A DNA stretch of 64,000 nucleotides from positions 32,250-96,249 of the forward strand of contig CAVSLC010000004.1 in assembly GCA_963728565.1 (NCBI GenBank), written 5' to 3'. The notes beneath the pieces were generated by a model. That model had not been told where the DNA came from. It worked only from the letters and a program-made list of their open reading frames with translations, and searched no databases. How positions within the stretch are numbered: the first letter of the stretch is position 1; the number at the start of each line of letters is the position of its first letter. Shown in pieces: positions 1 to 64,000 of this stretch. A program made the translations under genes and the position numbers. This DNA is from an uncultured delta proteobacterium (GTDB lineage Bacteria > Desulfobacterota > Binatia > UBA9968).

Positions 1-1610
1 GCAGCAACCGCAATAGAGATCCCCATCAAGCCCAGTTCGAGCGCGTGCGAGCCATGATGATCACCATGCGCAATCACCGGTTCGAGCCACTCGGCAAATT
101 GGCTGCCGCCAAAGACCGCGGGCAAGCCGATCCAGCCAGCTAACAACGCGCCGCCGGCTAAAATGACCAGTGGCAGGGTCATTACGTTGGGCGACTCATG
201 CAGATGTTCCTGGGTGTGATGATCGGCCCGGCACTCGCCAAAGAAGACCATAAAAAGTTGGCGAAACATATAAAAAGCCGTCATGCCGGCGCCGAGGACC
301 GCTAAGGCCCATATCACCGGATGGTGGTTCGAGAAGGCCAGCCAAAGAATTTCGTCTTTAGAGAAAAATCCAGCGGTTCCCGGTGTCCCCGATATTGCCA
401 ATACTGAAATCAAGAAAGTGAAAAACGTTAGCGGCATGTAATTTTTGAGGCCGCCCATCTTGCGCATGTCTTGTTCGTGATGCATGGCGTGAATGACACT
501 GCCGGCGCCGAGAAACAAGCAAGCTTTGAAGAATGCATGAGTCATCAAATGGAATACCGCGGCAGCATAGCCACCAACACCGATTCCGATGAACATGTAT
601 CCCAGCTGGCTTACCGTGGAATAAGCCAGTACTTTCTTGATGTCGTTTTGGGTCAGTGCAATTGTCGCTGCTAAAAGAGCCGTCATCACGCCGATTACCG
701 CAATGAGCTGCAAAGTAAAAGGCGCCATGGAGAAAAAGACATTCAGCCGGGCAGTCATGTAAACGCCGGCAGTGACCATCGTGGCGGCATGGATCAAGGC
801 GCTGACTGGAGTTGGCCCGGCCATGGCATCGGGAAGCCAAACGTAAAGCGGTATCTGCGCGGACTTACCTGCAGCTCCGACGAATAAGAAGAGGGTTGCG
901 ACCGTTGCGACGCTGAAACCCCAGATCGTCTGTCCTTCCAGGCTCGATGCCCAGCTTGCCATTTCGCGGAAAGTCAGGGTCCCATGGCCTTGAGCATCGA
1001 GAGTCCAGAATAGCAAAAACATTCCGAGGACAAAGCCAAAGTCGCCGACCCGGTTGACGATGAACGCCTTATTTCCAGCCCGGGCATTGGCGTGATCTTG
1101 GTACCAAAAACCGATCAATGCATAGGAGCACAAGCCCACGCCCTCCCAACCGACAAACATGAGCAACAAACTGTCGCCAAGCACCAAAGTCAGCATCGCG
1201 GCAGTAAACAGATTTAGATAGGCGAAGAAACGCCAAAAACCTTCATCGTCGTGCATGTAACCGGTGGCGTAGATGTGAATCAATCCGCCGATGCCGGTCA
1301 CAATCAGAATCATCACCGCGGAAAGTGGATCCACCAAAAAAGCCATATCCACTTTGAGCGAGCCGAGATCGATCCATCTGTAAAGATTATCGATCAGAGA
1401 CCGCTGCTCGGGAGGAAGCGCCTTGAGTTGAACAAAAGCCATCACCGATAGCGCGAAGGCGATGATCACGGGCGCACAAGCGATGACCGCGATTGCGCTC
1501 TTGCCCATTCGCTTTTGGATCTTGAAACCCAACAGACCATTGATGATCGCGCCAATCAAAGGCAGGAATATAATCCAACGCAGGAAATCAGTCTGTATGG
1601 GTTGATCCAT
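1..1610 (-). CDS. nuoL: NADH-quinone oxidoreductase subunit L (partial; C-terminus lies beyond the window edge)
   Basis: Not in the ORF track because it runs off the window. My manual reverse translation from the ATG at 1608-1610 gives MDQPIQTDFLRWIIFLPLIGAIINGLLG...WEGVGLCSYALIGFWY...GKSAQIPLYVWLPDAMAGPTPVSALIHAATMVTAGVYM. These are typical NuoL/ND5 antiporter-like motifs. It follows nuoK by 28 nt. Confidence 0.9.
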   Translation of the reverse strand, partial: MDQPIQTDFLRWIIFLPLIGAIINGLLGFKIQKRMGKSAIAVIACAPVIIAFALSVMAFVQLKALPPEQRSLIDNLYRWIDLGSLKVDMAFLVDPLSAVMILIVTGIGGLIHIYATGYMHDDEGFWRFFAYLNLFTAAMLTLVLGDSLLLMFVGWEGVGLCSYALIGFWYQDHANARAGNKAFIVNRVGDFGFVLGMFLLFWTLDAQGHGTLTFREMASWASSLEGQTIWGFSVATVATLFLFVGAAGKSAQIPLYVWLPDAMAGPTPVSALIHAATMVTAGVYMTARLNVFFSMAPFTLQLIAVIGVMTALLAATIALTQNDIKKVLAYSTVSQLGYMFIGIGVGGYAAAVFHLMTHAFFKACLFLGAGSVIHAMHHEQDMRKMGGLKNYMPLTFFTFLISVLAISGTPGTAGFFSKDEILWLAFSNHHPVIWALAVLGAGMTAFYMFRQLFMVFFGECRADHHTQEHLHESPNVMTLPLVILAGGALLAGWIGLPAVFGGSQFAEWLEPVIAHGDHHGSHALELGLMGISIAVA

Positions 1611-1638
1611 GGAGCTCTTCTATCCTACAACATGCACG

Positions 1639-1956
1639 CTATTCTTTGAGAGTTTGCGCGGCTTCGACATCGATCGTGTGGAAAAGCTGGAAGATCGCCA
1701 AGACGATGGCTAAGCCAACCGCGGCTTCGGCCGCGGCAAGCATGATCACGAACATGGCATAGATTTGGCCATCCAGATTTCCGCTGCCGAAATGAGAAAA
1801 AGCAACGTAGTTGATGTTGGCGCTATTGAGAATCAACTCGACACCCATCAAAACACTGATTGCATTGCGCCGCGTAAGAACACAGAGCAGGCCTAATGAG
1901 AAGAGAAGCGCGCCGATGATAAGGTAGGAGGTCAGCTCGTTGGGTGAAAAGACCAT
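1639..1956 (-). CDS. nuoK: NADH-quinone oxidoreductase subunit K
   Basis: 105 aa with 3 TM segments. The GVELILNSANINYVAF motif is typical of NuoK/ND4L. Operon position is between nuoJ and nuoL. Confidence 0.9.
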   Translation of the reverse strand: MVFSPNELTSYLIIGALLFSLGLLCVLTRRNAISVLMGVELILNSANINYVAFSHFGSGNLDGQIYAMFVIMLAAAEAAVGLAIVLAIFQLFHTIDVEAAQTLKE

Positions 1957-1958
1957 GG

Positions 1959-2459
1959 CTATTCTTTGATCTCCTTGCGGGAAAGAACCACCGCGCCGAT
2001 CATCGCGGCGAGCAGCACCAAAGAAGCCAGTTCAAAAGGCAGCAAATAGTTCTCCAGGAATAGGTCACCAATTTTGGCCGTGGTCGGTTGATGGGCAACT
2101 TCCTTTACCCTCACCCAAGGAGTCTCGCGAATGGTTTGGATTAAAATAACCAAGAAGACGCCGACGATCAGCAAACCGGGAACTCGGCCGGCGGCGCGGT
2201 TCGTGATCTCGACGTCGGTAATGCGATGCGTCAGCATCACCGCAAACAGGATGAGGACTAAGATCCCGCCGACATAGATAAGGACCTGCACGCCTGCGAC
2301 GAAATCGGCGCCAAGAAAAACATACAGGCCGGCAACTCCGGCAAAAGTTCCAAGCAGCGAAAAGGCGGAATAAATAATGTTTCGTGAAAACGCCACCACT
2401 GCGGCGGAACCCACGGTAATGATCGCGATCAGATAAAAAACCGCCGTTGAGATATCCAT
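1959..2459 (-). CDS. nuoJ: NADH-quinone oxidoreductase subunit J
   Basis: 166-aa hydrophobic protein. Size and position (between nuoI and nuoK) fit NuoJ/ND6. Confidence 0.85.
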   Translation of the reverse strand: MDISTAVFYLIAIITVGSAAVVAFSRNIIYSAFSLLGTFAGVAGLYVFLGADFVAGVQVLIYVGGILVLILFAVMLTHRITDVEITNRAAGRVPGLLIVGVFLVILIQTIRETPWVRVKEVAHQPTTAKIGDLFLENYLLPFELASLVLLAAMIGAVVLSRKEIKE

Positions 2460-2572
2460 GCTTGGTTAAATTTAGGAACGACAGGCAGAAGGCTTCTGGC
2501 TGAAATACAGGAAGATTGATTTGGTATCAAGGGGTATCGGGCAATCGACCAGCCTCCGCCCCGCGTCAACAA

Positions 2573-3130
2573 CTATTTGTCATCTGCCGCGGCTCCGCCA
2601 TCGGGCGTGGCAAATTCATCTAAATACTTTTGTCCGATGTCCACTTTCACAACCAGCGTAGGATCCGTTTCCCCGCCCTTCTTGGGCTTGTAAAGCGACG
2701 AGGGCTCGGGCGCGAAGTGACGCACCAGTCCGGCGGGATTATAACTGGCTCCTTCGAATTCCTGCGAGTGACGGATCGACCCGGTCGGACAAACTTCCGA
2801 GCACAGGCCGCAATACATGCACTTGCAAATGTCGATGTCGAAGTGCGTGAACTGGCGCTGCTTGGTCTCCTTGTTCATGTCAATGCCGATGGTGATACAG
2901 GTGATCGGACAGACGCGTTCGCAAGCCAAGCAGCCGGTGCAAATATCGAGATCGACTTCAAGAATTCCACGGTAGCGGCGCGGCAAGGTCTCCTGAATTG
3001 GTACCGGGATCTTATCCGGGTACTGGATCGTCATCGGACGTCGCACCAAGTGTGAGAAGGTGATTGACAGTCCTTCGAAAACGGACTTTACCGTGTCCTT
3101 GATGTCCCTTACATAACTGACAACTCCCAT
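2573..3130 (-). CDS. nuoI: NADH-quinone oxidoreductase subunit I (2x[4Fe-4S] ferredoxin-type)
   Basis: Two CxxCxxCxxxCP motifs (CTGCLACERVCP, CMYCGLCSEVCP). Operon context supports the call. Confidence 0.9.
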   Translation of the reverse strand: MGVVSYVRDIKDTVKSVFEGLSITFSHLVRRPMTIQYPDKIPVPIQETLPRRYRGILEVDLDICTGCLACERVCPITCITIGIDMNKETKQRQFTHFDIDICKCMYCGLCSEVCPTGSIRHSQEFEGASYNPAGLVRHFAPEPSSLYKPKKGGETDPTLVVKVDIGQKYLDEFATPDGGAAADDK

Positions 3131-3140
3131 AACCCCCCAA

Positions 3141-4337
3141 TTAAATGTGCGGCTTGAAATAAAGCTCCGGCTTGGCCTGGCGGATTTGGAAGCTTACCCG
3201 GAGTAAGAAAATGATGATGATCGCGACGCCCAGTCCAAACATGGCAGCGCTGATGATCCGTTGCAGATTAGCAGGCACAAACATGAATGCGACCGTTCCA
3301 AGTAGACAGATGAAGGAGAGCGGAACCATGTACTTCCAGCACATCGACATCAATTGATCCACGCGCACCCGCGGTAGGGTCGCCCGGATCCACATCGCAA
3401 CAAACACCCACAGATACGCCTTAAGAAAAAACGTGGTGAACTGGGCCACGGCCAAGAGTACAGGGCTATTCTCAAAGATTCCCAGTGGCGGGACCTGCCA
3501 CCCACCTAAAAACAGGGTCGTGGCCACCGCGCCGATTACATAAAGATTGCCCCATTCCGCGAAAAAGAAGAAAAGGAAGCGCATGCCGCTGTACTCGGTG
3601 ACGTATCCCGCCACCAGTTCCGATTCGGCTTCCGGTATATCGAAAGGGGTGCGGTTGCCTTCAGCTAAAGCCGCAGTGAAGTAAAGAAAGAATCCAGCGA
3701 AAGTAAATGGATTATGAAACAGATACCAGTCCCATGGTGCCCAGCCTTGTCCTTGTATGATACCCTGCATACTCAGCGTGCCGGCCAAAAACACAATCAT
3801 CAGCACCGACAGTCCGGCAGGAATTTCATAGCTGACGATTTGCGCTGCGGAGCGCATCCCGCCAAGCAGAGACCATTTATTATTGGAGGCCCAACCCGCC
3901 ATCAGTATGCCGACAACCACGAGCGAAGTCACAGCCAAAAGATAGAGAATCCCGATGTTTAAATCCGCAACGATAAGTTGCCCGCCGAATGGAATGACCA
4001 CGAAACTGCAAAGAAATCCCATGAAGACGATGTAAGGCGCAAGCGAAAAAAGCTTCGAGTCGGCCGCTGTCGGAATGATATCTTCTTTCAAAAGATTTTT
4101 GATGCCGTCGGCCAACCACTGGAGTATTCCCTGCGGCCCTACACGGTTTGGTCCGACACGGGACTGCATCCTGGCCCAGACTCGCCGTTCCAGCCAGCTG
4201 GTCACTCCCGCTAGCGGCGCTACGAAAACCGACAAAACTACAAACGCTGCCAGCAGCATGGCGATGGTGTAAACCACCTCCTTGGGGATTCCGGCAAAAG
4301 CGCCGTCGCGCATCAATTGGTCAAGGTAAGCTTGCAT
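3141..4337 (-). CDS. nuoH: NADH-quinone oxidoreductase subunit H
   Basis: 398-aa polytopic membrane protein with ERRVWARMQSRVGPNRVGPQGILQWLADGIKNLLKEDIIP and YSGMRFLFFFFAEW motifs typical of NuoH/ND1. Confidence 0.9.
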   Translation of the reverse strand: MQAYLDQLMRDGAFAGIPKEVVYTIAMLLAAFVVLSVFVAPLAGVTSWLERRVWARMQSRVGPNRVGPQGILQWLADGIKNLLKEDIIPTAADSKLFSLAPYIVFMGFLCSFVVIPFGGQLIVADLNIGILYLLAVTSLVVVGILMAGWASNNKWSLLGGMRSAAQIVSYEIPAGLSVLMIVFLAGTLSMQGIIQGQGWAPWDWYLFHNPFTFAGFFLYFTAALAEGNRTPFDIPEAESELVAGYVTEYSGMRFLFFFFAEWGNLYVIGAVATTLFLGGWQVPPLGIFENSPVLLAVAQFTTFFLKAYLWVFVAMWIRATLPRVRVDQLMSMCWKYMVPLSFICLLGTVAFMFVPANLQRIISAAMFGLGVAIIIIFLLRVSFQIRQAKPELYFKPHI

Positions 4338-4354
4338 GATCTTCGAATTTAGAT

Positions 4355-5497
4355 TTAGCGGTCGATTTCCGGCGCGTCCACGTCAAGACTGCCAATCAAG
4401 ACGATCAAATCGGCCAACATAATCCCCTTGCTCAACTTATCGATGATACTCATCGCGGTGTAAGAGCCGGTCCGAATCCGCACCCGATAGGGATATTCGC
4501 TGCCATCGCTGATGACATAAAAGCCCATATCGCCGCGGGGCGCTTCAACGCGCACATAGCACTCGCCCGCTGCTGGCCTAAATTTCCGCGGCACTTTCGA
4601 AATTGCCGGCCCGGGGGGAAGCATCTTCAGACATTGCCGGACGATTTTGCAGCTCTCCTGCAGTTCGCGGATACGGACCCAGTAACGATCAAAGCTATCT
4701 CCCAAAATGCCGATATGACCTGTGCCTACTGGAACATCGAATTCCAGTTCCGGGTAAACGGAATAGGGAATGTCACGGCGGATGTCCCACTTCAATCCGG
4801 AGCCCCGTAGATTCGGACCAACCAGATTGTATTGCAGCGCGTCTTCCTTCGAGACTACGGATACACCGGCCAATCGCTCGATAAAGATTTTGTTTTCCGA
4901 AAGCAGGCGATTGAACTCTTCGACAATCGGCTCGAAGTGGTCGAGAAACTCAGCAATACGCCCGCAGGTTTCCGGTAAAATATCGTACCCGACACCGCCA
5001 ATGCGGATGTAATTATAGGTAAGCCGAGCGCCGCAGATCTCCTCCATCAAGTTATTGATGGTTTCGCGCTCGCGCAGCGCGTGAACAAACGGTGTCATCG
5101 CGCCGATGTCCTGCCCGAAAGTTCCGACCGAAATCAGATGGCTGGCTAGGCGATTGAGCTCGCATGCAATCACCCGGCAGAACTCTCCCCGTCGAGTGAC
5201 CGGCGTTCCTGAAAGTTTTTCCGCCGCCATGCAGAAAACCTGATTGGCAAACATGGCCGCCAAGTAGTCGGCGCGGTCCGTATAAGGCACGTAGCCGTGC
5301 CAGGTTACTTTCTCGCCTATTTTTTCAATAGAACGGTGCAAATAACCCACATCTGGAATCGCTTCACCGATGACTTCGCCGTCGGTTTTCACCACGAAAC
5401 GCAAGACCCCGTGCGTGCTCGGGTGTTGCGGGCCGACGCTGATGGTCATGTCCTCGGTGTAAAGTCCGGTATCTTGGTTCTGAGCAATCTCGTTCAT
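4355..5497 (-). CDS. nuoD: NADH-quinone oxidoreductase subunit D
   Basis: 380 aa. The VGPQHPSTHGVLR N-terminal motif and C-terminal DIVLIGSLD..APEIDR are typical of NuoD / 49 kDa subunit. Confidence 0.9.
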   Translation of the reverse strand: MNEIAQNQDTGLYTEDMTISVGPQHPSTHGVLRFVVKTDGEVIGEAIPDVGYLHRSIEKIGEKVTWHGYVPYTDRADYLAAMFANQVFCMAAEKLSGTPVTRRGEFCRVIACELNRLASHLISVGTFGQDIGAMTPFVHALRERETINNLMEEICGARLTYNYIRIGGVGYDILPETCGRIAEFLDHFEPIVEEFNRLLSENKIFIERLAGVSVVSKEDALQYNLVGPNLRGSGLKWDIRRDIPYSVYPELEFDVPVGTGHIGILGDSFDRYWVRIRELQESCKIVRQCLKMLPPGPAISKVPRKFRPAAGECYVRVEAPRGDMGFYVISDGSEYPYRVRIRTGSYTAMSIIDKLSKGIMLADLIVLIGSLDVDAPEIDR

Positions 5498-5504
5498 CGA
5501 AATC

Positions 5505-6011
5505 CTATCGCAGCAGCTTTTCTACCAAGGGAGCGCGTTGCGTGCTGATGCCGTCGTATTCTTCCTGCTCGATATAGTCCTTGCGCAGGGGATATCCCTC
5601 CCAATCTTCAGGCAAGAGAATCCGGCGCAGATCGCTATGCCCTTCGAAGATAACCCCAAACAGATCGAAAATCTCGCGCTCGAACCAATTGGCAACCTTC
5701 CAAATATTCTCAACAGTCGCTATTTTCGGATTATCTCGAGGCAAGTCGACTTTGAGGACAATTTGGTGCCTACCGCTGTAAGAATAAAGATGATAAACGA
5801 GCTGGATTTTCTCTTCCTTAGGCCAGTCCACTGCCGTTTGATCCGACAGCACCTCAAACTTCAGGTCAGCGTCATCACGTAGAAAGCGGCAAACTTCGAC
5901 GATTTCTTCGGCGCCGACGAATAGATAAGGCTCCGGAACATCGGCCTTGAAGCCGCTGACTTTTCCCGAAAATTGTTTTTCGAGCCGCGAAAAAATTTCA
6001 GCGGGTTGCAT
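5505..6011 (-). CDS. nuoC: NADH-quinone oxidoreductase subunit C
   Basis: 168 aa. The WFEREIFDLFGVIFEGHSDLRRILLPEDWEGYPLRKDY motif is typical of NuoC / 30 kDa subunit. Confidence 0.85.
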   Translation of the reverse strand: MQPAEIFSRLEKQFSGKVSGFKADVPEPYLFVGAEEIVEVCRFLRDDADLKFEVLSDQTAVDWPKEEKIQLVYHLYSYSGRHQIVLKVDLPRDNPKIATVENIWKVANWFEREIFDLFGVIFEGHSDLRRILLPEDWEGYPLRKDYIEQEEYDGISTQRAPLVEKLLR

Positions 6012-6013
6012 AC

Positions 6014-6526
6014 TTAGACCTGAGCCGCGGGCTCCGGCTCACTGTTTGACTTCACCAGCCAGCGCTCACGCATCATCTTGTCTTGAATCCGCAACAAACC
6101 TTCGGTCAGCGCCTCTGGGCGCGGCGGGCATCCCGGCACATAGACATCGACAGGAACGATCTTATCGACACCTTTGCACACCGAGTAGGCTAGCTGGAAA
6201 AGGCCGCCACAGTTTGAGCAGCTACCCATCGAAATAACATATTTTGGATCCGGCATCTGATCGTAAAGAAGTTTGGTCCGCTTCGCCATTTTATACGTCA
6301 GTGTTCCGGCAACGATCATCAGATCGGATTGCCTTGGAGTCGCCCGGGGAACGGCGCCGAACCGATCCAAATCAGCCCTCGGCCCGCCGGTTTGCATCAA
6401 TTCGATGGCGCAACACGCCAAGCCGAATAGCATATACCACTGTGAAGATGCCCGCCCCCAGTTAAGTAGGTCATCCACTTTGGTGGTAAAAACCGTTTCC
6501 GGCAATGAATTAATTAGTGGTTTCAT
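6014..6526 (-). CDS. nuoB: NADH-quinone oxidoreductase subunit B
   Basis: 170 aa with the N2-cluster ligand pattern (GLACCAIE ... GSCSNCGG ... VPGCPPRPE). Confidence 0.9.
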
Positions 6527-6547
6527 CGAACCCTCCGAAGATCGGCG

Positions 6548-6934
6548 CTATGCCCTAACCTTCTTGATCCAGTCGAGATCACCTTTAACCCAGGAATAAA
6601 TCAGACCCAGGAATAAGATTCCGACAAATATGAATATTTTGATAAACGCGAATAGTCCCTCGCCGCTTTCGATAAGATTCCGAAAGACGACGGCAACGGG
6701 GAAAATAAAGGCAATTTCCACCTCAAAGATAATAAAGATGAGTGCCACGAGATAAAAACGAATATTGAAATTGACCCAGGCACTCCCCGTGGAGGGCTCG
6801 CCACACTCATAGGTCGACAGTTTACGAGCCTGAGGATTTGCCGGCCGAAGCAGACGCCCGATCAACAGGTTCACCCCGACGAATCCAAGCCCTAATGCCG
6901 TAAACACCAGGACATTAGCAAAATCAAAAAGCAT
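6548..6934 (-). CDS. nuoA: NADH-quinone oxidoreductase subunit A
   Basis: 128 aa, 3 TM segments, YECGEP motif. It is the first gene of the operon. Confidence 0.85.
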
Positions 6935-7144
6935 TAAGGTTTCTGCAGTAAATACTTAAAGATAGGTCAACATTTCCTTATAACCATAAAAGCCATTGAG
7001 AATCAACCTTCGAGAACGCCGGTCCACCCTCATGTATTTGCCATTGCTAGCTTTTTTGAATAGAGTCGTGCCGATCGCCAGCTCAATAGCTTCATACGAT
7101 ACAAACATTCCACCCAGCGAAGGCAGACCGTGCCAATACCTTCC

Positions 7145-8110
7145 ATGAAACCTACCATCAGCTGGCACATCAGCGTAATCGTCCTGCTCGCTTTTCTGAT
7201 GTTCGGGACCAGGGAGTCGCGAAGTCAAACTAAACCCGCTCCTGTGCGTGTTGCCTACAGCGCGCTATCAGCCGGGATTGGGGTCCTCTGGCTCACCCAC
7301 GAGCAAGGGATTTTCCGCAAGCATGGCTTGGAATCGAATCTGGTATATATGCGCAGCGGCACTACTGCGGCACAAGCATTATTAGCGGGTGAGATCCAGT
7401 TTGGCCATCTTTCACCGGCGCCCATGCTGACGGCGTGGGCCCAGGGCGCCGATATCGCTTGGGTGGGAACGACCATCCATCAAATGGTCTTTACCCTAAT
7501 CACGGATGCAACCATCACCAAAGCAGCTGATCTCAAGGGAAAGAAAATCGGCATTACTCGCATCGGTTCGGCAAGTGATCTCGCCTTGCGCACTGCTCTG
7601 GAACATCTTGGGCTGGGCATCAAAGATGTTGCCGTGATCTCGATGGGAGGTATCCCGGATATTCTTGCCGGGATGAGAGCCGGAGCCATAAATGGAGGAA
7701 TTCTATCCCCGCCCACTTCAACGGCTGCCCGCGAGTTGAGCTATCGCCCGCTTGTTCACATCCCCGATCTGGGCAAGGAATTTACTTTTTCAGGCATCGC
7801 AGCAAAAAAGACTTTTATTCAAGGCCAACCCAATGTCGTCAGAGGCTTTATGGCAGCACTTACCGACGGCGCGAAAATCTACAAAGAAGACAACCGTGCC
7901 GCCGTCAGGGTTTTACGAAAATACCTGCGCGCCGAAGACCGGACACTCGAAGAGGGCTACAAGGAATACGACGCAGCCATTTCCAGTCCGCCCTATCCGG
8001 GTCTTAAAGCGTTGGAAGCTGTGCGCGACAGCTTGGTCGATTCGGCGCCGCAACTCAAAAAATTTGATTTGAAAATGTTCATCGACGATGGCTTCGTAAT
8101 GCCGCGTTGA
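7145..8110 (+). CDS. ABC-type (NitT/TauT, NMT1-like) periplasmic solute-binding protein
   Basis: Signal peptide followed by a fold-typical sequence (VRVAY...GIFRKHGLE..LVYMRSGTTAAQALLAGEIQFG...LKGKKIGITR). It is a paralog of the ORFs at 29024 and 59812. Start trimmed from the track's GTG (7130) to the ATG at 7145. Confidence 0.7.
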   Translation: MKPTISWHISVIVLLAFLMFGTRESRSQTKPAPVRVAYSALSAGIGVLWLTHEQGIFRKHGLESNLVYMRSGTTAAQALLAGEIQFGHLSPAPMLTAWAQGADIAWVGTTIHQMVFTLITDATITKAADLKGKKIGITRIGSASDLALRTALEHLGLGIKDVAVISMGGIPDILAGMRAGAINGGILSPPTSTAARELSYRPLVHIPDLGKEFTFSGIAAKKTFIQGQPNVVRGFMAALTDGAKIYKEDNRAAVRVLRKYLRAEDRTLEEGYKEYDAAISSPPYPGLKALEAVRDSLVDSAPQLKKFDLKMFIDDGFVMPR

Positions 8111-8199
8111 ACAGCTGCGCAAGCAAGTCCGGCCAACCGAGAGAATCGGGACCGTTGTATATTCATTTTGGACTTTTCTTGCCGCCTCGGGAGGGCCAC

Positions 8200-9411
8200 A
8201 TGAGAATCGAAACAGAACGAAAAATGAAACGCTGGCGCGACCAGCGCTGGATATTGGATCAGGTCATCCAAGCACGGGGGATCGACTGGGATCAGGGACG
8301 GACAGGTAAAATTCTACGTAACTGCGGCCCAGGGGTTCAAAGCGATCTTCAAGAAGTTTGCCGAAGAATCCAGAAGTTCGTTGACATCTCGCGCGAATTC
8401 GCGCGCGCCGCAACCCGCCGGGAACAGCAAGCACGTGAAGCCGAAGCCGCAGGACACTTGCCGGAAGCGCGCGAACATTTCTATATTGCGGCGTGCTTCT
8501 ACACCAATGCGATGTGGGCGGTGTATGAAGACAGAAATGCCCAACGAATTAACTGGCAAGAGAAAAAACGCGCCTGTTATGACAAATTCATTCGCTACGC
8601 CGGCCGTCCCATCGAGCGGGTAGAACTTCCCTGGCAAGGCAAACTCATCCATGCGCTCCTGCACCTGCCTTCCGGCACCAAAGCTGGCGAGAAAGTGCCG
8701 TGCGTCATGTACATCCCGGGAATGGATGGTGTCAAAGAAGACAATCCCGCAACCGGTGATCCGTTTCTCGAACGCGGCATCGCCGTCTTCGCCATTGATG
8801 GCCCGGGTCAGGGCGAGACGCGTGAAGGCGGGCTCACCTGTACTGCATCGAATTACGCCGATGCCGGGAAGCTTGCATGTGATTACCTCGTGAAAAGGTC
8901 GGAAATCGACTCCGGCCGGCTTGCGATTCTGGCTTCGAGCATGGGCTCCTACTGGGCGCCGCGAGTGGTGGCCGAAGAAAAACGTTTCAAAGCCTGCGCG
9001 GTGAGCGGCGTTTGCATGGAGCCGGGGCAGTACGCCATTTTCAACATGTCATCACCGACATTCAAGCTTAACTATATGTACATGTCCGGGTATGACGACG
9101 AAGCTGCGTTCGATGAGTTTGCCAAGTCCCTGACTTTGAAAGGCGTTACAGCCAAGATAACCTGCCCGTATATGGTCGTTGCCGGCGAAGACGACGAGCA
9201 TTGCGATATGAAGTTTGTCTATGAACTGATGGGTGAAATTCCCGCTGCAAAAGTTTTATACGTATTCCAAGGAGAGCGGCATTCGATCCGCAATCCCCGC
9301 GCACGATCCCTGTTGATCAATTGGCTGGTCGATCGGCTGCTGGATAAACCGTTTAAGTCGGAGAAAATCTTTGTCGATACCAGTGGCAAAGAGATCCATG
9401 CAGATTGGTAG
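8200..9411 (+). CDS. alpha/beta-fold hydrolase (resembles the 2,6-dihydroxypseudooxynicotine hydrolase-type C-C hydrolase family)
   Basis: An N-terminal helical region is followed by an alpha/beta-hydrolase core with nucleophile elbow A-S-S-M-G (ILASSMGSYWA). Start trimmed to the ATG at 8200, which is preceded by GGGAGGG. Confidence 0.6.
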   Translation: MRIETERKMKRWRDQRWILDQVIQARGIDWDQGRTGKILRNCGPGVQSDLQEVCRRIQKFVDISREFARAATRREQQAREAEAAGHLPEAREHFYIAACFYTNAMWAVYEDRNAQRINWQEKKRACYDKFIRYAGRPIERVELPWQGKLIHALLHLPSGTKAGEKVPCVMYIPGMDGVKEDNPATGDPFLERGIAVFAIDGPGQGETREGGLTCTASNYADAGKLACDYLVKRSEIDSGRLAILASSMGSYWAPRVVAEEKRFKACAVSGVCMEPGQYAIFNMSSPTFKLNYMYMSGYDDEAAFDEFAKSLTLKGVTAKITCPYMVVAGEDDEHCDMKFVYELMGEIPAAKVLYVFQGERHSIRNPRARSLLINWLVDRLLDKPFKSEKIFVDTSGKEIHADW

Positions 9412-9487
9412 CCCGAAGCAGTCCTCATACCCATACGGCAATCTCCCATGCCATTAACACAGTGACCGGCTTATCTCAGGTAAATTG

Positions 9488-10648
9488 ATGCGCATAGCAT
9501 ATGGTGATCTGATCGGCGGAATCAGTGGCGACATGTTCGTCGCCGCGATCCTGGACCTGGGGCTGTCTCTTGAAGTTCTAAATCGGGAATTGCGAAAAAT
9601 CCCCACATTGAAATTCGAACTCAATGTTGCAAAGAAAACCGTCCACTCGATTGCTGCGACACATTTTCAGGTAAAGCCGCCGAGCAATGAAGCGCCGCGC
9701 TCCTGGAAACAGATTCGCCAGCTCATGGAGACGAGCGAACTGGCCCAAGACGTCAAACAAACCAGCGTCAAGATCTTCCACCGTTTGGCCGAGGCCGAGG
9801 GAAAAATCCACGGTGTACCTGCGGAAGAAGTTCATTTTCACGAAGTGGGCGCAACCGATTCGATCGTCGACATCGTCGCAGCTGCAGTCGGCTTTCACGA
9901 GCTGAAGATCGACGCTGTGCATTTTTCCAAAGTACCGCTCGGACGCGCTTTGACGCACAGCGGCCATGGTCCGTTGCCGGTGCCGGGTCCTGCGACTCTG
10001 GAGCTGCTGAAAGGCATTCCGGTTCAGTGGGCTGCGCTCGAAGGCGAAACCGTCACTCCCACGGGAGCCGCGATCATGTCCGTGTTAGGAACCAGCTTTG
10101 GCGAACAACCGAGCATGACAGTGGAAAAAATCGGTTACGGCGCCGGACAGAAAGAATGGCCGGATCGTCCGAATGTAATTCGGCTTGTCCTCGGCGCCAT
10201 CATCGACTGGCGGCAAGAAGAAATGCTCGTCATCGAAAGCAACATCGACGACATGAACCCGCAGTTTTTCGAGCATGTCATGGATCGGCTGTTCGAGGCC
10301 GGCGCTCGAGATGTCTTTTTCTCGCCGATCCAAATGAAGAAAAACCGTCCCGCCGTGCTGGTGCGAGTTATCGCTGAGCCGCGCGATCGGGACAGGCTGG
10401 CGAGGATACTATTTGAGGAAACAACCACCATTGGCCTACGCTATCATTCGGTGGGCCGCATAATCCTCAACAGAACCGAGGCAACGATCAAAACACGCTT
10501 TGGCGATGTGAAGGTAAAAATCTTTCAGGAACCCGGCGGCGAAAAGCGCATCAACCCTGAATACGACGATTTAAAACGGATCGCCATCGAGAAAAAAATC
10601 CCGCTCAACGTCCTGCGGGACGAGATTGTAAAAAGCTTCAAGGATTAA
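9488..10648 (+). CDS. larC: LarC-family nickel insertion protein (DUF111)
   Basis: N-terminal IGGISGDMFVAAILDLG and the HFHEVGATDSIVDIVAAAVG motif are characteristic of LarC/UPF0272. Confidence 0.8.
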   Translation: MRIAYGDLIGGISGDMFVAAILDLGLSLEVLNRELRKIPTLKFELNVAKKTVHSIAATHFQVKPPSNEAPRSWKQIRQLMETSELAQDVKQTSVKIFHRLAEAEGKIHGVPAEEVHFHEVGATDSIVDIVAAAVGFHELKIDAVHFSKVPLGRALTHSGHGPLPVPGPATLELLKGIPVQWAALEGETVTPTGAAIMSVLGTSFGEQPSMTVEKIGYGAGQKEWPDRPNVIRLVLGAIIDWRQEEMLVIESNIDDMNPQFFEHVMDRLFEAGARDVFFSPIQMKKNRPAVLVRVIAEPRDRDRLARILFEETTTIGLRYHSVGRIILNRTEATIKTRFGDVKVKIFQEPGGEKRINPEYDDLKRIAIEKKIPLNVLRDEIVKSFKD

Positions 10649-10802
10649 CGAGGCCGTGCCTATCGGCAAATGTGACGGCGTGCTCGGCTCGGGCTCGGGA
10701 AGATACTCGCGTGGGCATCGGATAGTACCATCAAAAGGCTGTTCTCAATCGTGGAATCATGAGAAGGAATGAGAACAAGGCCACATCATGAGCTCTAGGC
10801 CA

Positions 10803-11528
10803 TCACCTAAGTGGTCGCCCACATAACACCGAATCTATGATCCGAAGATCAAATTGCTCCGCGAAAGAGTACGCGGCTTTATTGTAAGCATCTTCAGATG
10901 CGGCGGCGAACGGCAATTCTCCAGCACATCTCACTGCAGTGAGTGTCGAAAGAGCTTCACGGTTGGTCTCCGCCGCCAGCGATACGCCGCTTTCCAGCCG
11001 GTTCAAAACGTAACCAAGAACGCGTAGACCTTGGCAGCGGGCGTGTTCGAGCGTCAGCAGCAGATGATTGATCATACCGAGACGATTGGCGGCAATTACG
11101 ATAACCGGAAGTTTGAGAACTCTGGCCAAGTCAGCGTAGGTATAGCTGGGTAATAGCGGCACCATTAGTCCGCCAGCGCCTTCAACAAGAGTGATGTCGT
11201 GACCTGAACGGATCTCGTCATAAACATTCATCAATCTGTCGACTTCCAGTGTGATGCCTTGGCGTTGTGCCGCCACACTGGGCGCCAGCGGTTCACGCAA
11301 TTGATAAGGACATATTTTATCCAGCGGATCTTGAGAGGCGGACGCCTCTTTCAAAAGAATGGCGTCTTCGGGATAAAGTCTACCTTGTCGTTCAGCGCAG
11401 CCGCTTTCCGCCGGCTTCATCACGCCGACCCGGTATCCGGACTCACGCAGAAGGGCCGCCAGCTTGCACGCGAAAAAGGTTTTGCCGACGCCGGTGTCTG
11501 TGCCGGTGATGAAAACTCCCTTTCCCAT
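10803..11528 (-). CDS. bioD: dethiobiotin synthase
   Basis: P-loop GTDTGVGKT. 241 aa. Its start overlaps the bioA stop by 1 nt (TAATG). Confidence 0.85.
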   Translation of the reverse strand: MGKGVFITGTDTGVGKTFFACKLAALLRESGYRVGVMKPAESGCAERQGRLYPEDAILLKEASASQDPLDKICPYQLREPLAPSVAAQRQGITLEVDRLMNVYDEIRSGHDITLVEGAGGLMVPLLPSYTYADLARVLKLPVIVIAANRLGMINHLLLTLEHARCQGLRVLGYVLNRLESGVSLAAETNREALSTLTAVRCAGELPFAAASEDAYNKAAYSFAEQFDLRIIDSVLCGRPLR

Positions 11529-12886
11529 TAGTTTTCCGTCACGACGCGAATAGACTCGTGCACCGTATCCAAAAGTAAAGCGAGCTCGGCATCCGTAACC
11601 GATAGCGGTGGCATCAATATGATGATGTCTGCCAGGGGTCGGATCATGACATTGCGTTTGCGCGCTTCCATGATCACTTTGTGACCAATGCGCTTCTCAG
11701 CGGGATAACTTTTGCGGCTGGCCTTATCCTCGACCAGCTCGATGCCGACCATGAAACCCCATTGCCGCACATCGCTAACGTGCGCCAATGGCAGAAACTC
11801 TTCTCGGAGCCGCTTCTTTAAATACGAGATTCTCGGCTGCATGTTGTCGACGATGTTTTCTCTCTGGAATAACTCGAGATTCGCAAGCGCCGTCGCACAA
11901 CCGAGCGGATTGCCCGTGTAAGTATGGCCGTGAAAGAAGGTTTTATAATCTTTGTAGTCCCCTAGGAAGGCGGCAAAGACTTGTTCGCTGGTTAATGTCG
12001 CTGCCAGGGGCAGGTAGCCGCCGGTGATTCCTTTGGCCAGACAGACGATATCGGGCCTTATCCCCGCGTGATCGCACGCGAACATTTTCCCGGTGCGGCC
12101 GAACCCCGTCGCTACTTCATCCACCACTAACAGAACCCCATAGCGCCGGCAGATTTCATCGAGAGCTTGCAAATATTCCACGGGGTGGGCCCACATCCCC
12201 GCGGCTCCCTGCATAAGCGGCTCCACGACCAGAGCGGCCAGAGTATCTTTATTCCCGCTAATTTTTCTCTCCGCTTCATCGACAGCCGCATGAAGCGCCT
12301 CATCTCCGCTCATTTTCTGGTGGTAGCGAAAGACATGCGGCGGCGTGATTCGCACCACCGGAAACAGCAGGCTCTTGTGATAACGATGAAAGGTTTCCGA
12401 ATAGCCCATGCTCATGGAGCCGACGGTATCGCCGTGGTATGACTCCGTCAGAGTCGCAATCAGGGTGCGCTTGGCTTGTCCCTCTAACTGCCAGTACTGG
12501 ACCGCGATTTTGAGAGCCACTTCGACTGCCGTGGCGCCGCTGTCGGAATAGAAAACCCGCTGCAGTCCTGGAGGAGCCACTTCGATGAGCTTTTGCGCCA
12601 GCTCAATGCCGGGCACATGGCTCAGCCCAAGAAATGTCGAATGGGAAATGCGATCGAGCTGGCCGCGTATGGCATCGTCGAGCTCTTTTTTCCGATGCCC
12701 GTGAACGTTGCACCAAAGTGATGAAACTCCATCGAAATACCTGCGGCCGTTGATGTCGATCAGGTAATGCCCTTCGCCTTGGCTGATAATGCAGGGCTCC
12801 TCACCGATCCATTCCTGCATTTGCGTGAACGGATGCCAGAGGTATCTATGATCCAGCTGCTTGAGGTTGTCGTAGTATTGAGTCAT
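11528..12886 (-). CDS. bioA: adenosylmethionine-8-amino-7-oxononanoate aminotransferase
   Basis: 452-aa class-III aminotransferase with YLWHPFTQM, DEVATGFGRTGKMFA and LAKGITGGYLPLAA motifs. It lies in the bio operon. Confidence 0.9.
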   Translation of the reverse strand: MTQYYDNLKQLDHRYLWHPFTQMQEWIGEEPCIISQGEGHYLIDINGRRYFDGVSSLWCNVHGHRKKELDDAIRGQLDRISHSTFLGLSHVPGIELAQKLIEVAPPGLQRVFYSDSGATAVEVALKIAVQYWQLEGQAKRTLIATLTESYHGDTVGSMSMGYSETFHRYHKSLLFPVVRITPPHVFRYHQKMSGDEALHAAVDEAERKISGNKDTLAALVVEPLMQGAAGMWAHPVEYLQALDEICRRYGVLLVVDEVATGFGRTGKMFACDHAGIRPDIVCLAKGITGGYLPLAATLTSEQVFAAFLGDYKDYKTFFHGHTYTGNPLGCATALANLELFQRENIVDNMQPRISYLKKRLREEFLPLAHVSDVRQWGFMVGIELVEDKASRKSYPAEKRIGHKVIMEARKRNVMIRPLADIIILMPPLSVTDAELALLLDTVHESIRVVTEN

Positions 12887-12899
12887 TGCGGCTTGATCG

Positions 12900-14054
12900 C
12901 TAATGAACCGCTGCGAATGCCTCGAGCGCTCGATCTATTTGATGTGATGTATGTGTCGCCATAAGCGTGATCCGCAACCGCGACGTTCCTGGCGGCACTG
13001 TCGGTGGACGGATGCCCTGAGCAAAAATACCGCGATCGAGCAATCGTTCCGACAGGCGCATACACTGATCGGCATCGCCGATCATCAGCGGCAAGATCTG
13101 GCTTCGGCTGTCACCCAGCGAATATCCTAATCTCGCCAATCCATCTCGGACTCTCGCGCAATTATAGCGCAACACACGCCGCCTTTCGGGCTCATGCTTG
13201 ATCAATTCAAGAGCGGCAACGCCCATCGCCATGACAACAGGCGGCAGCGATGTCGTGAATATAAAACTGCGGCAACGATTGATCAGCAGCTCACGCAGTG
13301 CCACGCTACCCGCGACGTATGCGCCAAACCCTCCCAGCGCTTTGCCGAGGGTGCCCATCTGCACGAGCACGCGCTCGCCTAGCCGCAATTGCGAAACGAG
13401 GCCGGCGCCGTCGGGTTCGTACACGCCCGTGGCATGCGCCTCATCGACCATGGTCATGGCATCGTATCTTTCCGACAGCTCGACAATCTGTTTCAGCGGC
13501 GCTTCGTCCCCGTCCATGCTGAAAAGGGATTCGGTGACGATCAACTTACGCGAGCTGCGCGGCGCGTGCCTCAGGCCATCTTCCAGTTGATCGACATCGC
13601 AATGCCCGTATACGACAATTTTCGCCCGCGATAGGCGGCAACCATCGATGATGCTGGCGTGATTGAGCGCATCGCTGAAAACCACATCGCCATCGCCGAC
13701 CAGGGTGGGGATGATTCCTGTGTTGGCTTGGAAACCGGAATTGAAGATCAGTGCGGACTCGGTCCCTTTCAATTGAGCAAGCTTGATTTCAAGCTCTTCA
13801 TGCAGAGTCATGTTCCCGGAAATCAGACGCGAGGCGCCCGACCCGCAGCCGTAACGGCCGAGCGCATCCGTTGCGGCTTTCCTCAGGGCCGGGTGATTGG
13901 CCAATCCCAGATAGTTGTTTGACGAGAAGTTTAACACTTCGCGGCCATCGACCATCAAAGTCGGGCCTTGTTCGCCCTCTACAGACCGAAGACGGCGAAA
14001 TAGCGACGCCGATTTGAGAGCTTGCAGTTCGTCCTCGATAAATTGCGGCATCAT
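12900..14054 (-). CDS. bioF: 8-amino-7-oxononanoate synthase
   Basis: 384-aa alpha-oxoamine synthase with NNYLGLANHP, DEAHATG and GTLGKALG (PLP lysine) motifs. It is adjacent to bioA. Confidence 0.85.
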   Translation of the reverse strand: MMPQFIEDELQALKSASLFRRLRSVEGEQGPTLMVDGREVLNFSSNNYLGLANHPALRKAATDALGRYGCGSGASRLISGNMTLHEELEIKLAQLKGTESALIFNSGFQANTGIIPTLVGDGDVVFSDALNHASIIDGCRLSRAKIVVYGHCDVDQLEDGLRHAPRSSRKLIVTESLFSMDGDEAPLKQIVELSERYDAMTMVDEAHATGVYEPDGAGLVSQLRLGERVLVQMGTLGKALGGFGAYVAGSVALRELLINRCRSFIFTTSLPPVVMAMGVAALELIKHEPERRRVLRYNCARVRDGLARLGYSLGDSRSQILPLMIGDADQCMRLSERLLDRGIFAQGIRPPTVPPGTSRLRITLMATHTSHQIDRALEAFAAVH

Positions 14055-14146
14055 TTGGTGTGAACTAATAATACAGAGGTACTGTCACCGCAAGACGAGA
14101 TCGTGATGGATCGGTCGGCAGTTGATTGAAACCACGGTAGAGACGT

Positions 14147-14806
14147 TCACGCGGCCGACAAGCTCTCTAGCTTCCGCTTAACCAGTTTCAGCTCGGAAGC
14201 AAAACGACGGTACTCTTGTTCGCGCTCGTCGTTGTCGCGCTGCCGAAGAATGGCAGATGGATGAATGGTGACAAAGGTAAGTTTACCGAAAACGGAGTCG
14301 ATAAACTTGCCGCGCTCTTTCAGGATCGCTACAGACTTACCGATAACCGACTGTGCGGCCGTAGCCCCGAGGCAGACAAGAATCTCGGGCTGCACTACTG
14401 CTATTTCGACCTCGAGCCATGGCCTGCATGCAACGACCTGGCGAACAGAAGGCTTCTGATGCAGGCGCCGCTTGCCACGCCAGATCCACTTAAAGTGCTT
14501 CACCGCATTGGTCACGTAAACTTCATCGCGGGAAATTCGCGCGTCTTCCAGCGCCCGGTCAAGCATGCGGCCGGCCGGACCTACGAAGGGTTCACCTTTC
14601 TGATCTTCTATGTCGCCAGGCTGCTCACCCACCAGCATCACACTTGCATGGCCGGGCCCATCGCCAAAAACGGTCTGAGTGGCATTGAGGTAGAGATCAC
14701 ATCCTTTACACGATTTTGCCGCCTGCCGGAGAGATTCGAGCGAACGGTTTCGGGGCAAGAAATCGCTGGCCGAAATGTTTCCGGCTTTTTCGATCACCAC
14801 ACGCAA
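14147..14806 (-). CDS. udgX: family-4-related uracil-DNA glycosylase of the UdgX type
   Basis: Motif A is GEQPG rather than the family-4 GEAPG. A VTNAVKHFKW...GKRRLHQKP loop is encoded at 14459..14473 (KRRLH). Also present: ACRPWL, LGATAA and motif B HPSAILR. Confidence 0.8.
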   Translation of the reverse strand: MRVVIEKAGNISASDFLPRNRSLESLRQAAKSCKGCDLYLNATQTVFGDGPGHASVMLVGEQPGDIEDQKGEPFVGPAGRMLDRALEDARISRDEVYVTNAVKHFKWIWRGKRRLHQKPSVRQVVACRPWLEVEIAVVQPEILVCLGATAAQSVIGKSVAILKERGKFIDSVFGKLTFVTIHPSAILRQRDNDEREQEYRRFASELKLVKRKLESLSAA

Positions 14807-14973
14807 AGCCTATCACTTGCACAGTTTGAGTCTAGATAGCTGGCTGGCTGGCATTATTAATCTATGAAGGATCGCCCCGTGCTTGCGTTTGTCCTGGCAA
14901 CACCCGTTTAGTTTGCTACTTTCGCTCGCGCTGGATTAAACTCTTCTGACAAACTTATTGGACAGAAAGATAA

Positions 14974-16335
14974 ATGGCCAAACCCAAAACATTTTACGCC
15001 TGTCAGAGCTGCGGCTATCGAGCGCCCAAGTGGCTGGGCAAATGTCCCGACTGCAATCAATGGAACAGCTTTGCTGAGGAGAGGCTTGAAAGAGCAACCA
15101 GCGTACGCGGTGAACTCAGCCTCGGAACCAAAGAAGATCCGGCCCCGATTCATGAAATCAACACGGCAGAAGAAGGCCGTCTGCAATGTGGAATCGGCGA
15201 GTTCGATCGAGTATTGGGCGGCGGTCTGGTGCCGGGATCGGTTATTCTCATCGGCGGCGATCCCGGCATTGGCAAATCGACCCTGTTACTGCAGGCATTT
15301 GCCGCGATAAGCCAGAAAGGACTTACTTGCCTTTATGTCTCGGGCGAAGAATCACCGCGGCAAATCAAAATGCGCGCCGAACGATTGGGCATCGTCGCGC
15401 CCAATCTGCTCGTTCTCAGTGAAACCTCTTTGGAGAGAATCATAGAGCATGTCAAGCACATCCAACCCGGGCTGCTCGTCATCGATTCGATCCAAACTAT
15501 TTTCAGTCCGACGATTCCATCCGCGCCCGGCAGCATAGCCCAGGTGAGAGAAAGCTCTGGCTCAATCATCGTGCTGGCGAAAAAGACCGGCCTAACGACT
15601 TTCTTAATCGGTCACGTTACCAAGGACGGCGCCATCGCCGGCCCGCGCCTGCTCGAGCACATGGTCGACACCGTGCTTTATTTCGAGGGCGAGCGCGGCC
15701 ATTCGTTCCGTGTTCTGCGCGCCGTCAAGAATCGTTTCGGCTCGACCAATGAAATCGGCGTATTTGAAATGAAGGAAGCGGGACTCAAAGAGGTTAGCAA
15801 TCCCTCCGAAATCTTCCTGATGGAGCGCCCGCTTCAGGTCCCGGGTTCGGCGGTGGTCTGCAGCATCGAAGGCACACGACCAATTTTGGTAGAGCTCCAG
15901 GCGCTGGTGAGTCGATCGTTCCTAGCCGTGCCTCGGCGGACCACCATCGGCGTAGATCACAACCGGGTCGCTTTGCTCGTCGCGGTTCTTGAAAAAAAGA
16001 TGGGCGCCAAGCTTTTCGATCAGGATATTTTCGTCAACGTTGCCGGCGGCGTTCATGTCGACGAGCCGGCGGTCGACCTCGGGATCGTCGCTGCAATCGC
16101 TTCGAGCAGCCGCGAGAACGTTCTCGATCCGAAAACAGTTTTCTTCGGAGAAGTCGGTTTGGCCGGAGAGATCCGGGGCATCTCTCAAGCCGAAACCCGA
16201 ATCAAGGAAGCAGGAAAATTAGGCTTTGAACGATGCATTCTTCCCGCCAGCAACAGCGCACAACTCCAACATATCAAACATCCCAAATTGTCGGGGGTGA
16301 GCTCCCTATCCGAGTGCTGGAAGGTGATGTTCTAG
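14974..16335 (+). CDS. radA: DNA repair protein RadA/Sms
   Basis: N-terminal zinc ribbon (CQSCGY...CPDC), Walker A GDPGIGKST, the KNRFG motif and a C-terminal Lon-like domain. Confidence 0.95.
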   Translation: MAKPKTFYACQSCGYRAPKWLGKCPDCNQWNSFAEERLERATSVRGELSLGTKEDPAPIHEINTAEEGRLQCGIGEFDRVLGGGLVPGSVILIGGDPGIGKSTLLLQAFAAISQKGLTCLYVSGEESPRQIKMRAERLGIVAPNLLVLSETSLERIIEHVKHIQPGLLVIDSIQTIFSPTIPSAPGSIAQVRESSGSIIVLAKKTGLTTFLIGHVTKDGAIAGPRLLEHMVDTVLYFEGERGHSFRVLRAVKNRFGSTNEIGVFEMKEAGLKEVSNPSEIFLMERPLQVPGSAVVCSIEGTRPILVELQALVSRSFLAVPRRTTIGVDHNRVALLVAVLEKKMGAKLFDQDIFVNVAGGVHVDEPAVDLGIVAAIASSSRENVLDPKTVFFGEVGLAGEIRGISQAETRIKEAGKLGFERCILPASNSAQLQHIKHPKLSGVSSLSECWKVMF

Positions 16336-16523
16336 ACATTGATTTATCGTGGGAGCGTCGATGGTGGTGATCCACCGTCAATCCAAATGCGCTATGCGCG
16401 TGCGAGTGAAAATCGCATTGAGAAAAACGGGCGATCGTTTTAGATTTTGGCTGCTTATCATCAATCCTTTCACCACCTCCTCTTGTATCCGAAACCATGC
16501 TTGGTTATTAATAATACCGCCGT

Positions 16524-16609
16524 GCCGGAGTGGTGGAATGGCAGACGCGCCGGACTCAAAATCCGGTAGGGGAAACCCTGTGTGGGTTCAAGTCCCACCT
16601 CCGGCACCA
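16524..16609 (+). tRNA. tRNA-Leu (anticodon CAA), with encoded CCA
   Basis: 7-bp acceptor stem GCCGGAG/CTCCGGC. Anticodon stem-loop CCGGA-CUCAAAA-UCCGG. Long variable arm (class II tRNA). T-arm GTGGG-TTCAAGT-CCCAC. Discriminator A followed by CCA. Confidence 0.9.
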
Positions 16610-16772
16610 AGTTTTTCAGTTCCTTAGTTGGCGCGCCTGTCGCTGCGCCTCGGCCAGATTGCAGTTGGACTATGCAGGTATCTTCCCTGCCATTGAACCA
16701 CACGTCAACAGTATTGCCCTTGCCGCTCGAATGCTCGTTTAGCGATCGCTCAAACAGCTCAAACAGCTCCTC

Positions 16773-18101
16773 TTATGATGATGCCGAGCGAACTTGTCGC
16801 ATATTTCCGGCAAAGGGAGAGTTAACTAATTCAGTTTCGGGTCCAAGAAATGAGGGGACAGTTTGGCCTTCGATAGCAGGAGCGGAGCGTGTCAAGTCCA
16901 TCCCTACCTGCCGCCGAATTTCCAACGACCTGCCGCGCGATGCGGTTCGGGCCGCAGCCAACCATTCCAGCAGCGCCGCCAAAGCAATCATGATCGCGAT
17001 GCCGGTCGCAGATACCGCCAACTGCATCGGCCATCGGCCGAAGACTTCGTTCAGTATCACATGTCCGAACACCGCGAGTACGGCACTAAGGCAGAAAATA
17101 TGAAGCGAGTGACGTCCGCAGAGAACAAAAGGGCGCGCAACTTGACTAGCAAAGAACCGCCCCTGGGGATGAATCATGTGTCCTACCAACAACGCTAGGG
17201 CGAATATGTTCAGGAAACGAATCAATCCTAGATTCGTCTTACTCAAGAACAGCCACAGCGGCTCGCCTGGGATAGGACTTTTTATCGTACCGTAGAAGCC
17301 TTGCAGCGTCCAATTGAACCTAATCAAGAATCCGGCGACCACGAAGCCTGCGGCAAGGTAGATCCGCCAGCGACGGTCAAGCCAAAAAGCCTTCGCATGG
17401 TTGCTTCGCCAACCCAGCCAAGCACCCAGATAGAAAAGCGCTTGCCATGCGAACGGATTGAAACCCCAGTCCGCTGAGCCAGGCCACGCTGGCGGTGCAA
17501 TCCAGCCATAGAACTGTACCGCAACCCAGAGCGATAAGGACGCGAGGATCACGGGCTCCGGCCGGAACCGGAATCCGGCGAGCACTATGGGAAGGAATCC
17601 GAGACAGACAATGTAAAGCGGCAGGATATCCATGAAGCCCGGCTGAAATTGCAGCAACAATACTTTCGCCAGCGCGCGGCCAGGCTCCTGGAAAAAGAGT
17701 GGCGTGCCGATGAAATAATCAATGTAACGCGAAGTACTGAGGAGATCGGCGGTGTAGGAAATGGTCGCTATAAGCGTTACGAACAGGACGATGTTGGCAA
17801 CATACAGCTGCCACACGCGGTAGTACACTCGAATTCCGGTCGTCAAAAAACCCTCGCGCTCGATGCTGCGACTGTAAACGGTGCCTGCGGTGAAGCCGGA
17901 AACAAAGACGAAGACCTCAGCGGCGTCAGCGCACATCACTGCCTGAAGCGTGAACCACGCCAGAATGTTCCCCGGGATGTGACAGATAAAAATGGAGAAA
18001 AGAGCTAGGCCACGGAAAAAATCGAGCCGGAGGTCGCGCTCAGTGGCTATTGGGCCTCTTTCGCCGGTGAAGAGCGCCCACAATATGTGTAGTCTTGGCA
18101 T
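16773..18101 (-). CDS. OpgC-like / acyltransferase-3-like polytopic membrane protein
   Basis: 442 aa with about 10 TM segments. The N-terminal RDLRLDFFRGLALFSIFICHIPGN resembles OpgC-family proteins. Confidence 0.55.
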   Translation of the reverse strand: MPRLHILWALFTGERGPIATERDLRLDFFRGLALFSIFICHIPGNILAWFTLQAVMCADAAEVFVFVSGFTAGTVYSRSIEREGFLTTGIRVYYRVWQLYVANIVLFVTLIATISYTADLLSTSRYIDYFIGTPLFFQEPGRALAKVLLLQFQPGFMDILPLYIVCLGFLPIVLAGFRFRPEPVILASLSLWVAVQFYGWIAPPAWPGSADWGFNPFAWQALFYLGAWLGWRSNHAKAFWLDRRWRIYLAAGFVVAGFLIRFNWTLQGFYGTIKSPIPGEPLWLFLSKTNLGLIRFLNIFALALLVGHMIHPQGRFFASQVARPFVLCGRHSLHIFCLSAVLAVFGHVILNEVFGRWPMQLAVSATGIAIMIALAALLEWLAAARTASRGRSLEIRRQVGMDLTRSAPAIEGQTVPSFLGPETELVNSPFAGNMRQVRSASS

Positions 18102-18561
18102 ACGTGCGGACTTCCCAGAAAAGCCGCACCGCTAAGGCTGTGCCAGTGCCTTTCGCCGGACACGTACGGAAGGTGCCGCTTAAAACATGACAATTCTGTA
18201 ACGGAAAAAGCCCGTGTTTCAGGAATTCGCGTGAAAAGGGTCGTCTAGCCCGAAACGTACACGTAAATGCCCCAACCCGCCACATAGATCGATCCTACTA
18301 ACGCCACGGAGCTTATCCGAGTAACGTTTCCTGATCAAAGGGAACATTCAGCCCGCTGCGCCTGGGCGCATTTGCTAGTGACTATGAGCATTCCGCGGAA
18401 CTGATCATGTAGAAAGCGGTGATATACGGCGTTCTTCAATCAGTCACCTACGAAGCCGCACTAATCGGATAGATCGGTAAATCAATCATGCCAAATAAAG
18501 AAAATAATTGACAACAACTGACAACTTGCTCCAATATATGCCAAGCATTTAGGAGGAACTC

Positions 18562-19593
18562 ATGGAAAAATTTACTATGGCTGGAATAATCTTCGGCGGT
18601 CTTTTTTCATTTTCAGCGCTGCTTGGTGTCAGCTACGGCGCCACCGCAGCCTATAAGTTCACTACTCGAGACATACCGCTGCAATTTAGATTTTTAGGCG
18701 CTGCCCGGGAAGATATCGTTCGGTTCACAGACATCAATAATAAGGGGGAAATAGTCGGAAACAATTTTGCCGGCGATGGATTCCTCATCAACAAGAAGCG
18801 CGAACCAATCGAGATCCGTTGTCCCGGTGATCAAAACGACAATCACAGCACCCTCGTTTCGGGTATTAACAAAGTCGGACAAGTAGTTGGTTCCTGTACC
18901 GACGGGGCTTTCGTGCGCGATAGGAACGGCAATATCACCGTGCTTAATTTTCCGGGCGCGGAGGGCACGGTGGCCTCAGGAATAAACGACCTGGGCCATG
19001 TCGTAGGTCAATATTGGGGAACTCTTTTCGGGCAGGCGTTACAAAGGTTTCATGGCTTTATCTGGAAGAACGGAGAGTACATCACCATTGATGCCGCCTT
19101 TCCTAACGCGATGTTCACATCGTTATCGGGGGTGAACAATGCCGGGCAGATCATCGGCACGTACTTACATCAGCGGCCCGGCAGCAGCGACCCCAACGAT
19201 TATGATAGCGAGTTAGCGTTCGTCTACGATAACGGCAGCTTCACTTCGTTGGATTTTCCGGGTGCCACCGCACCGTTCATATGTTGTGGAGCAACGACGC
19301 TGCCGATGGACATCAACAATGCCGGGCAGATAGTTGGATCAACCTACGATGGCGCAGGGAACTTACGGTTCTTTCTATATGATGACGGAAAGTACTTCGT
19401 GATTACTGGCCTGCCTGATGACGTTACGGACTTCGGCAGCGCATGGGGATTAAACGATCGGAGCGAAATAGCAGGCACCTACATCCGCAGGGTGCGTTGC
19501 GAAGGGTGCGGTATTGGGGGTGGACCGGGACATACCTTCGATTTGCACAGTTTCGTCGCCGAGCCGAAGCCTACTCACAAGAAAAATAAATAA
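18562..19593 (+). CDS. secreted HAF-type repeat protein
   Basis: Signal peptide plus 6 repeats ending in (I/V/L)N(N/D/K)xG(Q/E/H)(I/V)(V/I)G: INNKGEIVG, INKVGQVVG, INDLGHVVG, VNNAGQIIG, INNAGQIVG, LNDRSEIAG. AGGAGG RBS lies 5 nt upstream of the ATG. Confidence 0.6.
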   Translation: MEKFTMAGIIFGGLFSFSALLGVSYGATAAYKFTTRDIPLQFRFLGAAREDIVRFTDINNKGEIVGNNFAGDGFLINKKREPIEIRCPGDQNDNHSTLVSGINKVGQVVGSCTDGAFVRDRNGNITVLNFPGAEGTVASGINDLGHVVGQYWGTLFGQALQRFHGFIWKNGEYITIDAAFPNAMFTSLSGVNNAGQIIGTYLHQRPGSSDPNDYDSELAFVYDNGSFTSLDFPGATAPFICCGATTLPMDINNAGQIVGSTYDGAGNLRFFLYDDGKYFVITGLPDDVTDFGSAWGLNDRSEIAGTYIRRVRCEGCGIGGGPGHTFDLHSFVAEPKPTHKKNK

Positions 19594-19968
19594 GGAACCG
19601 ACACGAAGATGGCAAGAAAGCATTCGTTGGTTTTTAGAGGTATTTCGAATGTCGCTCATCATCGCAGCATCTTTCTGCTACGGCATACAGAAGACCTCTT
19701 TAGAAACTTTCGGCGGGTCGCCAGCTACCTTAATTTTTGTACACCAGTGCTGTCGCGAATTTCGACTCCAATTATGGTGGCGATGGGTATTCTGGCGGTT
19801 ACTGCTCTGGTTGTCACGGTGATCTACGAACGCGCCTCCGTTTTCTTGTCGGTGGTCCGCAGTGTCGTCGATTAGACGCGGGAATTTTTTCCACGCAACG
19901 GGCTGCCGGTGATTCGAAAGCGCGCGCCTATTTAGGGGTTCAGCAAACAGGTATTCATAACTAACTAA

Positions 19969-20000
19969 GTGCAGGGCGGACTCGCTTGTCCACCCTGCAC
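19969..20000 (-). terminator. candidate rho-independent terminator downstream of the 20021..20491 gene
   Basis: 13-bp stem (GTGCAGGGTGGAC / GTCCGCCCTGCAC on the minus strand, with one G-U pair) and a 6-nt loop, starting 21 nt after the stop codon. The trailing T tract is weak (TTAGTTAGTTAT). Confidence 0.45.
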
Positions 20001-20020
20001 GCTCCATCGCGGTTTGAACG

Positions 20021-20491
20021 TTAACGCCGTGACGCTTCTCTGCCTGAAGGCACGCGCGTCCACGTGGTTCCATTCTCCCACTCGATTCTGTCGCGTCGAA
20101 CGTTGCCTCGTAGACCACGTTCCCAATCACGGGCATTAACCTCGCCATTCCGACTAATTTCCAGCCGGCTAGAATCACCCCGCTCATTCTTGGCCTCGAG
20201 CCCATCCCGAGAAGAAATGATTTGGGTACGCTTATCGCGGTCCCCATTCAAGTACCAGGTGCCCTCCAAGTCGCGCAGATCATCTCTCGAGCTTGCGGTA
20301 GTGCCATTGATTATTCCATCCCACCAGTTTCCCCGACGATCATCTCGCCGATCGTCTCTGCGATCATACCTCCCATCATCTCTCCGGTCGTAGCGGCGAT
20401 CATCTCTTCTATCATCCTGCGCGCTGGCCATTGGAATATGCATCAATGCTGCAATCAAACCTGCCGACAATAGTACGCTTATATTTTTCAT
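20021..20491 (-). CDS. small secreted protein of unknown function with an N-terminal DDRR repeat; paralog of 20725..21102
   Basis: Start trimmed to the ATG at 20491, preceded by GGAGGA. Signal peptide MKNISVLLSAGLIAALMHIPMASA. The C-terminal ~75 aa align with the neighbouring ORF (EGTWYLNG....RLEISR.G.V.ARDWE.GLRG.VRR.RIEWENGTTWTR.PS). Confidence 0.6.
   Translation of the reverse strand: MKNISVLLSAGLIAALMHIPMASAQDDRRDDRRYDRRDDGRYDRRDDRRDDRRGNWWDGIINGTTASSRDDLRDLEGTWYLNGDRDKRTQIISSRDGLEAKNERGDSSRLEISRNGEVNARDWERGLRGNVRRDRIEWENGTTWTRVPSGREASRR
20333..20416 (-). repeat. in-frame tandem repeat, 7 x 12 nt, encoding (D/Y)D(R/G)R units
   Basis: My codon-by-codon reading gives DDRR DDRR YDRR DDGR YDRR DDRR DDRR, directly after the predicted signal-peptide cleavage site. 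Confidence 0.85.
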
Positions 20492-20660
20492 GATTTTTCC
20501 TCCTGGCTGCTCGAATTTCGCAACCGTCATGCCACGCTCGATAAACTCGCCTGTTCGCGCTTAGCATTCTTCGATGTGCCGGTGGCGGGACGAATTAAAA
20601 GCGGGTGAACCAGCGGAGGCACACTTGACTTAGAGGAGCGGTTGAACAAAATCTAGAGCT

Positions 20661-20707
20661 CAAAACGAAAGGGGCCATCTCGCATCAATCGGAGACGGCC
20701 CTTTTTC
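20661..20707 (-). terminator. rho-independent terminator (bidirectional shape) after the 20725..21102 gene
   Basis: On the minus strand: GAAAAA-GGGGCCGTCTC-10 nt loop-GAGATGGCCCC-TTTCGTTTT. The stem is GC-rich, 11 bp, with one G-U pair, and is flanked by A and T tracts. Confidence 0.6.
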
Positions 20708-20724
20708 AATCAGGAACAATCAGG

Positions 20725-21102
20725 TTAATATCGTCTGCCAGTCCGATAGCTGGGTTCCCGGGTCCACGTGGTGCCGTTTTCCCATTCAATGCGACCGCGT
20801 CGAACATCCCCGCGCAGGCCACCCTCCCAATCCCGAGCGTAAACGTCGCCGCTCCGGCTAATTTCTAAACGCGTAGTCTGACCGTTTTCGTTTCTGGCCA
20901 CGAGTCCACGGCGCGAAGCGTTTATTTCGGTTTTTCTAGATCGCTCACCGTTTAGATACCATGTGCCTTCCAATGGCTGCGGAGCATTCCTGTTATTTCT
21001 CCACGAAGGCCAACCGTAACCCTGCGCTGAAACGGTGCTCGGACTGTTCACGATTCCAATCGCTAGAGCTAAGAGCAATCCAATTAAAGTAGCCTTATTC
21101 AT
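20725..21102 (-). CDS. small secreted protein of unknown function; paralog of 20021..20491
   Basis: 125 aa. Signal peptide MNKATLIGLLLALAIGIVNSPSTVSA. GGAGGG RBS. Shares the conserved C-terminal domain with the neighbouring ORF. Confidence 0.65.
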   Translation of the reverse strand: MNKATLIGLLLALAIGIVNSPSTVSAQGYGWPSWRNNRNAPQPLEGTWYLNGERSRKTEINASRRGLVARNENGQTTRLEISRSGDVYARDWEGGLRGDVRRGRIEWENGTTWTREPSYRTGRRY

Positions 21103-21179
21103 GATTGAACCCTCCTACAAGTTAGCTGCCAAATACTCTTCCCGAAGTAATCTCATCTATTTCACACCGATCCGCTTCA

Positions 21180-21209
21180 TTAGACGGTTTACCTTTCCGT
21201 TAGTTTACC
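21180..21209 (-). promoter_or_regulatory. candidate ECF-sigma-type promoter, GGTAAAC-N16-CGTCTAA
   Basis: On the minus strand, GGTAAAC (21209->21203), a 16-nt spacer, then CGTCTAA (21186->21180), about 78 nt upstream of the ATG at 21102. The same motif with the same spacing occurs upstream of the ECF sigma gene (22947..22976). Confidence 0.45.
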
Positions 21210-21437
21210 TCCGGCTTGAGCGAGTTTTTGGCATCGGGCGGTAAATCGCTCGCGACAAAAAAATGAAAGTCCGCAAAACAGAAGGGTCGATCTTCTCAGA
21301 CTACAAAATCAACAGGCGTCGAATGCTATGATGGGGTTACACCGGCGCAATTATCGCGCGCCAGCAAATTGACTCGCTCCGGGGCTTGTTTAAGAACGTT
21401 CAGCTCCCAGTGACGTGGCGCGGTGCGGCGATGAAGC

Positions 21438-21710
21438 TTACCTATTGTCGCGACGCTGCCGTTGCTCTTCATAACGCTGCTTGAGCCTATCCCGGCGATC
21501 CTGCGGTAGACGCTGCCAGCGGTCCCACTCCTCACGCAAGTGCTCCTTGTCTTGAGGCGGGAGATTTTGCCATCGCTGGTAATTCCGTAACACTTTATCT
21601 TTTTCTTTGGGGCTTAAGTTGCGCCAGTTATCGCCGCCATTAGCTGCCCATCCGGCCAGTGGCGACAGCAACAATGCGGCGAACAATAGCGAAACAAGAA
21701 CGTGTTTCAT
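21438..21710 (-). CDS. secreted DUF3106-like protein (W/R/Q-rich repeats)
   Basis: Start trimmed to the MKHVLVSLLFAALLLSPLAGWA signal peptide. Repeated WxxLxPxxK/R motifs (RNYQRWQNLPPQDKEHLREEWDRWQRLPQDRRDRLKQRYEE). It is the last gene of the sigma / anti-sigma operon. Confidence 0.5.
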   Translation of the reverse strand: MKHVLVSLLFAALLLSPLAGWAANGGDNWRNLSPKEKDKVLRNYQRWQNLPPQDKEHLREEWDRWQRLPQDRRDRLKQRYEEQRQRRDNR

Positions 21711-21772
21711 CTGATGATCAGCTCTCCAAAAATAGTCTTGATAATCTGATAATTCATCGGCCGAGCCTCGCC

Positions 21773-22294
21773 TCAAACGGCATGGGCCTCGGCTTTGCTG
21801 GTTTCCAGCCCTTCAAGCCCGCTCAAGGCTTCCAGCATGTCGAGTGATCTAAAGAACTCCAACTGTTCGGTGTCGGTCACTATTTCCCTGGGAATTCTTT
21901 CTTGCGGTTGGTTGTAGAGCGAACTTAGACTTCCCTTGCTTAGAACCACGCCGAAAGCCAGAGCAGCAATAACCGCTGTGCCAAACGCAGGAATCATCCA
22001 CGTGCGCATGGGCACAAAAAGTTTGCGCCAGTAGGATTTTCGCTCGCGCTGATGCCTTAACTTGGCGATGGTCTCCCGATAGTAATCGTCCCAGAACGAC
22101 TGCGGAAGCTCTTCGGGCAGCGCCATCTGCGGCAGCAATCGATGTAAATCTTCAATAAAGCGGCCGCAACCGCCGCAATCGCCGAGATGCTGTTGGAGCC
22201 GGCGCTTTTCCTGATCAGCGATTTCGCCGTAATAGTAGAGCACCAAATCCTCTTCCAGCTCTTTGCACATGGTTTCCAACTTTTTCGCAGCCAT
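21773..22294 (-). CDS. anti-sigma factor (zf-HC2 type, single TM)
   Basis: The HLGDCGGCGRFIEDLH motif matches the Hx3Cx2C zinc anti-sigma motif. One TM segment (WMIPAFGTAVIAALAFGVVL). It lies directly downstream of the ECF sigma gene. Confidence 0.7.
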   Translation of the reverse strand: MAAKKLETMCKELEEDLVLYYYGEIADQEKRRLQQHLGDCGGCGRFIEDLHRLLPQMALPEELPQSFWDDYYRETIAKLRHQRERKSYWRKLFVPMRTWMIPAFGTAVIAALAFGVVLSKGSLSSLYNQPQERIPREIVTDTEQLEFFRSLDMLEALSGLEGLETSKAEAHAV

Positions 22295-22308
22295 TATCGT
22301 TACTCTCC

Positions 22309-22857
22309 CTAAACAAACTCAACCAGACACTGGCGCAACGCCGCTACCGCGCGATGCAAGTAGACTCGAACGGTTCCTTCGGTAGTCTTCATGACTTTGG
22401 CGATATCTGCGATGGGCAGGCCTTCATGGTTTCGCAAGATAAAAGCCGTGCGCTGTTTGTTTGGCATGGCATCCAAAGTCTTGTCCACACGCCGCTTGGT
22501 CTCCCCGGCAATTGCTTCCTGGTCCGGACCGGAGGTATTATCCGTCAGCTCCTTCCGCTCCCGTTCGTCATCCCGTTCGCTTTCGAGCCGTTCCCAAACG
22601 ACCTTCCCTTTTCGCCGCGTGTGATCCAAACAGAGATTGACGACCAAACGATAGAACCAAGTGTAAAAACTCGAGCGCCCGTCGAACTGCTTGATGCGTG
22701 AGAAAGCTCGCAAAAAAGCCTCCTGGGAAAGATCTTTGGCCTCTTCCGTATCCCGCGTAAAATCCAGGGCGATCCGGAAGGCTTTCTCCATGTAACGACG
22801 GACAAGTATCTCAAAGAACTTACCCTCGCCCTGCTGACACAGTGCCACAAGCTCCAT
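22309..22857 (-). CDS. ECF-family RNA polymerase sigma factor (sigma-70 regions 2 and 4)
   Basis: 182 aa. Region 2 is DLSQEAFLRAFSRIKQFDGRSSFYTWFYRLVVNLCLDHTRRK. Region 4 HTH is LPIADIAKVMKTTEGTVRVYLHRA. Confidence 0.9.
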   Translation of the reverse strand: MELVALCQQGEGKFFEILVRRYMEKAFRIALDFTRDTEEAKDLSQEAFLRAFSRIKQFDGRSSFYTWFYRLVVNLCLDHTRRKGKVVWERLESERDDERERKELTDNTSGPDQEAIAGETKRRVDKTLDAMPNKQRTAFILRNHEGLPIADIAKVMKTTEGTVRVYLHRAVAALRQCLVEFV

Positions 22858-22946
22858 ATCGGGAAGATCTTCCGGCGAACGATTTCCAGGCGTTGCGTGA
22901 ATTGATTTGCCCTGCCTCTGCTCGTGTTCTAAGGGTCCCTAGAGGC

Positions 22947-22976
22947 TTAGACGTTCAGCCTTAAAAAAGGTTAACC
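22947..22976 (-). promoter_or_regulatory. candidate autoregulatory ECF-type promoter, GGTTAAC-N16-CGTCTAA
   Basis: On the minus strand, GGTTAAC (22976->22970), a 16-nt spacer, then CGTCTAA (22953->22947), about 90 nt upstream of the sigma-factor ATG. AAC...CGTC with a 16-nt spacer is the classic ECF promoter architecture. Confidence 0.45.
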
Positions 22977-23202
22977 GCCCTACCGGCGGCTAAATCCAGC
23001 GAGGCGAAAGGACTGGAGGATTGGTCAGTACAGTCGCAATCGGGTGCTACTGGGGGAACTGCGCGCTGACCAAGAAGGCCAAAAATTGTAGATCAATGGC
23101 GGGCCTACACCCGGGTGTTTAGCGCCAAGGCGCATGACCCAGGGACTCAGAATTGTACAATCAGTATCAGAAGCGCGCCGGCTGCTCCGACCTCGATTAC
23201 TG

Positions 23203-23865
23203 CTAGTGCCCCGGTTCCTCGCCGATGCCGACAATCCTGATACTGCCATGCTTGGATTTGTATTTCCGGTTGAGAGAGATGATGACGCCGGTTAGCCCCT
23301 CGATGACATACGCGTTGCTTCCTGGACCGCCGTCGAACGCGCGCGCACCGATACGGCGGATAATCTCCATCACTTTCTCCTTGGCATCAGCTTTGTCGCC
23401 GCAGACCAATACATCGCCGAGCGGTGAATCCACATCGGCCAAATCGACGGCCGATATGTTATGAAGCGCGCCGACCACCGGCGCCTCGTCACCGAGAATC
23501 TGCTGCGCCTCCTGCAATGCCGAACCGGCTGGCGGCACAAACGGTTTACCCTTGTTTAATGGCACGACCGTATCGATGATGATTTTTCCGGCTACCTGTC
23601 CTTTGATGTCCTGGACCATTTGAGCATGGCCTTCATAAGGGACAGCGATGACGACGTAGTCGGCGCCGCGAATCGAATCCTGATTAGTCATGCCGACCAT
23701 TTCCCCGGCGCGAAGAGTCGGCTTTAAAGTTTCCACCGCTTTCTTGGCTTTCTCCGCATCGCGCGAACCGATAATGATTCTCACTCCGGGCGCCCCCAAA
23801 CGGAGCGCCAGCGCGCCGCCTAGATTTCCCGTCCCACCAACAATTGCCACGCTAAGGTTTTCCAT
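23203..23865 (-). CDS. npdG: NADPH-dependent F420 reductase
   Basis: 220 aa. Rossmann motif VAIVGGTGNLGGALALRL. Overall resemblance to NpdG/Fno. It is the last gene of the F420 cluster. Confidence 0.75.
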   Translation of the reverse strand: MENLSVAIVGGTGNLGGALALRLGAPGVRIIIGSRDAEKAKKAVETLKPTLRAGEMVGMTNQDSIRGADYVVIAVPYEGHAQMVQDIKGQVAGKIIIDTVVPLNKGKPFVPPAGSALQEAQQILGDEAPVVGALHNISAVDLADVDSPLGDVLVCGDKADAKEKVMEIIRRIGARAFDGGPGSNAYVIEGLTGVIISLNRKYKSKHGSIRIVGIGEEPGH

Positions 23866-23875
23866 GTTCTTGATT

Positions 23876-24625
23876 CTACCGGAAAAGATCCTCCGTTTTA
23901 GGACGCAGGAGATCCTTCACCGATCCTTCCTCCTTCTCAATCTCACAGCCGCGCACGACCACGACCGGCAATGCCTCTTTTTTTCTCATCACCAGCTCAG
24001 CCGCGGCCGCAATTTCGTCGGCAATCGCCGTTACCGCCGCCCTGAGTTCGTAACCGTAATGATCCTTTGTTCCACGTTCGTCTTTGATCGGCTTGAGCCC
24101 CGCAATCCCCACCGCCACATCAACCGTGCCCAACCGCCATGCACGGCCGAAACTGTCGCTAATGATAATCGCTGGAGATAGGCCGACTAGCTCTTTGATT
24201 TCAGCGCGGATCTTCCGAGCCGAGGCGTCGGGATCTGTCGGCAACAGCGCGGCTTTTCCCAACCCTACATTGGAGCAGTCCACGCCTGCGTTAGCACAGA
24301 CAAAACCGTGATGGGTTTCGACGATCATCGCCCGACCGCCTCGGCGCACAATGCGCTGGCTTTCAGACAGAATCAATTCAACCAGGGCAGGATCTTTGTC
24401 GAGCTCCCGACCCAATTCCCGCGCATTATCCGACACCAGAACTCCGTCGAGTGGAAGCAACCTGCCTTCCGATTTGGAGACAATTTTTTGCGCGATGACG
24501 AGAACATCATCGGGCTCGAGCACAACACGATTGCGTGAGCAGGCGTCAACAATCAGCTTTCCAATCGGATCACCGGCGCCGACCTCGCCGATTCCAGCCA
24601 ACCCAAAGATCTCTACTCGCTTCAT
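23876..24625 (-). CDS. cofE: coenzyme F420-0:L-glutamate ligase, single-domain CofE type
   Basis: 249 aa. The DVLVIAQKIVSKSEGR and HGFVCANAGVD motifs are typical of CofE. Its start overlaps the cofC stop by 4 nt (ATGA). There is no fused nitroreductase-like domain. Confidence 0.85.
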   Translation of the reverse strand: MKRVEIFGLAGIGEVGAGDPIGKLIVDACSRNRVVLEPDDVLVIAQKIVSKSEGRLLPLDGVLVSDNARELGRELDKDPALVELILSESQRIVRRGGRAMIVETHHGFVCANAGVDCSNVGLGKAALLPTDPDASARKIRAEIKELVGLSPAIIISDSFGRAWRLGTVDVAVGIAGLKPIKDERGTKDHYGYELRAAVTAIADEIAAAAELVMRKKEALPVVVVRGCEIEKEEGSVKDLLRPKTEDLFR

Positions 24626-25311
24626 GCTTCTCCAACGCGCCGGCTCGGTTGTGAGCGTTGGTCGGCGACAAATCGCCGCAGCGTTTTGAGGGTCGCGCTG
24701 CCGTCTCGCGAAATGGCCAGATACCTTTCCAAATCCTTGGGCTCATCGATATCCAATGCTATGCGCTCATTCTCGAAGCAACGAACCGGCAAGCCTTGCG
24801 CTGAAACCTGGCTTAAATGGTACCTAAAACTGTCGTAGCCGAAGCGCAATTTGATGATATCAGGCGGGGCTAGAAGCAACGCATTGGTCCCAAGTCGATC
24901 GTGAGAAGGAACCAACAAGGCAAACGGCGCGATCTGGCCGTCTGGAACTTGCGCGAGAACTGATTCGATATCGCCGCTGCGAACCAGCGGCAGGTCGCCG
25001 GGAATGATCATTACCGCTTCGTCCCCGCCATCCTTCAAGCTAGTACGGGCAAAATCCACGGCGGCAGTTTCGCCGGTTTCCGCGTTCTCAAGGATAACTC
25101 TTGCGCCCAATGATCCGGCAATCGCCGCGACCTTGTCATCTCCCGTCACCACCACTGTTTCTTTTAGCCCATGCGCCTGTAACACTTGGCTCAGCACATC
25201 GCGAAACATCGCTTCAGCAAGAGCTTCACGCTCGGCGCTGCCAAGAAGCACGCTCAGACGCTGCTTGGCGTTACGAAACCCTTTGACAGGGATAAGGGCG
25301 GTTACTTTCAT
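24622..25311 (-). CDS. cofC: 2-phospho-L-lactate (or analog) guanylyltransferase
   Basis: 229 aa. N-terminal ALIPVKGFRNAKQRLS is typical of CofC/FbiD. Cluster context supports the call. Confidence 0.8.
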   Translation of the reverse strand: MKVTALIPVKGFRNAKQRLSVLLGSAEREALAEAMFRDVLSQVLQAHGLKETVVVTGDDKVAAIAGSLGARVILENAETGETAAVDFARTSLKDGGDEAVMIIPGDLPLVRSGDIESVLAQVPDGQIAPFALLVPSHDRLGTNALLLAPPDIIKLRFGYDSFRYHLSQVSAQGLPVRCFENERIALDIDEPKDLERYLAISRDGSATLKTLRRFVADQRSQPSRRVGEA

Positions 25312-25342
25312 TCATCACCGGAAAATTTTCTTAGCACTATTC

Positions 25343-26263
25343 TTATAGCAAGGCCAAGACTTGGCGTGCCAACCGCTGCTTGTCGGCCAGGCTGTTCATC
25401 CGGATATTTGCCGAAAACGGTTCCACCCCCAGTTCCTTAAGATCGTTCTGAAGGTACTGGTCTTCCCTATCGATCATTAGAACATCCAGGAGATCGGCGT
25501 AGCCCTTGGCCACACCGCTTACCGAAGGCTCCAGGTCGTTAACTGTCATCAACATATGGGCCGGACCGCTGATCGCCGATCGCGCGATAATTGGACTGAC
25601 ACCGACGATTTTGCCGCGAGCTTCCCTCAGGGCCTGGCGAATCCCCGGCACGGCAAGAATCGGCCCAATGCTTGTGACCGGATTGCTCGGACAAATAACG
25701 ATCCCGGCAGCGTTGCCAATCGCTTGAAGCACGCGCGGCGCCGGTTTGCTTTCATCGATGCCGGCGAAGAACACCCGTTTGACTTCCGGCGCCCAGCGCT
25801 CGCGCACAAAATATTCCTGGAACGATAGTTCTCCACCCGCCGTGACGATTCGGGTTTCCACCCGATCGTCCGACATTGGCAGAATCTCCGACTTGACGTC
25901 GAGTGCCGTGCGAATCCGCTGTGTCACGTCAGATAAGGGAACCCCTTGTCGCAAAAGATCGGTGCGCAAAATATGCGTTGCCAAATCTCTATCGCCGAGG
26001 TTAAACCACACTTCCTCGCCCAAGCGCCGCAGCTGTTCCAAAGCGACAAAGCTTTCGCCAGCCAGACCCCAACCTTTTTCTTCGTCGTTGAGACCGGCAA
26101 GCGTATAGACAATCGTATCGATATCCGGCGAAACATGGAGTCCATGAAACATCGCATCATCCGCGGTATTGCAGATGACGGTCAGGTCGGCGGGATCGAT
26201 CTCCGCCGCGAGACCTTGAACGAGTTTGGCGCCGCCGGTACCGCCGGTTAAAGCTAAGATCAT
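25343..26263 (-). CDS. cofD: 2-phospho-L-lactate transferase
   Basis: 306 aa. The LTGGTGGAKL N-terminus and ICPSNPVTSIGPIL motif are typical of CofD/FbiA. Confidence 0.85.
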   Translation of the reverse strand: MILALTGGTGGAKLVQGLAAEIDPADLTVICNTADDAMFHGLHVSPDIDTIVYTLAGLNDEEKGWGLAGESFVALEQLRRLGEEVWFNLGDRDLATHILRTDLLRQGVPLSDVTQRIRTALDVKSEILPMSDDRVETRIVTAGGELSFQEYFVRERWAPEVKRVFFAGIDESKPAPRVLQAIGNAAGIVICPSNPVTSIGPILAVPGIRQALREARGKIVGVSPIIARSAISGPAHMLMTVNDLEPSVSGVAKGYADLLDVLMIDREDQYLQNDLKELGVEPFSANIRMNSLADKQRLARQVLALL

Positions 26264-26283
26264 GGCTAAACGGGTCGCGACGG

Positions 26284-27486
26284 CTAGACGTCGAGCGGTT
26301 GACTCTCCGGGTTTTTGCCCAGTGGACCATTGTTTTTTACCAGCCCGTCCTCACCGCATAGTTGGTCGACATAGGGCAGAATACTTGGGGATAGGAATCT
26401 ATCGGCTTGATGAATGTATTCAGGGTAGATAGGTAATCGCGCCCGCAGCTCGAATCCCGCCGAGGCGCTCTTTTCGCGTAGTCGCTCTAGCGCCGGCCAT
26501 GGCGCTTCAGGATTGATGAAGTCCGGGGTCAGCGGCGATACGCCGCCCCAGTCATTGATGCCGGCTTCCAGGTAAAGCTCATAAGCGTCGGGTGTCAAAT
26601 TGGGCGGGGCTTGGATATTCATGCGACCGCCGAATATCAAACGCGCCAGAGCGATGGTTTTCAACATGTCCCCCGGCGCGGGCTCCGGATGAAGACACAT
26701 CGGGATAGTCGGCTTGACGCGAAAGTTTTGGATAATCACCTCTTGAATATGGCCGTAACGCTCATGCAGCGCGCGGATCGCAAAAAGCGCGTCGACTCGT
26801 TCCGCCCAACTCTCGCCGATGCCGATCAGAATACCCGTGGTAAAAGGAATGCGAAGCTTGCCGGCCTGCTCAAGAGTGCGTAGACGAACCTTGGGCTTTT
26901 TGTCCGGCGCATTATCGTGGGCGCCGCCGCTCAACAACAAGCGCTCGCTGGTGCTCTCAAGCATCAACCCCATACTGGCATTCACCAGTTTCAAGCGGTG
27001 CAAATCACCCCTGCCCATCACCCCAGGATTGGCGTGTGGCAACAACTCGGTTTCTTCAAGCACCGTTCGGCAGGCTTCAAAGAGATAATCCAAAGTGCGT
27101 TGGAACCCGCGTTCGGCTAAGAAGGCCTTCATCGGCGGATAGATCGCCTCAGGTTTGTCGCCCAAACTGAAAAGCACTTCGGTGCAGCCAAACAATCTTC
27201 CATGGCGCGCCACGCGAACCACTTCCTCAAGGGTCATTGTTTTGGCGCCAGCTTCCTCCGGCGCTTTGCGAAAGGTGCAGTAACCGCAGAAGTCGCGGCA
27301 CAGATTCGTCAACGGAACAAATACTTTCGGCGAAAAAGTGACCACTCTGCCTTTGTGCACGTCGCGAAGCTGCGCCGCGGTGGCAAGCAATTCGTGCAAT
27401 TCGTCTGCTTCGACGTTGCACAGGGCAAGCGCCTCGGATCGCTCGAGCAATTTTCCTTGAAGACACTCTTTCAGCGCTTGCTGCAT
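26284..27486 (-). CDS. cofG: FO synthase radical-SAM subunit, CofG-like
   Basis: 400 aa. The radical-SAM motif CRDFCGYC sits in the context VTFSPKVFVPLTNLCRDFCGYCTFRK. This resembles CofG (..NVFIPLT..C.N.CGYC.F) rather than CofH (..N.NINFTN.C...C.FCAF). Confidence 0.7.
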   Translation of the reverse strand: MQQALKECLQGKLLERSEALALCNVEADELHELLATAAQLRDVHKGRVVTFSPKVFVPLTNLCRDFCGYCTFRKAPEEAGAKTMTLEEVVRVARHGRLFGCTEVLFSLGDKPEAIYPPMKAFLAERGFQRTLDYLFEACRTVLEETELLPHANPGVMGRGDLHRLKLVNASMGLMLESTSERLLLSGGAHDNAPDKKPKVRLRTLEQAGKLRIPFTTGILIGIGESWAERVDALFAIRALHERYGHIQEVIIQNFRVKPTIPMCLHPEPAPGDMLKTIALARLIFGGRMNIQAPPNLTPDAYELYLEAGINDWGGVSPLTPDFINPEAPWPALERLREKSASAGFELRARLPIYPEYIHQADRFLSPSILPYVDQLCGEDGLVKNNGPLGKNPESQPLDV

Positions 27487-27805
27487 CAGCCTGTTGCATA
27501 TCGGATCGGCATAGTTGGGTCAACTGCAACTTCAATCGTGAAATCAGCCTGTCCCGCCAACAAAATGATCAGCAGGTAACGGCCACACATTCTCGAGGTC
27601 GTATGGGGATCAAGGACGGCGCTAAACCCAATCAACGGGAGCTCTAATTGCTCGCTTGAGCAAAGCTATTCTGAATGATACGAGTCTGGCTGGATTAAGC
27701 ATCTGAATTTCGCCAACAAACGCCGGCACGGTTCGTCAGCCCTGTTGCCGAACCGCCGTCGTGAAAAATAAACCATCAGAAAAATGGTCACCGGGGGAAC
27801 GGGTC

Positions 27806-29005
27806 ATGGATAACTTTGACGATGTGCTTGTGATTGATGCTGACGGCCATGTATACGAAGGCAACGTCGATCTCGCCAGCCGTATGCCTGAGAAGTGGCG
27901 CTCGCAGGCTCCCGTGCGACTAAAAGACAACCAGGGTAACTCGCGCATCATGTTGGAAGGACGCCTTTGGTCCGCCTCTCAAGGTCCCGGTCCCGGTGTC
28001 AGCGGCCCGATGACCGAAAAAGCGCGGGGTTATCGACCAGGCATGGTCGACCCGTTAGCACGATTGAAGGATATGGATGAGGAAGGCATCGATGTTGCCG
28101 TGCTGTTCGGCACGCAAATAGCGCTCACGGTAAATGGGCTGATGAACGGTGAGCTGGCCGCTGTGCTTTGCCGCGCGGTCAACGAATGGCTGTTGGAGTA
28201 TTGTTCCGCCGATCCCAAGCGCTTGCTTGCAGTCGGCCTGATCCCGTGCCAGACGCCGCAAGCCGCGGTCAAAGAATTGGAATTTCTCGCCAAAGCCGGC
28301 GCGGTCACCGCAATGCTGCCAACCAACGTCTACGGGCGCAACATGGGTGATGGGATGTTCGATCCGATTTATGACTGCGCACAGTCCCTCGGCATGACTT
28401 TGAGCGTTCATCCGCAGACCGGCCACGACGGCGTTCCGGGTGTCTCCGGCGTGATGGGCGCGGGCAGCGAGCGGTTTTTCAAATACGTCTACGTGCATAT
28501 GACCGCGTTTCCTTTCGAGCTAATGATCGCCATGATGCACATGATCGGCGAGGGAGTTTTTGACCGCTATCCGAAGCTGCGCGTAGGTTTCATGGAGGGC
28601 GGCGCCGGCTGGCTGCCATTCTGGGCCGAACGATTTGATGAGCACATCGAGAAGCTTGCACCGCAAATGCCGGAGTTGAAACGCCGCCCCAGCGAGATCA
28701 TCCGCGGCGAACAAGTCGTGCTCACCTGCGAATCCGAAGAGACCGGCCTCGATCGGGTGTTCGCGGCCAACGGCGAAAACACGGTTCTCTACGCTTCGGA
28801 TTACTGCCATTGGGATTGTCACTTTCCCTATTCGGTGAAGGACGTCGTCGATGGGGAGGATTTAACTTTTCCTCAAAAGGAAAGATTGTTAAACCGCAAC
28901 GCGATCGAGTTCTTCAAACTGAAGAGCCTGCCGCAACCCGCTGCTCTTAAGAAAGCCCGTCAAAGCTGGGCAAGCATAGGCCGGCAAAAGATCGCCACCG
29001 CCTGA
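27806..29005 (+). CDS. amidohydrolase-2 (PF04909-like, ACMSD/LigW-type) family metal-dependent hydrolase or decarboxylase
   Basis: N-terminal VIDADGHVYE motif and TIM-barrel hydrolase-like sequence. Start trimmed from the track's GTG at 27761 to the ATG at 27806. Confidence 0.7.
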   Translation: MDNFDDVLVIDADGHVYEGNVDLASRMPEKWRSQAPVRLKDNQGNSRIMLEGRLWSASQGPGPGVSGPMTEKARGYRPGMVDPLARLKDMDEEGIDVAVLFGTQIALTVNGLMNGELAAVLCRAVNEWLLEYCSADPKRLLAVGLIPCQTPQAAVKELEFLAKAGAVTAMLPTNVYGRNMGDGMFDPIYDCAQSLGMTLSVHPQTGHDGVPGVSGVMGAGSERFFKYVYVHMTAFPFELMIAMMHMIGEGVFDRYPKLRVGFMEGGAGWLPFWAERFDEHIEKLAPQMPELKRRPSEIIRGEQVVLTCESEETGLDRVFAANGENTVLYASDYCHWDCHFPYSVKDVVDGEDLTFPQKERLLNRNAIEFFKLKSLPQPAALKKARQSWASIGRQKIATA

Positions 29006-29023
29006 TCACAAGAGGGAGCTTTG

Positions 29024-30001
29024 ATGAACCCGAAAACCTCGGACAGAGCAAGCCACCGCGGCGTGCTCGTCGCCAGCCTCTCGTTAGCCTTCATTCTGCT
29101 CCTGGGCAGCAGCGTTCGCGGCGCCGAAGGCCTGCAGAAAATCAGAGTCGGTTTTCCTTCCCTGGCGTTCTCATACATGCCGTACTACGTCGCTCAGGAA
29201 AAAGGGTTTTTGAAACAATATGGCTTGGAAGCCGAGTACATCCAGATGCGCACAGGCATTCAGCCTCAAGCCGTCATCAATGGCAATATCAACTTTTTCC
29301 CATCGGTCTCCACCGGGATTTCCGCGGCGGTTTCCGGCTTGCCGCTGACGGTGGTATTGAATTTCTGTGACGGCACGCCGTGGATCCTGGTCACGCAGAA
29401 GGAGATCAACAAGCCGCAGGATCTAATCGGCAAGCAGGTGGCGGTCTCAGGCCTGCGAACATCGCCGCATTACTTTTTGCAGGCGGCTCTCAAGAAATGG
29501 GAAATCGCCGAGAAAGACGTCGGCATTATCAGCACCGGCGGCACTGCCGACAGCTTTATCGCCCTTGCAAGCAACCGGGTCGCGGGCACAGTGTTGACGC
29601 CGCCGTTCGATGACAAGGCAGTCTCTTTGGGCTACAAGAAATTCATGTTCCTGGGCGACTTGGCGGATATTCCCTACGTCGGCGTGGTTACTTCGCAGGC
29701 GCAAATCAAAAATAATCGCGAGATGGTGCGCAGAACGCTTGCTGCGCTCACCGACTCCGTCGCCTGGATTCGCGCCAACCGCGCCGAAAGCAGCAAGATG
29801 ATCGCCAATAAGTTTAAAATCACTGCCGCCGAGGCCGAGCAGACCTACAATACGTTGATCAAGATTCTTAACAAGGACGGACGACTCGATCCCAAAGTCG
29901 CGCGCGGCTATTTGGAGCTGCTACGACAGGAGCGGCCAATTGCGGCGGATTTCGACCCGCAAAAGGTGCTTGATTTCTCTCTATTGCCAGGGAGTCGCTA
30001 G
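29024..30001 (+). CDS. NMT1/TauA-like periplasmic solute-binding protein
   Basis: Signal peptide. It is a paralog of the ORFs at 7145 and 59812 (IRVGFPSLAFSYMPYYVAQEKGFLKQYGLEAEYIQMRTG...LIGKQVAVSG). Confidence 0.7.
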   Translation: MNPKTSDRASHRGVLVASLSLAFILLLGSSVRGAEGLQKIRVGFPSLAFSYMPYYVAQEKGFLKQYGLEAEYIQMRTGIQPQAVINGNINFFPSVSTGISAAVSGLPLTVVLNFCDGTPWILVTQKEINKPQDLIGKQVAVSGLRTSPHYFLQAALKKWEIAEKDVGIISTGGTADSFIALASNRVAGTVLTPPFDDKAVSLGYKKFMFLGDLADIPYVGVVTSQAQIKNNREMVRRTLAALTDSVAWIRANRAESSKMIANKFKITAAEAEQTYNTLIKILNKDGRLDPKVARGYLELLRQERPIAADFDPQKVLDFSLLPGSR

Positions 30002-30007
30002 TCACCC

Positions 30008-30673
30008 ATGAAGCTGCGAAACAAATCTACTTCTATTGTTCTGATCATCGCAGTCTGTTCTAATTTCGCGCTGGTCGTTCTCAATCCTGCGGTGGCGCAG
30101 TCACCCCGGCACATCAAAGTGCTGGTCGATAGCCAGCAACAAGTCACAGGCAATCATGACGAGGTGCAAGGAACCGGCAGCATCGTAATTCATGGAGGCG
30201 GCGCACAACCCTCCGGCCGGGTGACGGCCGGCAACCGGCAGACAACGGTTCAGCGATCCACCGGGATTTTTACCTTGGTGCAAGATGGCGGCGAGTCGAT
30301 TTTAACGATGGCAACGAGAGTGCCGCAGACCCAGGTAAGCTTCTATCGCGATTACGCCGGCCGGATCGGCTACATCGATCGGCGAATTACTTTCACCGAG
30401 GTTGGAACTTCGTTGCGTGTCGCCGCCAACGCTCTTGCAGACAAGCAGATACGGGTCAGACTAACGCCTCGGATAAGTTATTTTTCTGCCGAGCGTTCCG
30501 GCGCCATCGATTTCACCGAGGCAATGACTGAGATGATCGTTCCCAATGGCCAACCCGTGTCGCTAGGCGGTTCAACGAGCCGCTTACACGAACTCACCCG
30601 GCAGATCTTAGGATACAGCGAGCGCACCAGCAGCAGCGAAACCCAGTTGGTTTTAACTGCGACGTTACAGTGA
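30008..30673 (+). CDS. secreted protein with a secretin-C-domain-like sequence pattern (function unknown)
   Basis: Signal peptide (IVLIIAVCSNFALVVLNPAVAQ). The C-terminal ~110 aa follow the secretin-domain pattern by eye: F.EVGTSLRV.A....D..IRVRLTPRIS....G.I......TE..VPNGQPVSLGG.........SETQLVLTATL. Confidence 0.4.
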   Translation: MKLRNKSTSIVLIIAVCSNFALVVLNPAVAQSPRHIKVLVDSQQQVTGNHDEVQGTGSIVIHGGGAQPSGRVTAGNRQTTVQRSTGIFTLVQDGGESILTMATRVPQTQVSFYRDYAGRIGYIDRRITFTEVGTSLRVAANALADKQIRVRLTPRISYFSAERSGAIDFTEAMTEMIVPNGQPVSLGGSTSRLHELTRQILGYSERTSSSETQLVLTATLQ

Positions 30674-30799
30674 TTGGTTTCAAGAGGTACATTCGCAGGG
30701 GATGTATTTTGTTTCATCATTGCTCGCGCCAGAAAACGGCGGAAGTTATTGACAACCTAGCCCTGCGAGGTGCTCAAATAAACTATAGGAGGACTGGTT

Positions 30800-31894
30800 A
30801 TGGGATTTAAAGGTTATACGATCATTGATGGTGACGGTCATGTGATTGAGGACACCAAGGCTATGGTTGGGTTCATGCCTCAACCCTACCGCGATAAGTT
30901 CGATACCCATCCATTCTTCAATCCGTTTCCGCCGCTGGATCACCTCCATTCAGCCAACATGCACGATTTCCAGCCGGGAGCATTCAACAAAGTCGGTCCG
31001 GACGGTTGGTTGGATTTCCTTGAGGATGTGGGAATCGAGACAACCGTTCTTTACACCACGCTTGGCCTGGCGTTCGGGAAAATTGTCAGCCGCGATTGGG
31101 CGATTGACGTCGCGCGCGGCTACAACGACTGGTTGTATCATGAGTACCTGAAGAAAAGTCCGCGGTTCAAGGGAATAGCTTTGATTCCGCTCCAGGAAAC
31201 GCAGGCCGCTGTTGAAGAGCTGAGAAGGGCGGTGAAGGAACTGGGCATGTGCGGCGCGATGCTGCCGTCCACCGGTATTCAATCGAATCTCGGTGATCAG
31301 CGTTATTGGCCGATCTATGAAGAAGCCGATCGTTTGGGTTGCGCACTCGGCGTTCATGGCGGTGCGCACGAAAACATGGGGCTGGATGACTTGAGCCCGT
31401 ATGCTCCGGTTCACGCTCTCGGTCATCCCTTCGGTCAGATGATTTCGTTCGCCGGCATGGTCTTCAACGGCATCTTCGATAAATTTCCTAATGTGAAATT
31501 TGGTTTTATGGAAGGGGGCGTCGCTTGGCTGCTGATGTGCTTGGAACGTTTCGATCGCTCTTGGGAAACACACATCCAGCATGATCCGCGCAAACGTTTT
31601 CTTAATCTACGCCCCAAAGAAAAAGTCCGTGAATATATCTCGCGACACATCGACGAAGGCCGGATCTTTATCGGCTGCGAAGGCGAAGAGCCAGATATCG
31701 CCTACGCGATCGAGCGGGTAGGCAATAAGCCGTTCGTTTTTTCCAGTGACTATCCGCACGAAGTGAACAATGAATTCTGCAAACATGAAATCAGCGAGAT
31801 GCTCGAAAACGAGGACATGACCGAGGCCGACAAGAAGGCGGTGCTCCATGAAAATGCCCGCCGGTTTTACAGCCTTGGCACGCCGGCGCCATGA
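30800..31894 (+). CDS. amidohydrolase-2 family metal-dependent hydrolase or decarboxylase
   Basis: IIDGDGHVIED N-terminal motif, a late SDYPHE motif, and a GGAGGA RBS. 364 aa. Confidence 0.75.
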   Translation: MGFKGYTIIDGDGHVIEDTKAMVGFMPQPYRDKFDTHPFFNPFPPLDHLHSANMHDFQPGAFNKVGPDGWLDFLEDVGIETTVLYTTLGLAFGKIVSRDWAIDVARGYNDWLYHEYLKKSPRFKGIALIPLQETQAAVEELRRAVKELGMCGAMLPSTGIQSNLGDQRYWPIYEEADRLGCALGVHGGAHENMGLDDLSPYAPVHALGHPFGQMISFAGMVFNGIFDKFPNVKFGFMEGGVAWLLMCLERFDRSWETHIQHDPRKRFLNLRPKEKVREYISRHIDEGRIFIGCEGEEPDIAYAIERVGNKPFVFSSDYPHEVNNEFCKHEISEMLENEDMTEADKKAVLHENARRFYSLGTPAP

Positions 31895-32591
31895 AGCTCA
31901 GGCGCGCATCGGTTTGATCATTCCATCGAGCAATCGCCTGACCGAGCCACAGTTTAACCGCTATGCGCCGCCGGGAGTGGACACCCATGTCACCCGGCTG
32001 CGCATGACCGGCAAGTTTCGCAAGCCGTTAGATGAGTTGAAGGCATCCCTGGTCGCAGCGTCCGAGGCTCTTTCGGATGTGAAACCCGGCATCATCGTTT
32101 TCCACTGTACGGCAAACTCGATGGAGAATGGATTGGCGCACGAAGCCGCCATCGTTGAAATTATTGAACAGGCCAGCGGCTGTCCGACCCTCACCACCGC
32201 GCAAGCAATCACCCAAGCGTTCAACCACTTTGACATAAAAAAACTGGTGCTGATCAGTCCCTATGTTCAAGCGACCAACCAACACGAAGTTCACTACTTG
32301 AATGAAGCCGGCTACACAGTCGTCCATGAGCTCGGTCTCGGACTCGAAACTCAAGGTTATTCGGCAGTGACTCCCGAGGAGTGGAAAAGGATTGTCGGAG
32401 AAAATACCCGGGCAGATGCCGATGGCTACTTTCTCAGTTGCACGAACACGCGGATGATCGAAGCCGTCCCCGATATTGAGCGGGAAATCGATAAACCGGT
32501 CGTCAGCAGCAACCAAGCAACTTTGTGGGCGTGCCTGAAGCGGCTAGGCATCGCCCATTCCGACAAGAAGCTGGGGCGTCTTTTCAATTAG
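31848..32591 (+). CDS. Asp/Glu/hydantoin-racemase superfamily protein, maleate cis-trans isomerase-like
   Basis: RIGLIIPSSN start of the fold. Two conserved catalytic-type cysteines are present (FHCTANS and LSCTNTR). The start is uncertain because the ORF overlaps the upstream gene by 47 nt; an in-frame TTG at 31875 is possible. Confidence 0.6.
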   Translation: MKMPAGFTALARRRHEAQARIGLIIPSSNRLTEPQFNRYAPPGVDTHVTRLRMTGKFRKPLDELKASLVAASEALSDVKPGIIVFHCTANSMENGLAHEAAIVEIIEQASGCPTLTTAQAITQAFNHFDIKKLVLISPYVQATNQHEVHYLNEAGYTVVHELGLGLETQGYSAVTPEEWKRIVGENTRADADGYFLSCTNTRMIEAVPDIEREIDKPVVSSNQATLWACLKRLGIAHSDKKLGRLFN

Positions 32592-32664
32592 CTCCGCAGT
32601 TTCAGATCGGCTACCGCGTGCGCGCTCAGCGATTGCTTCGACTGCAAGCACCCGAAATGCATGT

Positions 32665-34887
32665 TTATAGTTTCGCCAGCTTTTCTTTTAACCCCGTGTG
32701 GCGCCGTTCCAAGCGAACGTTTTGAATCGCCATCGCCACAGCGCGGCGGTTGCCGACGAGTACCACTCTTTTCTTACCTCGAGTAACGGCAGTGTAAAGA
32801 ATACTTCGATGGAGCATCATATAGTGGGACATGTGCAACGGGATGACCACCACCGGGTATTCACTGCCCTGGCTCTTGTGAATCGATGTGGCATAGGCCA
32901 GGCTTATTTCATCCAGCTCATCGTCGTTGTACTCGATTGTCTTGTCGTAGAAATCGACCTGAACCTTTCCTTCCTTACGATCTATGCCGGTAATTCGGCC
33001 AAGGTCGCCGTTGTAAATACCTTTGTCATAGTTGTTGCGCAACTGCATGACCTTGTCGTTGGCGCGAAGTAAGATTTCGCCGCGCTGAAGCGAATCGCCG
33101 ATGGGATTGAGTAAACTCTGCATCTCGCGGTTCAGTTGGATAGTCCCGAGCATGCCCCTGTGCATCGGCGTCAAGAGTTGGATAGCATGCGGCACCTCGT
33201 CGGCTGCGAGGTTCAACGTTCGCGGTAACTCCTCTTTAACCAGCTCCTTGAGCGATTGGAGAATTTCTTCTTCGGACTCGCGCGCCAGAAGAATGAAGTC
33301 TCGCTCCGAATTATCGCTCGGCGTCACTAACGACTGCCCCTGGAGAATACGATGAGCGTTGGCGACGATCAGGCTATGCCGATCTTGCCGGAAGATGCGG
33401 CGCAACATGACCACCGGTATGATTCCAGAATCAATCAGATCGCGCAGCACGCTGCCCGGTCCCACTGACGGAAGCTGATCGACATCGCCGATGAGAACGA
33501 GATGACTATGGCGGTCGATGGCGCTAAGCAGATTATCCATGAGCGACAGATCCACCATCGAGGCCTCATCGATGATCACCACGTCGGCCTCCAACGGCCG
33601 ATCTTCGCTCCGTTGAAAGCCGCCTTCATGTGGATTGTATTCGAGCAGCCGGTGAATCGTCATCGCTTCTTCCCCGGCGCTTTCAGCCATGCGCTTGGCC
33701 GCTCGTCCGGTCGGCGCCGCGAGAACGAAGGAAAATTTCGCGCGCCGCAAAAGAGCCAATAATGAGTTGAGCAAAGTGGTTTTGCCGGTTCCGGGCCCGC
33801 CGGTGATGACCAAAACCTTTTGCTGCAGCGCTTGGCGCACCGCTTCTTGTTGTTCCTCTTCGAGAATCGCAAAGGATTGATCGATGAGTTCCAGATCGGT
33901 CAACCCTATCAACTCGCGTGGTTCGGTGGTGGAACCGGGGACGGACTTTCTTCCGCCGCCGAGCGTGACAGAAGGACTCGACAGTAGCCGGTGCAGCGCT
34001 TCAGCGACTCGCTGCTCGGCGCGATAGAGGTCGGCCAGATAGACATGCGCCCGCTCCTCGCTGGTAGTCTGTTCCAGGATCACATCGCCGCTTGCAGCCA
34101 GCTTTTCCATCGCATCCTCGATCACACCTTCGCCCACACGCAGCAGCGCCGCGGCATTCCTGATTAGAGCCGAGAAAAGCACGAAACAATGCCCCTGATC
34201 GACAAACTCTTTGAGGACATGAAGCACGCCCGCCTGCACACGAAGGGGGAAATCACCGCTAATCCCGAGTCTCGCGGCGATGCGGTCTGCCAGGACAAAA
34301 CCGACACCATAGATATCGCGCGCCAGCGCATAAGGATTGTCCTTGACCCGCCGGATGGTATCCAAGCCGTAGAACCGGTAGATTTTGAGCGCCAGTGCGG
34401 CGCCGATGCCGTGTCCTTGCAAGAACACCATGATGTCTTGCATTCCGCGCTGCGCCTCCCAGGCTTGCATAATCCCGCGCGCCCGCGCGGCGCCGATGCC
34501 TTCGACTTCAAGCACACGATGCGGCTCCTGGGAGAGAATCCTCAAAGTTTCCAATCCGAAGGCGTCGACCAAACGTCGCGCATAGGTCGGCCCGATGCCT
34601 TTGATCATGCCCGAGCCAAGGTATTTTTCGATGCCTTCCAAAGTTGCCGGATCAACCTTTTCCCAATGATCGGCTTGAAATTGTTGGCCGTAGCGCGGGT
34701 GCGTTTTCCAGAAACCGAAAACTTTGATCTCCTCGCCTTCCGAAACGGGATAGACTGCGCCGACTACGGTGACGCCCGGGGCATTTTCGACGTCCAGCCG
34801 CAAAACCGTATAGTTAGTGTCGGGATGATGGTAGGTTATCTTATGCACGGTGCCCTGCACCGTGATTTTCTCGGGCTGTTTTATCAC
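32665..34887 (-). CDS. recD2: RecD2-like SF1B ATP-dependent DNA helicase
   Basis: 740 aa. Walker A ITGGPGTGKTT, DEASMVD (Walker B), GDVDQLPSVGPG, and C-terminal ATSIHKSQGSEYPVV. HhH-type N-terminal region. Confidence 0.85.
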   Translation of the reverse strand: MIKQPEKITVQGTVHKITYHHPDTNYTVLRLDVENAPGVTVVGAVYPVSEGEEIKVFGFWKTHPRYGQQFQADHWEKVDPATLEGIEKYLGSGMIKGIGPTYARRLVDAFGLETLRILSQEPHRVLEVEGIGAARARGIMQAWEAQRGMQDIMVFLQGHGIGAALALKIYRFYGLDTIRRVKDNPYALARDIYGVGFVLADRIAARLGISGDFPLRVQAGVLHVLKEFVDQGHCFVLFSALIRNAAALLRVGEGVIEDAMEKLAASGDVILEQTTSEERAHVYLADLYRAEQRVAEALHRLLSSPSVTLGGGRKSVPGSTTEPRELIGLTDLELIDQSFAILEEEQQEAVRQALQQKVLVITGGPGTGKTTLLNSLLALLRRAKFSFVLAAPTGRAAKRMAESAGEEAMTIHRLLEYNPHEGGFQRSEDRPLEADVVIIDEASMVDLSLMDNLLSAIDRHSHLVLIGDVDQLPSVGPGSVLRDLIDSGIIPVVMLRRIFRQDRHSLIVANAHRILQGQSLVTPSDNSERDFILLARESEEEILQSLKELVKEELPRTLNLAADEVPHAIQLLTPMHRGMLGTIQLNREMQSLLNPIGDSLQRGEILLRANDKVMQLRNNYDKGIYNGDLGRITGIDRKEGKVQVDFYDKTIEYNDDELDEISLAYATSIHKSQGSEYPVVVIPLHMSHYMMLHRSILYTAVTRGKKRVVLVGNRRAVAMAIQNVRLERRHTGLKEKLAKL

Positions 34888-35176
34888 GACGTCTTATTCC
34901 GGGCGTGTACGGATTGAATCATTCCCGCCCAAAAGCCTTAGCTCCGGAGCGGGCGTTGACCCCATTCGCCGAGTTGCGCCAACCTGTCGTGGCTCGAGTT
35001 TTGCTATAAATAACAAGCGCTTGCGTTTTCCCGAGCGGATGCTTACATTCGACTCTAGCAGATATGCGCCGCCTCCCGCACCTGACCCATCCATTCCAGA
35101 ACGTTGCCTCCCGGTGATACTCACGCCGAACGTGTTTTCCGTTGTCTTCGGACTGAAGATACGGAGGAGAGAATTG

Positions 35177-36496
35177 ATGATCGTCGAAAATCTTTTTTTT
35201 GAAGCAGCCGTCATTTTTCTTTTAATTCTGGCCAACGGATTCTTCGCTGCTTCGGAAATCGCCATGATCGCAATCCGCAAAAGCCGGATCGATACAATGA
35301 TCGAAAAGGGGGTCAAACGCGCTTTAATTATCGGCCGCCTCAAGAAAGATCCAGACCGATTTTTGGCCACGGTACAGATCGGGGTTACGATTGTCAGCTC
35401 GCTGGCCTCGGCCCTCGGCGGGGCTGCGGCGATCTCATTTGTTAAACCGGCTATTGAAGCGGCGGCGATTCCGGCCCTCGCCCCTTGGGCCGACGTGATC
35501 GCCATCGCAGTGGTAGTTATCCCGATCTCCTACCTTTCGCTGGTATTCGGCGAATTGGTGCCCAAATCGCTCGCGCTTCGCTTCTCTGAGCAGATCGCAT
35601 GCATGGCTGCCCGCCCGATCGATCTTTTGTCGCGCCTTAGCTCATTTCTTGTAAAATTTCTGACCGGGTCCAGCAATGCGGTGCTTCGGTTGTTCGGCGG
35701 CTCCGAAGTCGAAGGCGCGAGTTTCATCAGCGTTGAGGAGGTGAAATCTCTCATTCGTGAAGGAGCGGCGAAAGGTATCTTCAACGAAACTGAGAAAGAG
35801 CTGATCCATGGTGTGTTTGAGCTGGCCGACACGCCAGTGAAAGCCGTCATGGTGCCGCGCACTGAAATTCACGCGCTCGAGATTCACTCCACCCCCAGCG
35901 AAGCCGCCGCGAGTTTCATCGAAAGCGGCTTCTCGCGCATCCCTATCTATGACGGCGAGCTGGATCATGTGGTCGGGGTTCTTTATAACAAAGATTTCTT
36001 TAAGACTCTGCAACAAAAAACCGAGTTTCGGATAAAAGATCACCTGCACCCGGCATTTTTCGTCCCCAGCACGTTGCCCATAAGCGAGCTGCTCAAGCAG
36101 TTGCAACGGCGCCGACTTGCGATGGCGATGGTGGTCAACGAATTCGGCGAGGTCGAGGGATTGGCGACTCTTGAAGACCTGCTGGAGGAGATCGTCGGCG
36201 AAATCCGCGACGAGTATGATCGCGAAGAGCGCGGCCCGGTGGACCGGTTGCCTGACGGCTCGATGGTGATCCAGGGCTCGGCGCTGCTGAAGGATCTGAA
36301 AGCGGACTTCGACCTGCCGTTCGAGGAGTCACCCGATTATCATACGCTTGCCGGGTTCCTGCTAGCCAGACTAAAACGCATTCCCCGGGGCGGTGAATGG
36401 GTCGAAGAAAATGGTTACAAGCTCACTATCGTCGATATGGAAGGAAGGCGCATCGTCAAGATAAAACTGGAGCAAAATCCGCACAAGCAACTTTGA
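35177..36496 (+). CDS. HlyC/CorC (CNNM) family transporter: DUF21 + CBS pair + CorC_HlyC domain
   Basis: N-terminal LILANGFFAASEIAMIA (DUF21), a CBS pair region, and a C-terminal transporter-associated domain. The true start is the ATG at 35177 behind GGAGGAG. The track's 109-codon upstream extension is not protein-like. Confidence 0.85.
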   Translation: MIVENLFFEAAVIFLLILANGFFAASEIAMIAIRKSRIDTMIEKGVKRALIIGRLKKDPDRFLATVQIGVTIVSSLASALGGAAAISFVKPAIEAAAIPALAPWADVIAIAVVVIPISYLSLVFGELVPKSLALRFSEQIACMAARPIDLLSRLSSFLVKFLTGSSNAVLRLFGGSEVEGASFISVEEVKSLIREGAAKGIFNETEKELIHGVFELADTPVKAVMVPRTEIHALEIHSTPSEAAASFIESGFSRIPIYDGELDHVVGVLYNKDFFKTLQQKTEFRIKDHLHPAFFVPSTLPISELLKQLQRRRLAMAMVVNEFGEVEGLATLEDLLEEIVGEIRDEYDREERGPVDRLPDGSMVIQGSALLKDLKADFDLPFEESPDYHTLAGFLLARLKRIPRGGEWVEENGYKLTIVDMEGRRIVKIKLEQNPHKQL

Positions 36497-36502
36497 AACT
36501 GG

Positions 36503-36916
36503 TTAGTAGCAACGGATTTCTATCTCGTTGCCGTCGGGATCGAGGAAGTAGACGGATGTCGCTCTGCCACGGGCGCCCCAGCGCGATACCGGCCCTTCTC
36601 TGATAATGATTCTGTTATCTTTCAAGTAGTCGATAATTCCGGCGAAATCCTCTTTGCTGGTGACCATGCAAAAATGATTCAGATTGCCCGCTGGTTTTCC
36701 GTCACTCGGCCTACTCTGCCGTCCCTGAACTGGAAACAAATCGATGATGGTGTCGGCATTGATGCGCACGGACGGAAAGCCGGCCTTGCCGGTTCGGAAT
36801 TCGTCGATACGTTCCGCTTTCAAGCCCATCACACCGGTGTAGAATTGCAGAGAGCGTTCGATATCACCGACGTTCAGCACGATATGGTCGAGCTCGCTAA
36901 TTTTAAACCCGCTCAT
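36503..36916 (-). CDS. VOC / glyoxalase-bleomycin resistance-dioxygenase family protein
   Basis: 137 aa. LDHIVLNVGDIERSLQFYTGVMGL is typical of VOC. Its start overlaps the upstream hisC-like stop by 4 nt. Confidence 0.75.
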   Translation of the reverse strand: MSGFKISELDHIVLNVGDIERSLQFYTGVMGLKAERIDEFRTGKAGFPSVRINADTIIDLFPVQGRQSRPSDGKPAGNLNHFCMVTSKEDFAGIIDYLKDNRIIIREGPVSRWGARGRATSVYFLDPDGNEIEIRCY

Positions 36917-38007
36917 AATTTGCCTCCTCCGCTTCGTAACGGATTAACCGAATCCTTCTGAATCGCTGCGATCTCGTGCAACAACATTTCGACATCTTCG
37001 GGAGTGCCGACAGTGATGCGCAAGCTGTCTCGCAGTTCCGGTGTATCAAAATAGCGCACGTAAATCTTTCTTTCCCGTAACGCCTGGTAAAGCGCTTTTT
37101 GCTCCTGCCCTTTCCTTTGCGCCATTACAAAATTGGCCTGCGAAGGGTAGACATAAAAACCCAGCTTGACCAATCCGTCGACCAGTTGGCGCCGGGTTTG
37201 CTGGATACGGCGAACATTCTGCTGCATCCAGGGAAGATCCTGCAATGCAGCCGTCGCGGCAACCAGGCTCAGCCGATTTAGATTGTAACTGTCTTTGACC
37301 TTCATCATACCGGCAATCAATTCGGCGGGGGCAAAAGCGAGACCGATACGCAGACCCGCGAGAGAAAAGGATTTCGAGAAAGTCCGCAGCACGATCAGAT
37401 TGGGAATGCTCTGAATCAAACAAATAGCCGATGACCCAGGGTCTTCAGCGAAATCGATGTAAGCCTCGTCGACAACGAGAACTCCGAACACGGCCTGAGC
37501 TAGCCTCTCGATTTCGCTCAAGCTTACCAATGTTCCCGACGGCGAGTTGGGATTACACAAAAAAGTGACGGCGGCATTCGCCAAGTGTAACTCCGGCGGA
37601 ATTGAGAAATCGGCAGGAAAATTCTCGCACACCAGCTCGCCATCTTGAACCTTCACCAAAGTCTCATAAAGCGAATACGTGGGCACTGGGAATGCGACTC
37701 GATCGCCGCGACCGACAAAACAACGCAAGATAATTGACAGGATTTCATCCGAGCCATTCCCGGCCAGAATATTCTCAACGCGGACACCATAAACTTCTGC
37801 TGCAATGTTGCGCAGAGAATCGCTGAGCGGTTCCGGATAGAGCCTGAGCGACTGGTTTGTCGCTTCACGTAATGCCGCGAGCACGCCTGGCGAGGGCGGG
37901 TAGGGGTTCTCGTTTGTGTTGAGCTTCGCAAGCTTTTCATCACCAGGTTGCTCGCCGGGAACATAGCCGGCCATCGATGCAATGTTGGAGCGAAAATAAC
38001 GTGACAT
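36913..38007 (-). CDS. hisC: histidinol-phosphate aminotransferase (class II aminotransferase)
   Basis: LNTNENPYPPSP, and the PLP-lysine context TFSKSFSLAGLRIGLAFA. Start trimmed to the ATG at 38007 (MSRYFRSNI...). Confidence 0.8.
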   Translation of the reverse strand: MSRYFRSNIASMAGYVPGEQPGDEKLAKLNTNENPYPPSPGVLAALREATNQSLRLYPEPLSDSLRNIAAEVYGVRVENILAGNGSDEILSIILRCFVGRGDRVAFPVPTYSLYETLVKVQDGELVCENFPADFSIPPELHLANAAVTFLCNPNSPSGTLVSLSEIERLAQAVFGVLVVDEAYIDFAEDPGSSAICLIQSIPNLIVLRTFSKSFSLAGLRIGLAFAPAELIAGMMKVKDSYNLNRLSLVAATAALQDLPWMQQNVRRIQQTRRQLVDGLVKLGFYVYPSQANFVMAQRKGQEQKALYQALRERKIYVRYFDTPELRDSLRITVGTPEDVEMLLHEIAAIQKDSVNPLRSGGGKL

Positions 38008-38106
38008 GGTGCGGATTCTAGCTGTCGTCAAAACCCATTTCAAACCACAATTAATTAACTGTTCCGAGGTAAGCGCCATCGAACGGCTCTTAGCTTGGTC
38101 TAAAGG

Positions 38107-38135
38107 TTTTGTCCAAATTTAATCGATTTTGTCCA
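38107..38135 (+). promoter_or_regulatory. two exact 9-bp direct repeats TTTTGTCCA spaced 20 bp apart (candidate activator binding sites)
   Basis: TTTTGTCCA at 38107-38115 and 38127-38135, about 100 bp upstream of the sigma-54-like element. A second phased repeat, CACGATT x2, is at 38153-38159 and 38163-38169. Confidence 0.3.
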
Positions 38136-38224
38136 GGAATAGCTCCGTTGTGCACGATTTCACACGATTCTGCGTAACCGCTGTTTATAAGCTCCTGGAA
38201 ATTAAGCGATTTCGTTTTTGCTGA

Positions 38225-38240
38225 TGGCATGTTTTTGGCA
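38225..38240 (+). promoter_or_regulatory. candidate sigma-54 (-24/-12) promoter
   Basis: TGGCATGTTTTTGGCA versus consensus TGGCACG-N4-TTGCA. The GG and GC dinucleotides are at the correct 12-nt register, and I count 2 mismatches. It is oriented toward the coiled-coil / KaiC-like genes, about 205 nt upstream of the ATG at 38445. Confidence 0.4.
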
Positions 38241-38444
38241 CTAGGCCGGCAGGTTCGTGCTGCTGCGAGAGCGCGCCGTGCTTCCGAAAGTCTGCCGAGA
38301 TTTGCTCCGAGAAGTTTTCCTTAGGCAACAGTCACGGCCTTAATTGGGTGAGAATACGGAGGCATTCAGTGTTAACTCCGCCGCAGACGTTGATGGCGGT
38401 CGGACTAAGACGGCGAAGCGAATTCGGCAGCGTTGGAGGAAAGT

Positions 38445-39608
38445 ATGCACAATCGTAATCAGTGTGAGATTGATGAAGTGGCCGCCTTGCAACAAGCAAT
38501 TGGAGCTAAGGAATTGCTCTTGCGTGAGCGCGAGGCTGCGTTCGAAGCTCTGGAACAAAGGTTGAACTCGACGATCGAACAGCTGAGCGCGAACCTGAAT
38601 GAAAAACAAACTTTAATCGGTCAAAACGAGATCAAATCTCGACAAGCGAAAGCCGACATTAGTGAGATCGTCGAACAGAAGACCCGACTGGAAATGCTTC
38701 AAAAACAAACAGAACGATTGTTATCGGCTCAAGCCGAGCAGATCCGCGCCGGAGTTCGCGCTGAAATCCAATCTTTGGAGAGGCAGCTCATCGACAAGCA
38801 CTCGGAGCTTCAAAAGTGCCAGGCCTGCGCCATGGACCTGCGACATCGATTAGCGGAGATGCAGTTGCTCAGTGAAACACGAGCCGTTCAGATCGAGGAT
38901 CTTAAGGCAGAAACCGTTCGCCTTTCACTGGAAATTGACCGGCGCGAGCCGGTCAAGCTCGGAACCGCATCTGGCGGTGATCATGACTTCGGCCGCGGCC
39001 GAGAGCCCGAAGCTGCGTGCGGTGAGATTTCGGCCGCGCTCGACACAAGCAGCCACAATTCAGACAAAGCAGAAACATCGGCGTGGGATGAAATCACGAC
39101 CCTGCGCCACGACGCGGAAGAAAAGAATCTTCTTCTCGCCAGTCGCAATGAAGAACTGATGCGGGTGAAAGCAGAGATGGACCTTCTTCAAGGCGAGCTA
39201 GGCGAACTCAAATCGGGCATCAAGCGCATTCAGGAATCGGCCGAGACTGAAAGCGCAGAGATGCGCAGCGAGTTTCAAGCCCAAGTGGCTTTTCTACAGG
39301 CGGAGCTGAGCCAAAGGGACTGGACGCTCCAAGAACGTGAAGCAGCGCAGAAAGTTCTTGAGCAAGGACTTCGCGCGAAGATCGGCCAATTGGAAGTTCA
39401 GCTCGAGCAGGTAAAAACTTCTACTGAAGGTCCAGCTCAGGAATTCGTTCTCGGTGTTAACTGGGAGTCAGAAGCGCGGTTGGATGATACCTGGAAGCTG
39501 CAAGAACGGCTTGACGGCAACGGCGCGGAAGTCGCGCAAACGTCCTCCAACCAATCTGGCAAGTGGCGCAACTGCGGTCCGTGGAAAAGACGCTGGCGAT
39601 CGCGATAA
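38445..39608 (+). CDS. long coiled-coil protein of unknown function
   Basis: 387 aa, dominated by E/Q/L/R/K heptad-like sequence in two blocks separated by a G/S/D-rich linker, with a W/R-rich C-terminal tail. GGAGGA lies just upstream of the ATG at 38445. Confidence 0.6.
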   Translation: MHNRNQCEIDEVAALQQAIGAKELLLREREAAFEALEQRLNSTIEQLSANLNEKQTLIGQNEIKSRQAKADISEIVEQKTRLEMLQKQTERLLSAQAEQIRAGVRAEIQSLERQLIDKHSELQKCQACAMDLRHRLAEMQLLSETRAVQIEDLKAETVRLSLEIDRREPVKLGTASGGDHDFGRGREPEAACGEISAALDTSSHNSDKAETSAWDEITTLRHDAEEKNLLLASRNEELMRVKAEMDLLQGELGELKSGIKRIQESAETESAEMRSEFQAQVAFLQAELSQRDWTLQEREAAQKVLEQGLRAKIGQLEVQLEQVKTSTEGPAQEFVLGVNWESEARLDDTWKLQERLDGNGAEVAQTSSNQSGKWRNCGPWKRRWRSR

Positions 39609-39660
39609 GCGGCGCGCAACCTGCCTTAATCCGATAGATTTTACCTCTGGAAGGACAACC

Positions 39661-40383
39661 ATGATAAAGACCGAACGAGTGACAACCGGGATTACAGGAT
39701 TGGATCAACTTCTTGAAGGTGGTTTTCCCAAGGGCCGTTCTGTTCTCGTTACCGGCGAACCTGGAACCGGGAAGACGATCTTCGCGCTACAATTCCTGGT
39801 GGAAGGCCTGAGGCGTGGGGAAAAGGGCATCTACGTCGCGGCTGATGAAGGTCCGACGGACATCATAGAACAGGCCGCCTCACTGGGATGGGATCTAGAG
39901 AAATACATTGAGGCGAAGGAGCTGGCGATCCTCAACGCTGGAACTTATCTGAGCTCCTCATCCGCCGCAGGAAAAGAGCGGCAGATCGATATCCATAAAG
40001 CGATCGGTGATCTTGCCGGGTTCGTTAACCGCTTAGGAGCAAAACGGCTGGTGCTGGATCCGGCTGGACCGTTTGTTCTGCTGCGCGACACAACAACTCG
40101 CATCCAGGATCAGACCCGCCTGCTGATCAAGCTACTGCGAACTTCGATGCAGACAACCAATATTCTCACCTCTTACGGCGTGCCACGAACCGGCGAACGG
40201 ACACTGCATGGAATCGAGGAATACCTCGTCGCCGGCGCGATTGTCCTGGAGATCGTCTGGAGGGACGGTAAGTTGGGTCGGAGCATGGTGATCGAAAAGA
40301 TGCGCTGCACCGACGTCAAGCCGGCGCAGCACACATTTGACATTAGCAAAGGTCAGGGGTTCGTCCTCGATCCTCTGCCCTAA
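39661..40383 (+). CDS. single-domain KaiC-like / RecA-superfamily ATPase (COG0467-like)
   Basis: 240 aa: TGITGLDQLLEGGFPKGRSVLVTGEPGTGKTIFALQFLVEG (Walker A), YVAADE, RLVLDP, EKMRC. The track's 69-codon N-terminal extension overlaps the previous gene and is not protein-like. Confidence 0.75.
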   Translation: MIKTERVTTGITGLDQLLEGGFPKGRSVLVTGEPGTGKTIFALQFLVEGLRRGEKGIYVAADEGPTDIIEQAASLGWDLEKYIEAKELAILNAGTYLSSSSAAGKERQIDIHKAIGDLAGFVNRLGAKRLVLDPAGPFVLLRDTTTRIQDQTRLLIKLLRTSMQTTNILTSYGVPRTGERTLHGIEEYLVAGAIVLEIVWRDGKLGRSMVIEKMRCTDVKPAQHTFDISKGQGFVLDPLP

Positions 40384-40407
40384 CGCATCGCGCAGGTGAC
40401 AATCACA

Positions 40408-41196
40408 ATGAATCCCCAGCGTGTTTCCACCGGTGTATCCGGCTTAGATTCGCAGCTGATTGGCGGGTTCATCAAAGGCCGTTCCTATATTGTCCTCGGC
40501 GACGCTGGAACGGGTAAAACCACGGCCTGCCTGCAGTTCCTTCTTAGCGGTCTCAAGCAGGGGGAGAAGGGACTTTACATCACCGTCGATGAACGACCTG
40601 CGGAAATCATCGAGTCCGCGGCATCTCTGGGATGGGATTTTGAATCCTACACTCGAGATAAAAGCCTGGTGATGCTCGATGCCTCGCCTTACTTCAGCGG
40701 GCGAGCCAGCGCCGCACAGGACAAGGGCGTGGATCTGCAGAAGATAGTTTCGGATCTCGCCGGGTATGCCAAAAGAATCGATGCCAATCGTCTTGTTATC
40801 GACTCGGTCACACCGTTGATTTTTTCGGACTCGCCGAGCCGAGTTCAGGATCAGGCTCGTTCCTTCATTCACCTCGTGCATTCGCAATTGAGTACCACCA
40901 ACCTATTTAGTGCCCAGCACTCTAGCCGGGCCCCCGATCCTAGTTTCGGGATAGAGGAATTCCTAGTTTCCGGCGTCCTGCATCTGAAAACAATTCCGGT
41001 TGATAGCGGATTTGCTCGCAAGCTCACGATAAAAAAAATGCGCGGCACGCCGATCCAGCCCAGCGAGTACTGGTTTGCAATCATCGCGGGCGAAGGCATT
41101 GTTTTGACTGAAGAAGGCGAGCGGCCCGCGGCGGCGCAGGAATCGGGCGACACAACATTGCTGGAATACTTCGAGCCTCTCGCCAGATCAAAGTAA
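40408..41196 (+). CDS. single-domain KaiC-like / RecA-superfamily ATPase, paralog of 39661..40383
   Basis: 262 aa: TGVSGLDSQLIGGFIKGRSYIVLGDAGTGKTTACLQFLLSG, YITVDE, RLVIDS, KKMRG. A GTG at 40396 is an alternative start. Confidence 0.75.
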   Translation: MNPQRVSTGVSGLDSQLIGGFIKGRSYIVLGDAGTGKTTACLQFLLSGLKQGEKGLYITVDERPAEIIESAASLGWDFESYTRDKSLVMLDASPYFSGRASAAQDKGVDLQKIVSDLAGYAKRIDANRLVIDSVTPLIFSDSPSRVQDQARSFIHLVHSQLSTTNLFSAQHSSRAPDPSFGIEEFLVSGVLHLKTIPVDSGFARKLTIKKMRGTPIQPSEYWFAIIAGEGIVLTEEGERPAAAQESGDTTLLEYFEPLARSK

Positions 41197-41369
41197 CCGG
41201 CTTTTTCAGATCCGCCTGGGGCGCTGGTTTTCATTTCTCTTCTCCTACACCGGCCTAAAACATCGCCGTAGCAGCTCCAACCCGTCCAGAGCAAGATCGC
41301 GGCGCCGGTCGTTTTTCTTGACACCCTCCTAAGTGATGATTAGCTTTTGGGGGTCTAAAGGAGAAATAA

Positions 41370-44003
41370 ATGCGACTGGATAAATTAACCACAAAATCCC
41401 AGGAAGCTTTGCAACACGCTCAAGCGTTGGCTGAAAAGCGTAACCATCAGGCTATCGATGTCGAGCACTTGCTGTTTGCTTTACTGGGGCAGAAAGAGGG
41501 CGTAGTTCTCTCTTTGCTGCAAAAGCTATCCGTACCACTGAATACATTGACCGAGCGACTGCAAAAGGCTCTCGATCGCCTGCCGCAAGTCACCGGCAGC
41601 GCTACCCAGACTTATATCACTCCGCGGCTTAAGAAAGTCATCGAAAGCGGTGAAAGCGAAGCTGAGGCGCTCAAAGACGAGTATGTGTCGACCGAGCACC
41701 TGTTGCTGGCGATGATTCAAGATTCGGGTGAAGCCGGAAAAATTCTTAAGGAGCTCGGCGCCACCCGCGAGAACATTCTAAATGGCCTGGTCGGTATTCG
41801 CGGCGGCCAGAGAATTACCGACCAAAATCCGGAAGAAAAATACCAAGCCTTGGAGAAGTACAGCCGCGACCTTACGGACCTGGCGCGCAAGGGCAAGTTG
41901 GATCCGGTAATTGGCCGGGACGACGAAATTCGCCGCGTCGTCCAGGTGCTTTCCAGGCGTACGAAAAATAATCCTGTGTTGATCGGAGAGCCGGGAGTCG
42001 GCAAGACTGCCATCGTTGAAGGTCTGGCCTTGCGCATCGTCAACGGCGATGTGCCCGAAGGACTGAAAGATAAGCGCCTGGTCGCCCTGGACTTGGGCGC
42101 GCTGGTCGCTGGAGCGAAGTACCGCGGCGAATTCGAGGACCGTCTCAAAGCGCTTCTCAAAGAAGTGACCGACGCTGCCGGTAGAATCATTCTGTTCATC
42201 GACGAGCTTCATACCTTGGTGGGCGCGGGCGCGGCCGAGGGGGCGATGGACGCGTCGAACATGCTTAAGCCAGCCCTGGCGCGCGGCGAGCTCCGCTGCG
42301 TCGGCGCGACAACCTTGGATGAGTACCGCAAGCGGATCGAGAAGGATCCCGCTTTGGAGCGGCGCTTCCAACCGGTGTTCGTCGGCGAGCCTTCCTTGGA
42401 ACATACCATTGCGATCTTGCGCGGCCTCAAAGAGCGATACGAAGTCCATCATGGCGTGCGCATCACCGACGGCGCGATCATCGCTGCCGCGACGTTATCG
42501 CACCGGTACATCAGCGACCGCTTCTTGCCTGACAAAGCAATCGATTTGATCGATGAATCAGCCTCTCGACTACGCATCGAGATTGACAGCATGCCGGTTG
42601 AAATCGATGAAGTAGAGCGCAAGATTCTCCAGCTCGAGATCGAAAAGCAGGCGCTCAAACGCGAAGAGGACAAGGCTTCTAAAGAGCGACTGATGCAGCT
42701 CGAGCGCGAGATCCAAAATCTTAAGGAAACTTCCAACGGCCTCAAAGCGCACTGGAACAACGAGAAGGAGTCGATCCAACGGATTCGATCGCTCAAGGAA
42801 AAGCTCGAAGCGACCAAGGTCGAGGAGCAGAAAGCGCAACGCGAAGGTGATTTGAATCGGGCTGCAGAACTTCGCTACGGCACGCTCACCCAGCTCCAGA
42901 AGGAATTGGAACAAGCCAATCTGCAACTAGCTGAGCTGCAAAAAGATCAGAAGATGCTCAAGGAGGAAGTCGACGCCGAGGACGTTGCCGAGGTGGTCGC
43001 CAAGTGGACGGGTATCCCGGTTTCAAAGATGCTCGAGGGAGATATCCAGAAACTTCTCAAAATGGAAGATCGTCTCAAGGCCAGAGTAGTTGGCCAGCCC
43101 GATGCAATTCACGCGGTGGCTAATGCGGTGCGCCGTGCCCGCGCCGGTCTGCAGGACGAGAACCGCCCCATCGGTTCGTTCATCTTCTTGGGACCTACCG
43201 GCGTCGGCAAAACCGAGCTGTGCCGGGCACTGGCGGAATTCTTGTTCGATGACGAACAGGCGATGGTGCGTTTGGATATGTCCGAGTTTATGGAGAAGCA
43301 CTCGGTCTCTCGTCTGATCGGCGCTCCTCCAGGCTACGTCGGGTATGAAGAGGGCGGATATCTTACCGAGGCGGTGCGCCGCCGGCCCTATTCAGTCGTG
43401 CTCTTCGATGAGATCGAAAAGGCGCATCCGGATGTCTTCAATGCGTTGCTGCAGATTTTAGAGGACGGCCGCATGACCGACGGGCAGGGAAGAACGGTTG
43501 ATTTCAAGAATACCGTGATCATCATGACGTCGAACTTGGGCAGCCAGTATATCCAAGATTTGGCGGACGGAAACCGGAAAGAAATGGAAGCGCGAGTCAC
43601 CGCGGCTTTGCGTGACGCGTTCAAACCGGAATTTCTCAACCGAATCGACGAGATCATTATCTTCAACAGCCTCGGGCGCGAGGAGATCAAGTCCATCGTC
43701 GAGATCCAGCTCAAACGCTTGCGCCAAAACTTGGCCAACAGGAAAATGGCGCTGGAGATTAGCGATGAGGCCAAGGATTTGCTCGCCGAAAAGGGATACG
43801 ATCCGGTTTATGGGGCGCGGCCGCTGAAGCGGACGATCCAGCGGTTGATTCAAGATCCCTTGGCGGTGAAGATTTTGGAAGGAGAATTTCAGGAAGGCGA
43901 CAAAGTCAGGATCGATGCTGACGGAGACGCCCTGCTCTTCGAACACGGCGGCTCAAGCACGACTGAAGAGAGCGTGGCCGAAGCCGAGAGGACACTGCAT
44001 TGA
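41370..44003 (+). CDS. clpB: ATP-dependent chaperone / disaggregase ClpB
   Basis: 877 aa. Clp_N repeats, two AAA+ modules (GEPGVGKT and GPTGVGKT) and a long middle coiled-coil domain. Confidence 0.97.
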
Positions 44004-44200
44004 AGAGCGCCACAAAAAAAGCTCCGCCAAAGAAGATCCCGCCGGGGCTAGCACGGCTTCGCAAAGAAGTTCCTCCGCCAAGCAGAATCTTCGGCAGCAA
44101 AAAGATCGTTCAGCGGCAGCGTCGCAAAGCGGAACTTCGGCAGGAACTAAAAGCAAGCCTACCGAGCAGATCTTCTTAACGCATCCGTCGCATTTTTCCT

Positions 44201-44238
44201 GAGAGGCAGTCCAACCGGACTGCCTCTCTTTTTGTTTT
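44201..44238 (+). terminator. rho-independent terminator
   Basis: Perfect 12-bp stem GAGAGGCAGTCC / GGACTGCCTCTC, 4-nt loop AACC, followed by TTTTTGTTTT. It lies 198 nt after the clpB stop. Confidence 0.8.
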
Positions 44239-44381
44239 CCATCACTGCTGAAAAGCCGCGTGCTTTGTTGCGCCGGTGGGATTGTGTGCGGATACCGCGG
44301 GTGTGCGTCTCAGATCCGATTTGCTGCCTTCTTGAGTTTTGGGCGGTTGGCAATCAGACTTTCATCAGGGGTGATTAATGC

Positions 44382-54537: not shown

Positions 54538-57078
54538 TCAGCGCCACTCGTGCTTTGGATACCTGCGCCGCAACTCGTGCTTGAGTTTAGGATAGGTGTC
54601 ACTCCAAAAATTCGACAGGTCGTCAGTGACCTGCACCGGACGATTACTTGGCGCGAGCACCTCGATCCGCAGGACAACACGCCCGCTGGCGATACGCAGC
54701 GCATTTTTAACGCTGTAGAGATCCTGAATGCGCGCCGCAATCGTCGGGGGCGCGTCGACGGAGTAGATCACTTTCACTGTCCGGCCTCCGGGTAACTGCA
54801 TGCGCTCGGGTGCATACTCCTCGATCCACGCCTGTTGCCGCCGTGACAGCCATGTTTTGATCATCGACAAGACCGGTCGATTTCGGATTTCGTTGTAGCT
54901 AAGCGCGCCGTGGCAGATGTGCTCGAAGATGGAAAGGCGGTCCATCTCTCTAATCGCCGGCAGTTCGAGTTCCGGCATCCATTCCCGTAATCGGTTGACG
55001 CGCAGGATCCACTGTTCAACCGATTCATCCCAGTTCTCGAGCCGACAGCGGCCGGCGGCAACTTCCCGCGCTAGAATCGCGGCCGCCTCATCACCGGGCG
55101 GTTTATCGGAAATCTTCTCTCGTAAAACCAGATCACGGAATCGGACTTCGTCGCGCGCGATAACGCGGCGCTGCGCCGGATCGTAGGAGACGTTGCGGCT
55201 TTCGGTGAACTCGTGAGGAAACAGTTCGCGCAACCACTCCTCCCTGATCGCGGTGGCCAGACTCAGCACGACATTCAACGTTCGATCCTTAGTGGCGCCG
55301 CTTTCCACCTCGCGCGCTTCCGACACGACAAAAAGTGGCGCTTGGACAGCACTGTCGCGGGCCAAAACACCACGCCGGCCGTGGGTCAATTCGCAGCGTA
55401 GCGAGCCGGGACGGAGACGTTTGGCGAGGTGGTCAGAAAACCCAAGAAGCACGCAACGCTGCACGGCTTCGTGCGCCACCGGCTTCTGGCGGATATCGAA
55501 ACCTTCGGCCGCCGCGATGCTCAAGAACTGCTCGAAAAGCAGTCCGATCTGACGCGCCGCTTGCGCGTCAATGCCCATGCCGCGGCAAAGCTCGTCGTCA
55601 TAGCCGTTGCGCTGGGCGTACCTCCAGCAGCGCATCAGCGCCAGGAAGTCAGACTCGGTCTCATCATCGAACAGATCGCCGCGCCGGTCGTCTACCTGTT
55701 TGGCTTGGCGGCGCGTGAGTAGGTCACGCCCTTGCGTTAAGGCGGCGATCAATGCCACCGGCCGCACGCAATCGTATTCTTGGGCGCCCAGCAGCATGCG
55801 GGCATAACGTGGGTGAATCGGAAACGAGATCATGCGCCGTCCGAGCGGAGTGATAACACCGGCGATGTCCTCGATCGCTCCCAAATCAACGAGCAACGTC
55901 TCGGCCCGTCTAAGCGCGCGCGGGTCGGGAGTTTCCAACCACTGAAATGTCATCAAGTCGTTTACCCCGCTGGCTTTGAGAGTGAGGATCACCTCGGACA
56001 GATCCAGGCGTCTTACCTCCGGGAGTTCCTGAGCCGGGCGCGCGTTGTGCTCATGCGCAGTCCAGAGACGCAAACAGTGGCCAGGCGCAGTGCGTCCCGC
56101 GCGGCCCGCCCGCTGGTCGGCTGCGGCGCGGCTGATTTTTTCGATCAGCAACGTGTTGATGCCGCGATATGGATCATAGCGGAGACCTCGAGCCAAACCG
56201 CTGTCGATCACCACGCGCACACCGTCTATGGTAAGCGACGTTTCCGCAACGTTAGTGGCAACGATGATCTTACGCCGGCCGTAACGCGCTATAGCGGCGT
56301 CCTGCTCGGCCGGCGGCAATTCACCGTGCAGCGGCAATATCAGAATTTGCGGCCCCAAAGCATTGCGCGCGGCTCGCACCGTACGCATGATCTCATATGC
56401 GCCCGGCATAAAAATTAGCGCATCCCCTTCGGGATGCGTCCGCAACAAGCCCTTGAGCTCTCTCACCGCGAGTTCCCAGACGGATGTTTCCCGCGCAGGT
56501 TTCTCCAGATAATCGATGGTCACCGGGTAAGTGCGGCCTTCGGACGACAACAATGCGCAAGGATGGAGATAGTCCTGCACCGCGGCTACATCCAACGTCG
56601 CCGACATCACCAGAATGATGAGATCGGGTCGGGTCGTTGCCTGAACCTGCAGAGCGCGCGCCAGGGTGATGTCGCCGAAAAGGTGGCGTTCGTGAAATTC
56701 ATCGAACACGACGGCGCTGACGCCTCTTAATTCGGGATCAGCCAACATCCGGCGCAGCAGGACGCCTTCGGTGAGGTAACAAATACGGGTCGCGGCAGAG
56801 GTCACGTTATCCAGGCGGATCTGGTAGCCCACTTGGTCGCCGAGTTTAACGCCGCGAGTTCGAGCGACCCAGGCGGCAAGCATACGCGTGGGCAACCGGC
56901 GCGGCTGCAACACCGCTACTTGGCCGTCCCGCAACAAGCCACTGTCGAGCAGCATCTGCGGCACTTGGGTTGACTTGCCTGATCCGGTCGGCGCGGTGAG
57001 AACCAAGCGCCTCCCTGTCTTCAGCGATTCGAGCAGTTGCTGCTCGATTTTAAAAATCGGTAAATCCGGCTTAGGCAT
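54538..57078 (-). CDS. hrpB: ATP-dependent RNA helicase HrpB (DEAH box)
   Basis: 846 aa. LTAPTGSGKST, DEFHER and QRAGRAGR motifs, plus a C-terminal HrpB-specific domain. Confidence 0.9.
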   Translation of the reverse strand: MPKPDLPIFKIEQQLLESLKTGRRLVLTAPTGSGKSTQVPQMLLDSGLLRDGQVAVLQPRRLPTRMLAAWVARTRGVKLGDQVGYQIRLDNVTSAATRICYLTEGVLLRRMLADPELRGVSAVVFDEFHERHLFGDITLARALQVQATTRPDLIILVMSATLDVAAVQDYLHPCALLSSEGRTYPVTIDYLEKPARETSVWELAVRELKGLLRTHPEGDALIFMPGAYEIMRTVRAARNALGPQILILPLHGELPPAEQDAAIARYGRRKIIVATNVAETSLTIDGVRVVIDSGLARGLRYDPYRGINTLLIEKISRAAADQRAGRAGRTAPGHCLRLWTAHEHNARPAQELPEVRRLDLSEVILTLKASGVNDLMTFQWLETPDPRALRRAETLLVDLGAIEDIAGVITPLGRRMISFPIHPRYARMLLGAQEYDCVRPVALIAALTQGRDLLTRRQAKQVDDRRGDLFDDETESDFLALMRCWRYAQRNGYDDELCRGMGIDAQAARQIGLLFEQFLSIAAAEGFDIRQKPVAHEAVQRCVLLGFSDHLAKRLRPGSLRCELTHGRRGVLARDSAVQAPLFVVSEAREVESGATKDRTLNVVLSLATAIREEWLRELFPHEFTESRNVSYDPAQRRVIARDEVRFRDLVLREKISDKPPGDEAAAILAREVAAGRCRLENWDESVEQWILRVNRLREWMPELELPAIREMDRLSIFEHICHGALSYNEIRNRPVLSMIKTWLSRRQQAWIEEYAPERMQLPGGRTVKVIYSVDAPPTIAARIQDLYSVKNALRIASGRVVLRIEVLAPSNRPVQVTDDLSNFWSDTYPKLKHELRRRYPKHEWR

Positions 57079-57161
57079 CGATGAAAGAATACCGAGAGCT
57101 TCGGTCGGCTGTTTGGAAGCGAATCAGCTGTGCGCTGTCTTGGAAATTTCCTGTAACGCCG

Positions 57162-58661
57162 CTAGACGGTGCTCTCGTCGTAGGTTGCCAGGCAACGATC
57201 GACCAATGCCTCCGCAGCCGTCCAATCAAAGGTGCGGAACTCGCGTCCCTGAATAGACGTGGGCTCGCCGGCGTAAAACATCTCATACTGCAGATGACGC
57301 GAGCCAAACTCCGAACCCACGGCGTCCCACAACAGCTTCAGCAGCTTCACCCGGTCGCGGCCGGCGGCTTTCGGCCAACGCACATAGCGGTCGATATCCA
57401 CCGCCGACGATGCGGCGCGCAGCTCAGCTGCCGCTGCCGGCAACTGGATGAGGCTCCCGCCCATCAGTCCGCGGATCTGATTGAGCAACGCCGGATACAT
57501 CGCCTGCTGTAACACCTGGCTGGCATAAAGCAGGGAATCCTTGGGGCGCATGACACCAAACTGGTCCGGCTCCGCGGCCGCTTCGGCGCCAAGGATCATC
57601 CCTTCGATGAGTGAGACACGGGTAGCGAGGTCGCCGAGTTGCGCGATTACCTCGATATTGGCCGAACGGCCGCTCAGATCCATGCAGCGTTTGACCAGTC
57701 CCACCAGGAACTGCAGCTTTGCCCACGAGCGGATGTGTGACTGCGTGTTTCCCAGCACGTGCGCTGCGGTAACACTGAACTGACCCGCTGTAAGCTCGAT
57801 GTTCTTATAGATGAACACGTCCTCCCACGGCACCAGAACATCATCGAAGACGACCAGCGAATCGGTTTCGTCGAAACGGCTCGAGAGCGGGTAGTCGAAT
57901 ACGCTGTTAGCTCCGAGCGCATACGGCCGGCGCGGGTAGAGCTTCAGACCGGCCGCGCCATTCGGAACCACGCAGGAAATCGCGTAGTCTTCGTCGCCCG
58001 GCTTGAGCGGCAGGATCACCGTGAGCAGCACATAATCGGACATCACTGAGCCTGTGCCGAGCATCTGCGCACCACGGATGACGATGCCGTTGTCGCGCTC
58101 GGCAGCGGCGCCGGCGTAGAGGTACGGCTCGTGCTGCTGGTGCGCCGGTTTGGCGCGATCGACGGTGGGATGGACGATGACGTAGCTGACGTAGAGGTCC
58201 TCATCGGCGGCCTTTGCCGCGAAACGCGAGATATTGTCAGCGAATTGTTGGCCGCCCCGGGCGTAGAACTCAGGCGAGCCCGCGAACCCCGCAAAAAACG
58301 ATGCAACATGATCGGGCGAGCGCCCGAGCAAGCCATAGCTTGCATCGGCCCAGAACTTAATCGCGTGCCGCCGCGTCGCCAGGTCGTCACGGCTGCGCGG
58401 CACCAGCCAGGACTTGTTGACAGGACGACCGTCGCGCGGCGACGGATAGCTCATCAGCTCGCGATTAGCAGGATCGGCAGCGAGATCGTAAAGGCCGGCG
58501 ATGCTCCGGATCCCGGCGGCAAAGGCTGGATGGGTCGTCACGTCGGGCACTCGTTCGCCGTTCAACAGCACCGTGCGTCCGTCATGCAAGCCGCGCACAT
58601 ACTCCTCACCACGGCGAGTCACGTCTGGCTCCCTTGCCCGGGCTTGGTTGCTAAATCGCAC
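57162..58661 (-). CDS. HpaB-family (4-hydroxyphenylacetate 3-monooxygenase-like) flavin-dependent oxygenase component
   Basis: 499 aa. Length and N-terminal pattern (EYVRGLHDGRTVLLNGERV.DVTTHPAF) fit the HpaB/PvcC family. It lacks the Cys/His cluster expected for the related 4-hydroxybutyryl-CoA dehydratases. Confidence 0.7.
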   Translation of the reverse strand: MRFSNQARAREPDVTRRGEEYVRGLHDGRTVLLNGERVPDVTTHPAFAAGIRSIAGLYDLAADPANRELMSYPSPRDGRPVNKSWLVPRSRDDLATRRHAIKFWADASYGLLGRSPDHVASFFAGFAGSPEFYARGGQQFADNISRFAAKAADEDLYVSYVIVHPTVDRAKPAHQQHEPYLYAGAAAERDNGIVIRGAQMLGTGSVMSDYVLLTVILPLKPGDEDYAISCVVPNGAAGLKLYPRRPYALGANSVFDYPLSSRFDETDSLVVFDDVLVPWEDVFIYKNIELTAGQFSVTAAHVLGNTQSHIRSWAKLQFLVGLVKRCMDLSGRSANIEVIAQLGDLATRVSLIEGMILGAEAAAEPDQFGVMRPKDSLLYASQVLQQAMYPALLNQIRGLMGGSLIQLPAAAAELRAASSAVDIDRYVRWPKAAGRDRVKLLKLLWDAVGSEFGSRHLQYEMFYAGEPTSIQGREFRTFDWTAAEALVDRCLATYDESTV

Positions 58662-58845
58662 GTTTTTCTGAAACCGTCGGTGTTCATCAACTTCCTGGCC
58701 ATAATCAAATCATCCTATAGTTGCCGGCGCCGGGCTACTGCAACCTCGGAGCGCTGCCTGAAGAAAGTTGCTCATGATCGCTGCCGTCGTCGCTTGCGCG
58801 AAAATGGCGAGCGCAACGATGATTATCAGTCTTTTCAGCAGGCTT

Positions 58846-59346
58846 CTAGGATTGCTTCCTGTGAGTTCTCTGCTCGAGAGAGCGGCGGGACAAATCTCGG
58901 CCCATGCGAAGCGCTGCCTCAACTCCTTGATAGTAGCCGGGAAGCTGAAGCAGTGTGCGGTAACCCATTCGACTATAAAAGATTTGCGCTTCTTCATTCC
59001 CCGCGCGCACTTCGAGATCAACCTTGAATATGCCCGCTACGACGGCGCATTCTTCCAGCCACTCCATCATTTGGCGCCCGATGCCGCTTCTCCTATAGGG
59101 CGGAGCCACAGCGAGAAGATCCAAGTGTGCGTCGTCATCGCCATAGCGCATGATGGCAAAGCCGGCAATCTCTTCGTGCATAGATGCAACCAGTACGTTG
59201 ACGTTGGCAGCGCGAATACTTGCTGTGATCCGCACCGGCGTCCAGCGCCAGTTGAGACCGTATTCGATCAAATCGCGGGAGAGATTGGCAATGCTGTCGG
59301 CGTCTGCCAAGCGCGCCAATCGCAAGGATAGCTCAGAGTGTATCAT
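58846..59346 (-). CDS. GNAT-family N-acetyltransferase (RimI-like)
   Basis: 166 aa. The acetyl-CoA binding motif LLAVAPPYRRSGIGRQMM matches the Q/RxxGxG/A pattern. Confidence 0.8.
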   Translation of the reverse strand: MIHSELSLRLARLADADSIANLSRDLIEYGLNWRWTPVRITASIRAANVNVLVASMHEEIAGFAIMRYGDDDAHLDLLAVAPPYRRSGIGRQMMEWLEECAVVAGIFKVDLEVRAGNEEAQIFYSRMGYRTLLQLPGYYQGVEAALRMGRDLSRRSLEQRTHRKQS

Positions 59347-59811
59347 CGGGTGCCCGACCTAACGAACCGGATTTTCCCGCAAAGCTGGGGAGCAATCAAG
59401 TTCCAGTTCAATGATCTCGGCATGCTCACTGTGACCCATATTCCAATTGTAAAACACAGACTGGCCCGTGTCGTCTTTCGATGAACCAATCGTCTGACCG
59501 AAACCCGAAAAAGCAGGCGCCGCTTTCGGCGAGAGCGAAAATTGGCGACATTCCTTACGCGCACCACGCTATAACGGGCTGAGGAAGCGAGGCGGGTTCC
59601 GGCTCTTGTTGCCGCAACTTCTATCATTGTAATTATCCTCGATACTACTACACCGGTTCATCGGGCATCACACGACTCACGTGTGACACAGATCGATCCG
59701 TGCCGCTAACTTTGATTGACAGGCTCCCGAGCTCATAGTACGTAACTGCCATCCCTATGAGAACGCCTGGCGGATTTTGAATCGAGAACTTACTCTCTCA
59801 AGGATGCACCG

Positions 59812-60807
59812 ATGACCAAGATGACATCGACACTCAGGTATGGTGCCTGTCTCTTCGTGCTCGTATCGATAACCTCAGTGAGTCGCGGTGACGCGCAGCA
59901 AACTCCAAAATTGACGCCGATCAACTACGGGACCATCACCCTATCTGCATTGCACTGGCCCTATTTGATCGCAGAGCAGGAAGGCATGCTCCAAAAAGAA
60001 GGCTTGGAGATCAAGCGCGTTCTCGGCGGCACTACCACGGCCACCTCCCAGGCGCTGGTCGCGGGCTCCACGGATTTCGCGCAGATGAATTTGGTGCAGC
60101 TGCTCTCCGCTAATTCGGCGGGAGCCGATCTCGTCGCGGTAGCCGGTGATACCCTGGTGCCCATTTATGCGCTGGTGGTGCATCCCTCGATCAAGAGTTA
60201 TGCCGATTTAAAGGGAAAGCGATTAGCAGTCGCAGGCCCCACCGATCCTTTGAACTACATTATGGCGCGGATGCTCGCGGCCAACGGTCTCACGCCTGCC
60301 GACTATGAAATGCTCGGGCTGGGTGGAACTCCAACGCGCCTGGCGGCGGTGGAAAAAGGCGGCGTCGCCGGGGCATTGGTCAATCAGCCCTCGGATTTCA
60401 AAGCGATCGCCTCGGGAATGCGTTTGCTCGGCTACTCGTCGGATTATGTCGACAACTTTCAATACACGGTAACCGGCATGCGCCGCGACTGGGCGCAAGC
60501 AAACAGGCCTTTGACCGTGCGCTTTCTTCGCGCTTTCGCGCGTGCCTGCGAGTTCTTCTATGAGCCAAAAAACAAGGAGGCCGTGCTGCGGGCGTTGATC
60601 GACAAGGCGAAAGCCGACCGTGATGATGCCGAAAAAACCTATAATCTTTTCGTTAAAACCAAAAAATCGATTCCGCAGGATGGAGCCGTGGATATCAAAG
60701 GCGCGCGCATCGTCGCCGAAAGCTGGAAGGAATTCGGTTTGCAAAAGCCGCCTCCGCCGGTCGACGGCGTAATCGATATGAGCTATCTGCAGGAAGCAAG
60801 GAAGTAG
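59812..60807 (+). CDS. NMT1/TauA-like periplasmic solute-binding protein
   Basis: Signal peptide. It is a paralog of the ORFs at 7145 and 29024 (LKGKRLAVAGPTDPLNYIMARMLAANGLTPADYEM). Confidence 0.7.
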   Translation: MTKMTSTLRYGACLFVLVSITSVSRGDAQQTPKLTPINYGTITLSALHWPYLIAEQEGMLQKEGLEIKRVLGGTTTATSQALVAGSTDFAQMNLVQLLSANSAGADLVAVAGDTLVPIYALVVHPSIKSYADLKGKRLAVAGPTDPLNYIMARMLAANGLTPADYEMLGLGGTPTRLAAVEKGGVAGALVNQPSDFKAIASGMRLLGYSSDYVDNFQYTVTGMRRDWAQANRPLTVRFLRAFARACEFFYEPKNKEAVLRALIDKAKADRDDAEKTYNLFVKTKKSIPQDGAVDIKGARIVAESWKEFGLQKPPPPVDGVIDMSYLQEARK

Positions 60808-60820
60808 GACCCGTTCAACA

Positions 60821-61978
60821 GTGAAAAACGATGAGCTCTCATACAACTTAGGCGACACCGTCGATCGCCTGATCTCGGTTCAATATTTCATGTCAGGCGG
60901 CGGCTCGGCCCTGACCCGCAAGCCGGTAACCGGCGTGCTCTACGAAGCCGCCCGCGAAAAGGCCGGCGCGCCGCTCTGTCATCTTGCGGCCAAAACGCTT
61001 GCGGACAATGTTCAGCGCGGCGACACCGTGCTGATCACCACTGGCCTGATTGCGCCGCCATACATGATCGCCGAAGGCGACGGCCCGATTGCTGCCGCGA
61101 CGCTTGCGCGGGCTATCGACGTCGGTCTTGACGCGACTCCGATCATCGTTTGCGAAGCAGTCGTGGTGAAAGCCATGGAGGCTCTTTGCCAGGCCGCCGG
61201 CCTAATGCCAAGCGCTCCCGAGCTGGCGGTCGGAACGCCGAGAAAAGTCATCGTTCTGCCGTTTCCTCTCGACGACGACTTGGGGCGGCGCGAGGCGATT
61301 CGACTTTTGGATCAGTTCAAACCGAAAGCCGTCGTGGCTATAGAAAAGTTATCCAAGAATGTTAAAGGCATTTATCACAATGGCTTCGGCATCGACGTGT
61401 CGTCGGTACAAGCAAAAGTGGATTACCTTTTTGACTTCGCGCGCGACCGCGGCATACCTACGATAGGCGTCGGTGACGGCGGCAACGAAATCGGCACTGC
61501 CTGTATCGCCGACGCCGTCCGCAAAGTCGTGCCCACCGGCGCCAAATGCGGCTGTCCGTGCGAGTCCGGCATCGCCGCCGCGACTCACGCCGACTATTGC
61601 GTGTTCGGTTCCAAGTCGAACTATGGCGGCTTCGCCATCGAGGCCTGCCTGGCCGCGGGACTGGAGCGGCCCGAAATCTTTCACAGCGAAGTTGTCGCTC
61701 GGCGCGTACATGAGGCGGGCGCAACCATGGGTCTGGTGGATCCGTTCACCGGACTCGCGTTCGGTTGGGACGACTTTCCGGTGCACAAAAACGTCAATGA
61801 ACTTGTCACTAATCTGATTCGCTACATGCTAGCCGTGCGCGTGGTGCCGCGCTGGTATAAAGATTCGATCATGGGACCGAGCCAGAAGTGGATCCATGAA
61901 CGCTCGTTCGCCGAAGACTTGGTCTCGCGTTGGGCGAAATCCATCATTGACTCGGAAAAAGAATTCTTCCCGAAGTAG
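60821..61978 (+). CDS. DUF4392-like (D-glutamate cyclase-like) protein
   Basis: 385 aa. The segment TTGLIAPPYMIAEGDGPIAAATLARAI resembles, from memory, the TG....ETDGPPGA..LARAL core of DUF4392. GTG start. Tentative call. Confidence 0.4.
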   Translation: MKNDELSYNLGDTVDRLISVQYFMSGGGSALTRKPVTGVLYEAAREKAGAPLCHLAAKTLADNVQRGDTVLITTGLIAPPYMIAEGDGPIAAATLARAIDVGLDATPIIVCEAVVVKAMEALCQAAGLMPSAPELAVGTPRKVIVLPFPLDDDLGRREAIRLLDQFKPKAVVAIEKLSKNVKGIYHNGFGIDVSSVQAKVDYLFDFARDRGIPTIGVGDGGNEIGTACIADAVRKVVPTGAKCGCPCESGIAAATHADYCVFGSKSNYGGFAIEACLAAGLERPEIFHSEVVARRVHEAGATMGLVDPFTGLAFGWDDFPVHKNVNELVTNLIRYMLAVRVVPRWYKDSIMGPSQKWIHERSFAEDLVSRWAKSIIDSEKEFFPK

Positions 61979-61981
61979 GTT

Positions 61982-63418
61982 ATGACGAAGATCACCGCCG
62001 ATATCGTTTTTAAGAACGGCTGGGTCGTCACGCCTTCCGGTGTCATCGAGGGCGGCATTGCCGTCGCCGACGGAAAGATCGCCGCGGTCGGTAGCGATGC
62101 GTTTTTGCCGGATGCAGAGCAGATCATCGACTTGGGCGGCAAACATCTTCTTCCGGGAGTGATCGATCCCGAGTGTCACCTCGGCGGCCATCGCGACCTG
62201 GCCGCCGATTTTAAAAGCGAGACACGGGCCGCCGCCGCTACCGGCGTGACGACCTGGGGTTTGCAGCTCGTAAGCCTGGCGATCACCGGCGGCGCCGATA
62301 AAGTGAAGGGGCCCTCCGATATTCCGAATTTCACGAAATCGATGCCAACTTTCTACGAGGCGGCGAAAACCGCGGCCATCGATTTCTTTCTGACGCCGAT
62401 CATCAGTACTGACGAGCAGGTCAAAGAAATCCCCTATCTGGCGAACGAACACGGCATCAGCTCCTTCAAGCTCCACTTGCAGATGCAGGGACCGTGGAAG
62501 TCCTCATGGCCGGCTTACTTTTTTGACGATGGCAGCATTTACTCGGTCTTTCAGGAGGTCGCCAAGCTCGGCGCGCCAGCGATCGCGCTGCTTCACTGCG
62601 AGAACTGGGAGATCGCCCAGGTGCTGCAGAAGCAGCTGATGGACGCCGGGCGCAGCGACATGGGCGCCTGGGATGATCGCTCGCCGGCTTTCACCGAGGT
62701 CGGTCACGCCCGGACCTACCTTTATTATGCCCGGATCGCCGGCTGTCCAATTTACGTCGTGCACTGTACAACGACCGACACCGTCGCGGAAATCGAGAGA
62801 GCCAAAGCAGAAGGCTTGACGGTCTATAGCGAAATCGGCACCCACTATCTCGTGCTGCACAAGGACGCGTGGAAGATCAACGTGCCGCTGCGCGATCGCT
62901 CTACACACGAAAGTCTATGGAAGGCGCTCGCGTCCGGCGCCATCGATTGCATCGGCAGCGATCACGTCGCGCACACCAGAACCCGCGAGTCCATGCAGAC
63001 GGGCAACGTCTTTACCACCGTCAGCGGTTTTCCTTCACGGGTGGAAGGGATGCTGCCGATGATGCTCAGCGAGGGCGTAAATAAGGATCGAATCTCAATC
63101 GAGCGCCTGGCCCAAGTCGCCAGTGAAAATCCAGCGCGCATCTTCGGCCTTTATCCGAAGAAAGGCGCGATCCTGCCGGGCGCCGATGCGGATCTTGTGG
63201 TCGTCGATTTGAAGCGGCGTGCAAAGATCACGAAGGAACTTCTTCACACGGTGACACCCTGGTCCATCTACGAAGGTTGGGATGTCACCGGCTGGCCGGT
63301 TATGACTATCGTCCGAGGTAACATTGTGATGGAATGGCCTGAGGGCGCTCCTCGCGCCAGGGTCACCGAAACTTCCACGGGCCAGTATCTCAAAAGGCAA
63401 CTCAGCCGCACAATCTGA
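61982..63418 (+). CDS. cyclic amidohydrolase of the dihydropyrimidinase / hydantoinase / allantoinase type
   Basis: 478 aa. Beta-sandwich N-terminus (IVFKNGWVVTPSG...IAVADGKIAAVG), SFKLH (carbamylated-Lys position), LLHCEN, VVHCTT and GSDHVAH. The first metal motif reads DPECH instead of DPHxH. Confidence 0.75.
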   Translation: MTKITADIVFKNGWVVTPSGVIEGGIAVADGKIAAVGSDAFLPDAEQIIDLGGKHLLPGVIDPECHLGGHRDLAADFKSETRAAAATGVTTWGLQLVSLAITGGADKVKGPSDIPNFTKSMPTFYEAAKTAAIDFFLTPIISTDEQVKEIPYLANEHGISSFKLHLQMQGPWKSSWPAYFFDDGSIYSVFQEVAKLGAPAIALLHCENWEIAQVLQKQLMDAGRSDMGAWDDRSPAFTEVGHARTYLYYARIAGCPIYVVHCTTTDTVAEIERAKAEGLTVYSEIGTHYLVLHKDAWKINVPLRDRSTHESLWKALASGAIDCIGSDHVAHTRTRESMQTGNVFTTVSGFPSRVEGMLPMMLSEGVNKDRISIERLAQVASENPARIFGLYPKKGAILPGADADLVVVDLKRRAKITKELLHTVTPWSIYEGWDVTGWPVMTIVRGNIVMEWPEGAPRARVTETSTGQYLKRQLSRTI

Positions 63419-63833
63419 TCCTGGACTCTGCGAGATAGCCGTCGAGCGAAATGTTTCTGTTCACCACGAAACGCATAAAGGACACGAAGAGCAAACAATC
63501 GAGCTAGAGCACGAACCTGGATGCAACATGTTTTATTTTTCTTCGCGCCCTTCGTGTCCTCCGTGGTGGTATACACCGGATAAAGTAGCAACAGCGTGAG
63601 ACACTGCACTAGGTGAGAAAAAACCTCCGTCGGCAACCCTATCGAAAGACTAACGCGCTTTGATGCGGCTTTTAATCTGGTAATCTTCAGGCAGAGAATC
63701 TTGAATCATTGGAAATCGCTATCACTCCAGAGCATGCGCTGTCATTGTGGTCGTGATTACTCGAGCAAAAGCTGCTTGAATGATGTCCTTGTATCGACAG
63801 CGCATCAACATGCCCGTCATCTAAGATCATCCC

Positions 63834-64000
63834 ATGCCTCCAGTCATTTCCATTTCGAACTTGACCAAGACCTACGCTTCCGGGTACCAGGCGCTGAAGG
63901 GTATCGACCTCGAGATCCGCAAGGGTGAAATCTTTGCTCTGTTGGGTCCCAACGGCGCCGGCAAAACCACCGTGATCAGCATCATCTGCGGTATCGTGAC
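63834..64000 (+). CDS. ABC transporter ATP-binding protein (partial; N-terminal 55 aa only)
   Basis: Not in the ORF track because it runs off the window. Manual translation gives [55 protein letters not shown], containing Walker [10 protein letters not shown]. Confidence 0.8.

What the first reader, a model, noticed from the sequence alone, without database searches (positions are those of the whole stretch)
20725..22976. ECF sigma / anti-sigma / DUF3106 operon shares an identical promoter-like motif with a neighbouring small secreted protein gene
Seen in sequence (minus strand):
- GGTTAAC-N16-CGTCTAA lies about 90 nt upstream of the ECF sigma gene (22976->22947).
- GGTAAAC-N16-CGTCTAA lies about 78 nt upstream of the 125-aa secreted protein gene (21209->21180).
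- The spacer length and the 7-nt -10 element are identical in both.

Established knowledge: ECF sigma factors usually autoregulate and recognise AAC-N16/17-CGT(C)-type promoters.

Inference: the small secreted protein is a direct regulon member of this ECF sigma. This gives a regulatory handle on an otherwise uncharacterised protein family. The DDRR-repeat paralog (20021..20491) does not carry the motif at correct spacing (GGTTCAC-N12-CGTCC only).
Basis: partly seen in the sequence, partly recalled or inferred. Interest (0 to 1): 0.6.

Follow-up and report, generated by a model that had tools for sequence, protein, structure and literature searches.

The report
Shared ECF sigma promoter, ambiguous regulator
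Both promoter-like motifs are real, conserved stress-sigma-factor (ECF) promoters, but the small secreted protein gene carries the promoter variant used by a second, unlinked copy of the sigma system, so which sigma factor switches it on is unsettled; the system itself is conventional.

Summary
GGTTAAC-N16-CGTCTAA (22976..22947, minus strand) and GGTAAAC-N16-CGTCTAA (21209..21180, minus strand) are the only two matches in the 4.53 Mb genome, where about 0.05 are expected. Both survive in relatives whose spacers have diverged.

- A paralogous sigma / anti-sigma / DUF3106 operon lies on another contig (sigma 55% identical).
- The adjacent sigma's own promoter is GTTAAC(C/T)TTT-N12-CGTCTAA: T at -34 in 27 of 28 orthologous operons.
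- The paralogue's own promoter is GTAAACC…CGTCTAA: A at -34 in 26 of 26 sites.
- The secreted-protein gene has TGTAAAC-N16-CGTC(T/A/C)AA in all 10 lineages examined, so always the paralogue's variant. This holds whether or not the gene sits next to the sigma operon.
- The two sigmas differ invariantly at region 4.2 positions that contact the -35 element in E. coli sigmaE.
- Against a strict split, another target gene flips between T and A at -34 within one genus.

Most likely the gene belongs to an ECF regulon read by the paralogue or by both sigmas. Control by the adjacent sigma alone is the less likely reading. This is a new member of a known kind. The scan had already noted GTAAACC-N16-CGTCTAA modules on other DNA.

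The parts
22947..22976 (-). Autoregulatory ECF-type promoter of the adjacent sigma operon: GGTTAAC-N16-CGTCTAA ('T class', T at -34, followed by a CTTTTTT tract)
   Evidence: GTTAAC(C/T)TTT-N12-CGTCTAA is conserved upstream of 24 orthologous sigma genes exactly and 3 more nearly, with randomised spacers.
22309..22857 (-). ECF sigma factor, 182 aa from the ATG. The real start is probably the ATT at 22902, giving 197 aa.
   Evidence: Sigma70_r2 and r4_2. Closest solved structures are AlgU, E. coli sigmaE and SigW. It scores below every NCBIfam equivalog cut-off. Upstream start.
21773..22294 (-). Transmembrane zinc-finger (ZAS-type) anti-sigma factor, 173 aa
   Evidence: zf-HC2, 26.3 bits against a cut-off of 22.2. 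The C10/H36/C40/C43 motif and one hydrophobic helix are read from the translation.
21438..21713 (-). Secreted DUF3106 helical-repeat protein, 91 aa; candidate periplasmic partner of the anti-sigma
   Evidence: PF11304, 39.5 bits. It is always third in the operon in about 28 orthologous loci.
21180..21209 (-). ECF-type promoter of the 125-aa secreted protein gene: GGTAAAC-N16-CGTCTAA ('A class', A at -34)
   Evidence: TGTAAAC-N16-CGTC(T/A/C)AA lies 55-82 nt upstream of the orthologue in 10 lineages. It is an island of conservation in the alignment.
20725..21102 (-). 125-aa secreted protein of an unnamed family (signal peptide plus an ~80-aa all-beta domain)
   Evidence: No Pfam or NCBIfam match. 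273 homologues, all unnamed or 'hypothetical'. The model has 8 strands with a confident core and no significant PDB match.
20662..20701 (-). Intrinsic terminator after the 125-aa gene: 10-bp GC-rich stem, 10-nt loop, then CTTTCGTTTT
   Evidence: ViennaRNA fold of 20724..20655, -25.2 kcal/mol. The simple scan missed it because the loop exceeds 8 nt.
20021..20491 (-). DDRR-repeat paralogue (156 aa) of the secreted protein; it has no ECF motif and is not part of the predicted regulon
   Evidence: No AAC-N15-17-CGT[CA] within 300 nt upstream in G000, G121 or G119.

Best explanation
The locus is a conventional, self-transcribed ECF sigma / ZAS anti-sigma / DUF3106 envelope-signalling operon. The 125-aa secreted protein gene next to it is a separate one-gene unit with its own ECF-type promoter and its own terminator.

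The genome holds two old paralogous copies of the whole module. Both use the same -10 element (CGTCTAA). Their -35 elements differ consistently: GTTAAC(C/T)TTT for the adjacent sigma and GTAAACC(T)(T/C)C for the unlinked one.

The secreted-protein promoter is always of the GTAAAC kind. It is therefore most likely read by the unlinked paralogue, or by both sigmas with a preference for the paralogue. The adjacent sigma would contribute at most through relaxed -35 recognition or read-through from its operon.

Shown here: the motifs, their conservation, the paralogy, and the covariation between protein and promoter.
Inferred: that these are active promoters, that release of sigma from the anti-sigma under envelope stress drives them, and which sigma acts.
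For: - The motif is unique genome-wide and enriched upstream of genes.
- A paralogous operon exists on contig C12: sigma 55%, anti-sigma 37%, DUF3106 44% identical.
- Position -34 is T in 27 of 28 adjacent-type sigma promoters and A in 26 of 26 paralogue-type promoters. No exception runs the other way, while spacers are randomised.
- The secreted-protein gene has A at -34 in all 10 lineages. This includes lineages where T-class and A-class promoters sit 1.7 kb apart in the same locus (G119, L125, L126). It also includes at least four where the gene is not next to the sigma operon: G120, G041, L129/130 and L191.
- A Spy-like periplasmic protein gene keeps GTAAAC in 30 of 30 genomes of the family, so the A class is a stable, selected class.
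- The two sigmas differ invariantly (28/28 against 26-29/29) at positions equivalent to E. coli sigmaE R149, P166, R171 and R173. They are alike in region 2.
- Lane and Darst 2006 (PMC1540707) show that R149, P166 and R171 contact the -35 element. They also show that the -34 base co-varies with the protein.
- A third sigma in this genome (contig C10) has Ser at the 172-equivalent position and GGAAC, as that rule predicts.
- In Acinetobacter SigAb, mutagenesis defined GTCAAC as the core -35 element, so the base at this position is part of a recognised core (PMC12153292).
Against: - In at least 7 lineages the gene lies directly downstream of the adjacent sigma's operon, and never next to the paralogue's. 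Neighbouring genes are the usual ECF targets.
- No strong terminator separates DUF3106 from the gene, so read-through is possible.
- Another target, a 165-aa Arg-rich secreted protein, flips between T, A and C at -34, even between species of one genus with the same spacer.
- One genome that appears to lack the adjacent-type sigma still has ATTAAC at that target gene. So -34 is not an absolute discriminator.
- The residue that reads -34 in sigmaE (position 172) is Val in both paralogues.
- The secreted-protein promoter lacks the CTTC tract of the paralogue's own promoter.
Confidence: 0.55

Rival explanations
1. One reading: the adjacent ECF sigma directly, and essentially alone, transcribes the 125-aa gene from GGTAAAC-N16-CGTCTAA. 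The T/A difference at -34 only tunes promoter strength.
For: - Gene order sigma, anti-sigma, DUF3106, secreted-protein gene is conserved in at least 7 lineages.
- The -10 element and spacer are identical.
- -34 is not absolute at another target.
- The residue equivalent to sigmaE S172 is the same (Val) in both paralogues.
Against: - A at -34 is never seen in 28 promoters of this sigma's own gene. T is never seen in 10 lineages of the secreted-protein promoter.
- The invariant TTT tract after AAC is absent from the secreted-protein promoter.
- In at least four lineages the gene is unlinked from the operon yet keeps the same promoter.
- The paralogue's own promoter matches the hexamer exactly.
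Confidence: 0.25
2. A different sigma reads the site, for example the canonical RpoE-like sigma on contig C10, whose own promoter also ends in CGTCTAA. Alternatively the site is a conserved element that is not a promoter.
For: At least three sigma genes in the genome have CGTCTAA promoters. No transcript evidence was obtainable.
Against: The C10 sigma's -35 element is GGAACTTTT, which differs from GTAAAC at both -35 and -34. The bipartite conservation with a free spacer, fixed 16-nt spacing and a constant 55-82 nt distance to the start codon is the signature of a promoter.
Confidence: 0.1
3. The second motif is a chance match.
For: With up to 2 mismatches allowed, 8 of 100 shuffles of the window gave two or more matches.
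Against: Both sites are exact matches. They are the only two in the genome, where about 0.05 are expected. The motif is conserved in 10 lineages with diverged spacers.
Confidence: 0.02

Closest known systems
E. coli sigmaE (RpoE)-RseA-RseB and P. aeruginosa AlgU-MucA-MucB envelope-stress systems
   Same: - An autoregulated ECF sigma, a single-pass membrane anti-sigma and a periplasmic third protein.
- Promoter geometry of AAC, 18 nt, then TC(A/T)AA. The RpoE consensus is GGAACTT / TCAAA, as quoted in PMC12153292.
- AlgU and sigmaE are the closest solved structures by sequence.
- Predicted targets are exported envelope proteins.
   Different: - The anti-sigma is a zinc-finger (zf-HC2) type, not RseA/MucA. 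The third gene is DUF3106, not RseB/MucB.
- The sigma scores 120.5 bits against the RpoE equivalog cut-off of 236.
- The -35 element is GT(T/A)AAC instead of GGAAC, and the -10 element carries a CG extension.
Acinetobacter baumannii SigAb-AabA-AabB (Bacon et al., mBio 2025, PMC12153292)
   Same: - A three-gene operon of ECF sigma, membrane anti-sigma and helical periplasmic protein with co-anti-sigma activity.
- The -35 element has the same GTNAAC form (GTCAAC), with a CGT-type -10 element and a 16-17 nt spacer.
- A small direct regulon.
   Different: - AabA is 107 aa and CnrY-like, whereas the anti-sigma here is 173 aa with a ZAS motif.
- The -10 element is CGTT rather than CGTCTAA.
- Sequence relatedness of the sigma or of DUF3106 to SigAb/AabB was not tested here.
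Bacillus subtilis sigmaW / sigmaX / sigmaM overlapping regulons (own knowledge; SigX consensus TGTAAC / CGWC as quoted in PMC12153292)
   Same: Several ECF sigmas in one cell read very similar AAC...CGT promoters. Single bases decide which sigma, or whether several, act on a given gene. TGTAAAC-N16-CGTC resembles the sigmaW and sigmaX sites.
   Different: In B. subtilis the discrimination lies mainly in the -10 element. Here the -10 elements are identical and the consistent difference is in the -35 element.

Membership tests
ECF (group IV) sigma-70 factors | Only regions 2 and 4 of sigma-70 are present; size is about 180-200 aa | tested here: met
   PF04542 63.7 bits, PF08281 56 bits, TIGR02937 111 bits against a cut-off of 42.9.
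ECF (group IV) sigma-70 factors | Co-transcribed cognate anti-sigma factor | tested here: met
   A zf-HC2 protein starts 15 nt after the sigma stop codon. The pair is conserved in about 28 loci. Binding was not tested.
ECF (group IV) sigma-70 factors | Autoregulatory AAC...CGT-type promoter | tested here: met
   GTTAAC(C/T)TTT-N12-CGTCTAA is conserved upstream of the orthologous sigma genes. Activity was not tested.
RpoE equivalog (TIGR02939) / ECF02-type RpoE-RseA | Score over the equivalog cut-off; RseA-type anti-sigma and RseB partner | tested here: not met
   120.5 bits against a cut-off of 236.15. All other NCBIfam equivalogs are also below their cut-offs. The anti-sigma is zf-HC2 and the third gene is DUF3106.
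Numbered ECF group of Casas-Pastor et al. 2021 (ECF Hub) | Assignment by the group HMMs; the group's predicted promoter | not testable with these tools
   The paper's supplementary tables are not held, and its main text gives no motif for such a group.
ZAS (zinc-binding) class I anti-sigma factors | H-x3-C-x2-C motif with an upstream Cys/His, in an N-terminal anti-sigma domain | tested here: met
   PF13490 26.3 bits against a cut-off of 22.2. C10, H36, C40 and C43 are read from the translation. Zinc binding was not tested.
DUF3106 (PF11304) | Pfam gathering score | tested here: met
   39.5 bits against 24.3.
DUF7586 (PF24491), for the 125-aa protein | Pfam gathering score | tested here: not met
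   No hit for the window's protein. Two-domain relatives reach 26.4 and 24.5 bits against a cut-off of 27.
SigAb-AabA-AabB type module | Sequence relatedness of the sigma to SigAb and of the third gene to AabB | not tested
   Only the architecture and promoter form were compared, using the paper.

The most novel reading that the evidence does not exclude
Two ancient paralogous ECF sigma / anti-sigma / DUF3106 modules are kept apart by a single -35 base (-34 T against A), read through co-varying region 4.2 residues. On this reading the gene beside one module is wired to the other module, so one stress pathway's output sits in the other's locus. Targets could then move between the two regulons by a one-base change, as the 165-aa gene appears to do.
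Probability: 0.3. Interest if true: 0.5.

Novelty: new member of a known kind. Interest (0 to 1): 0.35.

Why it matters
It gives an uncharacterised, soil-metagenome-wide family of small secreted beta-proteins a testable regulatory input, namely an envelope-stress ECF sigma.

It also offers a clean natural pair of paralogous sigmas for studying how -35 specificity separates regulons when the -10 elements are identical. The pair has matched promoter variants and only four candidate specificity residues.

Practically, it is a caution for regulon prediction. Adjacency plus a degenerate motif can assign a target to the wrong paralogue.

Tried and rejected
- ECF group assignment failed. The supplementary tables of the classification paper are not held, and 'DUF3106' occurs in no relevant paper.
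- Function of the 125-aa protein stayed open. Pfam, NCBIfam and DUF7586 gave nothing. The AlphaFold model has a confident 8-stranded beta core, but Foldseek against the PDB gave no match better than E = 0.19; the top hits are fatty-acid-binding or lipocalin-like barrels and are not significant.
- Phylogenetic profiling could not separate the two sigmas. All six reference genomes with the orthologue hold both sigma types.
- I tested whether -34 at the 165-aa target tracks presence of the adjacent-type sigma. My tally is roughly 15 of 18 T-sites and 5 of 7-8 A-sites in genomes that have it, so there is no signal.
- Other paralogues of the secreted protein lack the motif: the DDRR form, the tandem 191-aa form and the lipoprotein-like forms.
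- The second GGTAAAC inside the spacer of this genome's promoter is not conserved and was dismissed.
- The CGTCTAA near 19880 (minus strand) has no AAC at the right distance and was dismissed.
Full report
**1. Observation**

The minus strand reads GGTTAAC-N16-CGTCTAA at 22976..22947 and GGTAAAC-N16-CGTCTAA at 21209..21180. The -10 elements end 89 nt and 77 nt before the ATG codons at 22857 and 21102.

- an ECF sigma (Sigma70_r2 plus r4_2);
- a zf-HC2 anti-sigma with C10/H36/C40/C43 and one membrane helix;
- a secreted DUF3106 protein;
- a 125-aa secreted protein that matches no family.

The DDRR paralogue lacks the motif. The 125-aa gene ends in a strong hairpin terminator. No comparable terminator lies between DUF3106 and the second motif.

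**2. Is it more than chance?**

The window is contig C4:32250-96249 of a 4.53 Mb draft genome.
- The full motif occurs only at these two places in the genome. Base composition predicts about 0.05 matches.
- GTWAAC-N16-CGTCTAA occurs six times in this genome. Every copy is 20-115 nt upstream of, and co-oriented with, a gene.
- In the eight genomes of the genus there are 42 matches, against 4 for the reversed-pattern control.
- The looser AAC-N16-CGTCTAA has 10 hits, about the 7 expected. Eight of them are intergenic and correctly oriented.

The genes behind these sites are three ECF sigma genes plus exported proteins. The exported proteins are a Spy-like periplasmic protein, a glycine-zipper lipoprotein, a 165-aa Arg-rich protein and an 86-aa protein. 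This looks like an envelope-stress regulon.

**3. Conservation**

Three congeneric genomes keep the gene order and both motifs. In the most diverged of them (125-aa protein 79% identical), the region upstream of the 125-aa gene is otherwise unalignable. The -35 and -10 elements stand out as an island.

Orthologues of the 125-aa protein were traced down to 56-73% identity in two further reference genomes and six metagenome lineages.
- All have TGTAAAC-N16-CGTC(T/A/C)AA 55-82 nt upstream, with different spacers.
- In at least four of these lineages the gene is not next to any sigma operon.
- The promoter therefore belongs to the gene, not to the locus.

**4. The complication: a paralogous module**

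Contig C12 carries a second sigma / zf-HC2 anti-sigma / DUF3106 operon (55%, 37% and 44% identity). A DUF1800 gene follows it. Both modules are old. Orthologues of each occur across most genera of the family.

Reading the sigma upstream regions without constraining the -35 flank gave these results:

| Promoter | Consensus | Base at -34 |
|---|---|---|
| Adjacent-type sigma's own | GTTAAC(C/T)TTT-N12-CGTCTAA | T in 27 of 28 evaluable loci, never A |
| C12-type sigma's own | GTAAACC(T)(T/C)C-N12-CGTCTAA | A in 26 of 26 sites, never T |
| 125-aa gene | TGTAAAC-N16-CGTC(T/A/C)AA | A in 10 of 10 lineages |

The 125-aa gene carries the unlinked paralogue's version. This includes loci where a T-class and an A-class promoter have sat 1.7 kb apart through the divergence that scrambled their spacers.

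A third sigma, on contig C10, is a canonical RpoE type with GGAACTTTT…CGTCTAA. Three sigma genes thus share the -10 element, which has no diagnostic value.

**5. Is -34 a specificity determinant?**

For:
- A Spy-like target keeps GTAAAC in 30 of 30 genomes.
- The two sigmas are alike in region 2. They differ invariantly at region 4.2 positions equivalent to E. coli sigmaE R149 (R against K), P166 (T against A), R171 (R against K) and R173 (Y against H).
- In the sigmaE region 4 / DNA structure, P166, T169, S172 and R176 make the contacts at -35 and -34. R171 reads -31. R149 goes with the T-rich tract after AAC. The -34 base co-varies with the protein across ECF sigmas (PMC1540707).
- R against K at position 149 matches the invariant TTT tract against CT(T/C)C seen here.
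- The C10 sigma has Ser172 and G at -34, as that paper's rule predicts.
- SigAb of Acinetobacter uses GTCAAC, defined by mutagenesis (PMC12153292).

Against:
- Residue 172 is Val in both paralogues.
- The 165-aa target flips between T, A and C at -34, even within one genus with the same spacer.
- One 96%-complete genome without a detectable adjacent-type module still has ATTAAC at that target gene.

I conclude that -34 biases recognition but does not strictly partition it.

**6. Mechanism proposed**

Envelope stress inactivates or degrades the membrane ZAS anti-sigma. The DUF3106 protein may modulate this step in the periplasm, as RseB or AabB do in their systems. The freed sigma then transcribes its own operon from the T-class promoter.

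The 125-aa gene is a monocistronic unit driven from an A-class promoter. It is most likely read by the C12-type sigma, or by both sigmas. Read-through from the adjacent operon remains possible.

Only the sequence features and their conservation are shown here. Promoter activity, the inducing signal and the identity of the sigma are inferred.

**7. The 125-aa protein**

It has 273 homologues, all unnamed or labelled only 'hypothetical protein', mostly from metagenomes. About 21 columns are invariant in the alignment, including the GTWY..NG and IEW.NGT.W motifs.

The model has a disordered N-terminal part and a confident eight-stranded beta domain. No significant structural relative was found. 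Function remains unknown. A small periplasmic beta-barrel-like binding module is the most that can be said.

**8. Comparison with known systems, and novelty**

The system works like the RpoE/AlgU and SigAb systems but is a member of neither (see the membership rows). Its numbered ECF group could not be determined.

Autoregulated ECF modules with a few exported targets are commonplace. Paralogue insulation through the -35 element is an established concept (own knowledge). This is therefore a new member of a known kind, with a tidy natural example of paralogue-specific -35 variants.

Earlier notes of this scan record GTAAACC-N16-CGTCTAA sigma / ZAS / DUF3106 modules in other genomes. I did not check them.

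**9. Limits**

Orthology of metagenome fragments rests on identity and synteny only. Related genomes are not independent samples. The lineage counts given are of promoters with distinct spacers.

Noticed in passing
window 22858..22938 (-), ATT at 22902..22900: The sigma gene probably starts at a rare ATT codon 15 codons upstream of the ATG.
- The upstream frame is open and encodes ...SIHATPGNRSPEDLPD, matching the N-termini (…SPEDLPDEELV…) of orthologues in other genera.
- Three of five substitutions in a relative are synonymous.
- In three close relatives the ATG position is TTA or TTG.
- A conserved AGG(C/T)AGGG lies 7 nt before the ATT.

This would shorten the leader from 89 nt to about 44 nt.
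   Followed up: partly
genome contig C12:17411-20966 (outside the window): A paralogous operon: GTAAACC-N16-CGTCTAA promoter, ECF sigma (211 aa), zf-HC2 anti-sigma (164 aa), a 98-aa ORF, DUF3106 (131 aa), then a 469-aa protein that looks like DUF1800 by eye. In other genera the same promoter precedes a small secreted 'ELRHDRRE' protein placed ahead of the sigma gene.
   Followed up: partly
genome contig C19:19162-19749 (outside the window); loci L131-L160: A 175-aa Spy/CpxP-like periplasmic protein gene has GTAAAC-N16-CGTC(T/C)(A/G/T)A about 20-40 nt upstream in 30 of 30 genomes of the family. It is the most stable predicted member of the A-class regulon.
   Followed up: yes
genome contig C28:86066-86609 (outside the window); loci L161-L190: A 165-aa secreted, Arg-rich coiled-coil-like protein gene always has an AAC-N16-CGTCTAA promoter. 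Its -34 base (and -35 base) flips between T, A and C among genera and within one genus. This could be a target that moves between regulons.
   Followed up: partly
genome contig C10:237753-238345 (outside the window): A canonical RpoE-like sigma (recognition helix GTVKSRLHRAR) has a GGAACTTTTTT-...-CGTCTAA promoter. It is the third sigma gene in the genome that shares the CGTCTAA -10 element.
   Followed up: partly
genome contig C19:191167-191709 and C28:41101-41421 (outside the window): Further paralogues of the 125-aa protein: a 191-aa form with two tandem copies of the beta domain, and a lipoprotein-like single-domain form. Neither has the ECF motif upstream.
   Followed up: partly
window 21186..21193 (-): In this genome only, the spacer of the 125-aa gene's promoter holds a second GGTAAAC directly abutting CGTCTAA. 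It is not conserved in relatives and is probably incidental.
   Followed up: yes
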